Below the pieces are notes generated by a model. The model did not search any database, was not told the DNA's origin, and saw nothing but the letters and a program-made list of their open reading frames with translations. A stretch of 64,000 bases of DNA from Octopus sinensis (Eukaryota): the NCBI RefSeq assembly GCF_006345805.1, contig NC_042998.1, positions 77,376,001-77,440,000 of the forward strand, given 5' to 3'. Each line of letters opens with the position of its first letter. Position 1 is the stretch's first letter. A program made the position numbers and the translations under genes. Positions 1-64,000 of the stretch are shown piece after piece.

Positions 1-188
1 TCAGAGTTCTTTGCTTTGAAACCAACAGAGTTTTACATTGATGGGATTAAAAAGCTTGTAAATAGATGGAAGGAAGTCATAGATAATCAGGGAAAGTACA
101 TTGATGATTAAATTTCAATTGAGAATAACATTTGATCACTTGTTTTCTTTATTCAAAATTCGTACAGAACTTATGGGATGACCTGATA
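1..188 (+). mobile_element. mariner transposon 3' end (transposase C-terminus and right TIR), cut by the window edge
   Basis: Frame 1 reads SEFFALKPTEFYIDGIKKLVNRWKEVIDNQGKYIDD* (stop 109-111), matching the mariner C-terminal pattern FY..GI.KL..RW..V....G.Y. It is followed by the TIR-like ...cgtacagaacttatgggatgacctga and TA. Confidence 0.85.
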
Positions 189-870
189 TTTTGTTGCTTA
201 TATTCCACTAATGGACAACGCGTTTGTTATTTTAGCATCATCATTCCATAAAATGTGTTAAATGGGAGAAAATACTTTAAAGAAAACTCCATACATTTGA
301 GAGTGAAAAGGAAAGGGAGGGTGATTTGGGTGGTGCTAGAAACAACAGCAAAATCTCTCCTGAATTGTTCACCTTTTCCTCTGAAGATGTCTATAATTTT
401 TTTTTTACTGTAAATGCTTCTTTCATGGGTTTTAAGTTAAAAAAGGAAATGGACAAAATCGATCCAGATAGTTATTTTTATAAGGCTTATAGCTTTCCAA
501 ACAGCCATAACAACAAAATTACTTTTAAATTGATTTGACAAAAACTATTCGGGTATTTTAACAAAATTTTCATTCTATAAATAATGTTTTTACATTACGT
601 ATACATTAACAGAATAAACTGTAGGTTTTTTAAATCGCAAATTAAAACTTGAAATGAAAACATTGATAGAGAAAGTGAGAGACTTTGCGAATGAAAATGG
701 AATACTTCGCAGTGAATTCAATGATTATTTAAATTTACGAAAAACTGGAGTTATTAAAATCAATAAACTTTAGAAATCAAAAATATAGGAAATTTCTTAG
801 AACATGAATTTATAAAAATATTTCATAATTGCTTTCTTTTAGTACTTTTAACACACACACACACACGCAT

Positions 871-912
<42 letters not shown>

Positions 913-924
913 GTGTGTGTGTGT

Positions 925-1042
925 AAAACGAGACCGATGAAATAAGTGCAAGGCTTACAAAGAATCAGTCTTGGGGTCAATTTCTTTGACTAAAAAGGGG
1001 TACTCCAGCAGAGCCGCACTCAGATTCCTGAAGCAATTACAA
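925..1042 (+). mobile_element. SINE 3' fragment (family A, as at 26389)
   Basis: gagaccgat..aataagt..aggcttacaaagaat..gtc.tggggtc.attt...gactaaa..ggg.t.ctccagca aligns by eye with 26720-26830. Confidence 0.75.
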
Positions 1043-1694
1043 GATTAAAAGAATAAAAGAATGTGTGTGAGTGTATGTGTGTGCACTCTCTTTATTTTTG
1101 TGATGTTAGCAAAAAAGAAAAGAAAAGAAAAGAAAAAGACTTAATTTCAACACAAATAAAAAACAACTAGGAACAGCATATTTAAAAAAAAACTTTAGCT
1201 ACAATCTTCCACGCAGGTTCCGAAACCGCAACTCCAAATCACCATACAAACATCAGTTGCCGACGTCATCCACCTCCAGTCCAATGAAATTCTACAAACA
1301 CCAGTTGCTGACGTCACCTAACTCCAGACCAATCAAAATCGAACTTCAGCGAATACAACGAAATGACCCTTTAAGAGAACCAACCAAACGAAACGACTTA
1401 TGACCGTATTCACTAGGAAACCAACCAAGCAGAACAACAAGCTTGACCACGGAAAAAGAAAAACGTCTCCAGTATTTTAACGAATCAAAAATCAGTCCCA
1501 CGTGCGAAAAAAATCATGTTATCCCAAAACATACGACTACAAGCGAAAGTGTCTATTAGAAGAGGATCAGAGAAACTGTAAACCAAATTCCGCCTTTTTT
1601 TTTACTATTTTCATTTCACAGTTGCTTTATTCAGTATGACCATCACTAAAATTAAAGAACTTTGTACATTCAAACAAAACATTTCCTATATATA

Positions 1695-1695
<1 letters not shown>

Positions 1696-1773
<78 letters not shown>
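1696..1773. repeat. (GT)n microsatellite
   Basis: Directly visible; it explains the THTH ORFs. Confidence 0.95.
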
Positions 1774-1775
<2 letters not shown>

Positions 1776-3476
1776 ATATAAGTAACAAATCCAATATAAG
1801 CTGTAGATCTGAACTACGCTTGGTTCCAGATGTGGTAGCTGCTGTATAGAAGAACACAAGCCGAGTTGACAATTCACAAAAACAGTCTGGGTAGCATTTT
1901 ATTGATGCATTCTTAAGCTACATCATTGCAAAGTCACACCATCCTCGGGTAAATTTGTAACACATTACAAGGCAAGTTAAAACCAAACGATGACCCGTTC
2001 AACAACTACACAGATGACAAAGTGTATATGTGCCTGATTGATTATATAACTATACGTATAAACCTCGACTGGTTCAGAAACGGGGAAAATGTTATTGAGT
2101 ATTGTAAACTGAATCAAATTTTCTGTCTATTGAAATTGTTTGAATATATGTGACCCAATTTTATCGTGTTCATATTATACAGATGTAGAACATGACCTAC
2201 AGAAAACAGTTCATTAAAGTCTTACAGTCGAACGAAATAAACCTATTTCATCATCTACTTTGTCTCAAAATGTTTGTGATATAATATTTAGGAGGAAAAA
2301 CAATAACAGCGAATATTTTGAAGTGACATTAATAACGAATTTTATATTGAGGATATTATATGAAAAAAGTGTAATCTCCCATAAATGAAATAAAATGACA
2401 TTCATTCTCAGCAATTTTATATTTATTGGCTATATACTTTATAATAAATTTATCTTATTTCCGATATTGTTACACTGAACAAATTAAATTGTTTGACGCG
2501 TACACATTATCAACTGAGACCCATAGGTGTGATGGCTCTCTGTGTGCTTAAGTAGCTGATGTCTGTAATTTTCACAAGATATCTGTTTTCACATCCTGGC
2601 TAAAGAGAAAAACAAAACGATTTTCGACTGGAACCCTGTATAGCGAATTTATTAGGCAACATTCTTTAGTTCGATTCTTATTCATATGAAACCAAGTTCA
2701 TAAATGGAGGACGCCAGACTGAGTCTCTATCAGAGATACTACAAGAAGGAGATTATAGTGAATACTGATGACAACATAGAAATATATATAGTCACTACAT
2801 ATTTAGCTGTAAGTCAAAAAATGAATCATGGTGTAAGCGTACTTAGAGAGAAGATACAGGTAAAAATCATTAATGATTAGATTTCAGAACTGAATTCAAA
2901 TCATTCATTGAACCTAGGGTGTCACCGCACTATTCCTAATTTCTAATGATTCTGATAAAACCATGTTTGGTAGGTTCAAAATTACATGGTACATTCTAAA
3001 GTATATTTTGTGAAGGTAAATAAAAATAGTCAAACAAAATAACAGTCAAAAAAGTTGTGACATAATTGGACTAATCTTGAAATTATAAAGAATCAAAATT
3101 AGTAAACCCAAAATTGTGATAGAACTTGCGATACGTAAGACATTTAGTATTATGTGCATAACAATCAGTAAAGAAATGACATGGAATCTTATATTCAGTT
3201 ACAGTGCATTCCGCGGTGGTTATCCTCAAAATTTAATTTTATCTCGAGCAACTTTGGATAAATCATTTAGGGGACGACAAATTAGGAGAGCTACAATATA
3301 TAGCACATTACACTCATTCACAAATTCATTGTATTATTAACTACGTGTAAATTGGTGAACCTCCTAATATCATTATGCGAGTCTTTCAATGTTTAATATT
3401 AATATAACAGCGAATTTGTTAAGATGTAATATTACTGAATTGAGAGAAATGATATATAGTTGTTGAGAAGAAAGTC

Positions 3477-3520
<44 letters not shown>

Positions 3521-3525
<5 letters not shown>

Positions 3526-4185
3526 ATAAATATTAGGGAATAAATCCAAATTTACAGGGAGGTAAGATAGAACCGCTGTTTTGGGATTCATCTTTGAAAG
3601 ATATTCCTATTCCTTCTAGAAAGGAATTTATTTTAAAATTTTATGTATTGATTAAGTCTTTCCTTGTTTGTTTTGCAAAATAGTGGTTTTGTCTCGAATA
3701 ATATTTTATAATATTTTACTATAAAATCGATTTAATCCTAAATCTGATTTTTTCCCTGTAAATTTGGATTTATTCCCTAATATTTATTATTTATATAATA
3801 TTGATAATTTTGTATATTGAGTGTAATACCTCAATTTCGTAAATTATGGATTTTACAGGTAAGATAGAACCGCTGTTTTGGGATTCATCTTTGAAAGATA
3901 TTCCTATTCCTTCTAGAAAGGAATTTATTTTAAAATTTTATGTATTGATTAAGTCTTTCCTTGTTTGTTTTGCAAAATAGTGGTTTTGTCTCGAATAATA
4001 TTTTATAATATTTTACTATAAAATCGATTTAATCCTAAATCTGATTTTTTCCCTGTAAATTTGGATTTATTCCCTAATATTTATTATTTATATAATAAAT
4101 ATTTATTTTAAAATTTTATGTATTGATTAAGTCTTTCCTTGTTTTTGTTTTGCAAAATAGTGGTTTTTCTCGAATAATATTTTAT
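3521..4185 (+). mobile_element. PLE-derived terminal-repeat relic between (TA)n tracts: short inverted arm, two tandem ~235-bp units and a partial third
   Basis: 3521-3560 is the reverse complement of 3753-3791, and 3561-3792 is repeated at 3858-4095. The mini-ORF 3846-3980 (MDFTGKIEPLFWDSSLKDIPIPSRKEFILKF) resembles the N-terminus SLKDIPVPPKK of the PLE ORF at 5299. Confidence 0.7.
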
Positions 4186-4198
4186 TATATATATTATA

Positions 4199-4250
<52 letters not shown>

Positions 4251-4284
4251 ATATATATTATATAATATATATATATATTATATA

Positions 4285-5257
4285 TTTTTTTTTCAATAGA
4301 TGAATGAATTAGCCTATGTTTATCGTCAGCATGGAAAATTCGTTGAACCGATACCAGGGTAGCAATTCGCGTCAGGAACACGGTTGAAGCGACCTGTCCA
4401 AGGGTAGAAACTCCGGGTTCATTTGCAGAAATTTGTGTGTTATATATGAATAAATGAAAGAATGGAGTCGAACGAAGATGTTAACAAAATTCCTTTACTC
4501 TCGACATATGTTTCGAAGGCCACATGGTTTCATTCCAAAGGAAGAATAAAGGGGGTATGATGCAATCTTCGCATCAAGAAAGAAAGGGAGCCTCTCTCGG
4601 CAACAAGACAAACAAAAATTTCGATGACTGCCTACATGGTAAATAAAACGACTATAAGTGATTTAAAAAAAACCGTTAGAAGAATTGACGTCAAAGTTAG
4701 ATAGTAGGAAGAGAAGGGTTAAAGGAATGATAGGTAGGGAACCAGTGGAAAGGGAAAGGTATGTTGATTAAGAATGTTCAAAGGCTTAGGAAAGAATTTC
4801 ACTATTGAAGTGGAGTGTATGTTAAGCTAATTGTTCAAAGCACGATGCCTATCGTAATCATTTGTAAGAGTAAAAAGTATGTTTCTGCCAGTGCTTACAT
4901 CTATAGGATTTCTCTATGAGTGTGTTTACAAGGGGAACCTTAGAGAAGAGGATATGGAAGAGCTCAGAGTTGCAAATGTTACACAATCTTCTGCCCTTAT
5001 CAAAAGGAAAGGATACAGATAGTACGAACCAATCTAACTTGAAATCTTTATTATTGTCTTTAAGACGCCAAACTAATTTACTTAGCCCTGTACTATGTCG
5101 TTTTTTACTATCCCTGAATGTTGAATAGTGGTTTGAAATTCTCTTGGATAACTGGGAAGAGGACGCTCCTATATGGAAGAAGACATCGGTACCAGAAGAG
5201 ATTCTACACTGGTAAATAGAATTCTCGATCTTATAATTACTAGACAAAAATTTAATT
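4285..5257 (-). mobile_element. Inverted 3' copy (GIY-YIG endonuclease and 3' UTR) of the adjacent PLE
   Basis: ORF 4858..5247(-) is near-identical to the C-terminus of ORF 6616..7839(+). 4823-5257 is the reverse complement of 7470-7904, and the copy extends further through the 3' UTR to a (TA)n tract. Confidence 0.92.
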
Positions 5258-5298
5258 TAATTTCCCTGCGAACCTGCTAACATAGCCGATACCGCAAA

Positions 5299-7900
5299 AT
5301 GGAGTTGTTCAATATTAACGCCTCCCTTAAGGATATCCCTGTTCCACCGAAAAAGCCTTCCTTAAGGAACTTATTAGCAAGATTAATGCATTCAACATTC
5401 GCATCAGATGACTCGCCTTCTTCCACGACAATGAGGACCTAAAACGGACCAGTAACGACGTCTCCCATGAAAATAAAAACTATTTAAATCGAGGGGTACT
5501 CCTCCACCTAATCCTAGATTGAAGAAATTTGAAGTTTACCTTTGGAACATCGTAAAGAATATTAAATTTCATAGATCACCCCTCAGGAATAAACACCTCA
5601 GATACCTTAGTAACGTCGCTAGAGATATAAACAACTTAGACTCTATCCTGGTCCAATCGGATAAAACCGGCAACATCTACAAACTTATCAAAAGACATCA
5701 TTTAGAACTGCTCGAAAGGGAGATACATAAGAATTACAGGACCACCAGTAGGAATACCCTCAGGCAGGCCAACTTAGAAGCTAAACAGATTATGGAAACT
5801 TACGGATTACAGATGAAGACGGAACCATTGAAGCCTAGACAACCCAGATTCATTTTAAAGGACCACAAGCAGCACTTTCATACTAACCCAGCATTGCGGC
5901 TCATATGCCCTTCCAGTTCAGACATCGGCACCCTTAGTAAATACATATTAGATAAGTATATCCCTATATTAATTAATAAATTAAAACTTAGCTTATGGTC
6001 CAATTCTGTTCAAGTCGTAGATTGGTTCACCTCTATTACTGATAAGGCCAACACTAAATTTATCCAATTCGATATATCTAGTTTCTATTCTTCAATCAAC
6101 CCTATTATACTTAATAAGGCCCTATGGCACGCACACAATAAGGCAGGCCTCTCCAGGGAGGAAATTAATGTGATATTGACTGCTAGGAATCCAGTTCGAT
6201 AGCAAGTTGTGGGTTCGCAGAGATACCCCCAATGCGTTCGATGTACTAATGGGAAGTACAGACAGCGCCCAGATAGCCGATGTGCTCGGTATTTATATTC
6301 TTTATGAAATGGCCGACCAATTCCTGGACATCTGTGGAGGTCTTTATCGCGACGATTGTCTGTTTTACCTCCAAAATGTCTCAAACCAAAAAATACAGAA
6401 GGTTAAAAATAGGTTAGTTAGGTTTTTTGGTAGAATGGGCTTGCACATCGCTTTTGACGATGAGTTAACTAAAGCCAACTTCTTAGACATTACCCTCAAT
6501 TTACAAAATAACTCACACTTCCCTTACCATAAAACCCTCCACAAATCTTAAGTATATTAGCCTTTACAGTAATCATGCCAAGCCCGTTACCGATAATTTA
6601 GTCAAAAACATATCTTTGAGACTTTCTAAAATATCTGCCAATGTTGACATCTTTAACCAAAAGGCAGACTTTTATAACGCCGCCTTGGCAAAAGCTGGCT
6701 ATAAGGAGAAAGTGTCATACATAGATTCAGCTCATTCTAAACCAACATCTGCTTCCCCAGATAGAATAGTTACTTATAATAGGAATAGTAGTTTTAATTC
6801 TAATAGTGCCAGCAATACTATGCAAAATATAAATTCTTTACGGACCAAGGGAGGTAGGCGCCGTTCAACCCCAAATTTTCAACCCAGTAATTTTCCCCTC
6901 ACTTTCACAAATAACTCTACGTATAAGTCAAAGGCCACTAAGAACTGTATCTGGTTCGTAATACCTTTCGGTAAACAAATTAAATCGAACCTTCCCTTAC
7001 AGTTCCGTGAAGCCGTCGCTAGGAACTTTCCCAGAAATTCTAGATATTATTCTATTATCAATTCCCACATAGTAAGAATCGCTTTCTCTAACACTAGAAA
7101 TCTTTCACAAATTATATCTTCTCACAATACCAAGCTGATAAATAGAGATTCTTCACCCGCGAGTTCCAACATAAATCTTACTAATTCCAACCCATCATGC
7201 AGTCATACTAATAGGAATAGTATTAATAGTAATAGCAATGATAGTAGCGATATTGTTAACAATGATAATATTAATAATATTATCAGTCGTGTTAATAACA
7301 ATGGTAATGTTGATAGTGATAACAATAACGGAGAAATTAATGATTGTATTATCATTAACAATACTAACAATAATGCGAATAGTGGAGCTGCTAGCGCTAA
7401 TAATAATAGTAGTAACAACAATCATAGCAATAAAAACTTCATTTCGATCTCGGAGAACAACCCCAACAGAATTAAATGTTTGTCTAGTAATTCTAAGATC
7501 GAGAATTCTATTTACCAGTGTAGAGTCTCCTCAGGTACCGATGTCTTCTTCTATATAGGAGCGTCCTCTTCCCAGTTATCCAAGAGAATTTCAAACCACT
7601 ATTCAACATTCAGGGATAGTAAAAAACGACATAGTACAGGGCTAAGTAAATTAGTTTGGCGTCTTAAAGACAATAATATAGATTTCAAGTTAGATTGGTT
7701 CATACTGTCTGTATCTTTTCCTTTTGATAAGGACAGGAGATTGTGTAACATTTGCAACTCTGAGCTCTTCCATATCCTCTTCTCTAAGGTTCCCCTTGTA
7801 AACACACTCATAGAGAAATCCTATAAATGTAAGCACTGACAGAAACATACTTTTTACTCTTACAAATGATTACGATAGGCATCGTGCTTTGAACAATTAG

Positions 7901-7904
<4 letters not shown>
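5299..7904 (+). mobile_element. Penelope-like retroelement, C-terminal EN+ ('Hydra'-type) RT + GIY-YIG endonuclease; pseudogenised by frameshifts and stops
   Basis: ATG at 5299 (MELFNINASLKDIPVP). PLE RT motifs SDKTGNIY, FILKDHK, RLICPSSS, FIQFDISSFY, FDVLMGSTD, GLYRDD, NFLDITLNL; EN motifs SIY...FYIG, RISNHYSTF, CNICNSE, CKH. Original stop at 7867-7869; the element ends in (TA)n. The clade label comes from recalled motif patterns. Confidence 0.9.
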
Positions 7905-7967
<63 letters not shown>

Positions 7968-8504
7968 GACGTCACCAACGGAGTAAATAACATGAAATAT
8001 GTAAACACGAGGGAAAAAAAGTAAACAACGGGAAACAATGGTTAGCGGGACAAGCTAACACAAAGAAAGAATGCTTCATCAGTTTTCGGCTGTCTATATA
8101 CTCTGTTTTTCGAGCATTCAACGATAATATGAATCCTAAAAGACATTTGCTTCCATGAATTCGGAAAAAAAAATTAGGATTTATGGAGGGTCAATGTTGG
8201 GAACCACAAAATTACAGTGGAGACATACAAGGAAACCGAACAAATATATATATATATACACATACACACATATATAAACATATATACATTCACACATACA
8301 TATAGCTGGTGGTGAAAAGTTCCTGGCGGTAAGGTATCGCGAAAGGCTTGGCCGGAGGCACAACCTTCTGGTTTCTTTTACAGGGCTAAACTAAAGGGCC
8401 ACTGCATTGAGTGTATGAATCTGAGAGAGGCACATGTTAAAATTATAATGATCCTCCTGTAGTTACTTTTCTGCGGCCCATACATATATTACCGGAATAC
8501 ATCT

Positions 8505-8561
<57 letters not shown>

Positions 8562-8624
8562 TATATATGTATATATATAATATATATATATATATGTATA
8601 TATATATGTATATATATAGACTTA

Positions 8625-9846
8625 AGATGTTCAAGCGATTAAAATTGAGAGCAATTTTTAGCAGTTGACGTAGTGGGTTTAACATTTCATTTTTTCACAA
8701 AACCTTCCGTGCTTGAAAATCTAATCCTCCTCTTTATTTTTCAAGTAAACAGGAAGTCGTGGAACAGCCGAATTGTTCCACAATTGTTGTTTTGGTGCTC
8801 AGCGGGTACACTGCCAATACAATTGTTAAGTTGTCAAAACTACCAAAAGCAAAATCGTGTGTATCGTGTGTATAAACAATTTAAAGAAGAGAGAAATCTT
8901 GATAGAAAAGAACACAAGACTTGAAGTGATTCCAAGCGCAATCGAAATTTTCTCACTGGCCTCAAACGCTCGATTGAAGGCAATCCATTCTCATCCACTA
9001 CAACTCTTGCAAAGAAATGCAATGTGCACCTTCCCACGGTATCCAGAGCTGTGAGCAGTAACTTTGGCATAATTAGCTATGTTCGATGATGCCGTCACCT
9101 CCTAGCAGTCAATGCCAAAGCAATCAGTGCCGATAGATGTCACTCCACTATCAAGGTCCAAAAAAATATCTCGTGTTTGTGGACGATAAGTTCACTGTGG
9201 ACACTCAGCAAAATCCCGGACATTCTCGAATACAACCTTTCTGACGTCCTCAACTCCTGCCTCTGTGTTGGTACTTGAAGTCGTGTCGAGTGATGGAAGT
9301 GTCACGGATCCACACTTTATTGAGTCTGGCTTGAAGATCGGCTCGAGGAACTGTCTGGACATCTTAAAAAAATCTGTTAGCTTGGATGGAGCAAATGTTT
9401 GGGCTTGACAATGTGGTGTAGATCCAGGGTTCTGGAACATGGGATGGGTCAAAAGCAACACAGGCCTTCCTTGGAGAGAAGGTGCCCATTTTTGTGAGGG
9501 TCAACATCTGGCAAGGTAATAGCCCAGTTCTTCAGCATTCTGGATTACTTTTATGGGGCGTATTTCATGCAAGGACCAATGCTTCACCACACTCGAGTAT
9601 CAACAGTTGGAAGACCTGCATCGTACGTGCGACACCCAAAATCAAAAAGGTGGAGGTTGCGGAAATTGCAAAACCATTTCGTTCCCACGTGGAGGCAGTA
9701 ATCACCCAAAAGTGCAGTCATATTAAGTGATAAATGCTTTTGTTGTAATAAATGTTACGTTGAAATTATATGTCTACTACCATTATTTTAGTATTTATAA
9801 CTAGTTTTATATATAGTAAAATTTGTCTCAATTTATCAATGCACAT
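8625..9846 (+). mobile_element. Decayed Tc1/mariner (maT/DD37D-like) transposon
   Basis: Fragments RVYRVYKQFKEERNLDRKEHKT*SDSKR...LKRSIEGNP (HTH region) and NIWQGNSPVL..LLWGV (degenerate WPxxSPDLNPLDYxxWG). Imperfect TIRs aaattgagagcaatttt / aaaatttgtctcaattt. Confidence 0.7.
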
Positions 9847-10559
9847 ATGATAATAGTACATAACTCTCTATGTATATTGTCGTGGGGGAACTGGGCGGTC
9901 TTTTGCTATCTCATGTCACTTATAATTATCTTTCAAGTGGTAGGAAAATTGGCTTTGCTCAGAGCACAAGAATCGTCTGACGCCAGTGACTAATTTGATG
10001 CTTGCTTGTACGCTTCGCTCTGTATGTTCCAAAGAAGTGAAACATCCATTGATTAATTGATTTTCTTATTGTGTTAGCGTAAATAAACTCAATGATGTTA
10101 GACAGCTTAAAAACATGAGTAGTTTAGTTTTCTAACATAGATTCTTTGTTTATTTATAAACTCGGCTTCTTTTACGAATTTGCTTCTTTATGACTCTCGG
10201 CTGAGTATGGCAACATCTAAGTGACAATTTGTTAAATTCTTGACCTGGATCCGCGGCAAACAAGGGGCTCTCAATGTATCTGCGGGTGGAGTACAAATGA
10301 AAGCCTGTAAGGATTGCATGAAAAATATTTCAATAACAAGAAATTCAATCTGCAGAAACTTTTAACGGTTTGAACATGGTAAACGTGGGTGTTGTCAAGC
10401 AACGAAACAATGCTGTTAGGTAAGAACTCTCCCTATTTGCTCTGGATTAAAGTTGCTTCAGGCAATCCATATTAAATATAAAAAATTACTTTCAGCGACA
10501 ATTGTAGTTTATTGAGGGGGAACGGTGTAGATTTTTTTCGTATTGAAGTACGATAAATT

Positions 10560-11695
10560 GAAAAATGTTCTCTTTTTATTTCACGGTAGGCGATCAGTGT
10601 TGCCAGGTATGCAAATAAGAACATAAGAGTTAAGGAATGTAGTCGATAAGAATCCTGACTACATATGTTTCATAGCAAGCAGAAGCTAGGAAGTGGTAAA
10701 TATCCAAGCGGGGAGTATACCGCAGGCTACTCTTCAGGCGAAGGATAACTTGATTAAATGTAAGTCACATTCTCACAAGGAGGTACATGTTAACACATGG
10801 CAGATTCTATCAGAAAGTGTAGCGAGCACAGTAGGAATGGAGAATATAAATGTAGAGAGAAATTGGGAATGAAAGAAGGAAAAAAGAAAAGAACATAAGG
10901 GAGTGAGAAGAATGAGGAATTTAAGCAAGGTCATTTGACCTGTAGTATTCAATACAGCTATCTTAGTCGAATCACAGACATTAACAAGAGATGGGGTAGT
11001 ATTTGAAATAAAATATGTGGAGAGAAGAGGGTGGGGAAATGTTTATGGTCAAGGGGGGAGTGTGCATGAAGACAGCAAGAATGGGGAAGACTCGTAGCGA
11101 TTACATCGAACTTTCAATTAAGGAAGTATGTTATTGTGGGCGGCGAGTGTGTTTAGGGTATGAAATAGTAGAGGTATATGTTGGCTTATGTGCTTGTAAG
11201 TTTACAAAGATGGGTAAGAGGTGGAGCCAGGTGAATTAGGAGAAAAATATTTATAAATAGTAAGGAAAGATACACAGATGACAAGGAATTAAAGGGAAGA
11301 TATATTGTTGGTTTAATATATAGTAGTAGTGAGTGTAAATAAGAGGGAAAATATTTCTGAAGGGGAAAAAGAAACGGGCTGGAGTTGCTATTTGTATTTT
11401 GAAAAAAAAAAAGATTTAGTGATCTATGTTTACAGGTAAAAGATCCACTATAGTGTTCATTAAAACACTCATTGGATTGCAAGATAGCTAAGAACTCGGC
11501 TATGCAGAAATCACAATTGTTATCATAGTTGCTGTATGGTTTGCGTGGGTGACCACTTGAGTGCAAGGAAGTGAAGCAATATTTAGTTTACTGATAAGCT
11601 GAGATAATGATGTACTGTTAGATTTTGTTTGGCACTTAAAACTGGAGTAGTAGTTGCTCTAGCTTCGAAGGTAGTACTGTATGAACCGTTATATA
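10560..11695 (-). mobile_element. 3' fragment of a second Hydra-type PLE family (endonuclease remnant, 3' UTR, hammerhead motif)
   Basis: The minus strand encodes SNYYSSFKCQTKSNSTSLSQLISKL and KPYSNYDNNCDFCIAEFLAIL...FN...FTCKH, homologous to the EN C-terminus of the 5.3-7.9 kb element. The left boundary is approximate. Confidence 0.7.
10655..10740 (-). ncRNA. Type I hammerhead ribozyme motif
   Basis: Minus strand: CTGAAGA-GTAGC..GCTAT-GAAAC-ATAT-GTA with palindromic helix III (ACATATGT); helix I pairing is weak. Confidence 0.6.
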
Positions 11696-11699
11696 TGTA

Positions 11700-11905
11700 T
11701 GTATGTTTGTGTCTGTGTTTGTCCCGACAACATCACTTGACAACCGATGCTGGTGCGTTTACATCCCCATAACTTCCCGGTTCGGCAAAAGTAACCGATG
11801 GAATAAGTCCTAGGCTTACAAAGTCATAGGGTCGATTTGCCTGAGTAAAGGCGGTGGTCTAGTATGGCCACAGACAAATGACTGAAGCAAGTATAAGAAT
11901 AAAAC
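11700..11905 (+). mobile_element. SINE 3' half (family A)
   Basis: tgtctgtgtttgtccc...cttgacaaccgatgctggtg...taaaggcggtg..tggccacag..aaatgactgaa is shared with the other copies. Confidence 0.85.
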
Positions 11906-11906
11906 G

Positions 11907-11937
<31 letters not shown>

Positions 11938-12417
11938 TGTAAAAAATGAAGTTCGAAAATGCTGCTGTATTATACAATTTTTAATTTTTATATATACATT
12001 ATAACATGTTTCAGTTCCTGAAATGAACCTTATCAAAAACAGTTATATATAAAAAAAAGAGAGCTCATGCCGTCAAACACAAGAAATTCATTTATAATAC
12101 ACAACGGAGTCAGACATCTTAGAGTTCATGTATAGTTGATATATAGTTCATGTATAGTTGATATATAGTTTGAAGTATATGTTCAAAGTGTTCGATGCAG
12201 TGGCCCACGGTGGCGATACGTATTCAATACAAAAACAGATCAAAGTGGTGGAAAGCGGTCAATACAGAAGATTGATGTTTCCGAAAGAGCGAGGAATTCA
12301 TTTTTACCTTAAGCAATTGTGATGACCCATGGTGGAAGTTCGCTGGGTGGTTCTAGTGAGTTTTTGTGAAATGCTCGGTTTTATAATGCCTGTTAGGTGG
12401 TCAATCTAGCGTAGCGT

Positions 12418-12845
12418 GACGTCATCAATGTTTTGACCAATCGTTTCGTTAGGTGGCTTTAATCAAGTAGAACGGGACGTCATCATTATTTTGACCAATC
12501 GCTGCATTATAACTCCCTCTTGTTTGTTTCCTGTTTTGACCAGTCGCTTCGTTAGTCAAGTAGAACGGGACGTCATCATTATTTTGACCAATCGCTGCAT
12601 TATATCTGCCTCTTGTTGTTTCCTGTTTTGACCAGTCGCTTCGTTAGTCAAGCAGAGCGGGACGTCATCCAGATTCTGCCCAATCACGACTTATAGCTAC
12701 ATTAGATCTGCCCCCTGTCTGTACTTGTTAGGTGACTATTCAAGCAGAAAAGGACGTCATCAATATTCTGACTAATGACTGTCCCCTGTTTGTATCCTGT
12801 CCATTCTAGCAGAGCTAGACGTCATCAACTTGTTGACCAATCAGA
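12418..12845. promoter_or_regulatory. Tandem ~92-bp repeats carrying six GACGTCA-N12-CCAAT(-like) composite motifs in the PLE 3' UTR/pLTR
   Basis: GACGTCA at 12418, 12476, 12569, 12661, 12753 and 12818, each followed 12 nt later by CCAAT (CTAAT in one copy). Regulatory function is inferred. Confidence 0.55.
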
Positions 12846-13009
12846 ATCGGGTCTGACCCTTAGCTGTATCGTATGTATCAGGGTCAGATTTGCACGAAAG
12901 AATTTTTTTCCTTTTTTACTAAGGCATATTTCCGTCAGGGTGAGTGTCTGTTTGAAGTAGCGGCCGTGGTGAAATTTGGTTCTCCTTTTCGGAGGACTTA
13001 TCTTTTGTT

Positions 13010-15306
13010 TTAGTATTCCTGGCCCAGGGTGTTTAAACTTGGTCTAAATTTTTTTATGAAATATAGTTCTTTATTTTGGCGTTGTGTGAAGGTTGCGTTG
13101 TCACTGAATTTATAGAGCGGGTTAGTTGTAAATTTCGGATTTACATTTCCAGCACATCTATCTATGTGTCCGCTGACCGGTACTTTGCGGTAATCAGGTT
13201 TCTAATTTGTGATTTATGCACCGCCATCCTGTTACGTAAGCTATTTTTTGTATGGCCTATATACTGCCTATTGCAGCCTGCGCATGTTATGACGTAAATT
13301 AAGTTTTCTGATGCGCAGGTGAAGTTTGTTCTAATGGTGAACTGGTGGCCTTGTTCCAGTATAAATTCTGATCCTTCTTTCAAGATGACACAGATTCCGC
13401 AGTTGGGCCTTCCACATTTTCTAACTGCTGGTTTTGTGGTTGATGTTGAGTGCAGTGTAGCTTGGGTTAAAATCCTTTTCAAGGATTTTGGTTGCCGTTT
13501 ACCTTTAATGATGGTGTGTGTTTCGAGGATCCGGTTCATCTTTGGGTCTCCCTTTAGTAGGGCTGTGCTTTGTAGTATGGTGTTGAAGGCCTCATTGTTG
13601 AGTGGGTTGTGTGTAGAGATGTAGGGAAGGGTTTTTAATTGTTCTTTCTTTTTTGGTTTTGTTTGTCTCAGGTCTTCTATACTTAATTTAAGTACCCGTT
13701 GGATTGCACTGTCTATTGGGGGCTGTGGATAGTTTCTCTTTGTGAGTGTGGTTCTAAGTTCCTGGAGACGTGTGTGTCGGGTGTTTGTGTCTGATATTAT
13801 GGTGCAAATCCTTCTAGCTAAACAAAAAGGGACATTCATTCTAGTGTGTCGTGGGTGGCATGAATCAAAGGGTAGGTACTGTTTAGAGTCTGTCGGTTTA
13901 TAGTAGATATCTGTCTCTATTTTGTTGCCGGTTTTCTTAATGAGGATGTCTAAAAATGGTAATTCTTTTTCGTTGTGGTCCATCGTGAATTGTATATTGT
14001 CATTTATTCCATTTAATAGAATTTTAAATTCCTCAAGTTTCTCTATGCCTTTGTCCCAGATGATGAAACAGTCATCGAGGTATCTTTTCCAGTTGTTATG
14101 GATATAGGTGGCGAAGGTGTTTCCATATTTCTCGAGTGTCATCCGGTATAGTATTTTCTCGAGGTATCCCATCACTAGGTTGGCAAAAGATGGTGCAGTA
14201 CGCGTGCCCATCGCTGTTCCCGATCTTTGCCTGTAGAAATCATTGTCAAAAATAAAATAATTGTTCTCTAAAATGAATCTAAGTCCTTCTATTATAAGGT
14301 CTTTGTTTATGCGAGTTGGGAGTTCAAAGGGGTAGTTATTCAGCCAGAAGGTGATCGCTTCTATTCCTAGGTTGTGAGGGATGTTAGAATAAAGATTAAC
14401 TACGTCGAATGATACTAGAAGGGTTTTCTCATTGACTGTTTTAGGGAGGTGGTTGAGCATATCTATATCGTCTCTTACGTAGCTTTTGATGTGTTTTAGG
14501 AAAGGTTTAAGAAGTGTGTCTAAGAAATTGCTGAGGCGGTGAGTTTCACATGCTGGCCCTGCTATTATCGGTCTTAGTTTAAGATCATTTGGTGAAGGGA
14601 TTTTGATGAGTGTGTCGGTGGATGTTTTGCACGTTTCTCTAATGGTTTGGCTTTTGTGTACCTTAGGGATACCATAGAACAAACTCGATTTGCATTTGAA
14701 GTTAGTGATGTATTCATACTCCTTGTTCGTGAGTCCTTCTTGGTATGTGTTGATTAATGTCCTAAGGTTATGCATTATTTTTTGCTGGTTATACTGTTGG
14801 GCCCTTTCATAATACGTTTCATCTCTTAATAGGGATAGCACTAAATTTTTATAATTGTTTGTATTCATTATTACTATCGCGTTGCCCTTATCTGCCTCCT
14901 TAATTGTTATTGTTTTGTCTTCTCTTAGTTTGATGAGGTCGTTCCATTCTCTTTTGTTGAAGTTAGGGCTGTGTTTTTGTTTCTTGATGAATTGAAACGG
15001 GAAATTAGTTATGTAGTCACAATAGCGGTCTAAGGCTTTATTCTTACCTTTGGTGGGGGTGTAATTGCTCTTGTTTCTAGCTATTGAGTCCTCCTCTATT
15101 TGTTTGTCTTGAAATGCCTCGGTGAGTCTTAGTTTTCTGCAAAATTCCGAAATATCATCTTTCATTTCATAATAATTAGAACGTTGTGGGGTGGGTGTAA
15201 ATTTAAGTCCTTTGGAGAGTATGCTTATTTCGTTAGGTGTAAGTTCTTTGTTTGAGAGATTGATTATCTTAATTACCTGAGGTTTCTTTTGTTTGTCCTT
15301 TGCCAT
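13010..15306 (-). CDS. PLE reverse transcriptase + GIY-YIG endonuclease (one 1-nt frameshift near 13197)
   Basis: Motifs INLS..LT..E...LSKGLKFTP, ADKGNAIV, YGIPKVHK, LRPIIAG, SFDVVNLYSNIP, GTAMGT, RYLDDCF, LPFLDI, SCHP, CGRPNCGIC linker, NLIY...YIG. After the frameshift the frame continues PDYRKVPVSGHIDRC...KELYFIKKFRPSLN to TAA at 13010-13012. Confidence 0.92.
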
Positions 15307-16606
15307 CGTGTGTCCCTGTTCCTGTGTGTGGGGTCTAAAAAATGGTTGGTGTAGTTATGTTCAAAGCTATTATTTATCTGTCTCATGTTGTTATAATTGT
15401 CAGAGTGAGTTTGTGGTGCTCTGTTCTGGAGTCTGTTGTTGAACCTAGTGTTACGTCTTAGTTCCTCAGGTATATTGTGTTGGTAGTTGTTTCCTCCGTA
15501 GTGCATTTGTTGTTTGTTATGGTTGTATGGTTGGTTCCTGGGGTGGATGTTTGGTAGTAGCGTTTTGGTTTGGTTATGTGGGTTGTATTTTATAGTATTG
15601 TATGTTGTGGCTCTTAGGTTCGTGGAATGGTGTGGTGGGACCCTATAAGTGTTTTGGGGTTGGTGTAGTAGTGTGGGGTGCGTTTTAAATGCATTTTTCT
15701 GGTGTAGAGTGTGTTTGGATTTCTTGGTGGTTGTTCTGCTCTGTTGGTATGTCTATTTTCGAACTGGTGTGGTGGGCCTCTGTAGGTGTTTTGGGGTTGG
15801 TGTAGGTAGTGTGGGGTGTGTTTTAGGTGTACTTTTCTGGTGTAGAGTGTGGTAGGATTTCTTGGTGGTTGTTCCGTTCTATTGGTATTTGGTTTTGATT
15901 TGCTTAATTTTATGAAGGGGTTGTTGGATATGTGTTCATTTTTGAAGTTGGTTTCATAATCTAGAAACCAGATGGCGCTCTTTTCCCATCGTTGGAGGGA
16001 CTTAAGTTCCTCTTTTTCACATTCTTCATTCCATAGTGCTGGTAATGTTTCAGTATTGTTGTCGTCTATTAGTTTGATGACTTCTTCGTTGATTTCCTCG
16101 TCTATGGTTTTTACTTTTCTTCATTCGTTTTAGCTCTCAGCTTAAGTAGTTCTATTTCCATCTTCATTTTTTCTAATGACATTTTTCTCTAAGTTTTCTT
16201 TGTTCTTCTGGTTCTTCCGAGATGGGTTTGATTTGTAATTTACGGGGTATGACTAGGGGTGTTGAGTCTAGCCATTTTTGGTAAATCTCTGCTTTATTCT
16301 GATTTTGTATCATTTTCCAAAAAGCGAATTTTCTGTTTCGCTGTAGTGTTCTCCATTGGGGGAGGACTTGGTTCTTTATTTGTAATGTTGAAGTTGCTCG
16401 GTTCTTCTCATGTGTTCCTTCTTTTTGTTGCTCTTGTTTCGTAAAGTTTGTGAAGAATGTCGTCATTGTATCGCATAGATTTTCAACTTTCTCGAATATT
16501 TCGGAGGGTGTTTTATTCGATTCGGTTTCCTCGTTAGTTTGTGTAGAAGGTCGAGGTGTTAAGTTGAGTTTGTTTAACACTGCTGTTAGGTTTGAATTTA
16601 TGCTTT
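15273..16606 (-). pseudogene. Upstream ORF1 of the PLE: helical/coiled-coil-like Trp-patterned domain, then an N/H/P/Q-rich repeat tail; frameshifted and 5'-truncated
   Basis: Track ORFs 16173..16646 and 15273..15506 are joined by manually read segments (KMSLEKMKMEIELLKLRAK, VKTIDEEINEEVIK..LWNEECEKEELKSLQRWEKSAIWFLDY). Same strand and A/C-rich composition as the RT ORF; contains a ~138-bp internal tandem repeat (15649-15890). Confidence 0.7.
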
Positions 16607-16703
16607 TGTGTGTATATATATATATTATATACATATATACATACATATATACACATATATCTTATATATATACACATATATAGTATATAGATATATGAAT
16701 ATA

Positions 16704-16761
<58 letters not shown>

Positions 16762-16774
16762 ATAGGTGTGTGTG

Positions 16775-16822
<48 letters not shown>

Positions 16823-16828
<6 letters not shown>

Positions 16829-17091
16829 CTGTAAATGCAATATGGCAATTATTCGGTAGCCATGATAAAACTCCGAGTTTCGGATGTGTGTTGGGGCGGA
16901 AATCCACGCCACCATCTCCTCAGGTATTCGGATGGCCGGATAACTGAAGATATGGTGGCGTGGATTTCCGCCCTAACATCCGAAACTCGGAGTTTTATCA
17001 TGGCTACCGAATAATTGTCACATTTACAGATAAATTCCTCTATTTATATAATATCGAGATCTCTTTCATTCTTTTGTTATCTTACCATTTT

Positions 17092-17095
<4 letters not shown>
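16823..17095. mobile_element. Palindromic PLE-pLTR-like mini-element in (TA)n with a hammerhead motif in each arm
   Basis: 16823-16923 and 16944-17035 are inverted repeats. The + arm reads GATAA-CTGAAGA-..CATCC-GAAA-CTCGGAG-TT-TTATC. Confidence 0.75.
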
Positions 17096-17187
<92 letters not shown>

Positions 17188-17403
17188 AATATATGTACAC
17201 ATATATATATATATATGTATATAAATACACTAATATGTATATTTTTTACGCAACAAGTAAATTAGGCTCTTAGAAAATCTCTATTACAGATGAAAGTAGA
17301 AACTATAGTGAGAAGTAATGTTTATCTGCACTTCAACAAGGCTGTTCCGTAGCGACTAACGTTACTACAATTTTAAAGCCCCAAGAGGTCTTCACCTCGA
17401 ACG

Positions 17404-17639
17404 GAACTATAATTAGTTCATTGTGTGGTTTTTGTAAACAAACATCATGTGCGTTTTCTGCGAGGTATAATGACTAGAGAAAATAGTTACATAGTGATCG
17501 CTTATAAGCTTAAAGCTTATAAAATATGATTATTATCATTTACAGAATTGTAAAAATAGACACTGCTAACCAAAAACCATCGCACTAAGCGTACATAATA
17601 TTTGTTTACAAAAGCAATACCATGAACTAATTATAGTTC
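17404..17639. mobile_element. MITE-like element with ~60-bp imperfect terminal inverted repeats
   Basis: gaactataattagttcattg...tttgtaaacaaa.at.atgt.cg versus its reverse complement ending ...catgaactaattatagttc; no ORF inside. Confidence 0.7.
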
Positions 17640-18109
17640 TTAAATCTGGTGGAAAGAAACCAGGGATGCGTTGGCGTAATGGTAACACACTTGTCGAGGC
17701 CTTATGTACCCGAATGTTAAACTTTCTTAGTCTTTACACGATGATCTTTTATAAGCTTTAAGCTGATTAGATATTATTATATATGTATATAGAGCGATAT
17801 ACATGAGAGATAAATTTACATAATTAACAAAAATACGTGTTAGCTGTATGTAAATACAGTGTAGAATATATTCGAAAGCATTAACTAGCGTTAAAATATA
17901 TTAATCAACCCAAGCTAACTTGTATGAGTATTACGAACAAACATACGCATGAGTGTAGTATGATTGATAGTAGCAATCATGTTTTTGTATCGAGTTTCAT
18001 CGACGAAGAAATATGTTTATATTTTGAATTTCATTGTAACAATAATTAGAGATTATTACCAGATTCAAAACGTAAGACTGTGCAAAATGTGAGTAAATGA
18101 ATAAATAGA

Positions 18110-18485
18110 TAAACAAAAGCAGTCAGAGAGTGCAAACCTCATCCAAGGCAACAGCAACGTCCTCTCAATGATAAGTCAGAGATGATTTTTAAAATGAGAA
18201 TGTCTGAAATAAACTCGACTACTTTCACACAAACGAGAATACTGATAATGAACCCGACTGCTCTCAATGATTAAGTAAAAAAAAAAAAAAACGGAAAATT
18301 AACACTGAATCCTTGTCCGGTACTGGATCGATACCAAAATCTAATCAGTCCGTGCCAATCACGAGGCCAAATATCTCTGAAAGTTTCATCTGAATCCGTC
18401 GAGCGGATATCTTGTCCACGGACAAACAGACAAACAAACACGATTGAAAACAATAACTCCGCCTTAACAACGGAGTGGGGAATAA
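18110..18485. mobile_element. Non-autonomous Helentron-associated (HINE/DINE-like) element
   Basis: Terminal hairpin ctccgcc-ttaacaa-cggag next to an (AAAC/AGAC) microsatellite and gaaaacaataac; the other end is aacaaaagcagtcagagagtgcaaacctc. The architecture is typical of this class, but the assignment is from pattern only. Confidence 0.5.
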
Positions 18486-20446
18486 ATAAAGGTCACAGGT
18501 ATCTCTCTCACATTCGATAAGAAGAAATATGTAAGAAAAAGCAATAACGTTATTGTGTGTATCGTAACAATGTCATATGGGGTTAACAGTACAACGTGAA
18601 AATGTCAGTAACACATCGGTTTCTGAATAATTGATGCACATCAGTAATATTGTAATGTGCAACGGAAACTCATAAAAATATGAGCCTCAAGTTTAATCTG
18701 TATTGCGGTTTGCTTTATTGAGACATTTCGTAGTAATGAAATATATTAAAGGTTAAAAGTCTTTTAAATATTTACCCCGTGAAATTGAAGTTCATTCTGA
18801 GGATTGACATCTACTGGAATACATTAAGCGCAGCAATAGCCAAACAGTAGTGAAAGAACCAAACAAAACACAATTGAAACAACACATCATAAATAGCTTG
18901 ACAAATAAATGAAGGAGCCTATCTTTCCTTAATCTTACCAGACTCAAAAGAAAGTATAATTCGATAATATAAACTTGGGTGCAGTCTGTCTGAGAGAGAA
19001 AAAAATATGTCACGGCTGAAATGAAGCGAGACATGACTGCTCTATTAAGGATGACCTGTAGATAAACAACGACGAGAACATATAAAAGTTAGACGTATTT
19101 TCAGCTTATGATGTTTGGTGAAATAATTTTTAAATAACATTTTCACTCTTCAGAGTCGATCATCAAAGGTATGTGCATAAGAAGGTTGCTGTGTTTTTGC
19201 TTTTCTAAATTTCTTGTTTGGAAGATTTTGCGGAAGTTGGCGAAGTGCAGACATAAGCGGAACATATCATATCGAAAAAAAAAACTGCTGAGAATGAAAA
19301 GTAAACGAAAAAATAAATAAATATATATATATAAAGCAAAAACAAATTCAGCTGCTCTTTCAGCCAGGGGAAAAGAATGATAAAGAAACACCCCACCAAA
19401 AGAGTTAAGTTTTTTCGCACAGTAAATTGCACTGAAATACACCGGTGAGAAAATACGCAAAAATACATTAAGAGGTCTAGAGAGTAATTTACTTATATTT
19501 TTTTACAAATGCATTTGCAACACTTCCTGTGGATTCTATGTTTTAATTGTTTAACATCACACAAGTTCATAATACTCAAATATAAATATATACGCGGGAC
19601 TCGTTCTTACACATACATAAACAGATAGTTGTAACATGTGTACGTATAAACATGTATATATTCTTGTTTGAGGCCTTGCATACAAATATACACACATAAA
19701 ATATATGCATGCGTGTGTGTGTGCCTGTGTACATGTGTGCATGTATGCGCAGCGCACACGTGTGTGTATGTGTGTGTGTGTCTGTGTGTAATTAAAAATA
19801 AGTGCATAAGTAGATACGAAATTGTTGTTTGTGCCTTAGTGGTGTAGCGCACGCATATACAAGCATAAAAATAAACATACATGCATACAAATATGTGTGT
19901 ATGAGCGTTTCAGTGCATGCGTAGGAATGTCTGCTTGAGTTGGCTCTATGCCTTTGTTTTAATGTAATGTGGGTACATAAGTATTTGTGGTTTTGAGATT
20001 GTGATTGTGTGTGGTAAGGAATATTCTGGTAGAATTTTACAATAAACAGATGATTGCTCTGCGGTATGTCTGTGAGAAAAGAAATTCTTAACGCAATCTT
20101 ATTAATGTCATTGGAGTCAAGCAGAAAACCAAATACGCAGGACAAGGAAATTTTGAATACGATATTTTTGGAAATGAATGCACATTCAATGAATGTTATT
20201 TCAAATTAAATGCACGCGTGTATGAAGCAGTACATGTTACTGATGCAAGCAGAGTTAATTAGATTTAGTTTCAATTATTTTTAATGGGCCCGATTGTACA
20301 TGTATAGGTAACTGCATGCAATTGGAATAAGTAATTGGGAAAGAATATTTAAAGAAACATTCACCTATAATTATGCATTAATGCTATATATGAATGTGTG
20401 TATGTATGCATATATTAATCTGTTTAAGTATCTATCTCTATCACTA

Positions 20447-20501
20447 TACCTACTTACCTACCTACCTATCTACCTACCTACCTACCTACCTATCTACCTA
20501 A

Positions 20502-20580
<79 letters not shown>

Positions 20581-20670
20581 CCTATTCATCTGTCTATCCA
20601 TCTATATATCTCTCCACCCATCCATCCATCCCTTTGTCCATCCCCCATTTATCCATCTGTCTGTCTCTCT
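20447..20670. repeat. Compound (TACC)n/(TATC)n/(CCAT)n microsatellite
   Basis: Directly visible. Confidence 0.95.
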
Positions 20671-22364
20671 ATCTATAACAAACAGAAAACAATCTAATAT
20701 TACCAGGACAATACGTTATACCAATCCATTACAGAAGATTGTTGATGCATCCATAAATCCACAAATTTATTTATGCTTCTGCGAGGTAATCAATTGCATA
20801 AAGAAATATAAACAAATGCGTGGAGAATTAGAAAAGTGATGTTAATAAATCATCATGTGAATGGTCAATAACAAGTATCAAAGCAATTTATTCATAATAC
20901 GTTCATAAATACCTTTATTCATAATACGTTCCAGTTGAGTCGAATGCTGATCGCTGTTGTGTGTCATCGCAGAACAATTTTTACTTTACGACACGTTTGC
21001 TGATGTTACAGGCAAGAGCCTCAAAATTGTTAGATTTATTAAGCTGGGTTAGTTTTGGCTGAGAAGACCCAACAATGTAAAAACAGGTTGTCATAAAATG
21101 GCTTGCGCTAATCAATCTTTGCAGGAGATATCAGGTGTAATACTCGTATTTTCTTTCATTTTCATATTGTATTAAACGGCACTTTAGCTTTCCTCATTTT
21201 TATAGTGAAAGTAGGCGATTATCAATTTTTGAAATATAAGAACACGATCCTACTGTGTCCCAAATTGTGAAATAGTCGTCGATCGAGGGATTCTTCCCAT
21301 ACTTTTATAAATAGGTTTCGAAACCAATCAAACTTAATTACAGATTTTTTCCTTCAATAATAATAACCCCACTATCGTTGTAAAAGTTGGGATGATTATT
21401 GTGTCAATTATTGTCCCATTTATTGGATGTTAATATTGTTTATTAGTCCAGTGATAATAGAAACCTTGCATGAATTGTTTTGAGAATGTCTCCTAAATTA
21501 TATCCGCATTTGTGTTTATTTTGGATTCCAGGGATCCAGACGTCAGAAGATGGCATTTATGCGCAGAGTCTGATCACATAAAAAATAATTAGGGCCTTCT
21601 CTATATTTATTCTTTCTGGACTATGATTGAAAAGGGCCATATAATCTTATAAAAATCAAGAACTTATTTACAAATTCAATATTATAGCTAGAACACGGAC
21701 AAATCGTTGAGTAATTGGGGGTTATTTCTGTAACAATTCGGCGTAGATTTCTATATAACGCTTTTGAAGTCTTCTATATATATGGCGTGTATTTAATTTC
21801 TTACGGATTTTTTTTTAGTGTTACAAATTTTCGGTAATCCACTAAAGTTGTTATTTTTTCACACTAAAATTACATAAAGGAAATGCTATAAGTATAGCAA
21901 AACACAACACACAACACACACACACACACACACGCAAAACTTTAAAAAGCCCGGAAAAACTTTGGTTTGTAATGCGTTGTGAAGAGCAGAAATCTGCCGA
22001 AAGCCTTTAGACAAAACTTTCTTTCATATCATTCATCTTGTTGAGTTAAGTCTTCATTGAAACTTTGAGATAATTTTTATAATAAAAAAAAAAGTTTTTC
22101 TTGAAAGATTGTATTGTATCAAGAATGTCTCTGTCTTCTGGTGCTGCAACTTTTGTTTTCATTGTTGAACGTTTTACGTCTCTCTTCTTATCACCGTTTG
22201 CTTTTTCGTTTAATCAAAATAGTATTTATTTTAAAATTTTCGTTCCATCTTTGTCTGCATATTCCTACGCATTCTCCTTTATAAATATTGCCTTTGAAAT
22301 TATATTTATTACTGCTCTTATGCATAAATCCTTGTTGCTACAGTCACAAGATCTGATATATGTA

Positions 22365-22535
22365 AAGTGGATACTAGTCGATTGCATCGACTTCAGTGCT
22401 CAGCTGGTACTTATTTTATCGACCCCAAAAGATGAAAGCAAAGTCAAACTCAGCAGAATTTAAACTTAGTACGTAAAATCGGAAGATATTACGCTACCTA
22501 TTTTATCTAGCGTCCGGAATATTCTGACAGCTCCT
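22365..22535 (-). mobile_element. SINE (family B, as at 35920), decayed
   Basis: agtcgattgcatcgacttcagtgctcagctggtacttattttatcgaccccaaaagatgaaagcaaagtc is the reverse complement of the family B core. Confidence 0.75.
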
Positions 22536-23845
22536 CTCGAAACAACCGTAAATACCCAAAATTATTAGGCTTCATCCTTCACATTTAAACTTAAAACAAG
22601 TAGCCTTAGTTCACTTCAAATTCATCAAATACTTTCTACACCACACCAGGTTTCTTCTCTTATTATTTCGTTACAGTCCTCCTATGAGTCATTTTGTAAA
22701 GATAATCACATTTCCTTCTCTGAAGGGTGTTTTTCTCATTAAATTAATTTTTTCTTCATACCGAACGTGGAAGTTTGAAATTTACTTGAACGATTGCATC
22801 ACACTCTACTCTGTCCTCTCCTTCATCAATGTAAAATCTATCCAATTTCTTTACGGCATCTTCCTTATTATCGCCTTGCGTGCATATATGTTCTGAGAAC
22901 TTTGGAATGGCAGACTCTTTAGGGCGTTGGGAAAACACTTTGCGGTCTTTACTCTAGATTTTAACTTCACACTACGCCAAGTTCTTACTTGCTTTTCATT
23001 CACTGGGCTCGATAAAATGAAGTACCAATTTAAATACTTTTTAATGTTGTCAACCCTTCCCACTCTGGATATATTTCCGGCTTTATACCTAAATCACAAA
23101 TCATCTTATTTATTCTTCGCATACTCGATTTGATAGATTGTTGCATTGGCTCTTTTTTCAATTTCTTCTTCATTTTTAAACCAAACTTTTCCTCATTTCT
23201 CTCCATCTTCCTTACCTTTCACGTTCATATCCCTATATTTTGCATATACTCTGAATATTTTAAAAACTTTATGATCTCATATCCTTGTCTGGATCTACGT
23301 ACGTGTCCAATCAGAGCCATGGTCCAATGCTTCCAGCATTAACTACACCTAAACAGTATCTTCCTTGCAATTTTACATCTTTATCTGTGTAATTACCTTC
23401 CACTTCTCCCCACATTTTTCTACCTCCTCCTCTTCATCATCCCTTTTCTCCTTCATTTACTTATCTATTTTTTGCTTCTTTGCTATAATTTTATTAATCT
23501 CCTCGCTAGTTCAATGATCGGTTTTTCATTACGAATACTTTTATTTGAACATACTTCGGTTTCCACTCATATTATTTTCTCGTTCTGCCTATACAAACAC
23601 AAATACACGCGCCTTTTTATTTATGTTTATAAACGCTGTAATAATAAAATAAAACAAAATAATGATGTTTTGAAATCATAAATTACATACGTTTCAGATC
23701 TACAGAACATGAATAGGAAATGCATCCATAATGCAATATTCCTTAGTTAAAACATTTCAATATAAGTATATGTAACTACACGTATGTATATATATATATA
23801 TATATTATATATATATATATATATGTGGGTGGGTGCATATGCATG

Positions 23846-23879
<34 letters not shown>

Positions 23880-23884
23880 AGTGT

Positions 23885-24246
23885 GAGGCGCAATGGCCCA
23901 GTGGTTAGGGCAGCGGACTCGCGGTTGTAGGATCGCAGTTTCGATTCCCAGACCGGTCGTTGTGAGTGTTCATTGAGCAAAAACACCAAAAGCACCACAA
24001 ATCTTCCCCAGGGAGTGGTGGCGAACACTGCTGTACTCTTTCTCTCACTCTTTCTTCCTGTTTCCGTGGTACCTGTATTTCAAAGGGCCAGACTTGTCAC
24101 GCTCTGTGGCACACTGAATCTACCCGAGAACTACGTTAATGGTGGTACACGTGTCTGTGAAGTGCTCAGCCACTAATTTCACGAGCAGGCTGTTCCGTTG
24201 ATCGAATCAACTGCAATCCTCGTCGTCGTAACCAATGGAGTGCCAC
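23885..24246 (+). mobile_element. tRNA-derived SINE (family C, long form)
   Basis: A-box (tggcccagtgg) and B-box-like (gtttcgattccc) head; the first ~150 bp are shared with the minus-strand SINE at 30333-30566. Confidence 0.85.
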
Positions 24247-24250
24247 GCCG

Positions 24251-24318
<68 letters not shown>

Positions 24319-24357
24319 ATATATATATACATACATACATGTATATAAAAATAGTGC

Positions 24358-24736
24358 TTTATTCTTTTATTCTTCTACTTGTTTCGGTCAATTGAAGCAA
24401 CGCCTTTACTCGAAGAAATGGACCCCGGGATTTATTTTTTGTAAGCCTAGTACTTACTCTATTGGTCTCTTTTTGCAGAAGCGCTAAGTTACAGGGACGT
24501 AGACACACCAACATCGGTTGTCAAGCGACAGTGATGAAGGAGACAAATGCAGAGACATACACACACACATACATATACGAAGAGCTTCTTTCAGTTTCCG
24601 TCTACCAAATCCACTCACAAGGCTTTGGCTGGCCCGAGGCTATTGTAGAAGACACTAGCCCAAGGTACCACGCAGTGAACCCGGAACCATGTGGTTGGGT
24701 AGCAGGCTTCTTACCATCAGCCTCTCATGCACCTGT
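24358..24736 (-). mobile_element. tRNA-derived SINE (family A), full length
   Basis: Its reverse complement aligns end to end with 26389-26830. Confidence 0.88.
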
Positions 24737-24744
24737 ATATATAG

Positions 24745-25600
24745 GGGGCGTAACGTATTTGAGGACATACGTTTTGGTGGGTCGTTGCTGCATTTGTTGC
24801 TAACTGCGTATAATCTTTGTTTCAGAAAATAATAATAGCAGACCTTCAGCTTAGTCAATAAATGAAAAGCCATGCTGTTATTGTGATTATAAAGGCTGGG
24901 AATAGCGATTCAGAAATATCTCGATTTTTAAAATTTGACAGATCTTTCGTCTACAAACTTTGTAAGGATTAGAGACTGAAGATGGATCGGTATCCCCAGT
25001 ATCAAAGCATAAAAAGCGTTCTAAACGCTCTGAAATCATCAGAAAACTTGAAGTTATCCAGCAAGTTCAACAGACCATTGATAACAATCCCAGAAAGTAC
25101 ATGAGGTCAACTGCGAAAGATCTCCATGTATCAGAGGGAAAAGCCAGAAATGTTGTCCACGAAGATGAGGAAAGGTCAATTTGTCAGAAAAAGCAAAAAA
25201 AAAAAAAAAATAATAATAATAAAATCACTACATCAGATCTAAAATTTTCTTAAACAAGCTTGGAAAGAATATTTTATTATTTCTCAAACGAGAAAAATTT
25301 CAACCAAGTTATCAGAAGAAAAGACAGCTATGTGCGGAAGCGCTGGATAGACAGTGTATGCAATGGAAGGTCATATGTGCTTCACTAAGACTCCGCACTA
25401 TCACACATAGCTCTTGTAACACAGGAATGGATGGTTAAAAGTTTCCATGATCACATAAGCCCTAACATTTGGCCGCCTAATTCCCCAGATCTCAATCCAT
25501 TGGACTATTACACGTGCCGCCTTGCTGAGAGAGAAGTTAATGAGCACCCCCATAATACCAAAGATTCTTTGAAACCTGTCATAGTCAGTGTAATGTTCAA
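24745..25600 (+). mobile_element. Decayed maT/DD37D-like Tc1/mariner transposase
   Basis: HAVIVIIKAGNSDSEISRFLK..RSFVYK (HTH) and PNIWPPNSPDLNPLDYY...EREVN.HPHNTKDSLK. Confidence 0.85.
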
Positions 25601-25612
25601 AATATATATATA

Positions 25613-26070
25613 CAGGGTACGATGGGTAATTTGTCACCTGTTATATGCGTTTAATTTCACGCATGCGCATTGTTTGTTTTTGATTTTGCTGACTACACAG
25701 TATAGTAGGGTCAGTTGGTCACCGTCTGTGAGTAAAACAGCACCAGGACGCAATCCACCCTGCCTGAAATTTGGAAAAGACATACTGTTTTGAATGGCAT
25801 TCGCGTCGGAAGCTCCAATATTAACATTTCAGAGTATCTGGGTGTCAATATGGGGAGAGCACAATCTGAAGACATGTACCAAGAGTTATAAAAATCAAAC
25901 AACCAGTCAACACCATGGTATTTGGAGTGATTACTATTGGAGGCGACATTATGCCTCCATTCATGCTTCCACACGGCCTCAGGTTCTAGACAGAGGCCTG
26001 TATCAAGTTTGGAGGAGGTAGTGCTACCCTGGGTCAAGAAGTTGGCTGCTGAAAGACCATATGTCTGGCG
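25613..26070 (+). mobile_element. Second maT-like transposon (5' TIR and internally deleted transposase) abutting the first
   Basis: Starts TA|CAGGGTACGATGGGTAATTTGTC, matching the TIR at 41716-41738. Peptide pieces NTMVFGVITIGGDIMPPF and LEEVVLPWVKKLAAERPYVW. Confidence 0.75.
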
Positions 26071-26388
26071 ATTGGTTTTTATTTTTATATTCTATTTTTT
26101 ATTATTTTCACAAGTCAGTAGAGAAAGGAGTGGCAGCTAGCCTCTATAAAAACAGATCTACATTCCATTAATATTGATTATTTTGTTAAGTCTCTTTTAA
26201 ATTGTGAACTTAAGTTCCTAAGCATAAGTGGTGTTAATTTTTATCAAAAAAACCTCAAATTAAGTGACTCAGTCCAATGACAGAAAGAATAGAAAAAAGG
26301 GTTTTTGAAACTAAAAAAAAATGGTGGAGAATGTATGATATGTCGTTTTCATTGCTGCGCGTCAGAGTTGTTTTTCCTGATACCTACA

Positions 26389-26558
26389 TAGGCGTACGAA
26401 TGGCTATGTGGTACGTAGCTTGCTTACCAACCACATGGTTCCGGATTCAGTCCCACTGCGTGGCACCTTGGGCAAGAAGTGTCTTCTACTATAGTCTCGG
26501 GCCAATCAAAGCCTTGTGAGTGGATTTGGTGGACGGAAACTGAAAGAAGCCCGCTGTA

Positions 26559-26619
<61 letters not shown>

Positions 26620-26830
26620 GTGTGTGCATATGTTTGTATGTCTGTGTTTGTCCCCCCTATATCGCTTGACAATCGATGCTGATATGTTTACGTCCCCGTA
26701 ACTTAGCGGTTTGGCCAAAGAGACCGATAGAATAAGTACTAGGCTTACAAAGGATAAGTCCTGTGGGACTAAAGGCGGTGCTCCAGCATGGCCACAATCA
26801 ACTGAATGAAACAAGTAAAGGTAAAGAATA
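26389..26830 (+). mobile_element. tRNA-derived SINE (family A), full length, with internal (TA)n
   Basis: Head tggctatgtggta...ggattcagtccc, core gcaccttgggcaag..tgtcttctactatag, tail ggcggtgctccagcatggccac; multiple copies occur in the window. Confidence 0.9.
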
Positions 26831-28944
26831 CACATCCAATCTGATTTCACTCAGTCAAATATAGTTTTTGAGAGATTAAAACATATTTGAATGCAAACTG
26901 TATGGAAAACAGTAAACAGACTAATTTTGCCAAGAAAAATACCAAGAAAAAGATCATAAAACACCAAGTAATCAGCAAATTTTATCTAATTAAATCTAGA
27001 TACAGCTATCCTGTTTTCATTGGAGTCTAAACAAACACAGAAAAATAACCTTGTGTAAGATAAAACAGAGATGTTTATTTAATTTGGTTTAAATAGACTT
27101 ATTTGTTTCCCTTCCGAAATTTTCAGTGAATACTGTTTCTTCATATAAACTTCATACATTTAGTGTTGTACAGCGACCTTATGGCTCGGAATTTCACCAT
27201 CAAATTCATTCTTTCTCATATATACGATAATTTAAAATGTAGTGCATGTTTTCACTCAGATACGTTCACTACTCGTCATTGTTTTTGATTTACTTCTTTA
27301 TTCGTTTACTTTATATGCCATTCATATGTTTTGTTTTTATAACATATTGTTTCATGCATTATTTATTTTTACTTCATTCAGTCATTCATTAATAATTTTT
27401 CTGTTCCATCCATTATTGTCTTTGTCTCAGTCAGTACTTTTCTTCGTGCAATTTTATCTTCTAATATTAATATTAATATTACTTTTCGCATTAATTTTAT
27501 TTGTACATGATAGTTATACTAGTGATACATTAATTACTTCTGTTTAGTCTTGTGGACTTATTTTAGTAATTATATGTAACATAATAATATTGTTTTCACA
27601 TTTTAACACAAGGACAATTTTGGTAGAGAGAATATATACACTTATCCATTTCCCCGAAATTGCTGGCCTGGTGCCAAAATTTGAAACTAATATTAAATTG
27701 GAATTGATGTGTTTTACTTGATGTAAACAGGGAGGAAACAGAAGTAGGACGAAAAGAAAAAGGTGGGGCTGATTACAAAGATGTAACTGGAGAAAGCGAT
27801 AAGAAAATGGAACACGTTGAAAAGTAGCGCCAAAAATGGATCGTCAGCACCACTTGTTTTGTTACTCAATCCTTCTACAATCACGTGTAACGATAACCAT
27901 GGTTAGAAAATGTTTATACTACTAAAACAATCCACACCGCAGCATAGGCCCAATAAAAGCGTTATCACACACTCACACACACACACACTTACAAACACAT
28001 ATAAGATATATATGCATACATGTATATTTATATAGAGACCGTGTATATATTTACGAAAGTACTTCTTTTACTGAATGCATACAATAGAAGAATGTGCAAA
28101 ACAAAATGATAAAACCACAAATGCAAACTGTGATTATCCACTCAGAATTTCTCATTGTTGCTCACAATTTGGTGTTAGGTTTTAGTGTCAACAACGTTCT
28201 CCTCAGTTTATAACGCCACGTTATCTGATATCCCTACAGATATCATAGCTTAAGATGAACTTTGTCTGCTATCTTTCTTTGCTTCATTGCTATATATATT
28301 TTGTGCGCTTTGTCTATATATTGATTCATTGTTTTCAATTTGTCGTTTGCGTAATCATTTTATTGTCCTAATTTTATGTATATCTGAGTTTCGTGATTAC
28401 CATAAATCATATCTTGAACATTAAACTTGGCATCGGTATCACCGTCTTCTCTACCATCTACATCAATTACAATATAATTGGTATTCATAAATCATATCTT
28501 AAACATAATCATTGGCAGCCATATCTCCGTCTTTGTCGTCTATATGAATAGCAGTAAAATTGATATCATTCATTTCCTTTCTCTTTCTCTTGTTGCTCGT
28601 CTGCGAATAAATTTTGCTCCTGCGTTCTCCATATTGTCGTTCCTATAATTCTTTGCGTCAACAGCCATCAGCTGTCACTAACGTGGTATGTAACGACTCT
28701 ATTTAAATCTTTATAGCCTTCTGCTTTACGATGTTTTTGTCTTAAAGAATCATAGTTATTAACAATGCTAATAACGTTTACAATTGCATTCACATGAAAC
28801 TATTCCTCATATTTATTTGTCTTTTGCTACGTTTAGCTGGTATTTTATCCATATACAATCTGAAATGCCGGCATTGGATTTGAGCCCCTAGTAAAAAGAT
28901 CTGTCCTTTTTTGTTAGCATGGATGAAATTTAATGCGGCCTCCT

Positions 28945-29376
28945 CTTTTCTTTTTACTTGTTTCAGTGATTTCACTTCGGCCATGTTGGAGCACTGCCTT
29001 AAAGCATGTTAGCCGAAGAAATCGACCCCAGCCCTTATTCTTAGTAAGGCAAGTACTTATTCCATCGGTCTATTTTGTTGAACAGCTATGTTACGAGGAC
29101 GTAAATACACCGGTATCGGTTGCCAAGCGATGGTGGTGAACATAGACATACACAGGCATAAATACACACACATACACACAGACATACACACACACACACA
29201 TATATATATATATGACGGGCTTCGTCAGTTTCCGTCAACCAAAGCCACTCACAAGGCTCTGACCGGCCCGAGGCTATAGTGGAAGACACTTGCCCAAGTT
29301 GTCATGTAGTGGGACTGAAGCCGGAACCTTATGGCTGGGAAGCAAACGTCTTACCACACAGCCACGCCGGCACCTA
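28945..29376 (-). mobile_element. tRNA-derived SINE (family A)
   Basis: Reverse complement of the same consensus. Confidence 0.88.
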
Positions 29377-29529
29377 CGATTATGAATATTTGGAATAATA
29401 GGTAAAATGCTAGATTATTTTTACATAGTGTGAATAAATGGGTTATCGCCATAGCATATATATGACAAAAGTAAACTCGTTCTAGTAACATTCTTTGAAG
29501 TTTGAAAGGGTGTTTTTTGCTATACATTA

Positions 29530-29571
29530 ATACATACATACATACATAGACAGATAGACAGGTAGGTAGGC

Positions 29572-29649
<78 letters not shown>

Positions 29650-29661
29650 GCAGATAGATAG
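29530..29661. repeat. (TACA)n/(GATA)n microsatellite
   Basis: Directly visible. Confidence 0.95.
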
Positions 29662-30061
29662 AATGAGAGCGCATATCACGAAATGTGCACCTGACTAAAG
29701 ACGTAAAAATAGGCGGAAAAACGTTTTTGATGCTATATAAAAATTTCTCAAATATTTCTCCATTATTCATGTCCTTTCTTATTTTAGTAATCAGAGGAAA
29801 ATATACTAATATTGACGAAGTTGTCAAAGTGAGCAACGCAAAGAACTATATTTCAATTTATAACTGTACTTACTCTTTTGTTTTCTCTTAGGTGTATTGA
29901 GTTTGAAGAAAAAAGAAAAGAATTTTTCAATTAGCTGAAACATCGCTGCTTTAATAAAGGATAGAGTTATGTCGGTACCGGTAGTGTAGGTATAGTATAT
30001 AACATCACCGTGAATTAACAGACCATTATGTTAAGGGAGTGTCTCCATATATTTACATTGC

Positions 30062-30678
30062 ACGGAATGTCTTGTTTTATGAGATTCAACAGCACGCAAA
30101 TCCTTCGTTTCAATGGCTTCTGTGCGTGAATGAGACTTTGAACTGGTTGATCATCATACCTATTCTCTGATTTGGTCCCATTTGTTCCCCAACATGAAAA
30201 AAACCCCACTTGACTGGAACCCAATATCACGGTTATTATGATGTCATATGTGCTGTTGTTGACTGTTTTTACAACAGGATGAAAGCTTCCCCCCTAATGG
30301 GTTCCAAGTACTGCAACACCGATGTAAGATGCTTTTTGTTTTTGTTTTGTTTTTGTTTTTCCAGTTTCAGCTCTTGAGCTGTGGCCATGCTGGGGCACCG
30401 CCATTGTGGTGAAAGAGTACAGCAGGGATCACCACCCCCTGCCGGAGCCTCGTAGAGCTTTTAGGTGTTTTCGCTCAATAAACACACACAACGCCCGGTC
30501 TGAGAATCGAAACCGCGATCCTGCGACCGCGAGTCCGCTGCCCTAACCACTAGGCCATTGCGCCTCTACAAGGTGTGTGTGGACTGTATGGGGAGCCATA
30601 CTGAAAAATAACACTCATTTGGTCATATTCCATGAGAATGTTTTGCTCATCCTATGAAATCTTTGGGTTACCTTCGTA
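30062..30678 (+). mobile_element. mariner 3' fragment and TIR, interrupted by a SINE; inverted duplicate of 32643-32997
   Basis: Degenerate ...FELVDHH.YS.DL.P..LFPNMKK...G.Q.LQHR...CVD..G...EK, then TIR cctatgaaatctttgggttaccttcgTA. Confidence 0.85.
30333..30566 (-). mobile_element. tRNA-derived SINE (family C, short form) with LINE-derived tail
   Basis: The head matches 23885-24040; the tail aatggcggtgccccagcatggccacagctc..gagctgaaact matches the LINE 3' end at 50842-50885; (AAAAC)n tail. Confidence 0.9.
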
Positions 30679-32642
30679 CACTTATTTAATTTAGTATTTA
30701 ACAGTAATCATCAGCACTATTTTTTAAAATGTGGATTATATTTTACTATGTTATTTTTACTATGTTGTTTAATGGGGCTATTCCACAGCTTTCTATCTTC
30801 ATGAAAGGAACTATGAAAGTTGTGTTATATTTCAGTAAAGTATAACATTATTTAAAATGCGCTTAAAAACTACAAAAATATTTCATGAATGTCATGAATG
30901 GCGCTGATTTAACAAATAATAAGAAATTTTACGAATTACTCATGTCTGCTAAGTCAGAAGATTACGTCAAGAATGACTTTTAGGATTGTTTTTAATATGA
31001 GAATTTTTTAATGTAATCTTCAAAACTATTTTGGAAATGCAAAAGATAAAATTAATCTTCGAGAATATAAACAGAATGATGAATTTTGAAAGTTTAAAAA
31101 TGAAAGTAAGAAGAAAATGAAAATATACGATTTATATAAAGGCTTTGTTTGCCTAGACAATGTAATCGCTATTTTCAACACTGATGTTAATACCCACGTC
31201 AAGAGATTTCATTAAGCTTTGTATGAAGAGCTAACTAAAATTAAATGCTTTCAGCTTAGTGTTATGAAGGTGTAAATGAGTACTGAAAATCGTTTAGGTA
31301 ATTAAATCAATCAACGTGTATTTATCGCAAATTAGCTTGTTGTTAGAAACGGTAAATCATAAGATTAAATGCTTATGGTATTAAATTCTTCTCCTTCTGA
31401 GTTGAAAGCCCGCAACTTCTGACTTTGTCCTTTATTCTTTCGGGATCTATGAAATTATTGCATTTGTAGTTACTCACATTTCAGAGATTTTAAGCTGATC
31501 ATTATAAATCAACCAGAAATCAACAAGAGATTTAAATGTTAATTTACATGAGGTACACTCTCATGATGTCCATAGTCCCTATGTGTGTTAGTAAATATGT
31601 GCGTGAGTGTTGGCTGCTTCTTGTGCCTTTTAGTAATTCCAGCTAATTTCTATTCCTACATCCCTATGACAATCTGTTTTGTTTTGTGAAGTTAAGACTT
31701 CACTGTTCAATGCTACTTTCCTTCCATAAAAAACTGCAAAGTACTATATTCAACTGCTAAATATATTACCTGACTGATCTTTCTAGCAGTTCAACGGTCA
31801 GGAAAAGGTTATCTTGCTTCTCATTATCCACTTTTCGATATGAATAAAATACATATTCGTTATGAGTAAAATAATATGACCTAAAGTTTTTCGAGAGTTA
31901 TTTGTTAATAATTTAATATCGAAATTTGGCATTTTATGACAAGTAATTGAAATTGATATTAAATATTTCCAATAATCAAACATATGCTGCGAATATTATG
32001 TCCATGTTATAAATTATATTGCGATTAAATTTATTTAATAGAGCATTATAAGTATGAAATGTGTTTCAGATTGCAGATGAATGTAATTTGTTAATAAACG
32101 AACTTGTGATTTTCCTGTAGTAAACTCGACTAGTCCCATATATAATGTGATTCTGTGTTTGAAGTACTTTTCCTAAAATTCGATAACTTCAAGAATATCA
32201 ACGTCCACTCATTTGAGTCAATTTGATTTATGTATTAATTCTTTCCTTTTGTAACATGGTAAATGGCGATATAAGCGGCATCTGGTTACTATTTATGTAT
32301 ATCGAATGATCAGGAAGATATTCCAATACTATAGAACCTTTGTAAGTTTTTTTTTATTACTTTTGTATGTACCTTTGTGTTTCTTATTTCTATCGTTGTC
32401 ACTCTCAATATTACGGATAGTATTTCCAGTTATTTTAATCTTTATCATTTTTTCCATTCTTTTCCAGAATTTATAAAATGCATACATACACTCTCAGGGT
32501 CTCTCGAATTAAAATCTATTTTCTTTAAGATACTTACAATGAAATATATTTGGAGTTTGCTATTTCATTTATTGCTTTTGTTTGTCTTGAGTAAAAACAA
32601 ATAGTGCTGGTGGTTACTGCTAAATATTGAATTAAATTAGTG

Positions 32643-33843
32643 TATGAAGGAAAGCTAAAGATTTCATCGGAAGAGCAAGACATTCTCCTGGAATATGACT
32701 AAATGAGATTTAATTTTCAGTATAGAACCCCATACAGTCCACACTCATCTTCCATAGGTATTGCAGTACTTGGAACCCATTGGTGAGAACACCTTCATCC
32801 TGTTGTAAAAACAGTCAGCCACAGCACATATGACGTCATAATAACTGTGAAGTGTTTTTGCATCTTAGGGAACAAATGGGACCAAATCAGAGAATAGGTA
32901 TGATGATCAACGAGTTCAAAGTCACATTCACACACCGAAGCCATTGAAACGAAGGACTTGTGTGCCGTGTAATCTCATGAAACAAGACACTCCGTCAGTT
33001 GTCTCAGGCGTTTGCTCTTGATAGCATTTCGTAAATGGCTCAGCAATTGCGCTTATTTACCTCCATTGATGGTGTGACCCTTTTCAAGATAGTCAATAAA
33101 CAAAATGGCATTTGCGCCTACCAAAAATATGGCTATCACCTCACCTCCTCTGCAGGAACGACCTTGGCCTTCTTTGGAGCAAGTGAGGAAGGGTGATCCT
33201 ACTACATCGATTATCTCTTTAATTATGGCTCACAGTGATGGATAAGATATACATCCAGGCTTAGGAAATGTTCAAGGAAATCAGCTGTGCCTGCATCAAA
33301 CTATGTCATAGTTTTCCGGGATGTAATTGAACGTGTGTGCTTTTGATGGAAGACGTGGTCCCCAACCGAGAAGAATCGTTTGTTATGCCAACTTCATTGT
33401 GAAGTATATTCTCAACTGTCAGGGTATATGCTAATAACATTGGCCATTTGTTTTATAGTCAATCACCTGTCATCTATCACCATGTGGTGAACACGAACAA
33501 TATGGTGGGAGTTGAACGACGTCCAGACATTTTATTCTTAAGATTGTCCCTTCTCTTCTAGATTCAGCTGCCCAGTTTTACGTTATTAATAAAACTGTAG
33601 CTTCATCCCCTTTATCTGCTGCTACTTGATAATACCATGGTGCCAAATTGTTTACATTTTCAAGAGAGGTCACTAACAGTTACATTTGAAATTTTATTTG
33701 AATAGTCAGATGTCAGTTTAACTGGAAAGAAAGAATGCAGTTATTAATTAGAAGGATTGAAATTAAAGCATGCAACATTTCACCGCTTTATCATCATTCT
33801 CTCATAATCAACCTTCCTATGAAGTTTTCAGGCCATCCTCGTA
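32643..33843 (-). mobile_element. Decayed near-full-length mariner transposon with both TIRs
   Basis: Minus-strand pieces HPSSLAPKKAKVVP, ILFIDYLEKGHTING, LRNAIKSKR, HKSFVSMA, FELVDH. TA-flanked TIRs at 32643-32670 and 33815-33843. Confidence 0.85.
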
Positions 33844-34948
33844 TAATATAGCTACAGTATTTTTTATCCCGGTTAAGATTACAAAAGCTAATTTCGAAGG
33901 GTTGTGTCACATATTTGTGATCAGTTAGATACCGGATTTTATCTGTTAATTGTATAGCTAGGAAGACACGAGAACAAAAACAAGAATAGCAAAATAACCT
34001 GAAACTGAAAATCATAAAGAACACTCTAACGTTTTAATATCATGCCTCTTCTCTCGAACATATCTATAGGAAATATGGATAGATTTCCAATAAAATACTA
34101 TTCCACCATGAAAACCAATTAATGAAGCAGTAAAATTGTCAAAGGTTGACTAATAAATATACTAAAATTAAATCGATGAAGTAACTCTATGCCAAAAATG
34201 CAAGCAGAGTTTCACTAACTATAGTCAAATGTTATACGAATATCATAAGAAAACTGGACTCAGAGACTGAGATTGAATATTCATTGCTATAGAACAGAAT
34301 CGTACACTGAAATAAATAAGTTTTAAAAAATTCCTTGAGACGAATCTATAGAATATCTACTATATAGATTGCGTACATGAAAATGACTATAACAGGCGGA
34401 AGACAGTATGTGGAACATATAAGTTACATACGTGAGTGTGCGTGAGTGTGCGTGTGGATTTTTGTGTATATACAGCTCCGTAAAGATAAGATCAACAAAA
34501 AAAACACACTCCATCCAGTAAGAGATAAATATCATTTAATGTATACAGCATAAGGATACGAGCTACTATTATGAAGACATGTGTCTAGACAGGTTTTTAT
34601 AAGACACGTTGTATCACCGAGCAACCAACGGTCTATGAGTACATTATCTATTATGTTTTAATATCAGGACGTTGGTACAAGACAAATCAGGCGAAAAAAA
34701 CCCTAGAAGGCGAACGCAAAAAGGCGAAGTGTGAATAAAAGCAAAAGGCTAAGCAAAGAAAAGAAAGAAAAAAGTCGATTTAAGTCTCTTAGCCTACCTG
34801 AAATATCATATCTTCTTTTTAGATTGAAGAATTTCACAGCACTACTTAATTCCAGATCCGAAATTTACTGAAAATGCAAGCACATGGACAAATTCCTTGT
34901 GGTAAAATAGAGGACACCACCCTCTCCGAATTGAGCAACTGCCTCGCA

Positions 34949-34988
<40 letters not shown>

Positions 34989-35349
34989 TATAATGGAATG
35001 AGGTAGATTAAATTTGTGATTGGGTATCGATGAAACCAAACAGATTAATGAAGCTAGAATAAAAAATTAAAATTCCAAGTAGAATACATCCAACAAATTG
35101 CCCCCAGGATATATTTTTGAGCAAACTCATCTTGAAAGATGATATACAATAGTGCTATTGTCGCGCTACTAATTCAATGTGGTAAGCTGGAATGTACGAG
35201 AGACGTACAGGGAAATTATTATTACGAAATTTTAGCATTCATACACCTTAGTTGTAATGGAAAATATGACTTGTAAAGCTCTAGGTAACATGTATAACTG
35301 TAACATTATTAGTAGTAGTTATTGCTGCCAAGAGATAGATCTATACTCC

Positions 35350-35570
35350 GAGTCAACGGTTAGGCGTCAGCTAGTGAGCTGTTACAGCGGGGCTGCTTTA
35401 TCATCAACCATACTCGTTGCGCTCTTATATACCACTTGGTACTTGACATGGAAACCCAGAGAAGTTTGGTGAGAGGACGATGCCCACTGCTTTAACCATC
35501 GTGCAAAACCCTTTTGTTTAGAGAGGTCTGGACCGAACGTCTACCTACCACAGACAGATGACGACGAAGT
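35350..35570 (+). mobile_element. Possible RTE-like LINE 3' remnant
   Basis: Weak peptide LTWKPREVW*RGRCP resembling the W.P...R.RGRP C-terminal motif, followed by a trinucleotide tail. Confidence 0.35.
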
Positions 35571-35572
35571 AA

Positions 35573-35645
35573 GAGCAGCAGCTGTAGCAGCAGCAGCAGT
35601 AGCAGCAGTAGTAGTAGTAGTAGTAGCAGTAGCAGCAGCAGTAGC

Positions 35646-35680
<35 letters not shown>

Positions 35681-35878
35681 CAGTAGCAGCATCAGCAGCA
35701 GTAGTAGTAGTAGTAGTTGTAATAGCAGGAGCAGCAGTAGTAGTAGTAGTAGTAGTAGTTGTAATAGCAGCAGCAGCACTAGTAGTAGTAATAGTAGTAG
35801 TAGTAATAGTAGTAGTGGTAGTAGTAGTAGTAGTAGTGGTAGTAGTAGTATGAGAAGGAGTAGCATTAGAAGCAGCAA
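35573..35878. repeat. (AGT/AGC)n trinucleotide microsatellite
   Basis: Directly visible; it explains the poly-Leu ORF. Confidence 0.95.
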
Positions 35879-35919
35879 CTTTACAAGGATCAGAACATTG
35901 ACAATATTAATATGTGAGC

Positions 35920-36137
35920 AAGGCGTCAAGCCTGCAGAGAAGTTAGCACGCCGGGCGAAATGCTTTGCGGTATTTCGTCTATCTTAACATTCTGAATTCA
36001 AAATCCGCCGTGATAGACTATGTCTTCCATCCTTTCGGGGTCGATAAATTAAGTACCAGTTGCGTACTGGAGTCGATCAAATCGACTGGCGCTCTCCAAA
36101 ATTTCGGGCCTTGTGCCTAGAGTAGAAAAGAATATTA
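35920..36137 (+). mobile_element. SINE (family B)
   Basis: gttagcacgccgggcgaaatgct...ttctga.ttcaaa.tccgccg...catcctttcggggtcgataaattaagtaccagttg; related copies at 22365 and 42810. Confidence 0.85.
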
Positions 36138-36646
36138 TGCAGGTACAGAGACGATGAGAGAGCTAATAGAGACATACTTATAGGATAAATTTAATCCCCC
36201 CGCGGATAGAGGGGGATGAAAGCTTTCTAATAATATGTAACATAGGGGAGAGTACATAAAACTTTTGTCAATGAAAGCATCATACAACATCAAAACCTCT
36301 CCAGATCATTTAATAAAAAGGTTCGTGAGCATATAAAATACAAATAAAATCTACCGCGCGCAAATACAGTACAATATATTGAAATCAGTCAGGTTAAGAG
36401 CTTTTGGTGTTTGTGAATTAAGCATTACACGAAACAGAAACCCACCTATCAATGATGTAAAATAGCTTAGGAAAACAGGGAAGTTTTCTATGAAAAGTAT
36501 ATCTATAAAACAAGACTTAAGGAAAAAGGAAGACGAACAATCATTTCGACAAATGTACATTCACATACAGAGATACATGCATACGTATCAATATACATAC
36601 ACACGTATATGTATATATATATACACACACATACACACACACACAC

Positions 36647-36679
<33 letters not shown>

Positions 36680-36800
36680 TATATATATATATATATATAC
36701 ATACAAACATATATATATAAATATATATATATGTACATCTTAATACATATACGCTTGGTAGATGTCTGTATGATACATACATATGTATATATTCATACAT

Positions 36801-36852
<52 letters not shown>

Positions 36853-37616
36853 GCATATAAATATACGTATATAATTTATGTATATATACATATATTAAAT
36901 TATATATACACACGGTGAGACAGGGAGAAGAGTGGAGATGAGGTTTCGATCATTGACTCACCAAAAAAGATGCTATTGTGAGGAAAAATGCTCGAAGCAA
37001 TCGTCATAGCTGGTTGGTTGGGACACAGAGAGTGCTGTTTAAGAAACACATAAAAACACGTAAACCCCGTATAAAACATTCACTTGCACACATATTTATA
37101 TATATGCCGAAACCTATATATGCTGATGCACACATGCATACGGATGTTTGTCTGTTAGTATGTTTATTGCGACTATGTTACAAATTGTTATTTTGACGAT
37201 GATAATGATAATAATGATGATGAGTATTATTATTCGTGTTGTATTTGTTATTCTTGTTATTATTATAATGATCATTATTTCATTATTCTTGTTGATAAGT
37301 TCATAATTTATTATTTAATTATGGTGTAAACTCCTAATCTATATGACAAAATATTATATTATGTTACTTGGAATACATGTGCAAAACTCGTCCAGAATGG
37401 AAAGTAAGATTTCTTCATTGGAGTATCCAATCGGAAAAGGACGCTTATTTTCCCAAATTGACATGATCTATTTTTAAGGGAAAACAAAATGCCAGTCTTC
37501 AAAACTTCCAGTCGTAATCGAGTGCTGTGTCTGACATGTGGTTACGAAGCTCATGAAACACAGAGTTATTGGAATTGAAAACTAGCAAAGCGTGAATAAT
37601 TATAAAAATGCTGAAA

Positions 37617-38006
37617 TAGGCGCAAGAATGCCTTTGTGGTAAGAAGCTTGCTTCCCAACTACATGGTTCCAGGTTCACTCTCACTGCATGGCACCTTAGA
37701 CAAGTGTCTTCCACTATAGCTTCGGATCAACCAAAGCCTTGTGCGTGGATTTGATAGACAGAAACTGAAAGACGCCCGTCGTATGTGTTTATATATGTAT
37801 GTAGTTGTGAGTCTGTGTTTGTTCCGCCACCTTCACCTGATAACTGATGATGATGTGTTTACGCCCCAGTAACTTAGCAGTTCGGCAAAAAGAGACCGAT
37901 AGAATAAAATCTACACTCGTGTCGATTCGTTCGCATAAAGGTGGTGCTCTAGCATGACCGCAGTCAAATGACTGAAACAAGGAAAAGACTGAAAGAATAA
38001 AAGAAT
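37617..38006 (+). mobile_element. tRNA-derived SINE (family A)
   Basis: Aligns end to end with 26389-26830. Confidence 0.88.
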
Positions 38007-39153
38007 ACACTATGATATTGAGAACTCATTAAAATGTATGGAAATAACCATTAATATGAACATGTTTGAATATTCAATGTATAAGGACAGTGTATCAGTG
38101 CAAGTACCTCATCCTGAAAGGTAAATGCCAAAACTCATCCATGATAGCTTAATATGTAATGTACAAGAAATGCTGGAAGTTATTATTGATGCGTCTAGCA
38201 CACTTAAAGAGCCGACAATATTAACAAATTTTGCGACATTGATTAAAATAAATAGTGAGTCATGAGAGAGTCAGATCCATGCAAGATATATTGGCGAAAA
38301 GGTAAAATTAACCTTTGTCGATTATTGATAATATTTAGTATTATGGGTGGGAAAAGATAAGGACTACTTTAAAATTAGCGATAGTATAATGAAAGTAGGG
38401 ATTATAAACTGAAGATCTTACCGAGATTATTATCATTAGCATCCCGACAGGATAAAAATGATTGAAGTAAATAACCAATGTTTAATTTGTCGATTAAGTA
38501 CTTTCCGCAAGATTTTCGTGTAACTCCAGCTACATTCATTAAAATGCTGCTCTTCACAACCGCAAGCAAGATGGAGACACATGATAACGGCAATTTAGGA
38601 TACATATTTGATAATGAATTAAGAATTTATGAACATACAATATCTCCATTAATTGAACCCTTGTTTGAGCTGATTACGTTTAAAAGAAAGTCTGATATTG
38701 AATAGCGTGATTGCTTTATATTCAGAATGTTGGTTAGCTTTACCATGTGAGATGTAATATGTGAAGGAAACGGAAGGAATGTGTATCAGTGTACTCCAGG
38801 AAGAAGAGTTCTATGAGTTTGGAAATCTCCACTGTAAGAAGTGAGGATATAAGGGGTTTCAACAAAACTTAAGATGGAGTATTAAATTACAACTTTGATA
38901 TACAAAGCACGTGGCATAATTATATATTATATGATCACCCGTGAATAGGAAAAAAGGCGAGAATTATCATAAGACATAAATAGGCCAAAGAAGAAAAAAC
39001 ATAAATATTCCTAGTTGGGGCTCGTAAGAAATATGCATGAAATAACTATACGTTTGCACATACGTACCTATAGATCCATGCATCCATCCATCCATCCATC
39101 CATCAATACGCACATACCCACATACATACAAACATATACGTATATACATATAC

Positions 39154-39753
<600 letters not shown>

Positions 39754-39959
39754 CACATATATATATATACATATATATATATGTATGTATATGTATATAT
39801 GTATATGTTTGTATGTATGTGGGTATGTGTGTATTGATGGATGGATGGATGGATGGATGCATGGATGTATAGGTACGTATGTGCAAATATATATCATAGC
39901 TGCACCATCGTTACACGAGAAAAGCCATTGCCAAAAATATTTACTGAAATGATTCATTA

Positions 39960-40430
39960 TTGATGACATGTGATGCCCTTATATGACTTTTAAATCCTGG
40001 CTGGCAGGAGAAACAGGCGCTACTATATTCACTCTCTTAACGTGTCTTTTCAGACGCCGAGCTGAGAGGCACACTCTTCCATATTTTACACATGTTCTGT
40101 TGTGAATTTTAATAGCAACATAACTGTTTATTAGGCCTGCATGACTCAAACACCTCCTCTCACAAACCACACACGCAAAAAGAGACACTCTCTCACTTGC
40201 CACAGGTTCCCTACTAACACTCCACCTAATTCTCTCATAATTCACTCTCTGCCTCTCAAACCTTCAACCGCCATTCATCGTAGTCTTGTGCTTCCCTCTC
40301 CTAATCACCAGCTGCAATTCCTCTCTGTATTAGAGCATTTTTAAAGCAATATTTAAACCTTAGTTTAGGCTTATGCGCTGGTCTCCTACCCCTAGATAGA
40401 TTGACTTCGCCACGATTTGGGTAAACAGAG
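39960..40430 (-). mobile_element. RTE-clade LINE 3' fragment
   Basis: Minus strand LSRGRRPAHKPKLRFKYCFKNAL...I...D*EREAQDYDEWR (RTE C-terminal motif), followed by C2H2-like CVVCERRCLSHAGL and CVKYGRVCLSARRLKRH. Confidence 0.8.
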
Positions 40431-40827
40431 AAGCTCTATTTATTAAAAAACCTAAACTAAGAAAAATAAATATTTGAGAGGAAATTGACTAAAATTAAGA
40501 GTAAAATTGATATACAATACATTCAATACACACACACACATACACACACACACACAAACACTCCACACGCACGTCCACAAACACACATCATTGAATGGCC
40601 GTTGACTACGCTATAGTCCCTCCGCCCATTCACGGGTCATATTTTTTTCTCCAACATGCTATCCAACAAGCATCCACCTCACCAAGCAAGTCTGGTAGGG
40701 TTGCCAGTTTTGTCGCAGACGACCCGACCATGTAACAGGTTGAACTGGACCACATGGTACCCGTAGAACTCCAGAGTGACATGTATATACACACACACAC
40801 ACACAAACACACGCACACACACGCACA

Positions 40828-40894
<67 letters not shown>

Positions 40895-41139
40895 TTTATG
40901 AATTTGTGTTGAAAGTTTCCTGATGTGAAGTCGTGTGTTGAAACAAATATTATTGTATTTCGGGGTGGCTATGTTTTTGCTAAATAAACACACGCACTAT
41001 ATTTTCGTTCTTCACACGTTTATTAATGTTCGTATTCTAACTCAAGTTCATTGTCCAGAAATCTTTCGTCACACTTCTTTAACCTCCCAAGTGACACTTT
41101 CCGTCATCGTGTATTCTCTTGCCCTGCCTATTCCATTCT

Positions 41140-41738
41140 GTACGGTACAAAAAGTCGAGTCAGCAGTTAACATCATGGTTTGGATTGAACACTAGTGATG
41201 GTGACGTTACGCCTACATTCATATTCCCACACGGTCTCAGACTCAACATGAAGACCTACATCAAATGCCTGGTGGTAGTGCTGCTCTGGATCAAAAGGTT
41301 GGCTGCTGGAAGATCTTATGTCTCACTACAGGACTCTGCACCATGCCACACAAGGAGGAAAATCCAGTCATGGCTTTGAAATAATTTCTGAGACCAAATT
41401 ACCACTAACATCTGGTCACCTAACTCGCCAGTCTGCAACCTCCTCGATTATTATGTGTGGAGCGCAGTTGAGCGAGAGGCCAACAAAAAGATGAACTAAA
41501 GGCAAGGATTACGGCAGCATTATCTAACTTAAACAAGGAAATCGTCCAGAAGAGTTGCAAGAGATTCCAAAGTCGTCAGGAGGCCGTCGTAGAAGCCAAT
41601 GAAGATTTTATTGAATAATTTCACTCTTGCGTATTTCGAAATATTTTTATGTAATTTTGGCAAATGTATCTTTTAAAATGAGATATCAGTATTATTTTCA
41701 TTTTTGCCAAATTTAGACAATTTATTCACCGCACCCTG
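41140..41738 (+). mobile_element. maT/DD37D-like transposon 3' half with right TIR
   Basis: SDGDVTPTFIFPHGLRLN..YIKCL, QDSAPCHT, IWSPNSPVCNLLDYYVWSAVE, EAVVEANEDFIE*; TIR gacaatttattcaccgcaccctg. Confidence 0.88.
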
Positions 41739-42809
41739 TGTGTATACATATAGATCTATATATAAACATGCATATACATACCTATGTATGTATGTGTGTA
41801 TGTGTGTGTATGCATGTGTGTGTATGTGCTTGTGTATAAGTTTATGGATATCGTAATATAAACATATTTACTACATAATGAAACAAAATGGTTAAGTGCA
41901 CTTATATTTACTCATTCATACACACATTCATACACACACATACGTGCATACCGGCATACATATACATACATACATAAATACATACATACATACAAACATA
42001 TCCACACATACACGCAAATACACACACACAAACACACAAACTAACACATATATATGTAAAATCTGCATAATCTGTCTTCACTTATCTTTATAAATCTTAA
42101 CCTGTTCCATGGAAAATGAATACACATAAATGCTATTTGTTGTTTCATATTTGCCTAAATAATAACCGTCGGCAGTAATTTTAATTCGTGATTTCCTTCA
42201 AAATTTGCATCGTTGTAAAATCTCACAAATGATTATCCAAATATTATTTTAGGAGATCTCGTATTATTTATCCTTGTAAATTAATACTGCATTCCTGCAA
42301 ACCAGTAATCAAGTGTCAGGTATTAAATATGTAAATATTATATATCTGTGTGATCATTCTAAATATTAACACGAGTGTTAATCGTTGCGCAGTATTAATC
42401 GTATTACTTGCTTAGAGAGAATATATTTATTTGCATATAACTATCATAATTTCAAGTTCTAATAATACCTCTGCGTTTTAATCTCTGGGGGAATTACAGA
42501 AGTAAATATTGCACACATATATTCAGAAGTCCTCATAGACTAATTTACGTGTTGTTTTCCCGGGTTTTTTCGTTGAGGAATCCTCTTTCAGTGACAGCCG
42601 TGGATGCCACAGCGTACAGTATCTAAAAGATATAATACATTCCTTCACATTTATGTGCATTAATACTATTAAAAACAAAACGAATACTCAAAGTATATTT
42701 CAAATGGTCTGTGAAGGTATACTGCATATAGCGTGAATATTTCTATTAAAATGGTCTATAAAAAATATACAATTGGAAGAGTAAGATTTTCATGCGACAT
42801 TAAATATTG

Positions 42810-42982
42810 ATTTCAAATTTTGGCACAAGGCCAGCAATTTCAAGGGAACGAGTAAATCGTTTACATGGAAATCAATACACCCTGAAATGATGAAAGGCAA
42901 AGTAAATCTCGCTTGTATATGAAATTAGGACGAAATCCCGTTAAGCATTTTGACTAACGTACTGACGATTCTGCCAGCTTCT
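42810..42982 (-). mobile_element. SINE (family B), decayed
   Basis: ttttggcacaaggccagcaattt...gatgaaaggcaaagt...gacgaaat..cg.taagcattt...acgattctgccagct. Confidence 0.7.
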
Positions 42983-43379
42983 CGTATTAATGTGATATAG
43001 AATACTGCAAGCAAAGTCTCTTGTCTTTGATTTTTTAATATCGTTGCTGTTAGGTACTTACTTATAGAATAATGTTATCACCAACCATTTAGTTCGTGAT
43101 AAGAAGAAGATGTCAACGTAGATTTCATAATTCGTGTTACTTCTCCCTTACTGCAGTATAACATTACTTTCATTTCTTTATTTAGGATGAGGATCAATCA
43201 TTTTTTTACTATTAGGTGGCAATTGATACCCAGTTTCATTCCCGTTTGGCAGGTCCTGTTATTTATTTTGCAGCGAGAGAAATGTCCATCACCTGCTGGC
43301 TTACTTTATGCAGTTACTAGTGAAATCGAAGACTAACCAAATATGCAACAAAATATGTACGCGGTTACATGTTACCAAT

Positions 43380-45280
43380 AGACCTCACTATATTACCAAT
43401 TTTGAGTCGAAATCCAGCAACTTATCCAAAATATATAAGTCAAAAGAAATATAGAACGCTATAAAGAAACAAGATTGTGAATACATAAAATTGCTACAAC
43501 CAAAAAACCTTAAACTAAGACCCATTATAGCTGGTCCAGCCTGTCCTACACATCATTTGAGCAACCTCCTTGACATTAACCTAAAACCACTATGTAGTCA
43601 CAATTTCATTCGAGGTGACATTGATTTCCTGTTACATCTACCCAAAACTACAGAATCCCATTCACTTTTAGTTAGTATTGACTTAAACTTATATACAAAC
43701 ATTTCACATGACTTGGAACTAACTGCCATAAAATATTCGGTCGAGAAACATAAATCCCCAGTAGATTTACTGTAACCTTCATACTAGGCGCGGTCAGCCT
43801 CATCCTCGGAAACAATACATTTTTTTCAACGTTAAAAAAACACCTCCAAATTCGAGGCACAGCTATGGGGACGCGATTTGCTCCAGTTTTCTTGAACTCA
43901 GTATTGGGATATTTGGAACAAAACCTATATAAAAAAATTGAAGCGAACTACGGCCTGACCTTTAAAAGACATATATATAGGACATGCAGAAAAGGTACCT
44001 CGATGTTGTTTTCCTAATTTGGACCAAATCCCTAGAAAATCTGGAAGATTTCAGCTCCCTCTCCAATAATCTACACCCTAGTCTCAAATTCACAAGAGAA
44101 ATGAGCAACAGACAATTACTATTTCTTGACATAATGGTAGTTAAAAACAACACCACAATCACAACTGATATTTATTACAAAAGCACAGAAACACACCAGT
44201 ACCTAAATTTCAAGTCATGCCACCCAAAACACATAAACTATATTTCATACTGTCTAGCCAGGAAAATTTGTACTATAGTTAATGATCCAATTACCAGAAA
44301 CACGCGACTTATAGAACTAACAGGATTTCTGCTGCAGCAAGATTCCATCAAAATACCACAATACCATTTCAATTAACACAATCCGCATCACCAAAACATT
44401 TTTAACCTCATGAAAACAAATTCGCCAGGGTGAAAAATTTAAAAAGCTGTAATAACTAAACAAACACTTATCTTAAGTAAAAGGAAACCACATAACTTAA
44501 AGAAACTATTAACAAAGGCAAAATTCAACATGCGAAAACATGATAAAACATTCAGTTTTCAAGTGTAATGATAACAGATGTGGAGCGTGTCAATATATAT
44601 ATATATATACGGGTAGATCCATTAGAACAGAAACATGTACAGATTTTCGCAAATGCAGATATGAAATGCAAAAGCAGAAATTTTATCTGCATTAAATGCC
44701 TAAATTGCAAGGAACTATATATTGGAGACACAGAGAATACATTATCGAAACGCTCGTCAGTCCATAGACAACAAATCCGGAACCTCAAGGTTCGCAAAAT
44801 TAAATCGAAGGAGCATATAGAGACATGTAGTCAGAAAGTGTTTCTAATTTTACCTTTCTATAAACTACATGACACAAATGATATTAGAAGAAAGAAAAAC
44901 GATTTATTAAAATGTTCAAACCTGTTCTGAACGGAAATATTAGCAATAATACAAGAACCAGTTTATGATGTGGATTAAAAAAGAAATCTCTAACATATAA
45001 ATATAAACATGTTACAGATTATCGGTACGCCTGGTAAACCGTGATATTTAAGAAGCATGCGGACTGGTCAAAGGATATTCTAAAATTTCACCTTGCTGGG
45101 GCGTTCTAAGAGGTACTAAAGTTGTCAAGAACACAACTGCCAGTCAAACACATTTGAAATTTGATGATTGCTCGATGTATCAAAGCGCTAATTTAACTGT
45201 ATGAGCATTACAAAATAATTTTAATGTTAAAATACTATAATAAAAAACGCTGAAAAGCATACCATGTTTTAACTTTATTC

Positions 45281-45290
<10 letters not shown>
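43380..45290 (+). mobile_element. Decayed, 5'-truncated Neptune-type PLE related to the 13-15 kb element
   Basis: LKLRPIIAGPACPTHHLSN, GTAMGTRFAP, RYLDVVFLIW, FLDIMV, DIYYKST.T.QYL.F.SCHP, CLNCKELYIGDT..TLSKR..VHRQQIR; ends at (TA)n. Confidence 0.9.
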
Positions 45291-45352
<62 letters not shown>

Positions 45353-45811
45353 ATATCCGGTTCCGTTTTCAGCAGAGAAAGACGTGATTGCCTTTGCTCT
45401 GTGAAAAAGTTTGCATAGAACGGCGAAATAACCCACTGTAGTTGCAAAACGTAAAACTCTAAGTCATAGAGATCACTACAACACTTTGGTTTAAAAATAT
45501 TTAAAAAAAATATATATATAAATATATACATATACACAGTAATTTTCATTATCGCCGAAACGCACATGGTGCAAAAATAACTGAATCAAGTTATCTCCTG
45601 CAAGAAAGAAAAAAGAAGCATCTCTCCTGAAAAAAATCCCGTAAACCAAAAAAAAAATAATCCAGACCACATTGTTGGATTAAGTATCAATTTCATCTAT
45701 TTCATATTTTATTTATTATTCTATTTTATCTTTCACTTAGGCCCACATCTTAGTTAAAGTTGCGATCGTCATTTTGTTTGTTTACATTTTCAATAACTGT
45801 TCTCGATATAA

Positions 45812-46908
45812 TAATTTTCCAGATACTCTATCTTCTAATTAGCCTTAAGATTAAATTAAATAACGTTTAATATTGATACCGTCAAATTAGCCTTAGGATT
45901 AAATTAAATAACGTTTAATATTGTTTAATATTGTTAATAATTATTGTTAATTAGCCTTAAGATTAAATTAAATAACGTTTAATATTGATACCGTCAAATT
46001 AGCCTTAGGATTAAATTAAATAACGTTTAATATTGTTTAATATTGTTAATAATTATTGTTAATTAGCCTTAAGATTAAATTAAATAACGTTTAATATTAA
46101 AAACGTCTAATTAGCCTTAGGATTAAATTAAATAACGTTTAATATTGTTAATAATTATTGTTAATTAGCCTTAGGATTAAATTAAATAACGTTTAACATT
46201 GTTTAATATTGTTAATAATTACTGTTAATTAGCCTTAAGATTAAATTAAATAACGTTTAATATTGTTTTAATATTGTTAATAAATCTTCAGATACTCTAT
46301 CTTCTAATTAGCCTTAAGATTAAATTAAATAACGTTTAATATTACCCACACTCTAATATAATATTAACATTGCTAATATATTTTCAGATACTCTATCTCC
46401 TGATTAGCCTTAAGATTAAATAACGTTTTTATCCACACTCTAATATAATATTAATATTGCTAATATATTTTCAGATACTCTATCTTCTAATTAGCCTTAA
46501 GATTAAATTAAATAACGTTTAATATTAATAACGTCTAATTAGCCTTAAGATTAAATTAAATAACGGTTAATATTGCTTAATATTGTATATATAATTTTTC
46601 AGATACTCTGTCTTCTAATTAGCCTTAAGATTAAATTAAATAACGTTTAATATTACCCACACTCTAATATAATATTAATATTGCTAATATATTTTCAGAT
46701 ACTCTATCTCCTAATTAGCCTTAAGATTAAACAACGTTTTTATCCACACTCTAATATAATATTAATATTGCTAATACATTTTCAGATACTCTATCCCCTA
46801 ATTAGCCTTAAGATTAAATAACGATTTTACCCAAATAACGTTTTTACACAAACTTTAATATTGTTAATATTTCTTTTTCAAGTACTCTATCTTCTAATTA
46901 GCCTTAAT
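45812..46908. repeat. AT-rich complex minisatellite (core aattagccttaagattaaattaaataacgtttaatatt) abutting the LINE ORF1
   Basis: Many copies of the core with variable linkers; the last core ends about 60 bp before ATG 46969. Confidence 0.9.
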
Positions 46909-46968
46909 ATCTTCCTGTCTTCTCTCGAACATAATTAGATAGATAAACGGATAGACGGATTATCCAGC

Positions 46969-47875
46969 ATGTCCAGAGCATGGAGACGTGACGAGCTGGA
47001 TTTATTCGTACGAGCATGGGAGTGCGCCGGCGGAGATAGCCCTAGGGAGGTGATTGCGGCTGCGCTGAAGAGCAGAGGCTACAAGAGGACAGCGGCTCAG
47101 ATGGAGCGAAAGAGACAGGAATTCGTGCGCTCATATGCGCTTGTACGGTCGCACATTGGCGCACTTGATGCCATCTTTGAGAACGAGCGGAGCAAAGATG
47201 GCAAGAATGGAGACGATGAAAGAAGTCACCCCCACCTGGTGGACGCCCGGGAGGAGGTTTTGAATGAGAACCTGCCCGGGAAGTGAACCCAGGTGCAAGT
47301 TCTCCAACCGGCAGCAAGGGCCATGGAGACGGAGAACCCGGTGAAGAGGTAGAGGGAGGAAGAAGAACTAAAAGAAGGACTGGAAGAGCTAAAGGAAAAG
47401 AAAAAGCTCAAGCAGGACCAAAGTGTGAAACAACCAGAAATAGAAGTGGAACCGCAAAGGATGGAACCAAACAGCGCACACGGTGTGTATGTTCTACCTG
47501 AGAGGTTCCTGCTGGCATGGAAAGGAAGGTGCAGGCTGCCGCTTTGCACATCGGGGACCCTGCCACAGAGACACGAGGCAGATGGACAAACCATCAACAC
47601 AAAGAAAAGGGATGGACCACGCACCACCTGCCCCAAAACGGAGGTACGCAGATGTTGTGCGCGCCACAAACAGCCAACATGATGTCGAAAGAGCAGCTGC
47701 TGAGCAACAATCTTTTTTGTGCATGGCACAAAAGATTGTACAGCAGCTGACCTGGCTTCATCAAACCCAAGCCCGCAGGTGGGACTACCCACTATATACC
47801 AGACCACCACAGCAAACAGACACAGGATGGACACCGCCGGCAACAACGTACACCTCACCTCGATACTCCTACTGA
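46969..47875 (+). pseudogene. LINE ORF1: Myb/SANT-like (trihelix) domain + CCCH zinc finger; disrupted
   Basis: MSRAWRRDELDLFVRAWE...VIAAALKSRGYKRTAAQMERKRQEFVRSY...LDAIF fits the trihelix Myb/SANT pattern. VCMFYLRGSCWHGKEGAGCRFAH is C-x7-C-x8-C-x3-H. The two lie in different frames, joined by a charged linker with stops. Confidence 0.7.
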
Positions 47876-50818
47876 ACATCAGAGGACTGCAAACACTCAG
47901 TAACAGGACAAAGATCCCGTTCCTGAGAGACTTTGTTGCATGCAATCAAGCCTTATGCATAGCACTTACAGAAACGCACCTGAAACCGGACATAGCAGAT
48001 GCGGAGTTACACATACCACAGTATGCTGTACTACGGACCGACAGGAAAGAAAGGAGTCATGGAGGTGTTGCTATGTACATCCGTGAGGACCTCACACCCC
48101 AGGTCCTCTTGTCATACTCAAACTCGGTGTGTGACACACTAATTGTACATATTAGGCAACTTGATGTAGTTGTGTGTGCTACATATCGCCCTCCAGATGC
48201 CCCAAGCCATGTGGGCAAGTTTGAAGACTGCCTTATAAAAATAGAAGAAATTCTAACCACATTAGAGCAACACATAGGTGTGCTTCTTATGGGAGACTTC
48301 AATCTGCCCAATGTCAGATGGCCCGAGGGCCTTTCTCTCCCAGGAATGACAAGATGTGAACGAGGACAGGCGAGGTCCCTCCTGAACCTCATCAACACAC
48401 CTGTACATGGAGCAGGTAATACTCCAACCAACCAGGGCAGGTAACACACTGGATCTCTGCTTCACAAATGACATGGATCTCATCCATAATGTGAAAGTGA
48501 CACCGACACTACTCTCGGATCACAACATGATAGAGCTGACCATGTACGGGCCAAAAGAGAGCACGGACATGCAGCCTACAAGAAACCCTCAAAATCTTTC
48601 CAGCTTGAACTACCATAAGGCAAACTGGAAACAAATTGAGAAAGAGATCCTCAAACAAAACTGGCCTAAATGTCTCTCCTCGCCAGACATCGACGTGAAA
48701 CTTCAACAATTCATGTCTGTAATGCAAGCCATATGCTACAAATGTGTCCCAGAGAGAAAGGACAATGTACACAAGAACAAAATCCCCAGAGAGAGGAAAA
48801 TTTTAATGAGACGGCGTACGAAATTTTCAAATCGCCTAAACAAACAGATTGAAAGCAGTGAAAAGTTCCGCCTAAAAATAAAACTGTTGGAAATCGAAAA
48901 ATGTCTGCAACTCTCCCATGAAAAAGAAAGAGCAGACAAAGAAGCCTGGGCTATAGAAAACATAAAATCTAACCCCAGAGCTTTCTACAGGTATGCCAAA
49001 GAACAGCTACAGTGCACTGTAGAATAGGGCCACTCCTCGAAAAGGATGGCACACTTACAGGAAAACCAATGAGGGTAAGTGAAATACTGAATGAGCAATT
49101 CAAGAGTGTTTTCACTCCACCCCTTGGGCATCTCCAAATCACCAATCCAACTGACTTTTTTACCACTGCAGATATAAAATCAGAGGCGGCGACGATAGAT
49201 TACATCGATATAAAGGAAGACGATGTAACCAAGGCTATAGATGAAATGAAAACAGACTCAGCTACTGGCCCCGATGGATTCCCGGCAATCCTCCTAAAAG
49301 CATGTAAGAGAGTCCTAGCAAGACCACTGCAGTTCCTCTTTCAGAGCTTCCTTGCAGCTGGCAAACTTCCAGGAAAACTGAAGGAAGGTAAAATATGCCC
49401 CATTCATAAAGGAGGTAGCAGAGCGGAAGCCAAGAACTATAGACCTATCTCTCTGACCTCACACATCAGCAAGGTCATGGAACGAATAGTCAGAAGGAAG
49501 CTGATCACCTTCCTTGAAGAGAATGACTTGCTGCCCGACACCCAACATGGTTTCCGACCAGGGAGAAGCTGTTTAACTCAGCTCCTACAACACTATGACT
49601 GGGTGCTGAAACGGCTGCTCAACCACTCAAATGTGGAAGTGATATATCTCGACTTTGCAAAGGCCTTTGATAAAGTCGATCATGGATGATATGTCACAAA
49701 CTGCGTGATCTCACATAGTTGGAAAACTGGGAGAATGGCTTCATGACTTTCTGAAGGATAGAAGTCAGGTGGTAGTAGCCAATGGGGCCACCCCATTAAC
49801 ACACAAATAGTGAGCGGTGTTCCGCAGGGCACTGTTCTGGGACCACTACTGTTCATAATGGCCCTCTCAGACATGCCCTCAGCCATGCAGAGAGCCACGA
49901 TCACAAGTTATGCAGATGATACAAAAGTTTCACAGGCAATACAGAACCCTGAGGACACTAAACACTTGCAATGTGAGCTGGACGAAATATACAAGTGGGC
50001 TGAAAAGAATAGCATGCAGTTCAATGCTGGAAAGTTTCAAGCTTTATACTATCAGCATGCAAAACTGAATGCAATACCAATGAATACACTGGACCCGGAG
50101 GGATTGCAATCCCAGAGGCACAATCAGTGCGTGACCTGGGTATTCACATGAGTGATGACGCGACCTTTCATGTACATGTTGCTAAACTGACAATGAAATG
50201 TAGACGGCTGGCTGGATGGATTCTTAGAACCTTTAGAACAAGAGAATAAAAAACCATGATGGTCCTCTGGAAGACACTTGTCCTAAGCCACTTTGACTAT
50301 TGCTCTCAGCTATGGTCACCATCCAGTGTCAAGTTGATCACAGAACTTGAGGCGATCCAACGAAGCTACACAAAGAAGATAGCCTCTATGCAGAATGTAA
50401 GCTACTGGGAAAGACTCAAGAGATTAAATTATATTCTCTGGAGCGTAGGCGGGAAAGATATGCCATAATATACATCTGGAAGATCCTGGAGGGAAGTGTC
50501 CTGAACTTTGGCATCGAGAGTTACGCAAATGCCAGAACTGGGCGCCACTGCGTGGTGCCTAGGACTCCAAACCTGCCATCAAGATGTAGGACAAGATTCT
50601 GTGATAGCCTGGGCTTCCGAGGCCCACAGCTCTTCAATATCCTCCCGAAGAACCTGAGAGACCTGCATGGGGTGGATACAGATGTCTTTAAAATGAAGCT
50701 GGATCTCTTCCTGTCAGGTGTCCCAGATGAACCAACTTCACGGCAGGAGGGGCAGATGAGGGCAGCTGCATCGAACTCTCTCATGCACCAAATAGCAGTT
50801 GCTAGAAAGCCTCCATGA
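47713..50818 (+). pseudogene. LINE ORF2: AP endonuclease + reverse transcriptase (CR1/L2 group), several frameshifts and stops
   Basis: EN motifs LLNIRGL, IALTETHL, GGVAMYI, YRPP, MGDFN, PTRAGNTLDL, SDHN; RT motifs GPDG, NYRPISLTS, QHGFRPGRSC, YLDFAKAFDKV, SGVPQGTVLGPLLF, YADD; C-terminal DYCSQLWSP, FNILP, FKMKLD. Confidence 0.95.
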
Positions 50819-50919
50819 AGTGAAACCAAGTAGCAACACCAAATGGCGGTGCCCCAGCATGGCCACAGCTCATAAGCTGAAACTAGAATCAATCAATCAA
50901 TCAATCATATACATATATA

Positions 50920-51252
50920 GGGTAAAGACCCCCTTCGGTCATGAATGACCATGGGATTGCACCTAGAAAGTTACCCTCCTAGACACAAGTCCGGGCAAGG
51001 TTGTTTACGGAAGACCAGCAGTCGCCCATGCAAACCAGCCTCCCCTCTCCACGTCACCGATGTTATCCAAGGGAAAGGCAAAGGGGCCGATACAGCTTGG
51101 CACCAGTGACGTCGCAACTCACTTCTACAGCTGAGTGAACTGGTGCAACGTGAAATAAAGTGCCTTGCTCAAGAACACAACACGCAGCCCGGTCCGGGAT
51201 TCGAGCTCACAACCTCACGATCGTAAGCTCGACGCTCTAACCACTGAACCAA
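50920..51252 (-). mobile_element. tRNA-derived SINE with CORE-like central domain (family D)
   Basis: Minus strand: tggttcagtggttagagcg (A box), agctcgaatccc (B box), gtgttcttgagcaaggcacttt...cactcagctgta; 3' hairpin ggtcattcatgacc. Confidence 0.85.
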
Positions 51253-52076
51253 TATATATATATATATATATATATACATACATATATGTACATATACATA
51301 TATATATATATACGTATATATATATGTATACATACATACATACATACATACATACATACACACACATATATGAATGTATATATATACGCACATATTGAAA
51401 ATGTTACAACATTCATGCAAGCAAATTTATATTAAAAACACAAAGAGGAGAAAATGGCTGAGAAATTTATCAAAAAAGAAACTCTTTACAACTTTTGTCA
51501 AAATGTGCTACGTGTTTCAATCAGTTTTAAGACGTTTCGTCATGCTGTAAGAGAATGGTAAATACGAAGAAATAAATCAATCATTAATGATATCAGTTCT
51601 GAAAGTTCACATATTTTTCTCATGAATTTCAAATGCTGACGGCAGTTTGTTTCTGTTGGCTACTAGTAGTAATAATAGTAGTAGTAGTAGTTGTTGTAGT
51701 AGTGATAGCAGCAGCAGCAGCTGTAGCACCAGCAGTGATGGTAACAGTTTTAGAAGAAGCAGTTCGCTTTTGTTCTTTATTGCGAATGTCGTTGTCAAAG
51801 AGAAGCTAATACTATTAGGAGCAGGAATTTCACTAGCCCCATTTATCACGATCATGTACAGGAATATGATCTAACAAAACCACGTCCTCTATAAAGAGAA
51901 GTAGCACTATCAGAACTTGCAGAGTTAATTTGTCTGAAGGAGATACTAGCAGAGTTCATAATTCAAAGTTTGGGTATGTGAGATGTTTTAGTTTTCTTAT
52001 TGGAACCAGAAGTTTTCAATGGTAAATATTCCATTTCATACATTATTAGATATTTTCAACACCGAAGTTCAATACT

Positions 52077-52732
52077 TGATGAGGAGGGCACGACTTTCTC
52101 TGACATTCAAGTGTACAAGTACTGTTTCAAGTGTACAAGTACTGTTTCTGAAAGTGTACAAGTATTGTTTCTTAATCTAAGTGTACAAGTACTGTTTCTT
52201 AATCTATCAGAGTCATTCGTCCTTTGCATGACTATAGTGAAGTTTCGACATAAATAACGAAATACATTCCAATATATTCCCTCACCAGTGGTGATTTTTC
52301 AGATTATCACAGAATTTCAACCTGCAAAGAGAAGACGAGAGATATTAGAAATATTCAATAGTGCAAGTGTATATGTTAAATGGATGAGTATATCCTCAAA
52401 ACATAAAAATAATAAGTTGACCGCATTGAAAATACCCAATTAACTTTTTAATCAAGACTCGCAACGTAGTCAAAAGCATGTTCAAAACTTACTCAGAAAA
52501 AAAGAAAAAGACGGATAGATGTATGTATGTTGAGGACTCTGCTTCCGTAAACAACAGCCGAGATTTCTACAGAAATCTTGATGAGGAGGGCACGACTTTC
52601 TCTGACATTCAAGTGTAATCTGAAAGTGTACAAGTACTGTTTCTTAATCTATCAGAGTTATTCGTCCCTTGCATGACTATAGTAAAGTTTCGACATAAAT
52701 AGCGAAATACATTCCAATATATTCCCTCACCA
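52077..52732 (+). repeat. Pair of LTR-like direct repeats (52077-52287 and 52579-52732)
   Basis: Both start TGATGAGG and end CCTCACCA; copy 1 has an internal expansion of caagtgtacaagtactgttt. Confidence 0.7.
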
Positions 52733-53002
52733 GTGGTGAACGAACTGCAGAGATGTTTTCTTTATTGTGATAAAGTATTTGTGCTCTACAGTAGCTCATT
52801 GTCTTCATCAAAACGACTTATACAGGTGCCCAGTGGGCGAAACGTCGGATGTTTAAGTGATCGTAGAACAGCGTAAAATAGAGTTTGTTCGTTCACGTTC
52901 CGGGATTTAGAACTTCCAATTTTCGTCTGTATCGCCAAATTTGTACACCATTTGCTCATAATATACATCAAAAATTCATTTCTAAGTGGCGCTATCCAAC
53001 AA

Positions 53003-53215
53003 AATCCTTGTGAGTGGATTTGGCACACGAAAGCTCAAAGCGGATATACATAGACACTCGCACACACACACTCGCACACGGACATACACATATACACACA
53101 CACACACTCACACACATAAAAACTGTATATAGCTCTGTCAGTGTCTTTGTCCTCCCCCATCACCGCTTGACAACCGGTGCTGGTGTATTTACTTCCCTAT
53201 AACAGTGGTCCAGCA
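53003..53215 (+). mobile_element. SINE family A internal fragment
   Basis: ccttgtgagtggatttgg...tttgtcc..cccc..caccgcttgacaaccggtgctggtgt.tttac. Confidence 0.75.
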
Positions 53216-53217
53216 GG

Positions 53218-53386
53218 AAAGTAACTCCTCATATTGAACGCTAATATTTCCCTCTAACAATCTCGCAACGTCTCTGATGAAAGGTTATCCCTAATATGCC
53301 AGAATCAGCTGTAAGACTAACTTCCTCCTTAGAAATGTACTGAAAATTCCACAGGACCTTGGTTTTGTTGTCTTCTTTTATTTAAC

Positions 53387-53474
<88 letters not shown>

Positions 53475-53500
53475 GTGTGTGTGTGTGTGTGTGTGTGTAA

Positions 53501-53548
<48 letters not shown>

Positions 53549-53717
53549 TAAATAAAATGAGACAACAAACCAAGGTTGTATGGAATTTTCAGTACATTTC
53601 TAAAGAGAAAGTTAGTCTTACAGCTGATTCTGGCATATTAGGGATATCCTTTCATCAGAGACGTTGTGAGATGGTTAAATAAAGGGAAATATCAGCGTTC
53701 AATATGAAGAGTTATTT
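53218..53717. mobile_element. Tail-to-tail inverted pair of PLE 3' ends around a TA/TG microsatellite, each with a variant hammerhead
   Basis: 53218-53386 and 53546-53717 are inverted repeats; each reads GTCT-CTGATGA-...-GAAT-CAGCTG-TA-AGAC. Confidence 0.75.
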
Positions 53718-54447
53718 TTGAAAAGGAAGCAAATAAGGAATATATAGAGAAATAGGAGAATGAATGTAAAAATAAAAATAAAAATAAAAATGTATAAAGA
53801 TTTTATAGTTGCAGTTTCATTATCGAAGGAAAGTGGTGGGTAGAAGTGGTAGAAATGCTTCGTGTCTGTGGTATGTAAATTCCAATAGGAGTTCATATTT
53901 TGTCATCACAAATGTAAAGTGTTGACCAATGATAATTGTCAGCCTTATTTCTGAATTAATATATATTTGTTGTATGATTTAATTTTATCTGTCACATAAA
54001 AACGATGCCTGAGAGAAACATCCTAAAAGCAGATGCAGCATCTGCGTTGAAAGAACTGCAAAGTCCACATTCATGGGACAGCAAAATGTCCGATTTTGTT
54101 GACCAGTGTAATTGTCAGCTCCTTGCAGTTGTTTCCTACGCATCTTTTTAATAGTATAATGATAACAATACTCCATTACAAAAAAAACCGCTTTCATCAG
54201 ATGAACGTAATGTTACAAACAAAAGAATATTCCAAGAATACAGCAGAGATGCGCCCAAAGTATGTTGAGGCCAACTATGAAATACCAAACATAGACTGGA
54301 ACCACAGATATATCCAACGCTAATTGGTGCATATCTTTTCAAGTACCTGATTCTATCTGAATTTTTATTTTACTATACATACATACATACATACATACAT
54401 ACATACATACATACATGCATACATACATGCATACACACATACATACA

Positions 54448-54481
<34 letters not shown>

Positions 54482-54599
54482 CATGCATACATACATACAC
54501 ACACATACATATAGATATGTATATTCATAGGTTTGTATGCATATATGTAGTATGTATGTATGTATGTATGTATGTACGATCATTTTTATCAATTATATA

Positions 54600-55410
54600 G
54601 GAGGTCGTATCAAAATGTTTCCGGACTAGTTATGTTTAATAAAAAAGAATCTTATTTACCTAATCATCGAAATATTCACCCTTGCACAGCGATACAAAAA
54701 TCCCAGCGTTCTTAAGTTTCTGTGATTCGCTCACCGTCTCGGCAACGGTGTTAAAACAGCGATCTCCTAGCTGTATTTTCACTTTGGGGAAGAGATGCAT
54801 GTTGCAGGTGCTATATCTGGCGAATAGGGAGGGTGCTTGATCAATATGTTGTTTTGGGCGAGAAACTCACAAGTGAAGAGAATTCGGTGACAGGGTGCAT
54901 TGTCGTCTCGAATGTTCTCTCTGAGACGCTTCAAAACATCACAGTAGAACTCTCGACTGACGTTCTGACCTTAGGAGTTGAATTCCAGATGCACAATACC
55001 ACATTTCCGGGGGCGACGCTCGAGGAATGTTTTCCAGATTCCTCATCGTCTTCCACGGACGTTCTTTTGCTTTTGAAACGCTTGTGCCACTCGAAATATT
55101 GGGCACAGCCCATTGCGACGCTGCCGTAAGCTTGGTGAAATAGGCTCTGTCTCTGTATCAGTCGTCCTAAGTTTAACTCAAATTTTCACGTTGACCTTTT
55201 GTTCATGTCTATGAGAAAATTGCAGACTACAGCATAATCGTGATCAGAAAAAACACAGATTTCACAAATTGTGACGAAGGAAACACACCGATGTCACTTG
55301 CCACACTGCCTCATGAAGGTTGCTGCTAGCTTTCACTATGCACTCAACCATGTGCAGCTATAGGTTGGCGCGCTACAAAAGTAATCCGGGAACTTTTTGA
55401 TACCACCACG
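54600..55410 (-). mobile_element. Internally deleted mariner transposon with both TIRs
   Basis: TA|ggaggtcgtatcaaaatgtttccgga ... tccgggaactttttgataccaccacg|TA; minus-strand HTH AMGCAQYFEWHKRFKSKRTSVEDDEESG. Confidence 0.8.
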
Positions 55411-55646
55411 TATATATGTGTATGAGTGCAATGATACAAATCTTAGTGGTTAGGATAATGCATTCGCGATCGTAAGAATTCCATGATCCTGTACATGCAT
55501 GTGAATAAGAGTTCAAGCAAGAGCTGGGAAGTTAACCGAGCGATTATTGTAATCTCATATTCCATGGAAACGGTCATGATCAGGTCTTTACGAATTCCGA
55601 GGCTCATAAGAGACTTAATATATATAAATGTATGTATGTATGTATG

Positions 55647-55677
<31 letters not shown>

Positions 55678-55970
55678 GTGTGTGTGGGGGCGGGGTGAAG
55701 AGAGAGAAGTCAGACGAAGTCAGGGAGAGAGAAACAATGTTATAAAATTTTAAAATAATGAATATTGTAATTGTTGTGACGGACGCTCCCAGGCGAGAAG
55801 TGGCCTGATCCACTAGTAATAAATAGTGGACTGACATAGAAAGTAGAGTCGAAATTGTTAGAATTTATTGCTTAATTTGTTGCTGGTTATCAAAAACATA
55901 TAGCTTGTTCAACAAGCTTGTGTTTTTTCCAGTATTTGCTTTCCCCGATTGGGATTGAAAAAAAATAAGT

Positions 55971-56720
55971 ATGCCTAAAATTGAAGTTGAACCCGAGGAA
56001 GAACGATCAGGAAACTACGCGTCTGTAGCTGGGAAACAGAACATGGGGAAGACATTGGAACAGTTGGAAATGACAGAAGTTATTATCGACTGGGAAGCAT
56101 TATGTGAATGTAAGCAATTTACATAAAGGGAGGCGTTGAGCGTAAAGTTGACCCCTCCGGAGAAAATAACCAGAGAAGTGAGAAGGAAGTTAATGTACAA
56201 GACTTCCTATTTGCCGACGAGAAAGATTGAAATGGCACCGGAGGATGTTATTAAAAAATGCTTGGACTCAATAAGAAACAACATCCACTTTTACATCCGA
56301 GGTAGGAGATACGGTACAGTGGAGGTAAGATTTGCCTTCCAAGAGGTGGCCTTTAAGCACTCCATTGTACCAATAAGAACTGAAGAATGGCTGCTCCTGC
56401 CAACCTACATAGGAAAACGAATCTCTAGCGTGAGGATTCGCAGGATTCTGCCATAAGTCAGAGATATATGGATTGCAGCAGCTACAATCTCTGGAACAAG
56501 GAAAGAGGCAAAAGTTGTGCAGGCAATCCGAACACAGCAATTGAACTGTAGGGATTACGGCCTAGAATTAATTGTCCAGGCCACCTAAGCGGACCTAAAC
56601 AAAGTCCCCGAAATTATTGAGCTGCCGACCGAAGTACATTTAACAGTGACAGTGGAAGGGAGACCAACCACTTGCTATTGTTGCGGCCAGAAAGGGCACA
56701 TCAAAGAGAAGTACCCGTAG
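55971..56720 (+). pseudogene. gag-like ORF1 (L1/Tx1-type) with zinc knuckle, in-frame stops, no ORF2 downstream
   Basis: A single frame from ATG 55971: NYASVA...GRRYGTVEVRF...LLPTYIGKRISSVRI...LTVTVEGRPTTCYCCGQKGHIKEKYP (CX2CX4HX4C with the last Cys mutated). Confidence 0.75.
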
Positions 56721-58384
56721 AATGAATAAGAACTGAAGAACTCAGCGGAAATCCTAACCCAGCCGGAGAGCACTGTAAAGGTAACAGAAGGGACTCATGC
56801 GACGGAGTTGAAACAAACAGACCAAGAAAATTCCAAAGAGAGCTACATTCAAGTAAACAGAAAAGAGAACGGAACAATACACCGACAAAAAGCACAAACA
56901 ATGTAAAAAAAAGGAGTTACACATACCAGACAAACGAAATACAGCCAACACTAGAAAACAACGCACCCACACAGCATACACCATTGCTATCATCCCCACA
57001 ACAAAACTGCCCAGAATCTCCCACCAAGCATACACATGCAGACACAAAATACAGGAACACTCCGCCAAAACATAGCTTACCTAATGACTTACAGAAGAGG
57101 TAAATCCATAGAAAAAAAAAATCACAACATTTTAAAATATAGAGATAAACCTCCTAAAGACTGCGCAGCAGACAGAGAATGCATATTAATTGATAAACAA
57201 AAACACGAAATATTAAAAACATCATTCAAATCTACTATAGACCCACTGAGGTTAGAGGTCAAATTTGAAACCTCCCTATTTTGTAAGGTAAGTAAATTCC
57301 ATTTTAAAACTTTGATTTAAACGGATAAAATTTGATAAACTAACAGATAATGAACAGTAAAAACCTGACTGCCTGCGAGTGGGGGCTCAGGTAGGAGGTT
57401 TTATCCTCATTTTATAATTTTATACATTTCATTCAGAGTTTTGTATTTTATGTCGCCGCTTGTGGTGTCTGTCTTCGTGCCATCTCCTCATTATCATTAG
57501 AATAAGACCACATAGCAGCAGAGAAACGGATGGCATCCTAATAGACTTACAGAAGTACAATGCTTTAAAAGACTTTCATTGGGGTTAGAGGTGAAATATG
57601 ACTCCCTTCCCCGGTGATAGATATTACCGAAATAGTGCCATACATTGTATGACCAAAGGATAATTGAAAAGATCTAAAAAGATAAAGAACTGAAAATTTT
57701 GAAGAAACGAACAGTAACATGCAACTACCTGATGGTGGGGCTCAGTAAGATGTTCATCTTCAATATTATATTCATCTCACCCATCCCTTGATGTTTTATG
57801 TCCCTACGTTGTGTTGTCATTGTCTGTCCTCGTGCTGTCCTCTGTGTCCAGGCCTATGTGCCTAATAAAGAAATTCGGTCAGCGAAGTTACGCCGTTCGA
57901 AACATTCCCGTAGAGATGATGAAATACGTCATCATCAAGAGACATAGCAAAGGTGACGAGGGTTCGGACAATACCGTCACTGGGACATATCAGTAATTAA
58001 GTGCAATTCATAAAAAATAGTTGGGTAGAATAGTATACAATTCTCTATCTGGAACAAATTATTTGAATTGATATTCTTAACTCATCCGACTCGAAAAAAT
58101 TATGGATTGATATGTTTCTGTATACACATCCATATCAATTCCCTCTCCGAACATGTGGTACAGACAACAACCTTGATGTGGTTTATTTATTAGATGTTTG
58201 GTCATGTGACAACATGTGGGCGAGAAGTAACTGAAAGTGTAGATAGTTAATAAATAAAAGATTAATATCGGTGGAAAACGAAGGGCACAAAAAGTAAGGA
58301 AGACAATGAAAATGAGAAAAAAATAAAAGAAAAAAAAAATAAAGTGACAGGATATATAAACGATGTTGACAGCCGTAGAAGATG

Positions 58385-58630
58385 GGAAAGAAGAAGACGA
58401 AGAAGAAGAAGAAGAAGAGGAAGAAGAAGAAGGAGAAGAAAAGAAGAAGAAGAAGAAGAAGAAGAAGACGAATAATGAAGCAGAAGAAGAAGGAGAAGAA
58501 GAAGAAAGAAGAAGAAGAAGAAGAAGAAGAGAAGAAGAAGAAGAAGAAGAAGAAGAAGAAGAAGAAGAAGAAGAAGAAGAAGAAGAAGAAGAAGAAGAAG
58601 AAGAAGAAGAATGAAAAAGAAGAATGAAAA
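58385..58630. repeat. (GAA)n microsatellite
   Basis: Directly visible; it explains the poly-E/K/F ORFs. Confidence 0.95.
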
Positions 58631-59050
58631 AGAATGCAGAAAGAGGAGTAGGTGTAGAAGCAGATGGGTAGGTTGAAAAGAAATAACTTATGAGAAGAGA
58701 AGTGACAGAATGAAAGACATATGAAATTTATAGATGCGTTCAATTTCTGTCCTTATATCTTTGACCAGATGGCCTTGTAAGTGAAAATTCGATTCTGTCT
58801 GTTGGACTGCGAAACGTGGGAGCTGGGAATGGAATTTAATGCGTGATTTATAGCTTTTACAGTTGGATGTCTTTTGTTTTATCAATTACTTACATTACAC
58901 AAGTGAAATGGGGCTGTGCTTCCTGTACTAAAAATGTTTTTACTTTCTATCACTTATCTGTGATCAAGAATTGACGTATACACACATATGCTAATGGCCC
59001 CTTCCATCTATTCATCCATGCATTCAAGCATCCATGCATTCATGCATCCA

Positions 59051-59117
<67 letters not shown>

Positions 59118-60095
59118 TATATATATATATATATTTATATATATAAATACATACACACGCACGACACAGACGCACACACATCAGAGTATATAAGCATACT
59201 TTTACTATCTATACGCATTCACCCGCGCACACAAATATACACACACAACAGCACCCAGCCACACACACACATACATAAACACACCCACATCCATACTTAA
59301 TGTACGTTCACATATTCACTTATGTACATGTGCATATGCGCATACGCTTACAAATCTACACGCCCACGTGTGTTTATACATATATACCATAGAATGACTC
59401 ACATATGTACATATACGTTCCTGGAAAAACTCAGTCAAACACATTCGCATCAAGTGCGTTGATACGTGCGCAAACACATAAAACCTTCATGTTTATGTAG
59501 GAACATAGGTGCAGAGATGAAAGACAGATAAGATAATGAAAACAATGTTACTGTGAAAACATATATGTAGGAATATAACAAGAAATTACGCGAACTTTGT
59601 GAAATAGTAGGCTCAATTCCATAAAGTATTGTTATAGGAAAACAGGAAATTACGAATTTATAGAAATAGAAAATACAAACTTCCAAAGTAGCAACTTTAC
59701 AGAATTCTCAAGTCACTTGTGAAATACGAAATATATATATATATAGTTTAAAGAAAACTGAAAATGTAGATAACGTTGATAAACAACAATTGATTTGCAT
59801 GAATTGTTATTTATTAATAATTTACAAAAACACTCCATTAATAAATAATATTTGATGCTAATCAATTCTTGTTCATCAATGTTGTCTCCATTTTCTGCTT
59901 TCTTTAAACTTAGATTCCTGATAAACACCTGATTATCCTTGTCTTTACCTATAATTTATGCCCATAACATTGTTGCCCATATTTGAACATAGATAATATA
60001 CCTGTAGCATTTTGGATAATTTGTTACTTAGACGGTTATTTTGACCTCTAACTCAACTAACCTTACACACACACGCATACATACACACACACACA

Positions 60096-60185
<90 letters not shown>

Positions 60186-60302
60186 CATTGTAAATTACCG
60201 TATTGTTTATATTTAATACCGAATAGGTCTATTCTATTACACAAATACAAGTTTATGATTGTGAATCGGACATATGGGAATACAAGTTCATTTATTTGCC
60301 AA

Positions 60303-60572
60303 AATTAGTTAGTTAATTTTTTGGCTCAAAAAGCAAAAAGCAAGGCCATGTAGGGGGACATGGAGTTATGTACAGGGTGGTGTTCATGTAAAGAGTTCAG
60401 GCCACTTGTGGTCAAGGGAGACTTTGAACCGAGCGGTCGTCGGCATCTTCCCTATCTCGTCCGGCAGCTTATTCCACGGATCCGCAACACGGACGGAGAA
60501 AGCATCTCTCCTTCAATTGATATGAAATCGTCGCAGATAGAGCTTTTCGGAGTGACTCCGCAGCCGAAGAAA
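60303..60572 (-). mobile_element. CR1-like LINE 3' end (5'-truncated) with (TAAC)n tail
   Basis: Minus strand RLRSHSEKLYLRRFHIN*RRDAFSVRVADPWNKLPDEI...FKVSLD matches the CR1 C-terminal RGH..KL...FS.RV...WN.LP...FK..LD. Confidence 0.85.
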
Positions 60573-60896
60573 TAAAATATCTGCTTTAAGTCCCCGTTAG
60601 TAACTCTACCGTAGTTTCTGTATCATAGATTACTTATGTGAAATAGATGATATTACAAATATTAATTATCTTCGGTGTTAAATGTGATTTTATTAATGAA
60701 TTTGTTGGTGTAATTCTTGTTCAAATTATCCAATGCATTTCTAATGACTATAATCGAGTGAAACTTGTATGCATGTATATACAGACTCGTATACATATAT
60801 ATAAGAATAAATTTGCAATTGAAGCGCGTTGTAATGCACAAATTATTTAGACGTGTCTTGTGAATTACTGTATTGTATGATATAACCGAAGTATTA

Positions 60897-61570
60897 GCGC
60901 CAAGTAGTGTTTAGGCATAAGAAAAATTTAGGTTAGCTAAAATATATTTGTGACATAGTTCAAAGTTAAAAAGCAAATTCACAGCAGTTACGGCGGTGAA
61001 AATTTTCTCTTATAGTAAGAAGGTGTAAAAACACCAAATCAGTCCAGAGACACCATCTATAAGGATTCCCAGACATCGCTAATTTTAGCTTCTTAGCAGT
61101 TATCAACTGCAACGCCGGACAGACATATTATAGTTATAGCTTTAAATAAAATACAGTCGACAACATAGACTGATTTGCGCCAGTAGACCGCCAGGGTATG
61201 AAAATTATCGCCAAGCTGTGTTTAGGCATAAGCAAAGTTAAGGTTTGTTACAATGTGTTTGTGACATATTTCAATAGCTAAAAGGCAAATTCACTACAGT
61301 TACCATAGAAAAAACATTCTCTTATGGTAAAAAGGTTTAGAAACAAGATATCTGTCCAATGTCACCAAATATCAAGATTCCGAGAAATTAATGTTGCTAG
61401 CTTCTTAGCTGCTATCAATGATAAATACTTGAGAGAGACAACTCTGGACAGGCCTTTTGAACCCCTAGCTTTAGCTAAAACATAGTCAACGACACTGACT
61501 GGCATGCGCCTGTGGAGCGCATATCTGTCCAATGTCGCCATCTATCAGTGTTGCCAGACATTGATGTTTC
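60897..61570. repeat. Diverged ~310-bp tandem repeat (two units plus a partial third)
   Basis: cgccaag..gtgtttaggcataag at ~60898 and ~61209, with colinear similarity along the whole unit; third partial atatctgtccaatgtc at 61521. Confidence 0.8.
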
Positions 61571-62344
61571 TGACTGCAATTTTTAAAATCCAAAAGTAAG
61601 TGAGAACCTGTACACAATTGTGTAAAGTTTTAGCAAAAGCGAAGTGCAATGATAATCTTGGCTGGAGAAGTGAGAGTAATATGTAACATACTTGACTCCA
61701 GAAAGTGTGAGAACCAGATTTGAAGCTATATCTAGTGACGGTGGTTCAGAATGAATATTATCAAATTTTTGATCTTTCGTAAGTACGACGTTGCCTTGTT
61801 ATTTTAAGGAAAATGTTAACGGAGACAACTGATTGAGAGAAGGTGTTAATGAGAACAGCTCTGCTGATCGTGTGTAGCAGTCAAGTACAATTCAGGGATC
61901 TCAAATGTATTTCTTGTAATCCTATAATTCCTGGGGCAATAGTCTGTGAACTGGTTGAGAGAAATATACAGTTTAGGATAGCTCCGAGAGTACGTTCTTA
62001 AAGAGTTATTAATTTGGTGGCAAATTATCACATCCGCTAACTGAAGCTTTTAACAAAAGATACTTTCTCTGCCACCTTACAAATTGGACATGACAGTTAA
62101 CAGCACTGCATGCCGGGTTGGGATCTAACTGGATGGTGAATTAAGCGTATATCTTCGTCTTCCTCTCAGAAAATGCATGAATGTATCGTAGTCTACTATT
62201 GAAGGAGAGTTTGGCTCATACATAAAATAATAGACACATTTTCCATACTTAAAATTATGTACACTTTTTCCATAACATTGATATGATTTTCTAACTTTTA
62301 ACCATTTCTAAAGATTCGGAGTAAGTAAATTTTTGTGCGTATCT

Positions 62345-62487
62345 TTGTATGCCATTATTCAGTTTATTTCAAGGTTTCTTGCTAATAGAGAAAGAACCGG
62401 TTTCTAACCTAGATCCAAGGCTCTTTCATTGGAATTTCTACATCAACAAAAGGGTATTTTTGTTTGTATGTATGTATGCATGTATAC

Positions 62488-62520
<33 letters not shown>

Positions 62521-64000
62521 TGTATGTATGTATGTATGTATGTATGTATGTATGTATGTATGTATACATCTATGTATGTGCAGATATGTATGTTTTATGT
62601 ATGTACTCCATGCATATAGTTGCATATATAGACATGGTCATATGTATTTAAATGATACACTTCTGGAAAGTTTTACAGATTTTTACAGTTCTAGTGATGG
62701 ATTATATCTTTAGTCTTCGAACTAGGTTTCTCCTTTCTTGTTTTGAGAAGCCTAATTTCTCAAGATTAGTATAACGTGAACTTGTAATCTGGATAGAGTA
62801 ACTGCAGATTTCTCAATAGTTCAGCATTGGTGTTCGCTCTTTTAGTAATCTTCAGCTTTATGTTAACATCCGCTGGGCATCTAATTTATCTTCTCTATCC
62901 CAAATCATTATATCAGGACCGTTGTGCTTACAATTTATTGAGGTCTTCACTGGTACATTCCACCAGTATTATTTTTATTATGAGTGGCTATGGCTTCTAC
63001 CATATCTCTTTGTCCTCAGGATTATCCTTCCGACGGAACTCATTATAGAGTGTTCTAGCTACAACGCCATGTCTCATCGGTAGATAATACCGTGATAATA
63101 CCGGACAACTGCTTATGATGTGGGTTATATCTTCAGTGTGAACCCCACAAATTCTGCATCGGTTGTCACATTTTACGTTTTTACCTGCATCTCTTGGGTG
63201 ATATTTCCTGTTCCTGGATTGCAAACGCATACCCTTCAAAGTGATAGGTAGTAATCTGGCTATTGATCTATGATAAACTTCTTTGATGATCAATGTTACT
63301 ATCATCTTGAAGCTTTCTAATAACATATCCATTCATAGCCTTCTGCTCATATAGGCTCATCCTCTCATCTGATGATAGGTTGCGGTAGATTCGTGCGATT
63401 TCCTTGGGCATGTATTCTTGGTTATCAGACTAAGTGTTGCTCAAGGAGTTGCCTTTCAAGTCTTATGATGTTATCAGCCTCATGTAATGGAACTTGATCA
63501 AGGGATGCCTTTCGACACTTGCTTATTAAAAGATGTTGCCGAAAGGATATGATACGACATTCAAAGGCATTTTCGATGGATGTTAAGCCTCTCCCTCCTT
63601 ATTTTCATTTTAGGTAGAGGCGGTCTACATCAATGTTTATGAGGAAATTATACGTACTTATTATTTTGGGGGTTTTCACATCAATGACTCGGATCTCATC
63701 AAGCGTCCAATCAAGCAGCCTAAATGTTGGTATGAGTACTGGCACTGAAAACACATTGTGGGCCACTGTTTTATTGAATGCAGAAAGTTTTGAGGTCCAA
63801 ATTTTCTTTATTCGGTTGTAACATTCTTTAGTGACACGTGCTTTGTTACAGGTGCCATCATAAGCTATATTTTCATCCACCCCTAGATACCAATAACATT
63901 CCTCGTCAGTTACAGGGGAAAGAGCCAAATCATTAATGAAGTTATTACTAGTCTGGTTTATTGTTTTCTCCCTTTTCACAGCCATATAACAACATTTATT
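62345..64000 (-). mobile_element. R4/Dong-type non-LTR retrotransposon (RT C-terminus, CCHC finger, restriction-like endonuclease, 3' UTR); decayed and cut by the window edge
   Basis: YWYLGVDE, KIWTSKLSAFNK..AHN.FSVPVL, VDRLYL...GGRGL, CRICGVHTEDITHIISSC, RH..VA, WNVPVKT...HNGPDI, terminal KICKTF. Confidence 0.88.

Follow-up and report, generated by a model that had tools for sequence, protein, structure and literature searches.

How the second open reading frame (ORF2) of LINE elements is translated is a long-standing open question, and reviews, in the parts available, describe reinitiation for the animal elements. Mammalian L1 and Bombyx SART1 both feature a bicistronic LINE RNA, and their ORFs are described as separate or as stop-start arrangements with reinitiation in the accessible portions of PMC5009743, PMC1965478, and PMC10275272. 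The element described here resembles them in its RNA layout and in an endonuclease and a reverse transcriptase (RT) that align with L1 ORF2p, however, its ORF1 runs to the first strand of the endonuclease and overlaps ORF2 by ~160 nt. The TRE5-A and TRE3-A elements of Dictyostelium are APE-type non-LTR elements with two ORFs that need a -1 frameshift for ORF2, according to the part of a review that is available (PMC5911963). They are amoebal, target tRNA genes, and feature a zinc-finger end of ORF2, and no heptamer is given for them in that part of the review, whereas the present element is an animal CR1/L2-group LINE with a CCCH ORF1 and a heptamer that can be traced across lineages. Drosophila HeT-A is another non-LTR element with a frameshift requirement, however, the shift lies inside gag and HeT-A has no RT, as described in the available portions of PMC5009743 and PMC5443660.

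The HIV-1 gag-pol junction features an X_XXY_YYZ heptamer in the frame of the first ORF, a long overlap, and a structural protein that is fused to enzymes (PMC5009743, whose accessible part covers the heptamer form, L1 initiation, and long-range stimulators). The HIV-1 heptamer, U_UUU_UUA, has the same letters as those of the LINE families B and C and of the distant loci L191, L192, and L195 that are described below. The same part of PMC5009743 describes a helix that pairs sequences 5' and 3' of the HIV-1 site. The present junction differs from that of HIV-1 in that no stem-loop or pseudoknot was found 5-9 nt behind the site, the heptamer of the family in the window ends in G, and the element is not an LTR element. 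The CR1/L2 elements of ORF1 types I-V are two-ORF APE-RT elements with a variable ORF1, and the present CCCH ORF1 fits only the unclassified type V in the available part of PMC4120745. The terms CCCH, Myb, and frameshift are absent from the main text of that paper as accessible, and frameshift, slippery, and CCCH are absent from the available text of PMC13343379; the accessible parts of PMC10294476, PMC5006619, and PMC11230384 have no bearing on the mechanism. A search of open full text, with subscription papers, Repbase, and supplements outside its scope, found no report of frameshifting at the ORF1/ORF2 junction of a CR1/L2-group LINE. The comparison of sequences given here reveals a real and conserved feature, which would be a retroviral-type -1 site without the usual 3' structure.

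The element and its ORF1/ORF2 junction

The window (the whole stretch of 64,000 nucleotides of Octopus sinensis DNA that was analysed) holds a nearly full-length LINE at 45.8-50.9 kb, which consists of 5' repeats, ORF1, ORF2, a 3' motif, and a tail, all on the plus strand. The 5' region (45829..46900), whose exact 5' end is imprecise, features AT-rich tandem repeats that are common to other copies, and at 45829-46850 these form a nested AT-rich tandem array with a copy number that varies between insertions. ORF1 (46969..47875) encodes 302-303 aa from the ATG at 46969 in intact copies and is broken here at 47268 and 47481. Its N-terminal three-helix, Myb/SANT-like part (46975..47154) matches Pfam PF13837 with an E value of 0.0013, which is below the cut-off, and its CCCH zinc finger (47480..47551) matches Torus (E 0.00068) and zf-CCCH (E 0.095), both also below the cut-off; the Cys/His pattern of this finger is kept in relatives. 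A structure model of the intact ORF1 protein from copy L013 (mean pLDDT 67) features a three-helix N-terminus with helices at residues 7-76 (pLDDT 79-97), a disordered middle, the CCCH finger, and a helix at residues 237-272. A search with the ORF1 C-terminus returned no match among longer proteins, and the ESM Atlas gave no usable match for ORF1. The ORF2 frame (47704..50818) encodes an APE endonuclease and an RT, and is in several pieces in the window copy. Pfam Exo_endo_phos and RVT_1 are above the cut-off in ORF2, and the profile match of its endonuclease and RT to L1 ORF2p has an E value of 1.5e-42. The 3' motif with a small stem-loop (50845..50907) is common to families A, B, and D, and an (AATC)n tail begins at 50887. 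Two short repeats elsewhere in the window, at 26777 (plus strand) and 30383 (minus strand), carry the same 17-letter motif as the 3' end of the LINE; the tail of the repeat at 26777 resembles that of family D, and both repeats are probably SINEs mobilised by this LINE group.

In the host genome, to which a protein labelled Octopus (P0003) aligns at 100%, 1941 candidates match the junction; 40 of them were scored and 30 retrieved, and these are all 99-100% identical. The copies are dispersed, are truncated at various 5' positions, and end in a simple-repeat 3' tail, as is characteristic of an APE-type LINE. The window copy is a dead member of this young family. Compared at each position with the 27-29 other copies that extend over it, it has private indels in the form of one lost base at each of 47268, 47481, and 49001 and one gained base at 48399, and further breaks downstream are visible in the list of ORFs. 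Its junction agrees with that of the family despite this decay. A tree of endonucleases without clade labels assigns the element to a group of 29 rows (support 94/85) that excludes both a crane protein (P0084) and the loci L203 and L210; the deeper forks are weak, and "CR1/L2-group" is meant as no finer clade. Copy L233 combines an A2-type junction with an A-type 3' end and is possibly a subfamily recombinant.

The arrangement of the junction that was originally predicted can be read directly from the window, with every coordinate correct as given. The last -1-frame stop upstream of the site, a TGA at 47701..47703, is followed after 9 nt by T TTT TTG (47713..47719) in the ORF1 frame, which ends with a TGA at 47873-47875, and the -1 frame continues without a stop from 47704 into the endonuclease. 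The first-strand Asn of the endonuclease, the Asn of an LLN sequence, lies at 47875-47877 and is aligned with residue 14 of L1 ORF2p. The TGA that ends ORF1 is there because the Leu-Asn codons of this first strand force it. The slippery heptamer, U_UUU_UUG, spells Phe250-Leu251 of ORF1 in the middle of the predicted helix 237-272, and the ORF1/ORF2 overlap behind it (47720..47875) lies in a -1 frame that is depleted of stops in relatives. Measured from the heptamer to the ORF1 stop the overlap is 163 nt, in agreement with the ~160 nt of dual coding that was first estimated, and it contains the in-frame ATG that was also pointed out, at 47827..47829, which arises from Gly-Trp codons of ORF1. 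An X_XXY_YYZ heptamer in the zero frame with a -1 frame that is open into a second ORF is the form of a programmed -1 frameshift site. Heptamers of the form XXXYYYZ are, however, found in frame 16 times in 4198 ORF2 codons, and the heptamer of a single copy is therefore weak evidence; it is the relatives that carry the case. Conservation within the family is uninformative because the copies are 99% identical and a young family cannot show constraint. The contigs of four sequencing runs, which have no difference at 47709-47757 among 40 of the 71 rows listed, were not counted as evidence.

The heptamer in host lineages and distant relatives

Sister lineages were found by searching the host genome with diverged proteins and DNA, and the counts refer to best-scoring copies, not to a census. 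The 11 host lineages (A, A1, A2, B, B2, C, C2, D, E, E2, and F) form main groups that are 27-40% apart, and U_UUU_UUG or U_UUU_UUA is found in ORF1 phase in 9 of them. Copies without a homologous site were dropped (0/35 in A, 1/21 in A1, 2/48 in B, 2/5 in C, 2/3 in C2, 1/13 in F, 1/7 in E, 3/12 in E2, and 0/10 in D). The original prediction named a heptamer or phase that varies among young copies as evidence against it; both are kept in 35/35 best-matching copies of family A. An additional sample of family A that was chosen by endonuclease alone holds 30 copies, including the window's own, of which 4 end 3' of the site; the heptamer is kept in 23 of the 26 that reach it, and the other 3 feature small deletions. 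Six T followed by A or G were found in 19/20 copies of A1 (one more has an extra T), 4/4 of A2, 43/46 of B (35 TTA and 8 TTG), the majority of C, E, and E2, and the single readable copy of C2.

Two families deviate from this pattern. In family D, which is young (copies 2% apart), Val replaces Leu, and A_AAU_UUU is found one codon earlier in 10/10 copies. The old family F is represented by 30 loci, 6 of them unreadable; the heptamer ends in G in 13 of the other 24, one reads CTG, and 10 have no G, most of these reading T7-AAC, which places a UAA in the -1 frame directly behind the site. One other column is weakly linked to this difference (p 0.02 among hundreds), and since the linkage is weak and the tree does not resolve the copies, the run may have decayed repeatedly, or the difference may go back to a master variant. 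Five old copies from different families (L032, L039, L072, L152, and L175) are 5'-truncated within ~15 nt upstream of the U-run. This cluster, which was not seen in the 30 family A copies, could be a hot spot or an effect of the query.

A scan of metagenomes gave 33 loci, and the 5' side was read in 24 of these. L191-L195 share the endonuclease group of the host families, with 34-45% endonuclease identity; the 5' DNA of L193 and L194 is too short, and the readable distant relatives are L191, L192, and L195 (35-45% identity). Conservation in relatives, one of the checks proposed at the outset, was borne out for the heptamer, which is U_UUU_UUA in 3/3 of these loci and codes for (Ser/Ala)-Phe-Leu. 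Their -1 frame is open for 84, 71, and 60 codons, respectively, up to the endonuclease Asn, with no ATG. L191 has a related CCCH ORF1, and L195, which is represented by one decayed copy, has 3 stops in the ORF1 frame and only ~30 nt 5' of the site. The upstream -1-frame stop, which was to be checked in the same way, did not prove to be conserved, as it is absent at that spot in D, E, and L191. Metagenome loci outside the L191-L195 group have other layouts. Among them are three distant LINE-like loci (L202, L207, and L212), in which the upstream ORF ends with a TGA in the endonuclease frame, followed by CTA, ~10 codons before the Asn; this layout resembles stop-codon readthrough. No relatives were found in either of two scans of viral contigs. 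Among genome contigs a single locus was found, L274; its 5' part is occupied by another element and its junction is unreadable.

The codons at the site were compared in 14 rows, the 11 host lineages and the 3 distant loci, using family majorities, or single copies in the case of C2 and the distant loci. Phe is spelled TTT in 14/14 rows and the next codon is TTA or TTG in 12/14. The base before the Phe codon is T in 14/14 rows despite a change of the amino acid (Ser, Ala, Thr, or Asn), and 19 of the 20 flanking degenerate columns vary synonymously among 8 host lineages. The bodies of ORF2 served as a control, in which 0/25 Phe-Leu pairs are spelled T-TTT-TTR, and the chance of this spelling, calculated from the codon use of the respective element, is 0.005-0.019 for the host lineages, 0.028 for L191, and 0.078 for L192. 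Additionally, T is found at 25/110 synonymous sites where it makes a -1 stop upstream of the heptamer, versus 1/34 between the site and the candidate start (Fisher p 0.005); the same count on single copies over the whole overlap is 30/140 versus 2/36 (p 0.018), and both p values are optimistic because the lineages are related. By these comparisons the heptamer is conserved at the nucleotide level beyond the needs of the protein, with part of family F as the exception. The Phe-Leu pair itself lies in a predicted helix, and its amino acids may therefore be kept for the protein.

A probable frameshift and the sequence behind the site

The layout, the phase, the nucleotide conservation, and the absence of an AUG in several lineages point to a programmed -1 frameshift as the probable way in which ORF1 and ORF2 are joined, and the ORF1-ORF2 fusion that was first proposed from the window is supported by this comparison. 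In such a mechanism most ribosomes would finish ORF1 and yield a full ORF1p with the whole C-terminal helix. A minority would slip back by one base, with tRNAs on UUU and UUR, and would pass through a low-complexity linker into the endonuclease and the RT. The fusion protein predicted from copies L013 and L234 would have ~1285 residues (251 + 1034 open codons), made up of ~251 residues of ORF1 (the three-helix domain, the CCCH finger, and the first half of the C-terminal helix), a ~50-residue linker that is rich in Thr, Ser, and Pro, the endonuclease, and the RT, and it would be without the second half of the ORF1 helix. If the element uses this fusion, slippage would set a ratio of the two products like that of Gag and Gag-Pol. 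An in-frame AUG may provide a second route to ORF2 in the lineages that have one.

A wider reading is offered more tentatively, as one that may hold but falls somewhat short of probable: Gag-Pol-style -1 frameshifting would be the normal route to the RT beyond this host as well, throughout an invertebrate clade of CCCH-ORF1 LINEs in which the ORF1 helix is halved, the nucleic-acid-binding parts are carried into the fusion, and no classical 3' RNA stimulator is used, perhaps with help from the element's own CCCH protein. If frameshifting is correct, these LINEs make their ORF2p as an extension of ORF1p, annotations that place the start of ORF2 at its first AUG are in error, and animal LINEs, too, set the ratio of their proteins by a form of recoding deemed typical of retroviruses and LTR elements. 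The natural variants (UUG, UUA, and A_AAU_UUU, with and without an AUG) make the question directly testable.

A slippery heptamer that ends in G, as in the window's family, is a weak form in eukaryotic assays. A search of open full text gave no data on the efficiency of U_UUU_UUG. A 3' stimulatory structure 5-9 nt behind the site is usual, although not universal, at -1 sites, and none was found here. In the window, shuffled sequences fold as well as the sequence behind the site, and the first 45 nt 3' of it have a z score of +1.5 in the window copy and scores below -2 in 2/14 rows. Local folding of the 14 rows, a scan that leaves pseudoknots and protein stimulators outside, revealed no conserved 3' stimulator. 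Pairing of the tail with the sequence behind the site was examined in 10 full-length copies, in which the best tail window ranks 4 to 66 of 207-340, and no tail-pairing helix is common to A, B, and D. The hairpin that was described in the original prediction does overlap the heptamer, however, it is longer than was given there. It extends over ~47694..47749 on the plus strand with the heptamer in its 5' arm, and has a folding energy of -30.6 kcal/mol and a z score of -4.69, with 0/200 shuffles as stable. This hairpin was considered as the cause of the U-run and rejected, since it is strong only in the A lineage (z -4.5 to -5.2 in A, A1, and A2) and none of the other 11 rows reaches z -2.

Other routes to ORF2

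The best-surviving alternative, which is nevertheless unlikely, is that ORF2 initiates by itself at an AUG or a near-cognate codon, by backward reinitiation or internally, and that the U-run is kept for something else, for example the hairpin or binding by the CCCH finger. The ATG at 47827 was named at the outset as a possible independent start of ORF2. Its codon is ATG in A, B, B2, C2, and F, GTG in A1, A2, D, E2, and most of E, and ACG in 3/4 copies of C, so that with GUG in five lineages it is not a conserved start. Most host lineages do have a well-placed ATG or GTG at this position; the majority of copies in most lineages carry a purine at -3 together with G at +4, and this favours separate initiation, as does the one copy in 30 that starts exactly at 47827. 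An in-frame AUG is found somewhere in the overlap in most host lineages (A, A1, A2, B, B2, C2, F, and E; in A1 and A2 at codons 20 and 48), and the F variant with a -1 stop still has two AUGs. The positions of these AUGs, however, shift between lineages and fall mostly on Trp or Cys codons of ORF1. No AUG is found between the site and the endonuclease in family D (7/10 copies open, 3 with indels) or in the majorities of C and E2. Copy L225 of family D has an open ORF1 and 1043 open codons in the -1 frame, in which LLN is at codons 61-63 and the first Met is codon 73. The Asn at residue 14 of the L1 endonuclease is called necessary in the available part of PMC1965478, and as the first Met of L225 comes after the Asn aligned with it, family D has no AUG route to an intact endonuclease. 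Initial Met residues of database proteins were disregarded, as they may stand for GTG or TTG starts.

Start codons other than AUG have some bearing on this alternative, as any sense codon can replace the AUG of L1 ORF2 (PMC1965478, available part) and SART1 reinitiates (PMC10275272, likewise in part). A CUG in L192 overlaps the UGA of ORF1, 11 codons before the Asn, whereas L195 has no AUG, CUG, GUG, UUG, or ACG after codon 8 of its 60. The distance is also unlike that of viral stop-restart pairs, which lie within 20 nt and fall off past ~30 in the accessible text of PMC10275272; the ATG at 47827 is 46 nt upstream of the ORF1 stop. No conserved start within ~20-30 nt of the ORF1 stop was found; a near-stop ATG occurs in A1 and A2 only. 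A 2A/StopGo motif, D(V/I)ExNPGP, is absent from the -1-frame translations of the overlap as judged by eye. Separate initiation leaves the phase of the heptamer, the alternative valid heptamer of family D, and the avoidance of stops upstream of the start unexplained, and a hairpin that is strong in one lineage does not account for the U-run in the others. A programmed frameshift remains the preferred reading.

It is much less probable that a separate ORF2 mRNA arises by splicing or trans-splicing, with the U-run as the pyrimidine tract of the 3' acceptor. Such an acceptor would fit L191, L192, and L195, which all read TTTTTTAG, and family C, which reads TTTTTTAAG; however, in the youngest lineages (A, A1, A2, and B) the run is not directly followed by AG, and D has no U6. 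Each of the 30 endonuclease-chosen copies aligns as one colinear match and none is spliced; their 5' ends are scattered. The sole joint found in the four sequencing runs has CA..GA ends (in contigs only, whose RNA status is guessed). Slippage of the polymerase on the T6 run, which would change the frame in the RNA and not on the ribosome, is improbable in the extreme. Genomic copies do feature one-base indels in the run, however, such indels are frequent throughout the copies, the run has only 6 T (4 T in D), and RNA slippage requires no codon phase. Runs as short as 6 T slip rarely. Equally hard to credit is shared ancestry combined with protein constraint on Phe-Leu and a spelling by chance, which would accord with the predicted helix and the relatedness of the lineages, in view of the synonymous divergence in the flanking columns and of the control pairs, none of which is so spelled.

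The original prediction compared the frameshift proposed for the LINE with that of a Penelope-like element (PLE) in the same window. The PLE, which lies on the minus strand, does carry T TTT TTA, at 15342-15336, with the RT frame in -1, as far as the letters themselves tell. This heptamer lies in the frame of an upstream ORF that is rich in Gln, Asn, and His, the RT ORF spans 13162-15354, and an ATG is found ~10 codons later. The plus strand carries additional remnants of Penelope-like RT, recognised as decayed by eye in the lists of ORFs, at 43754-44930 and 5477-7839.
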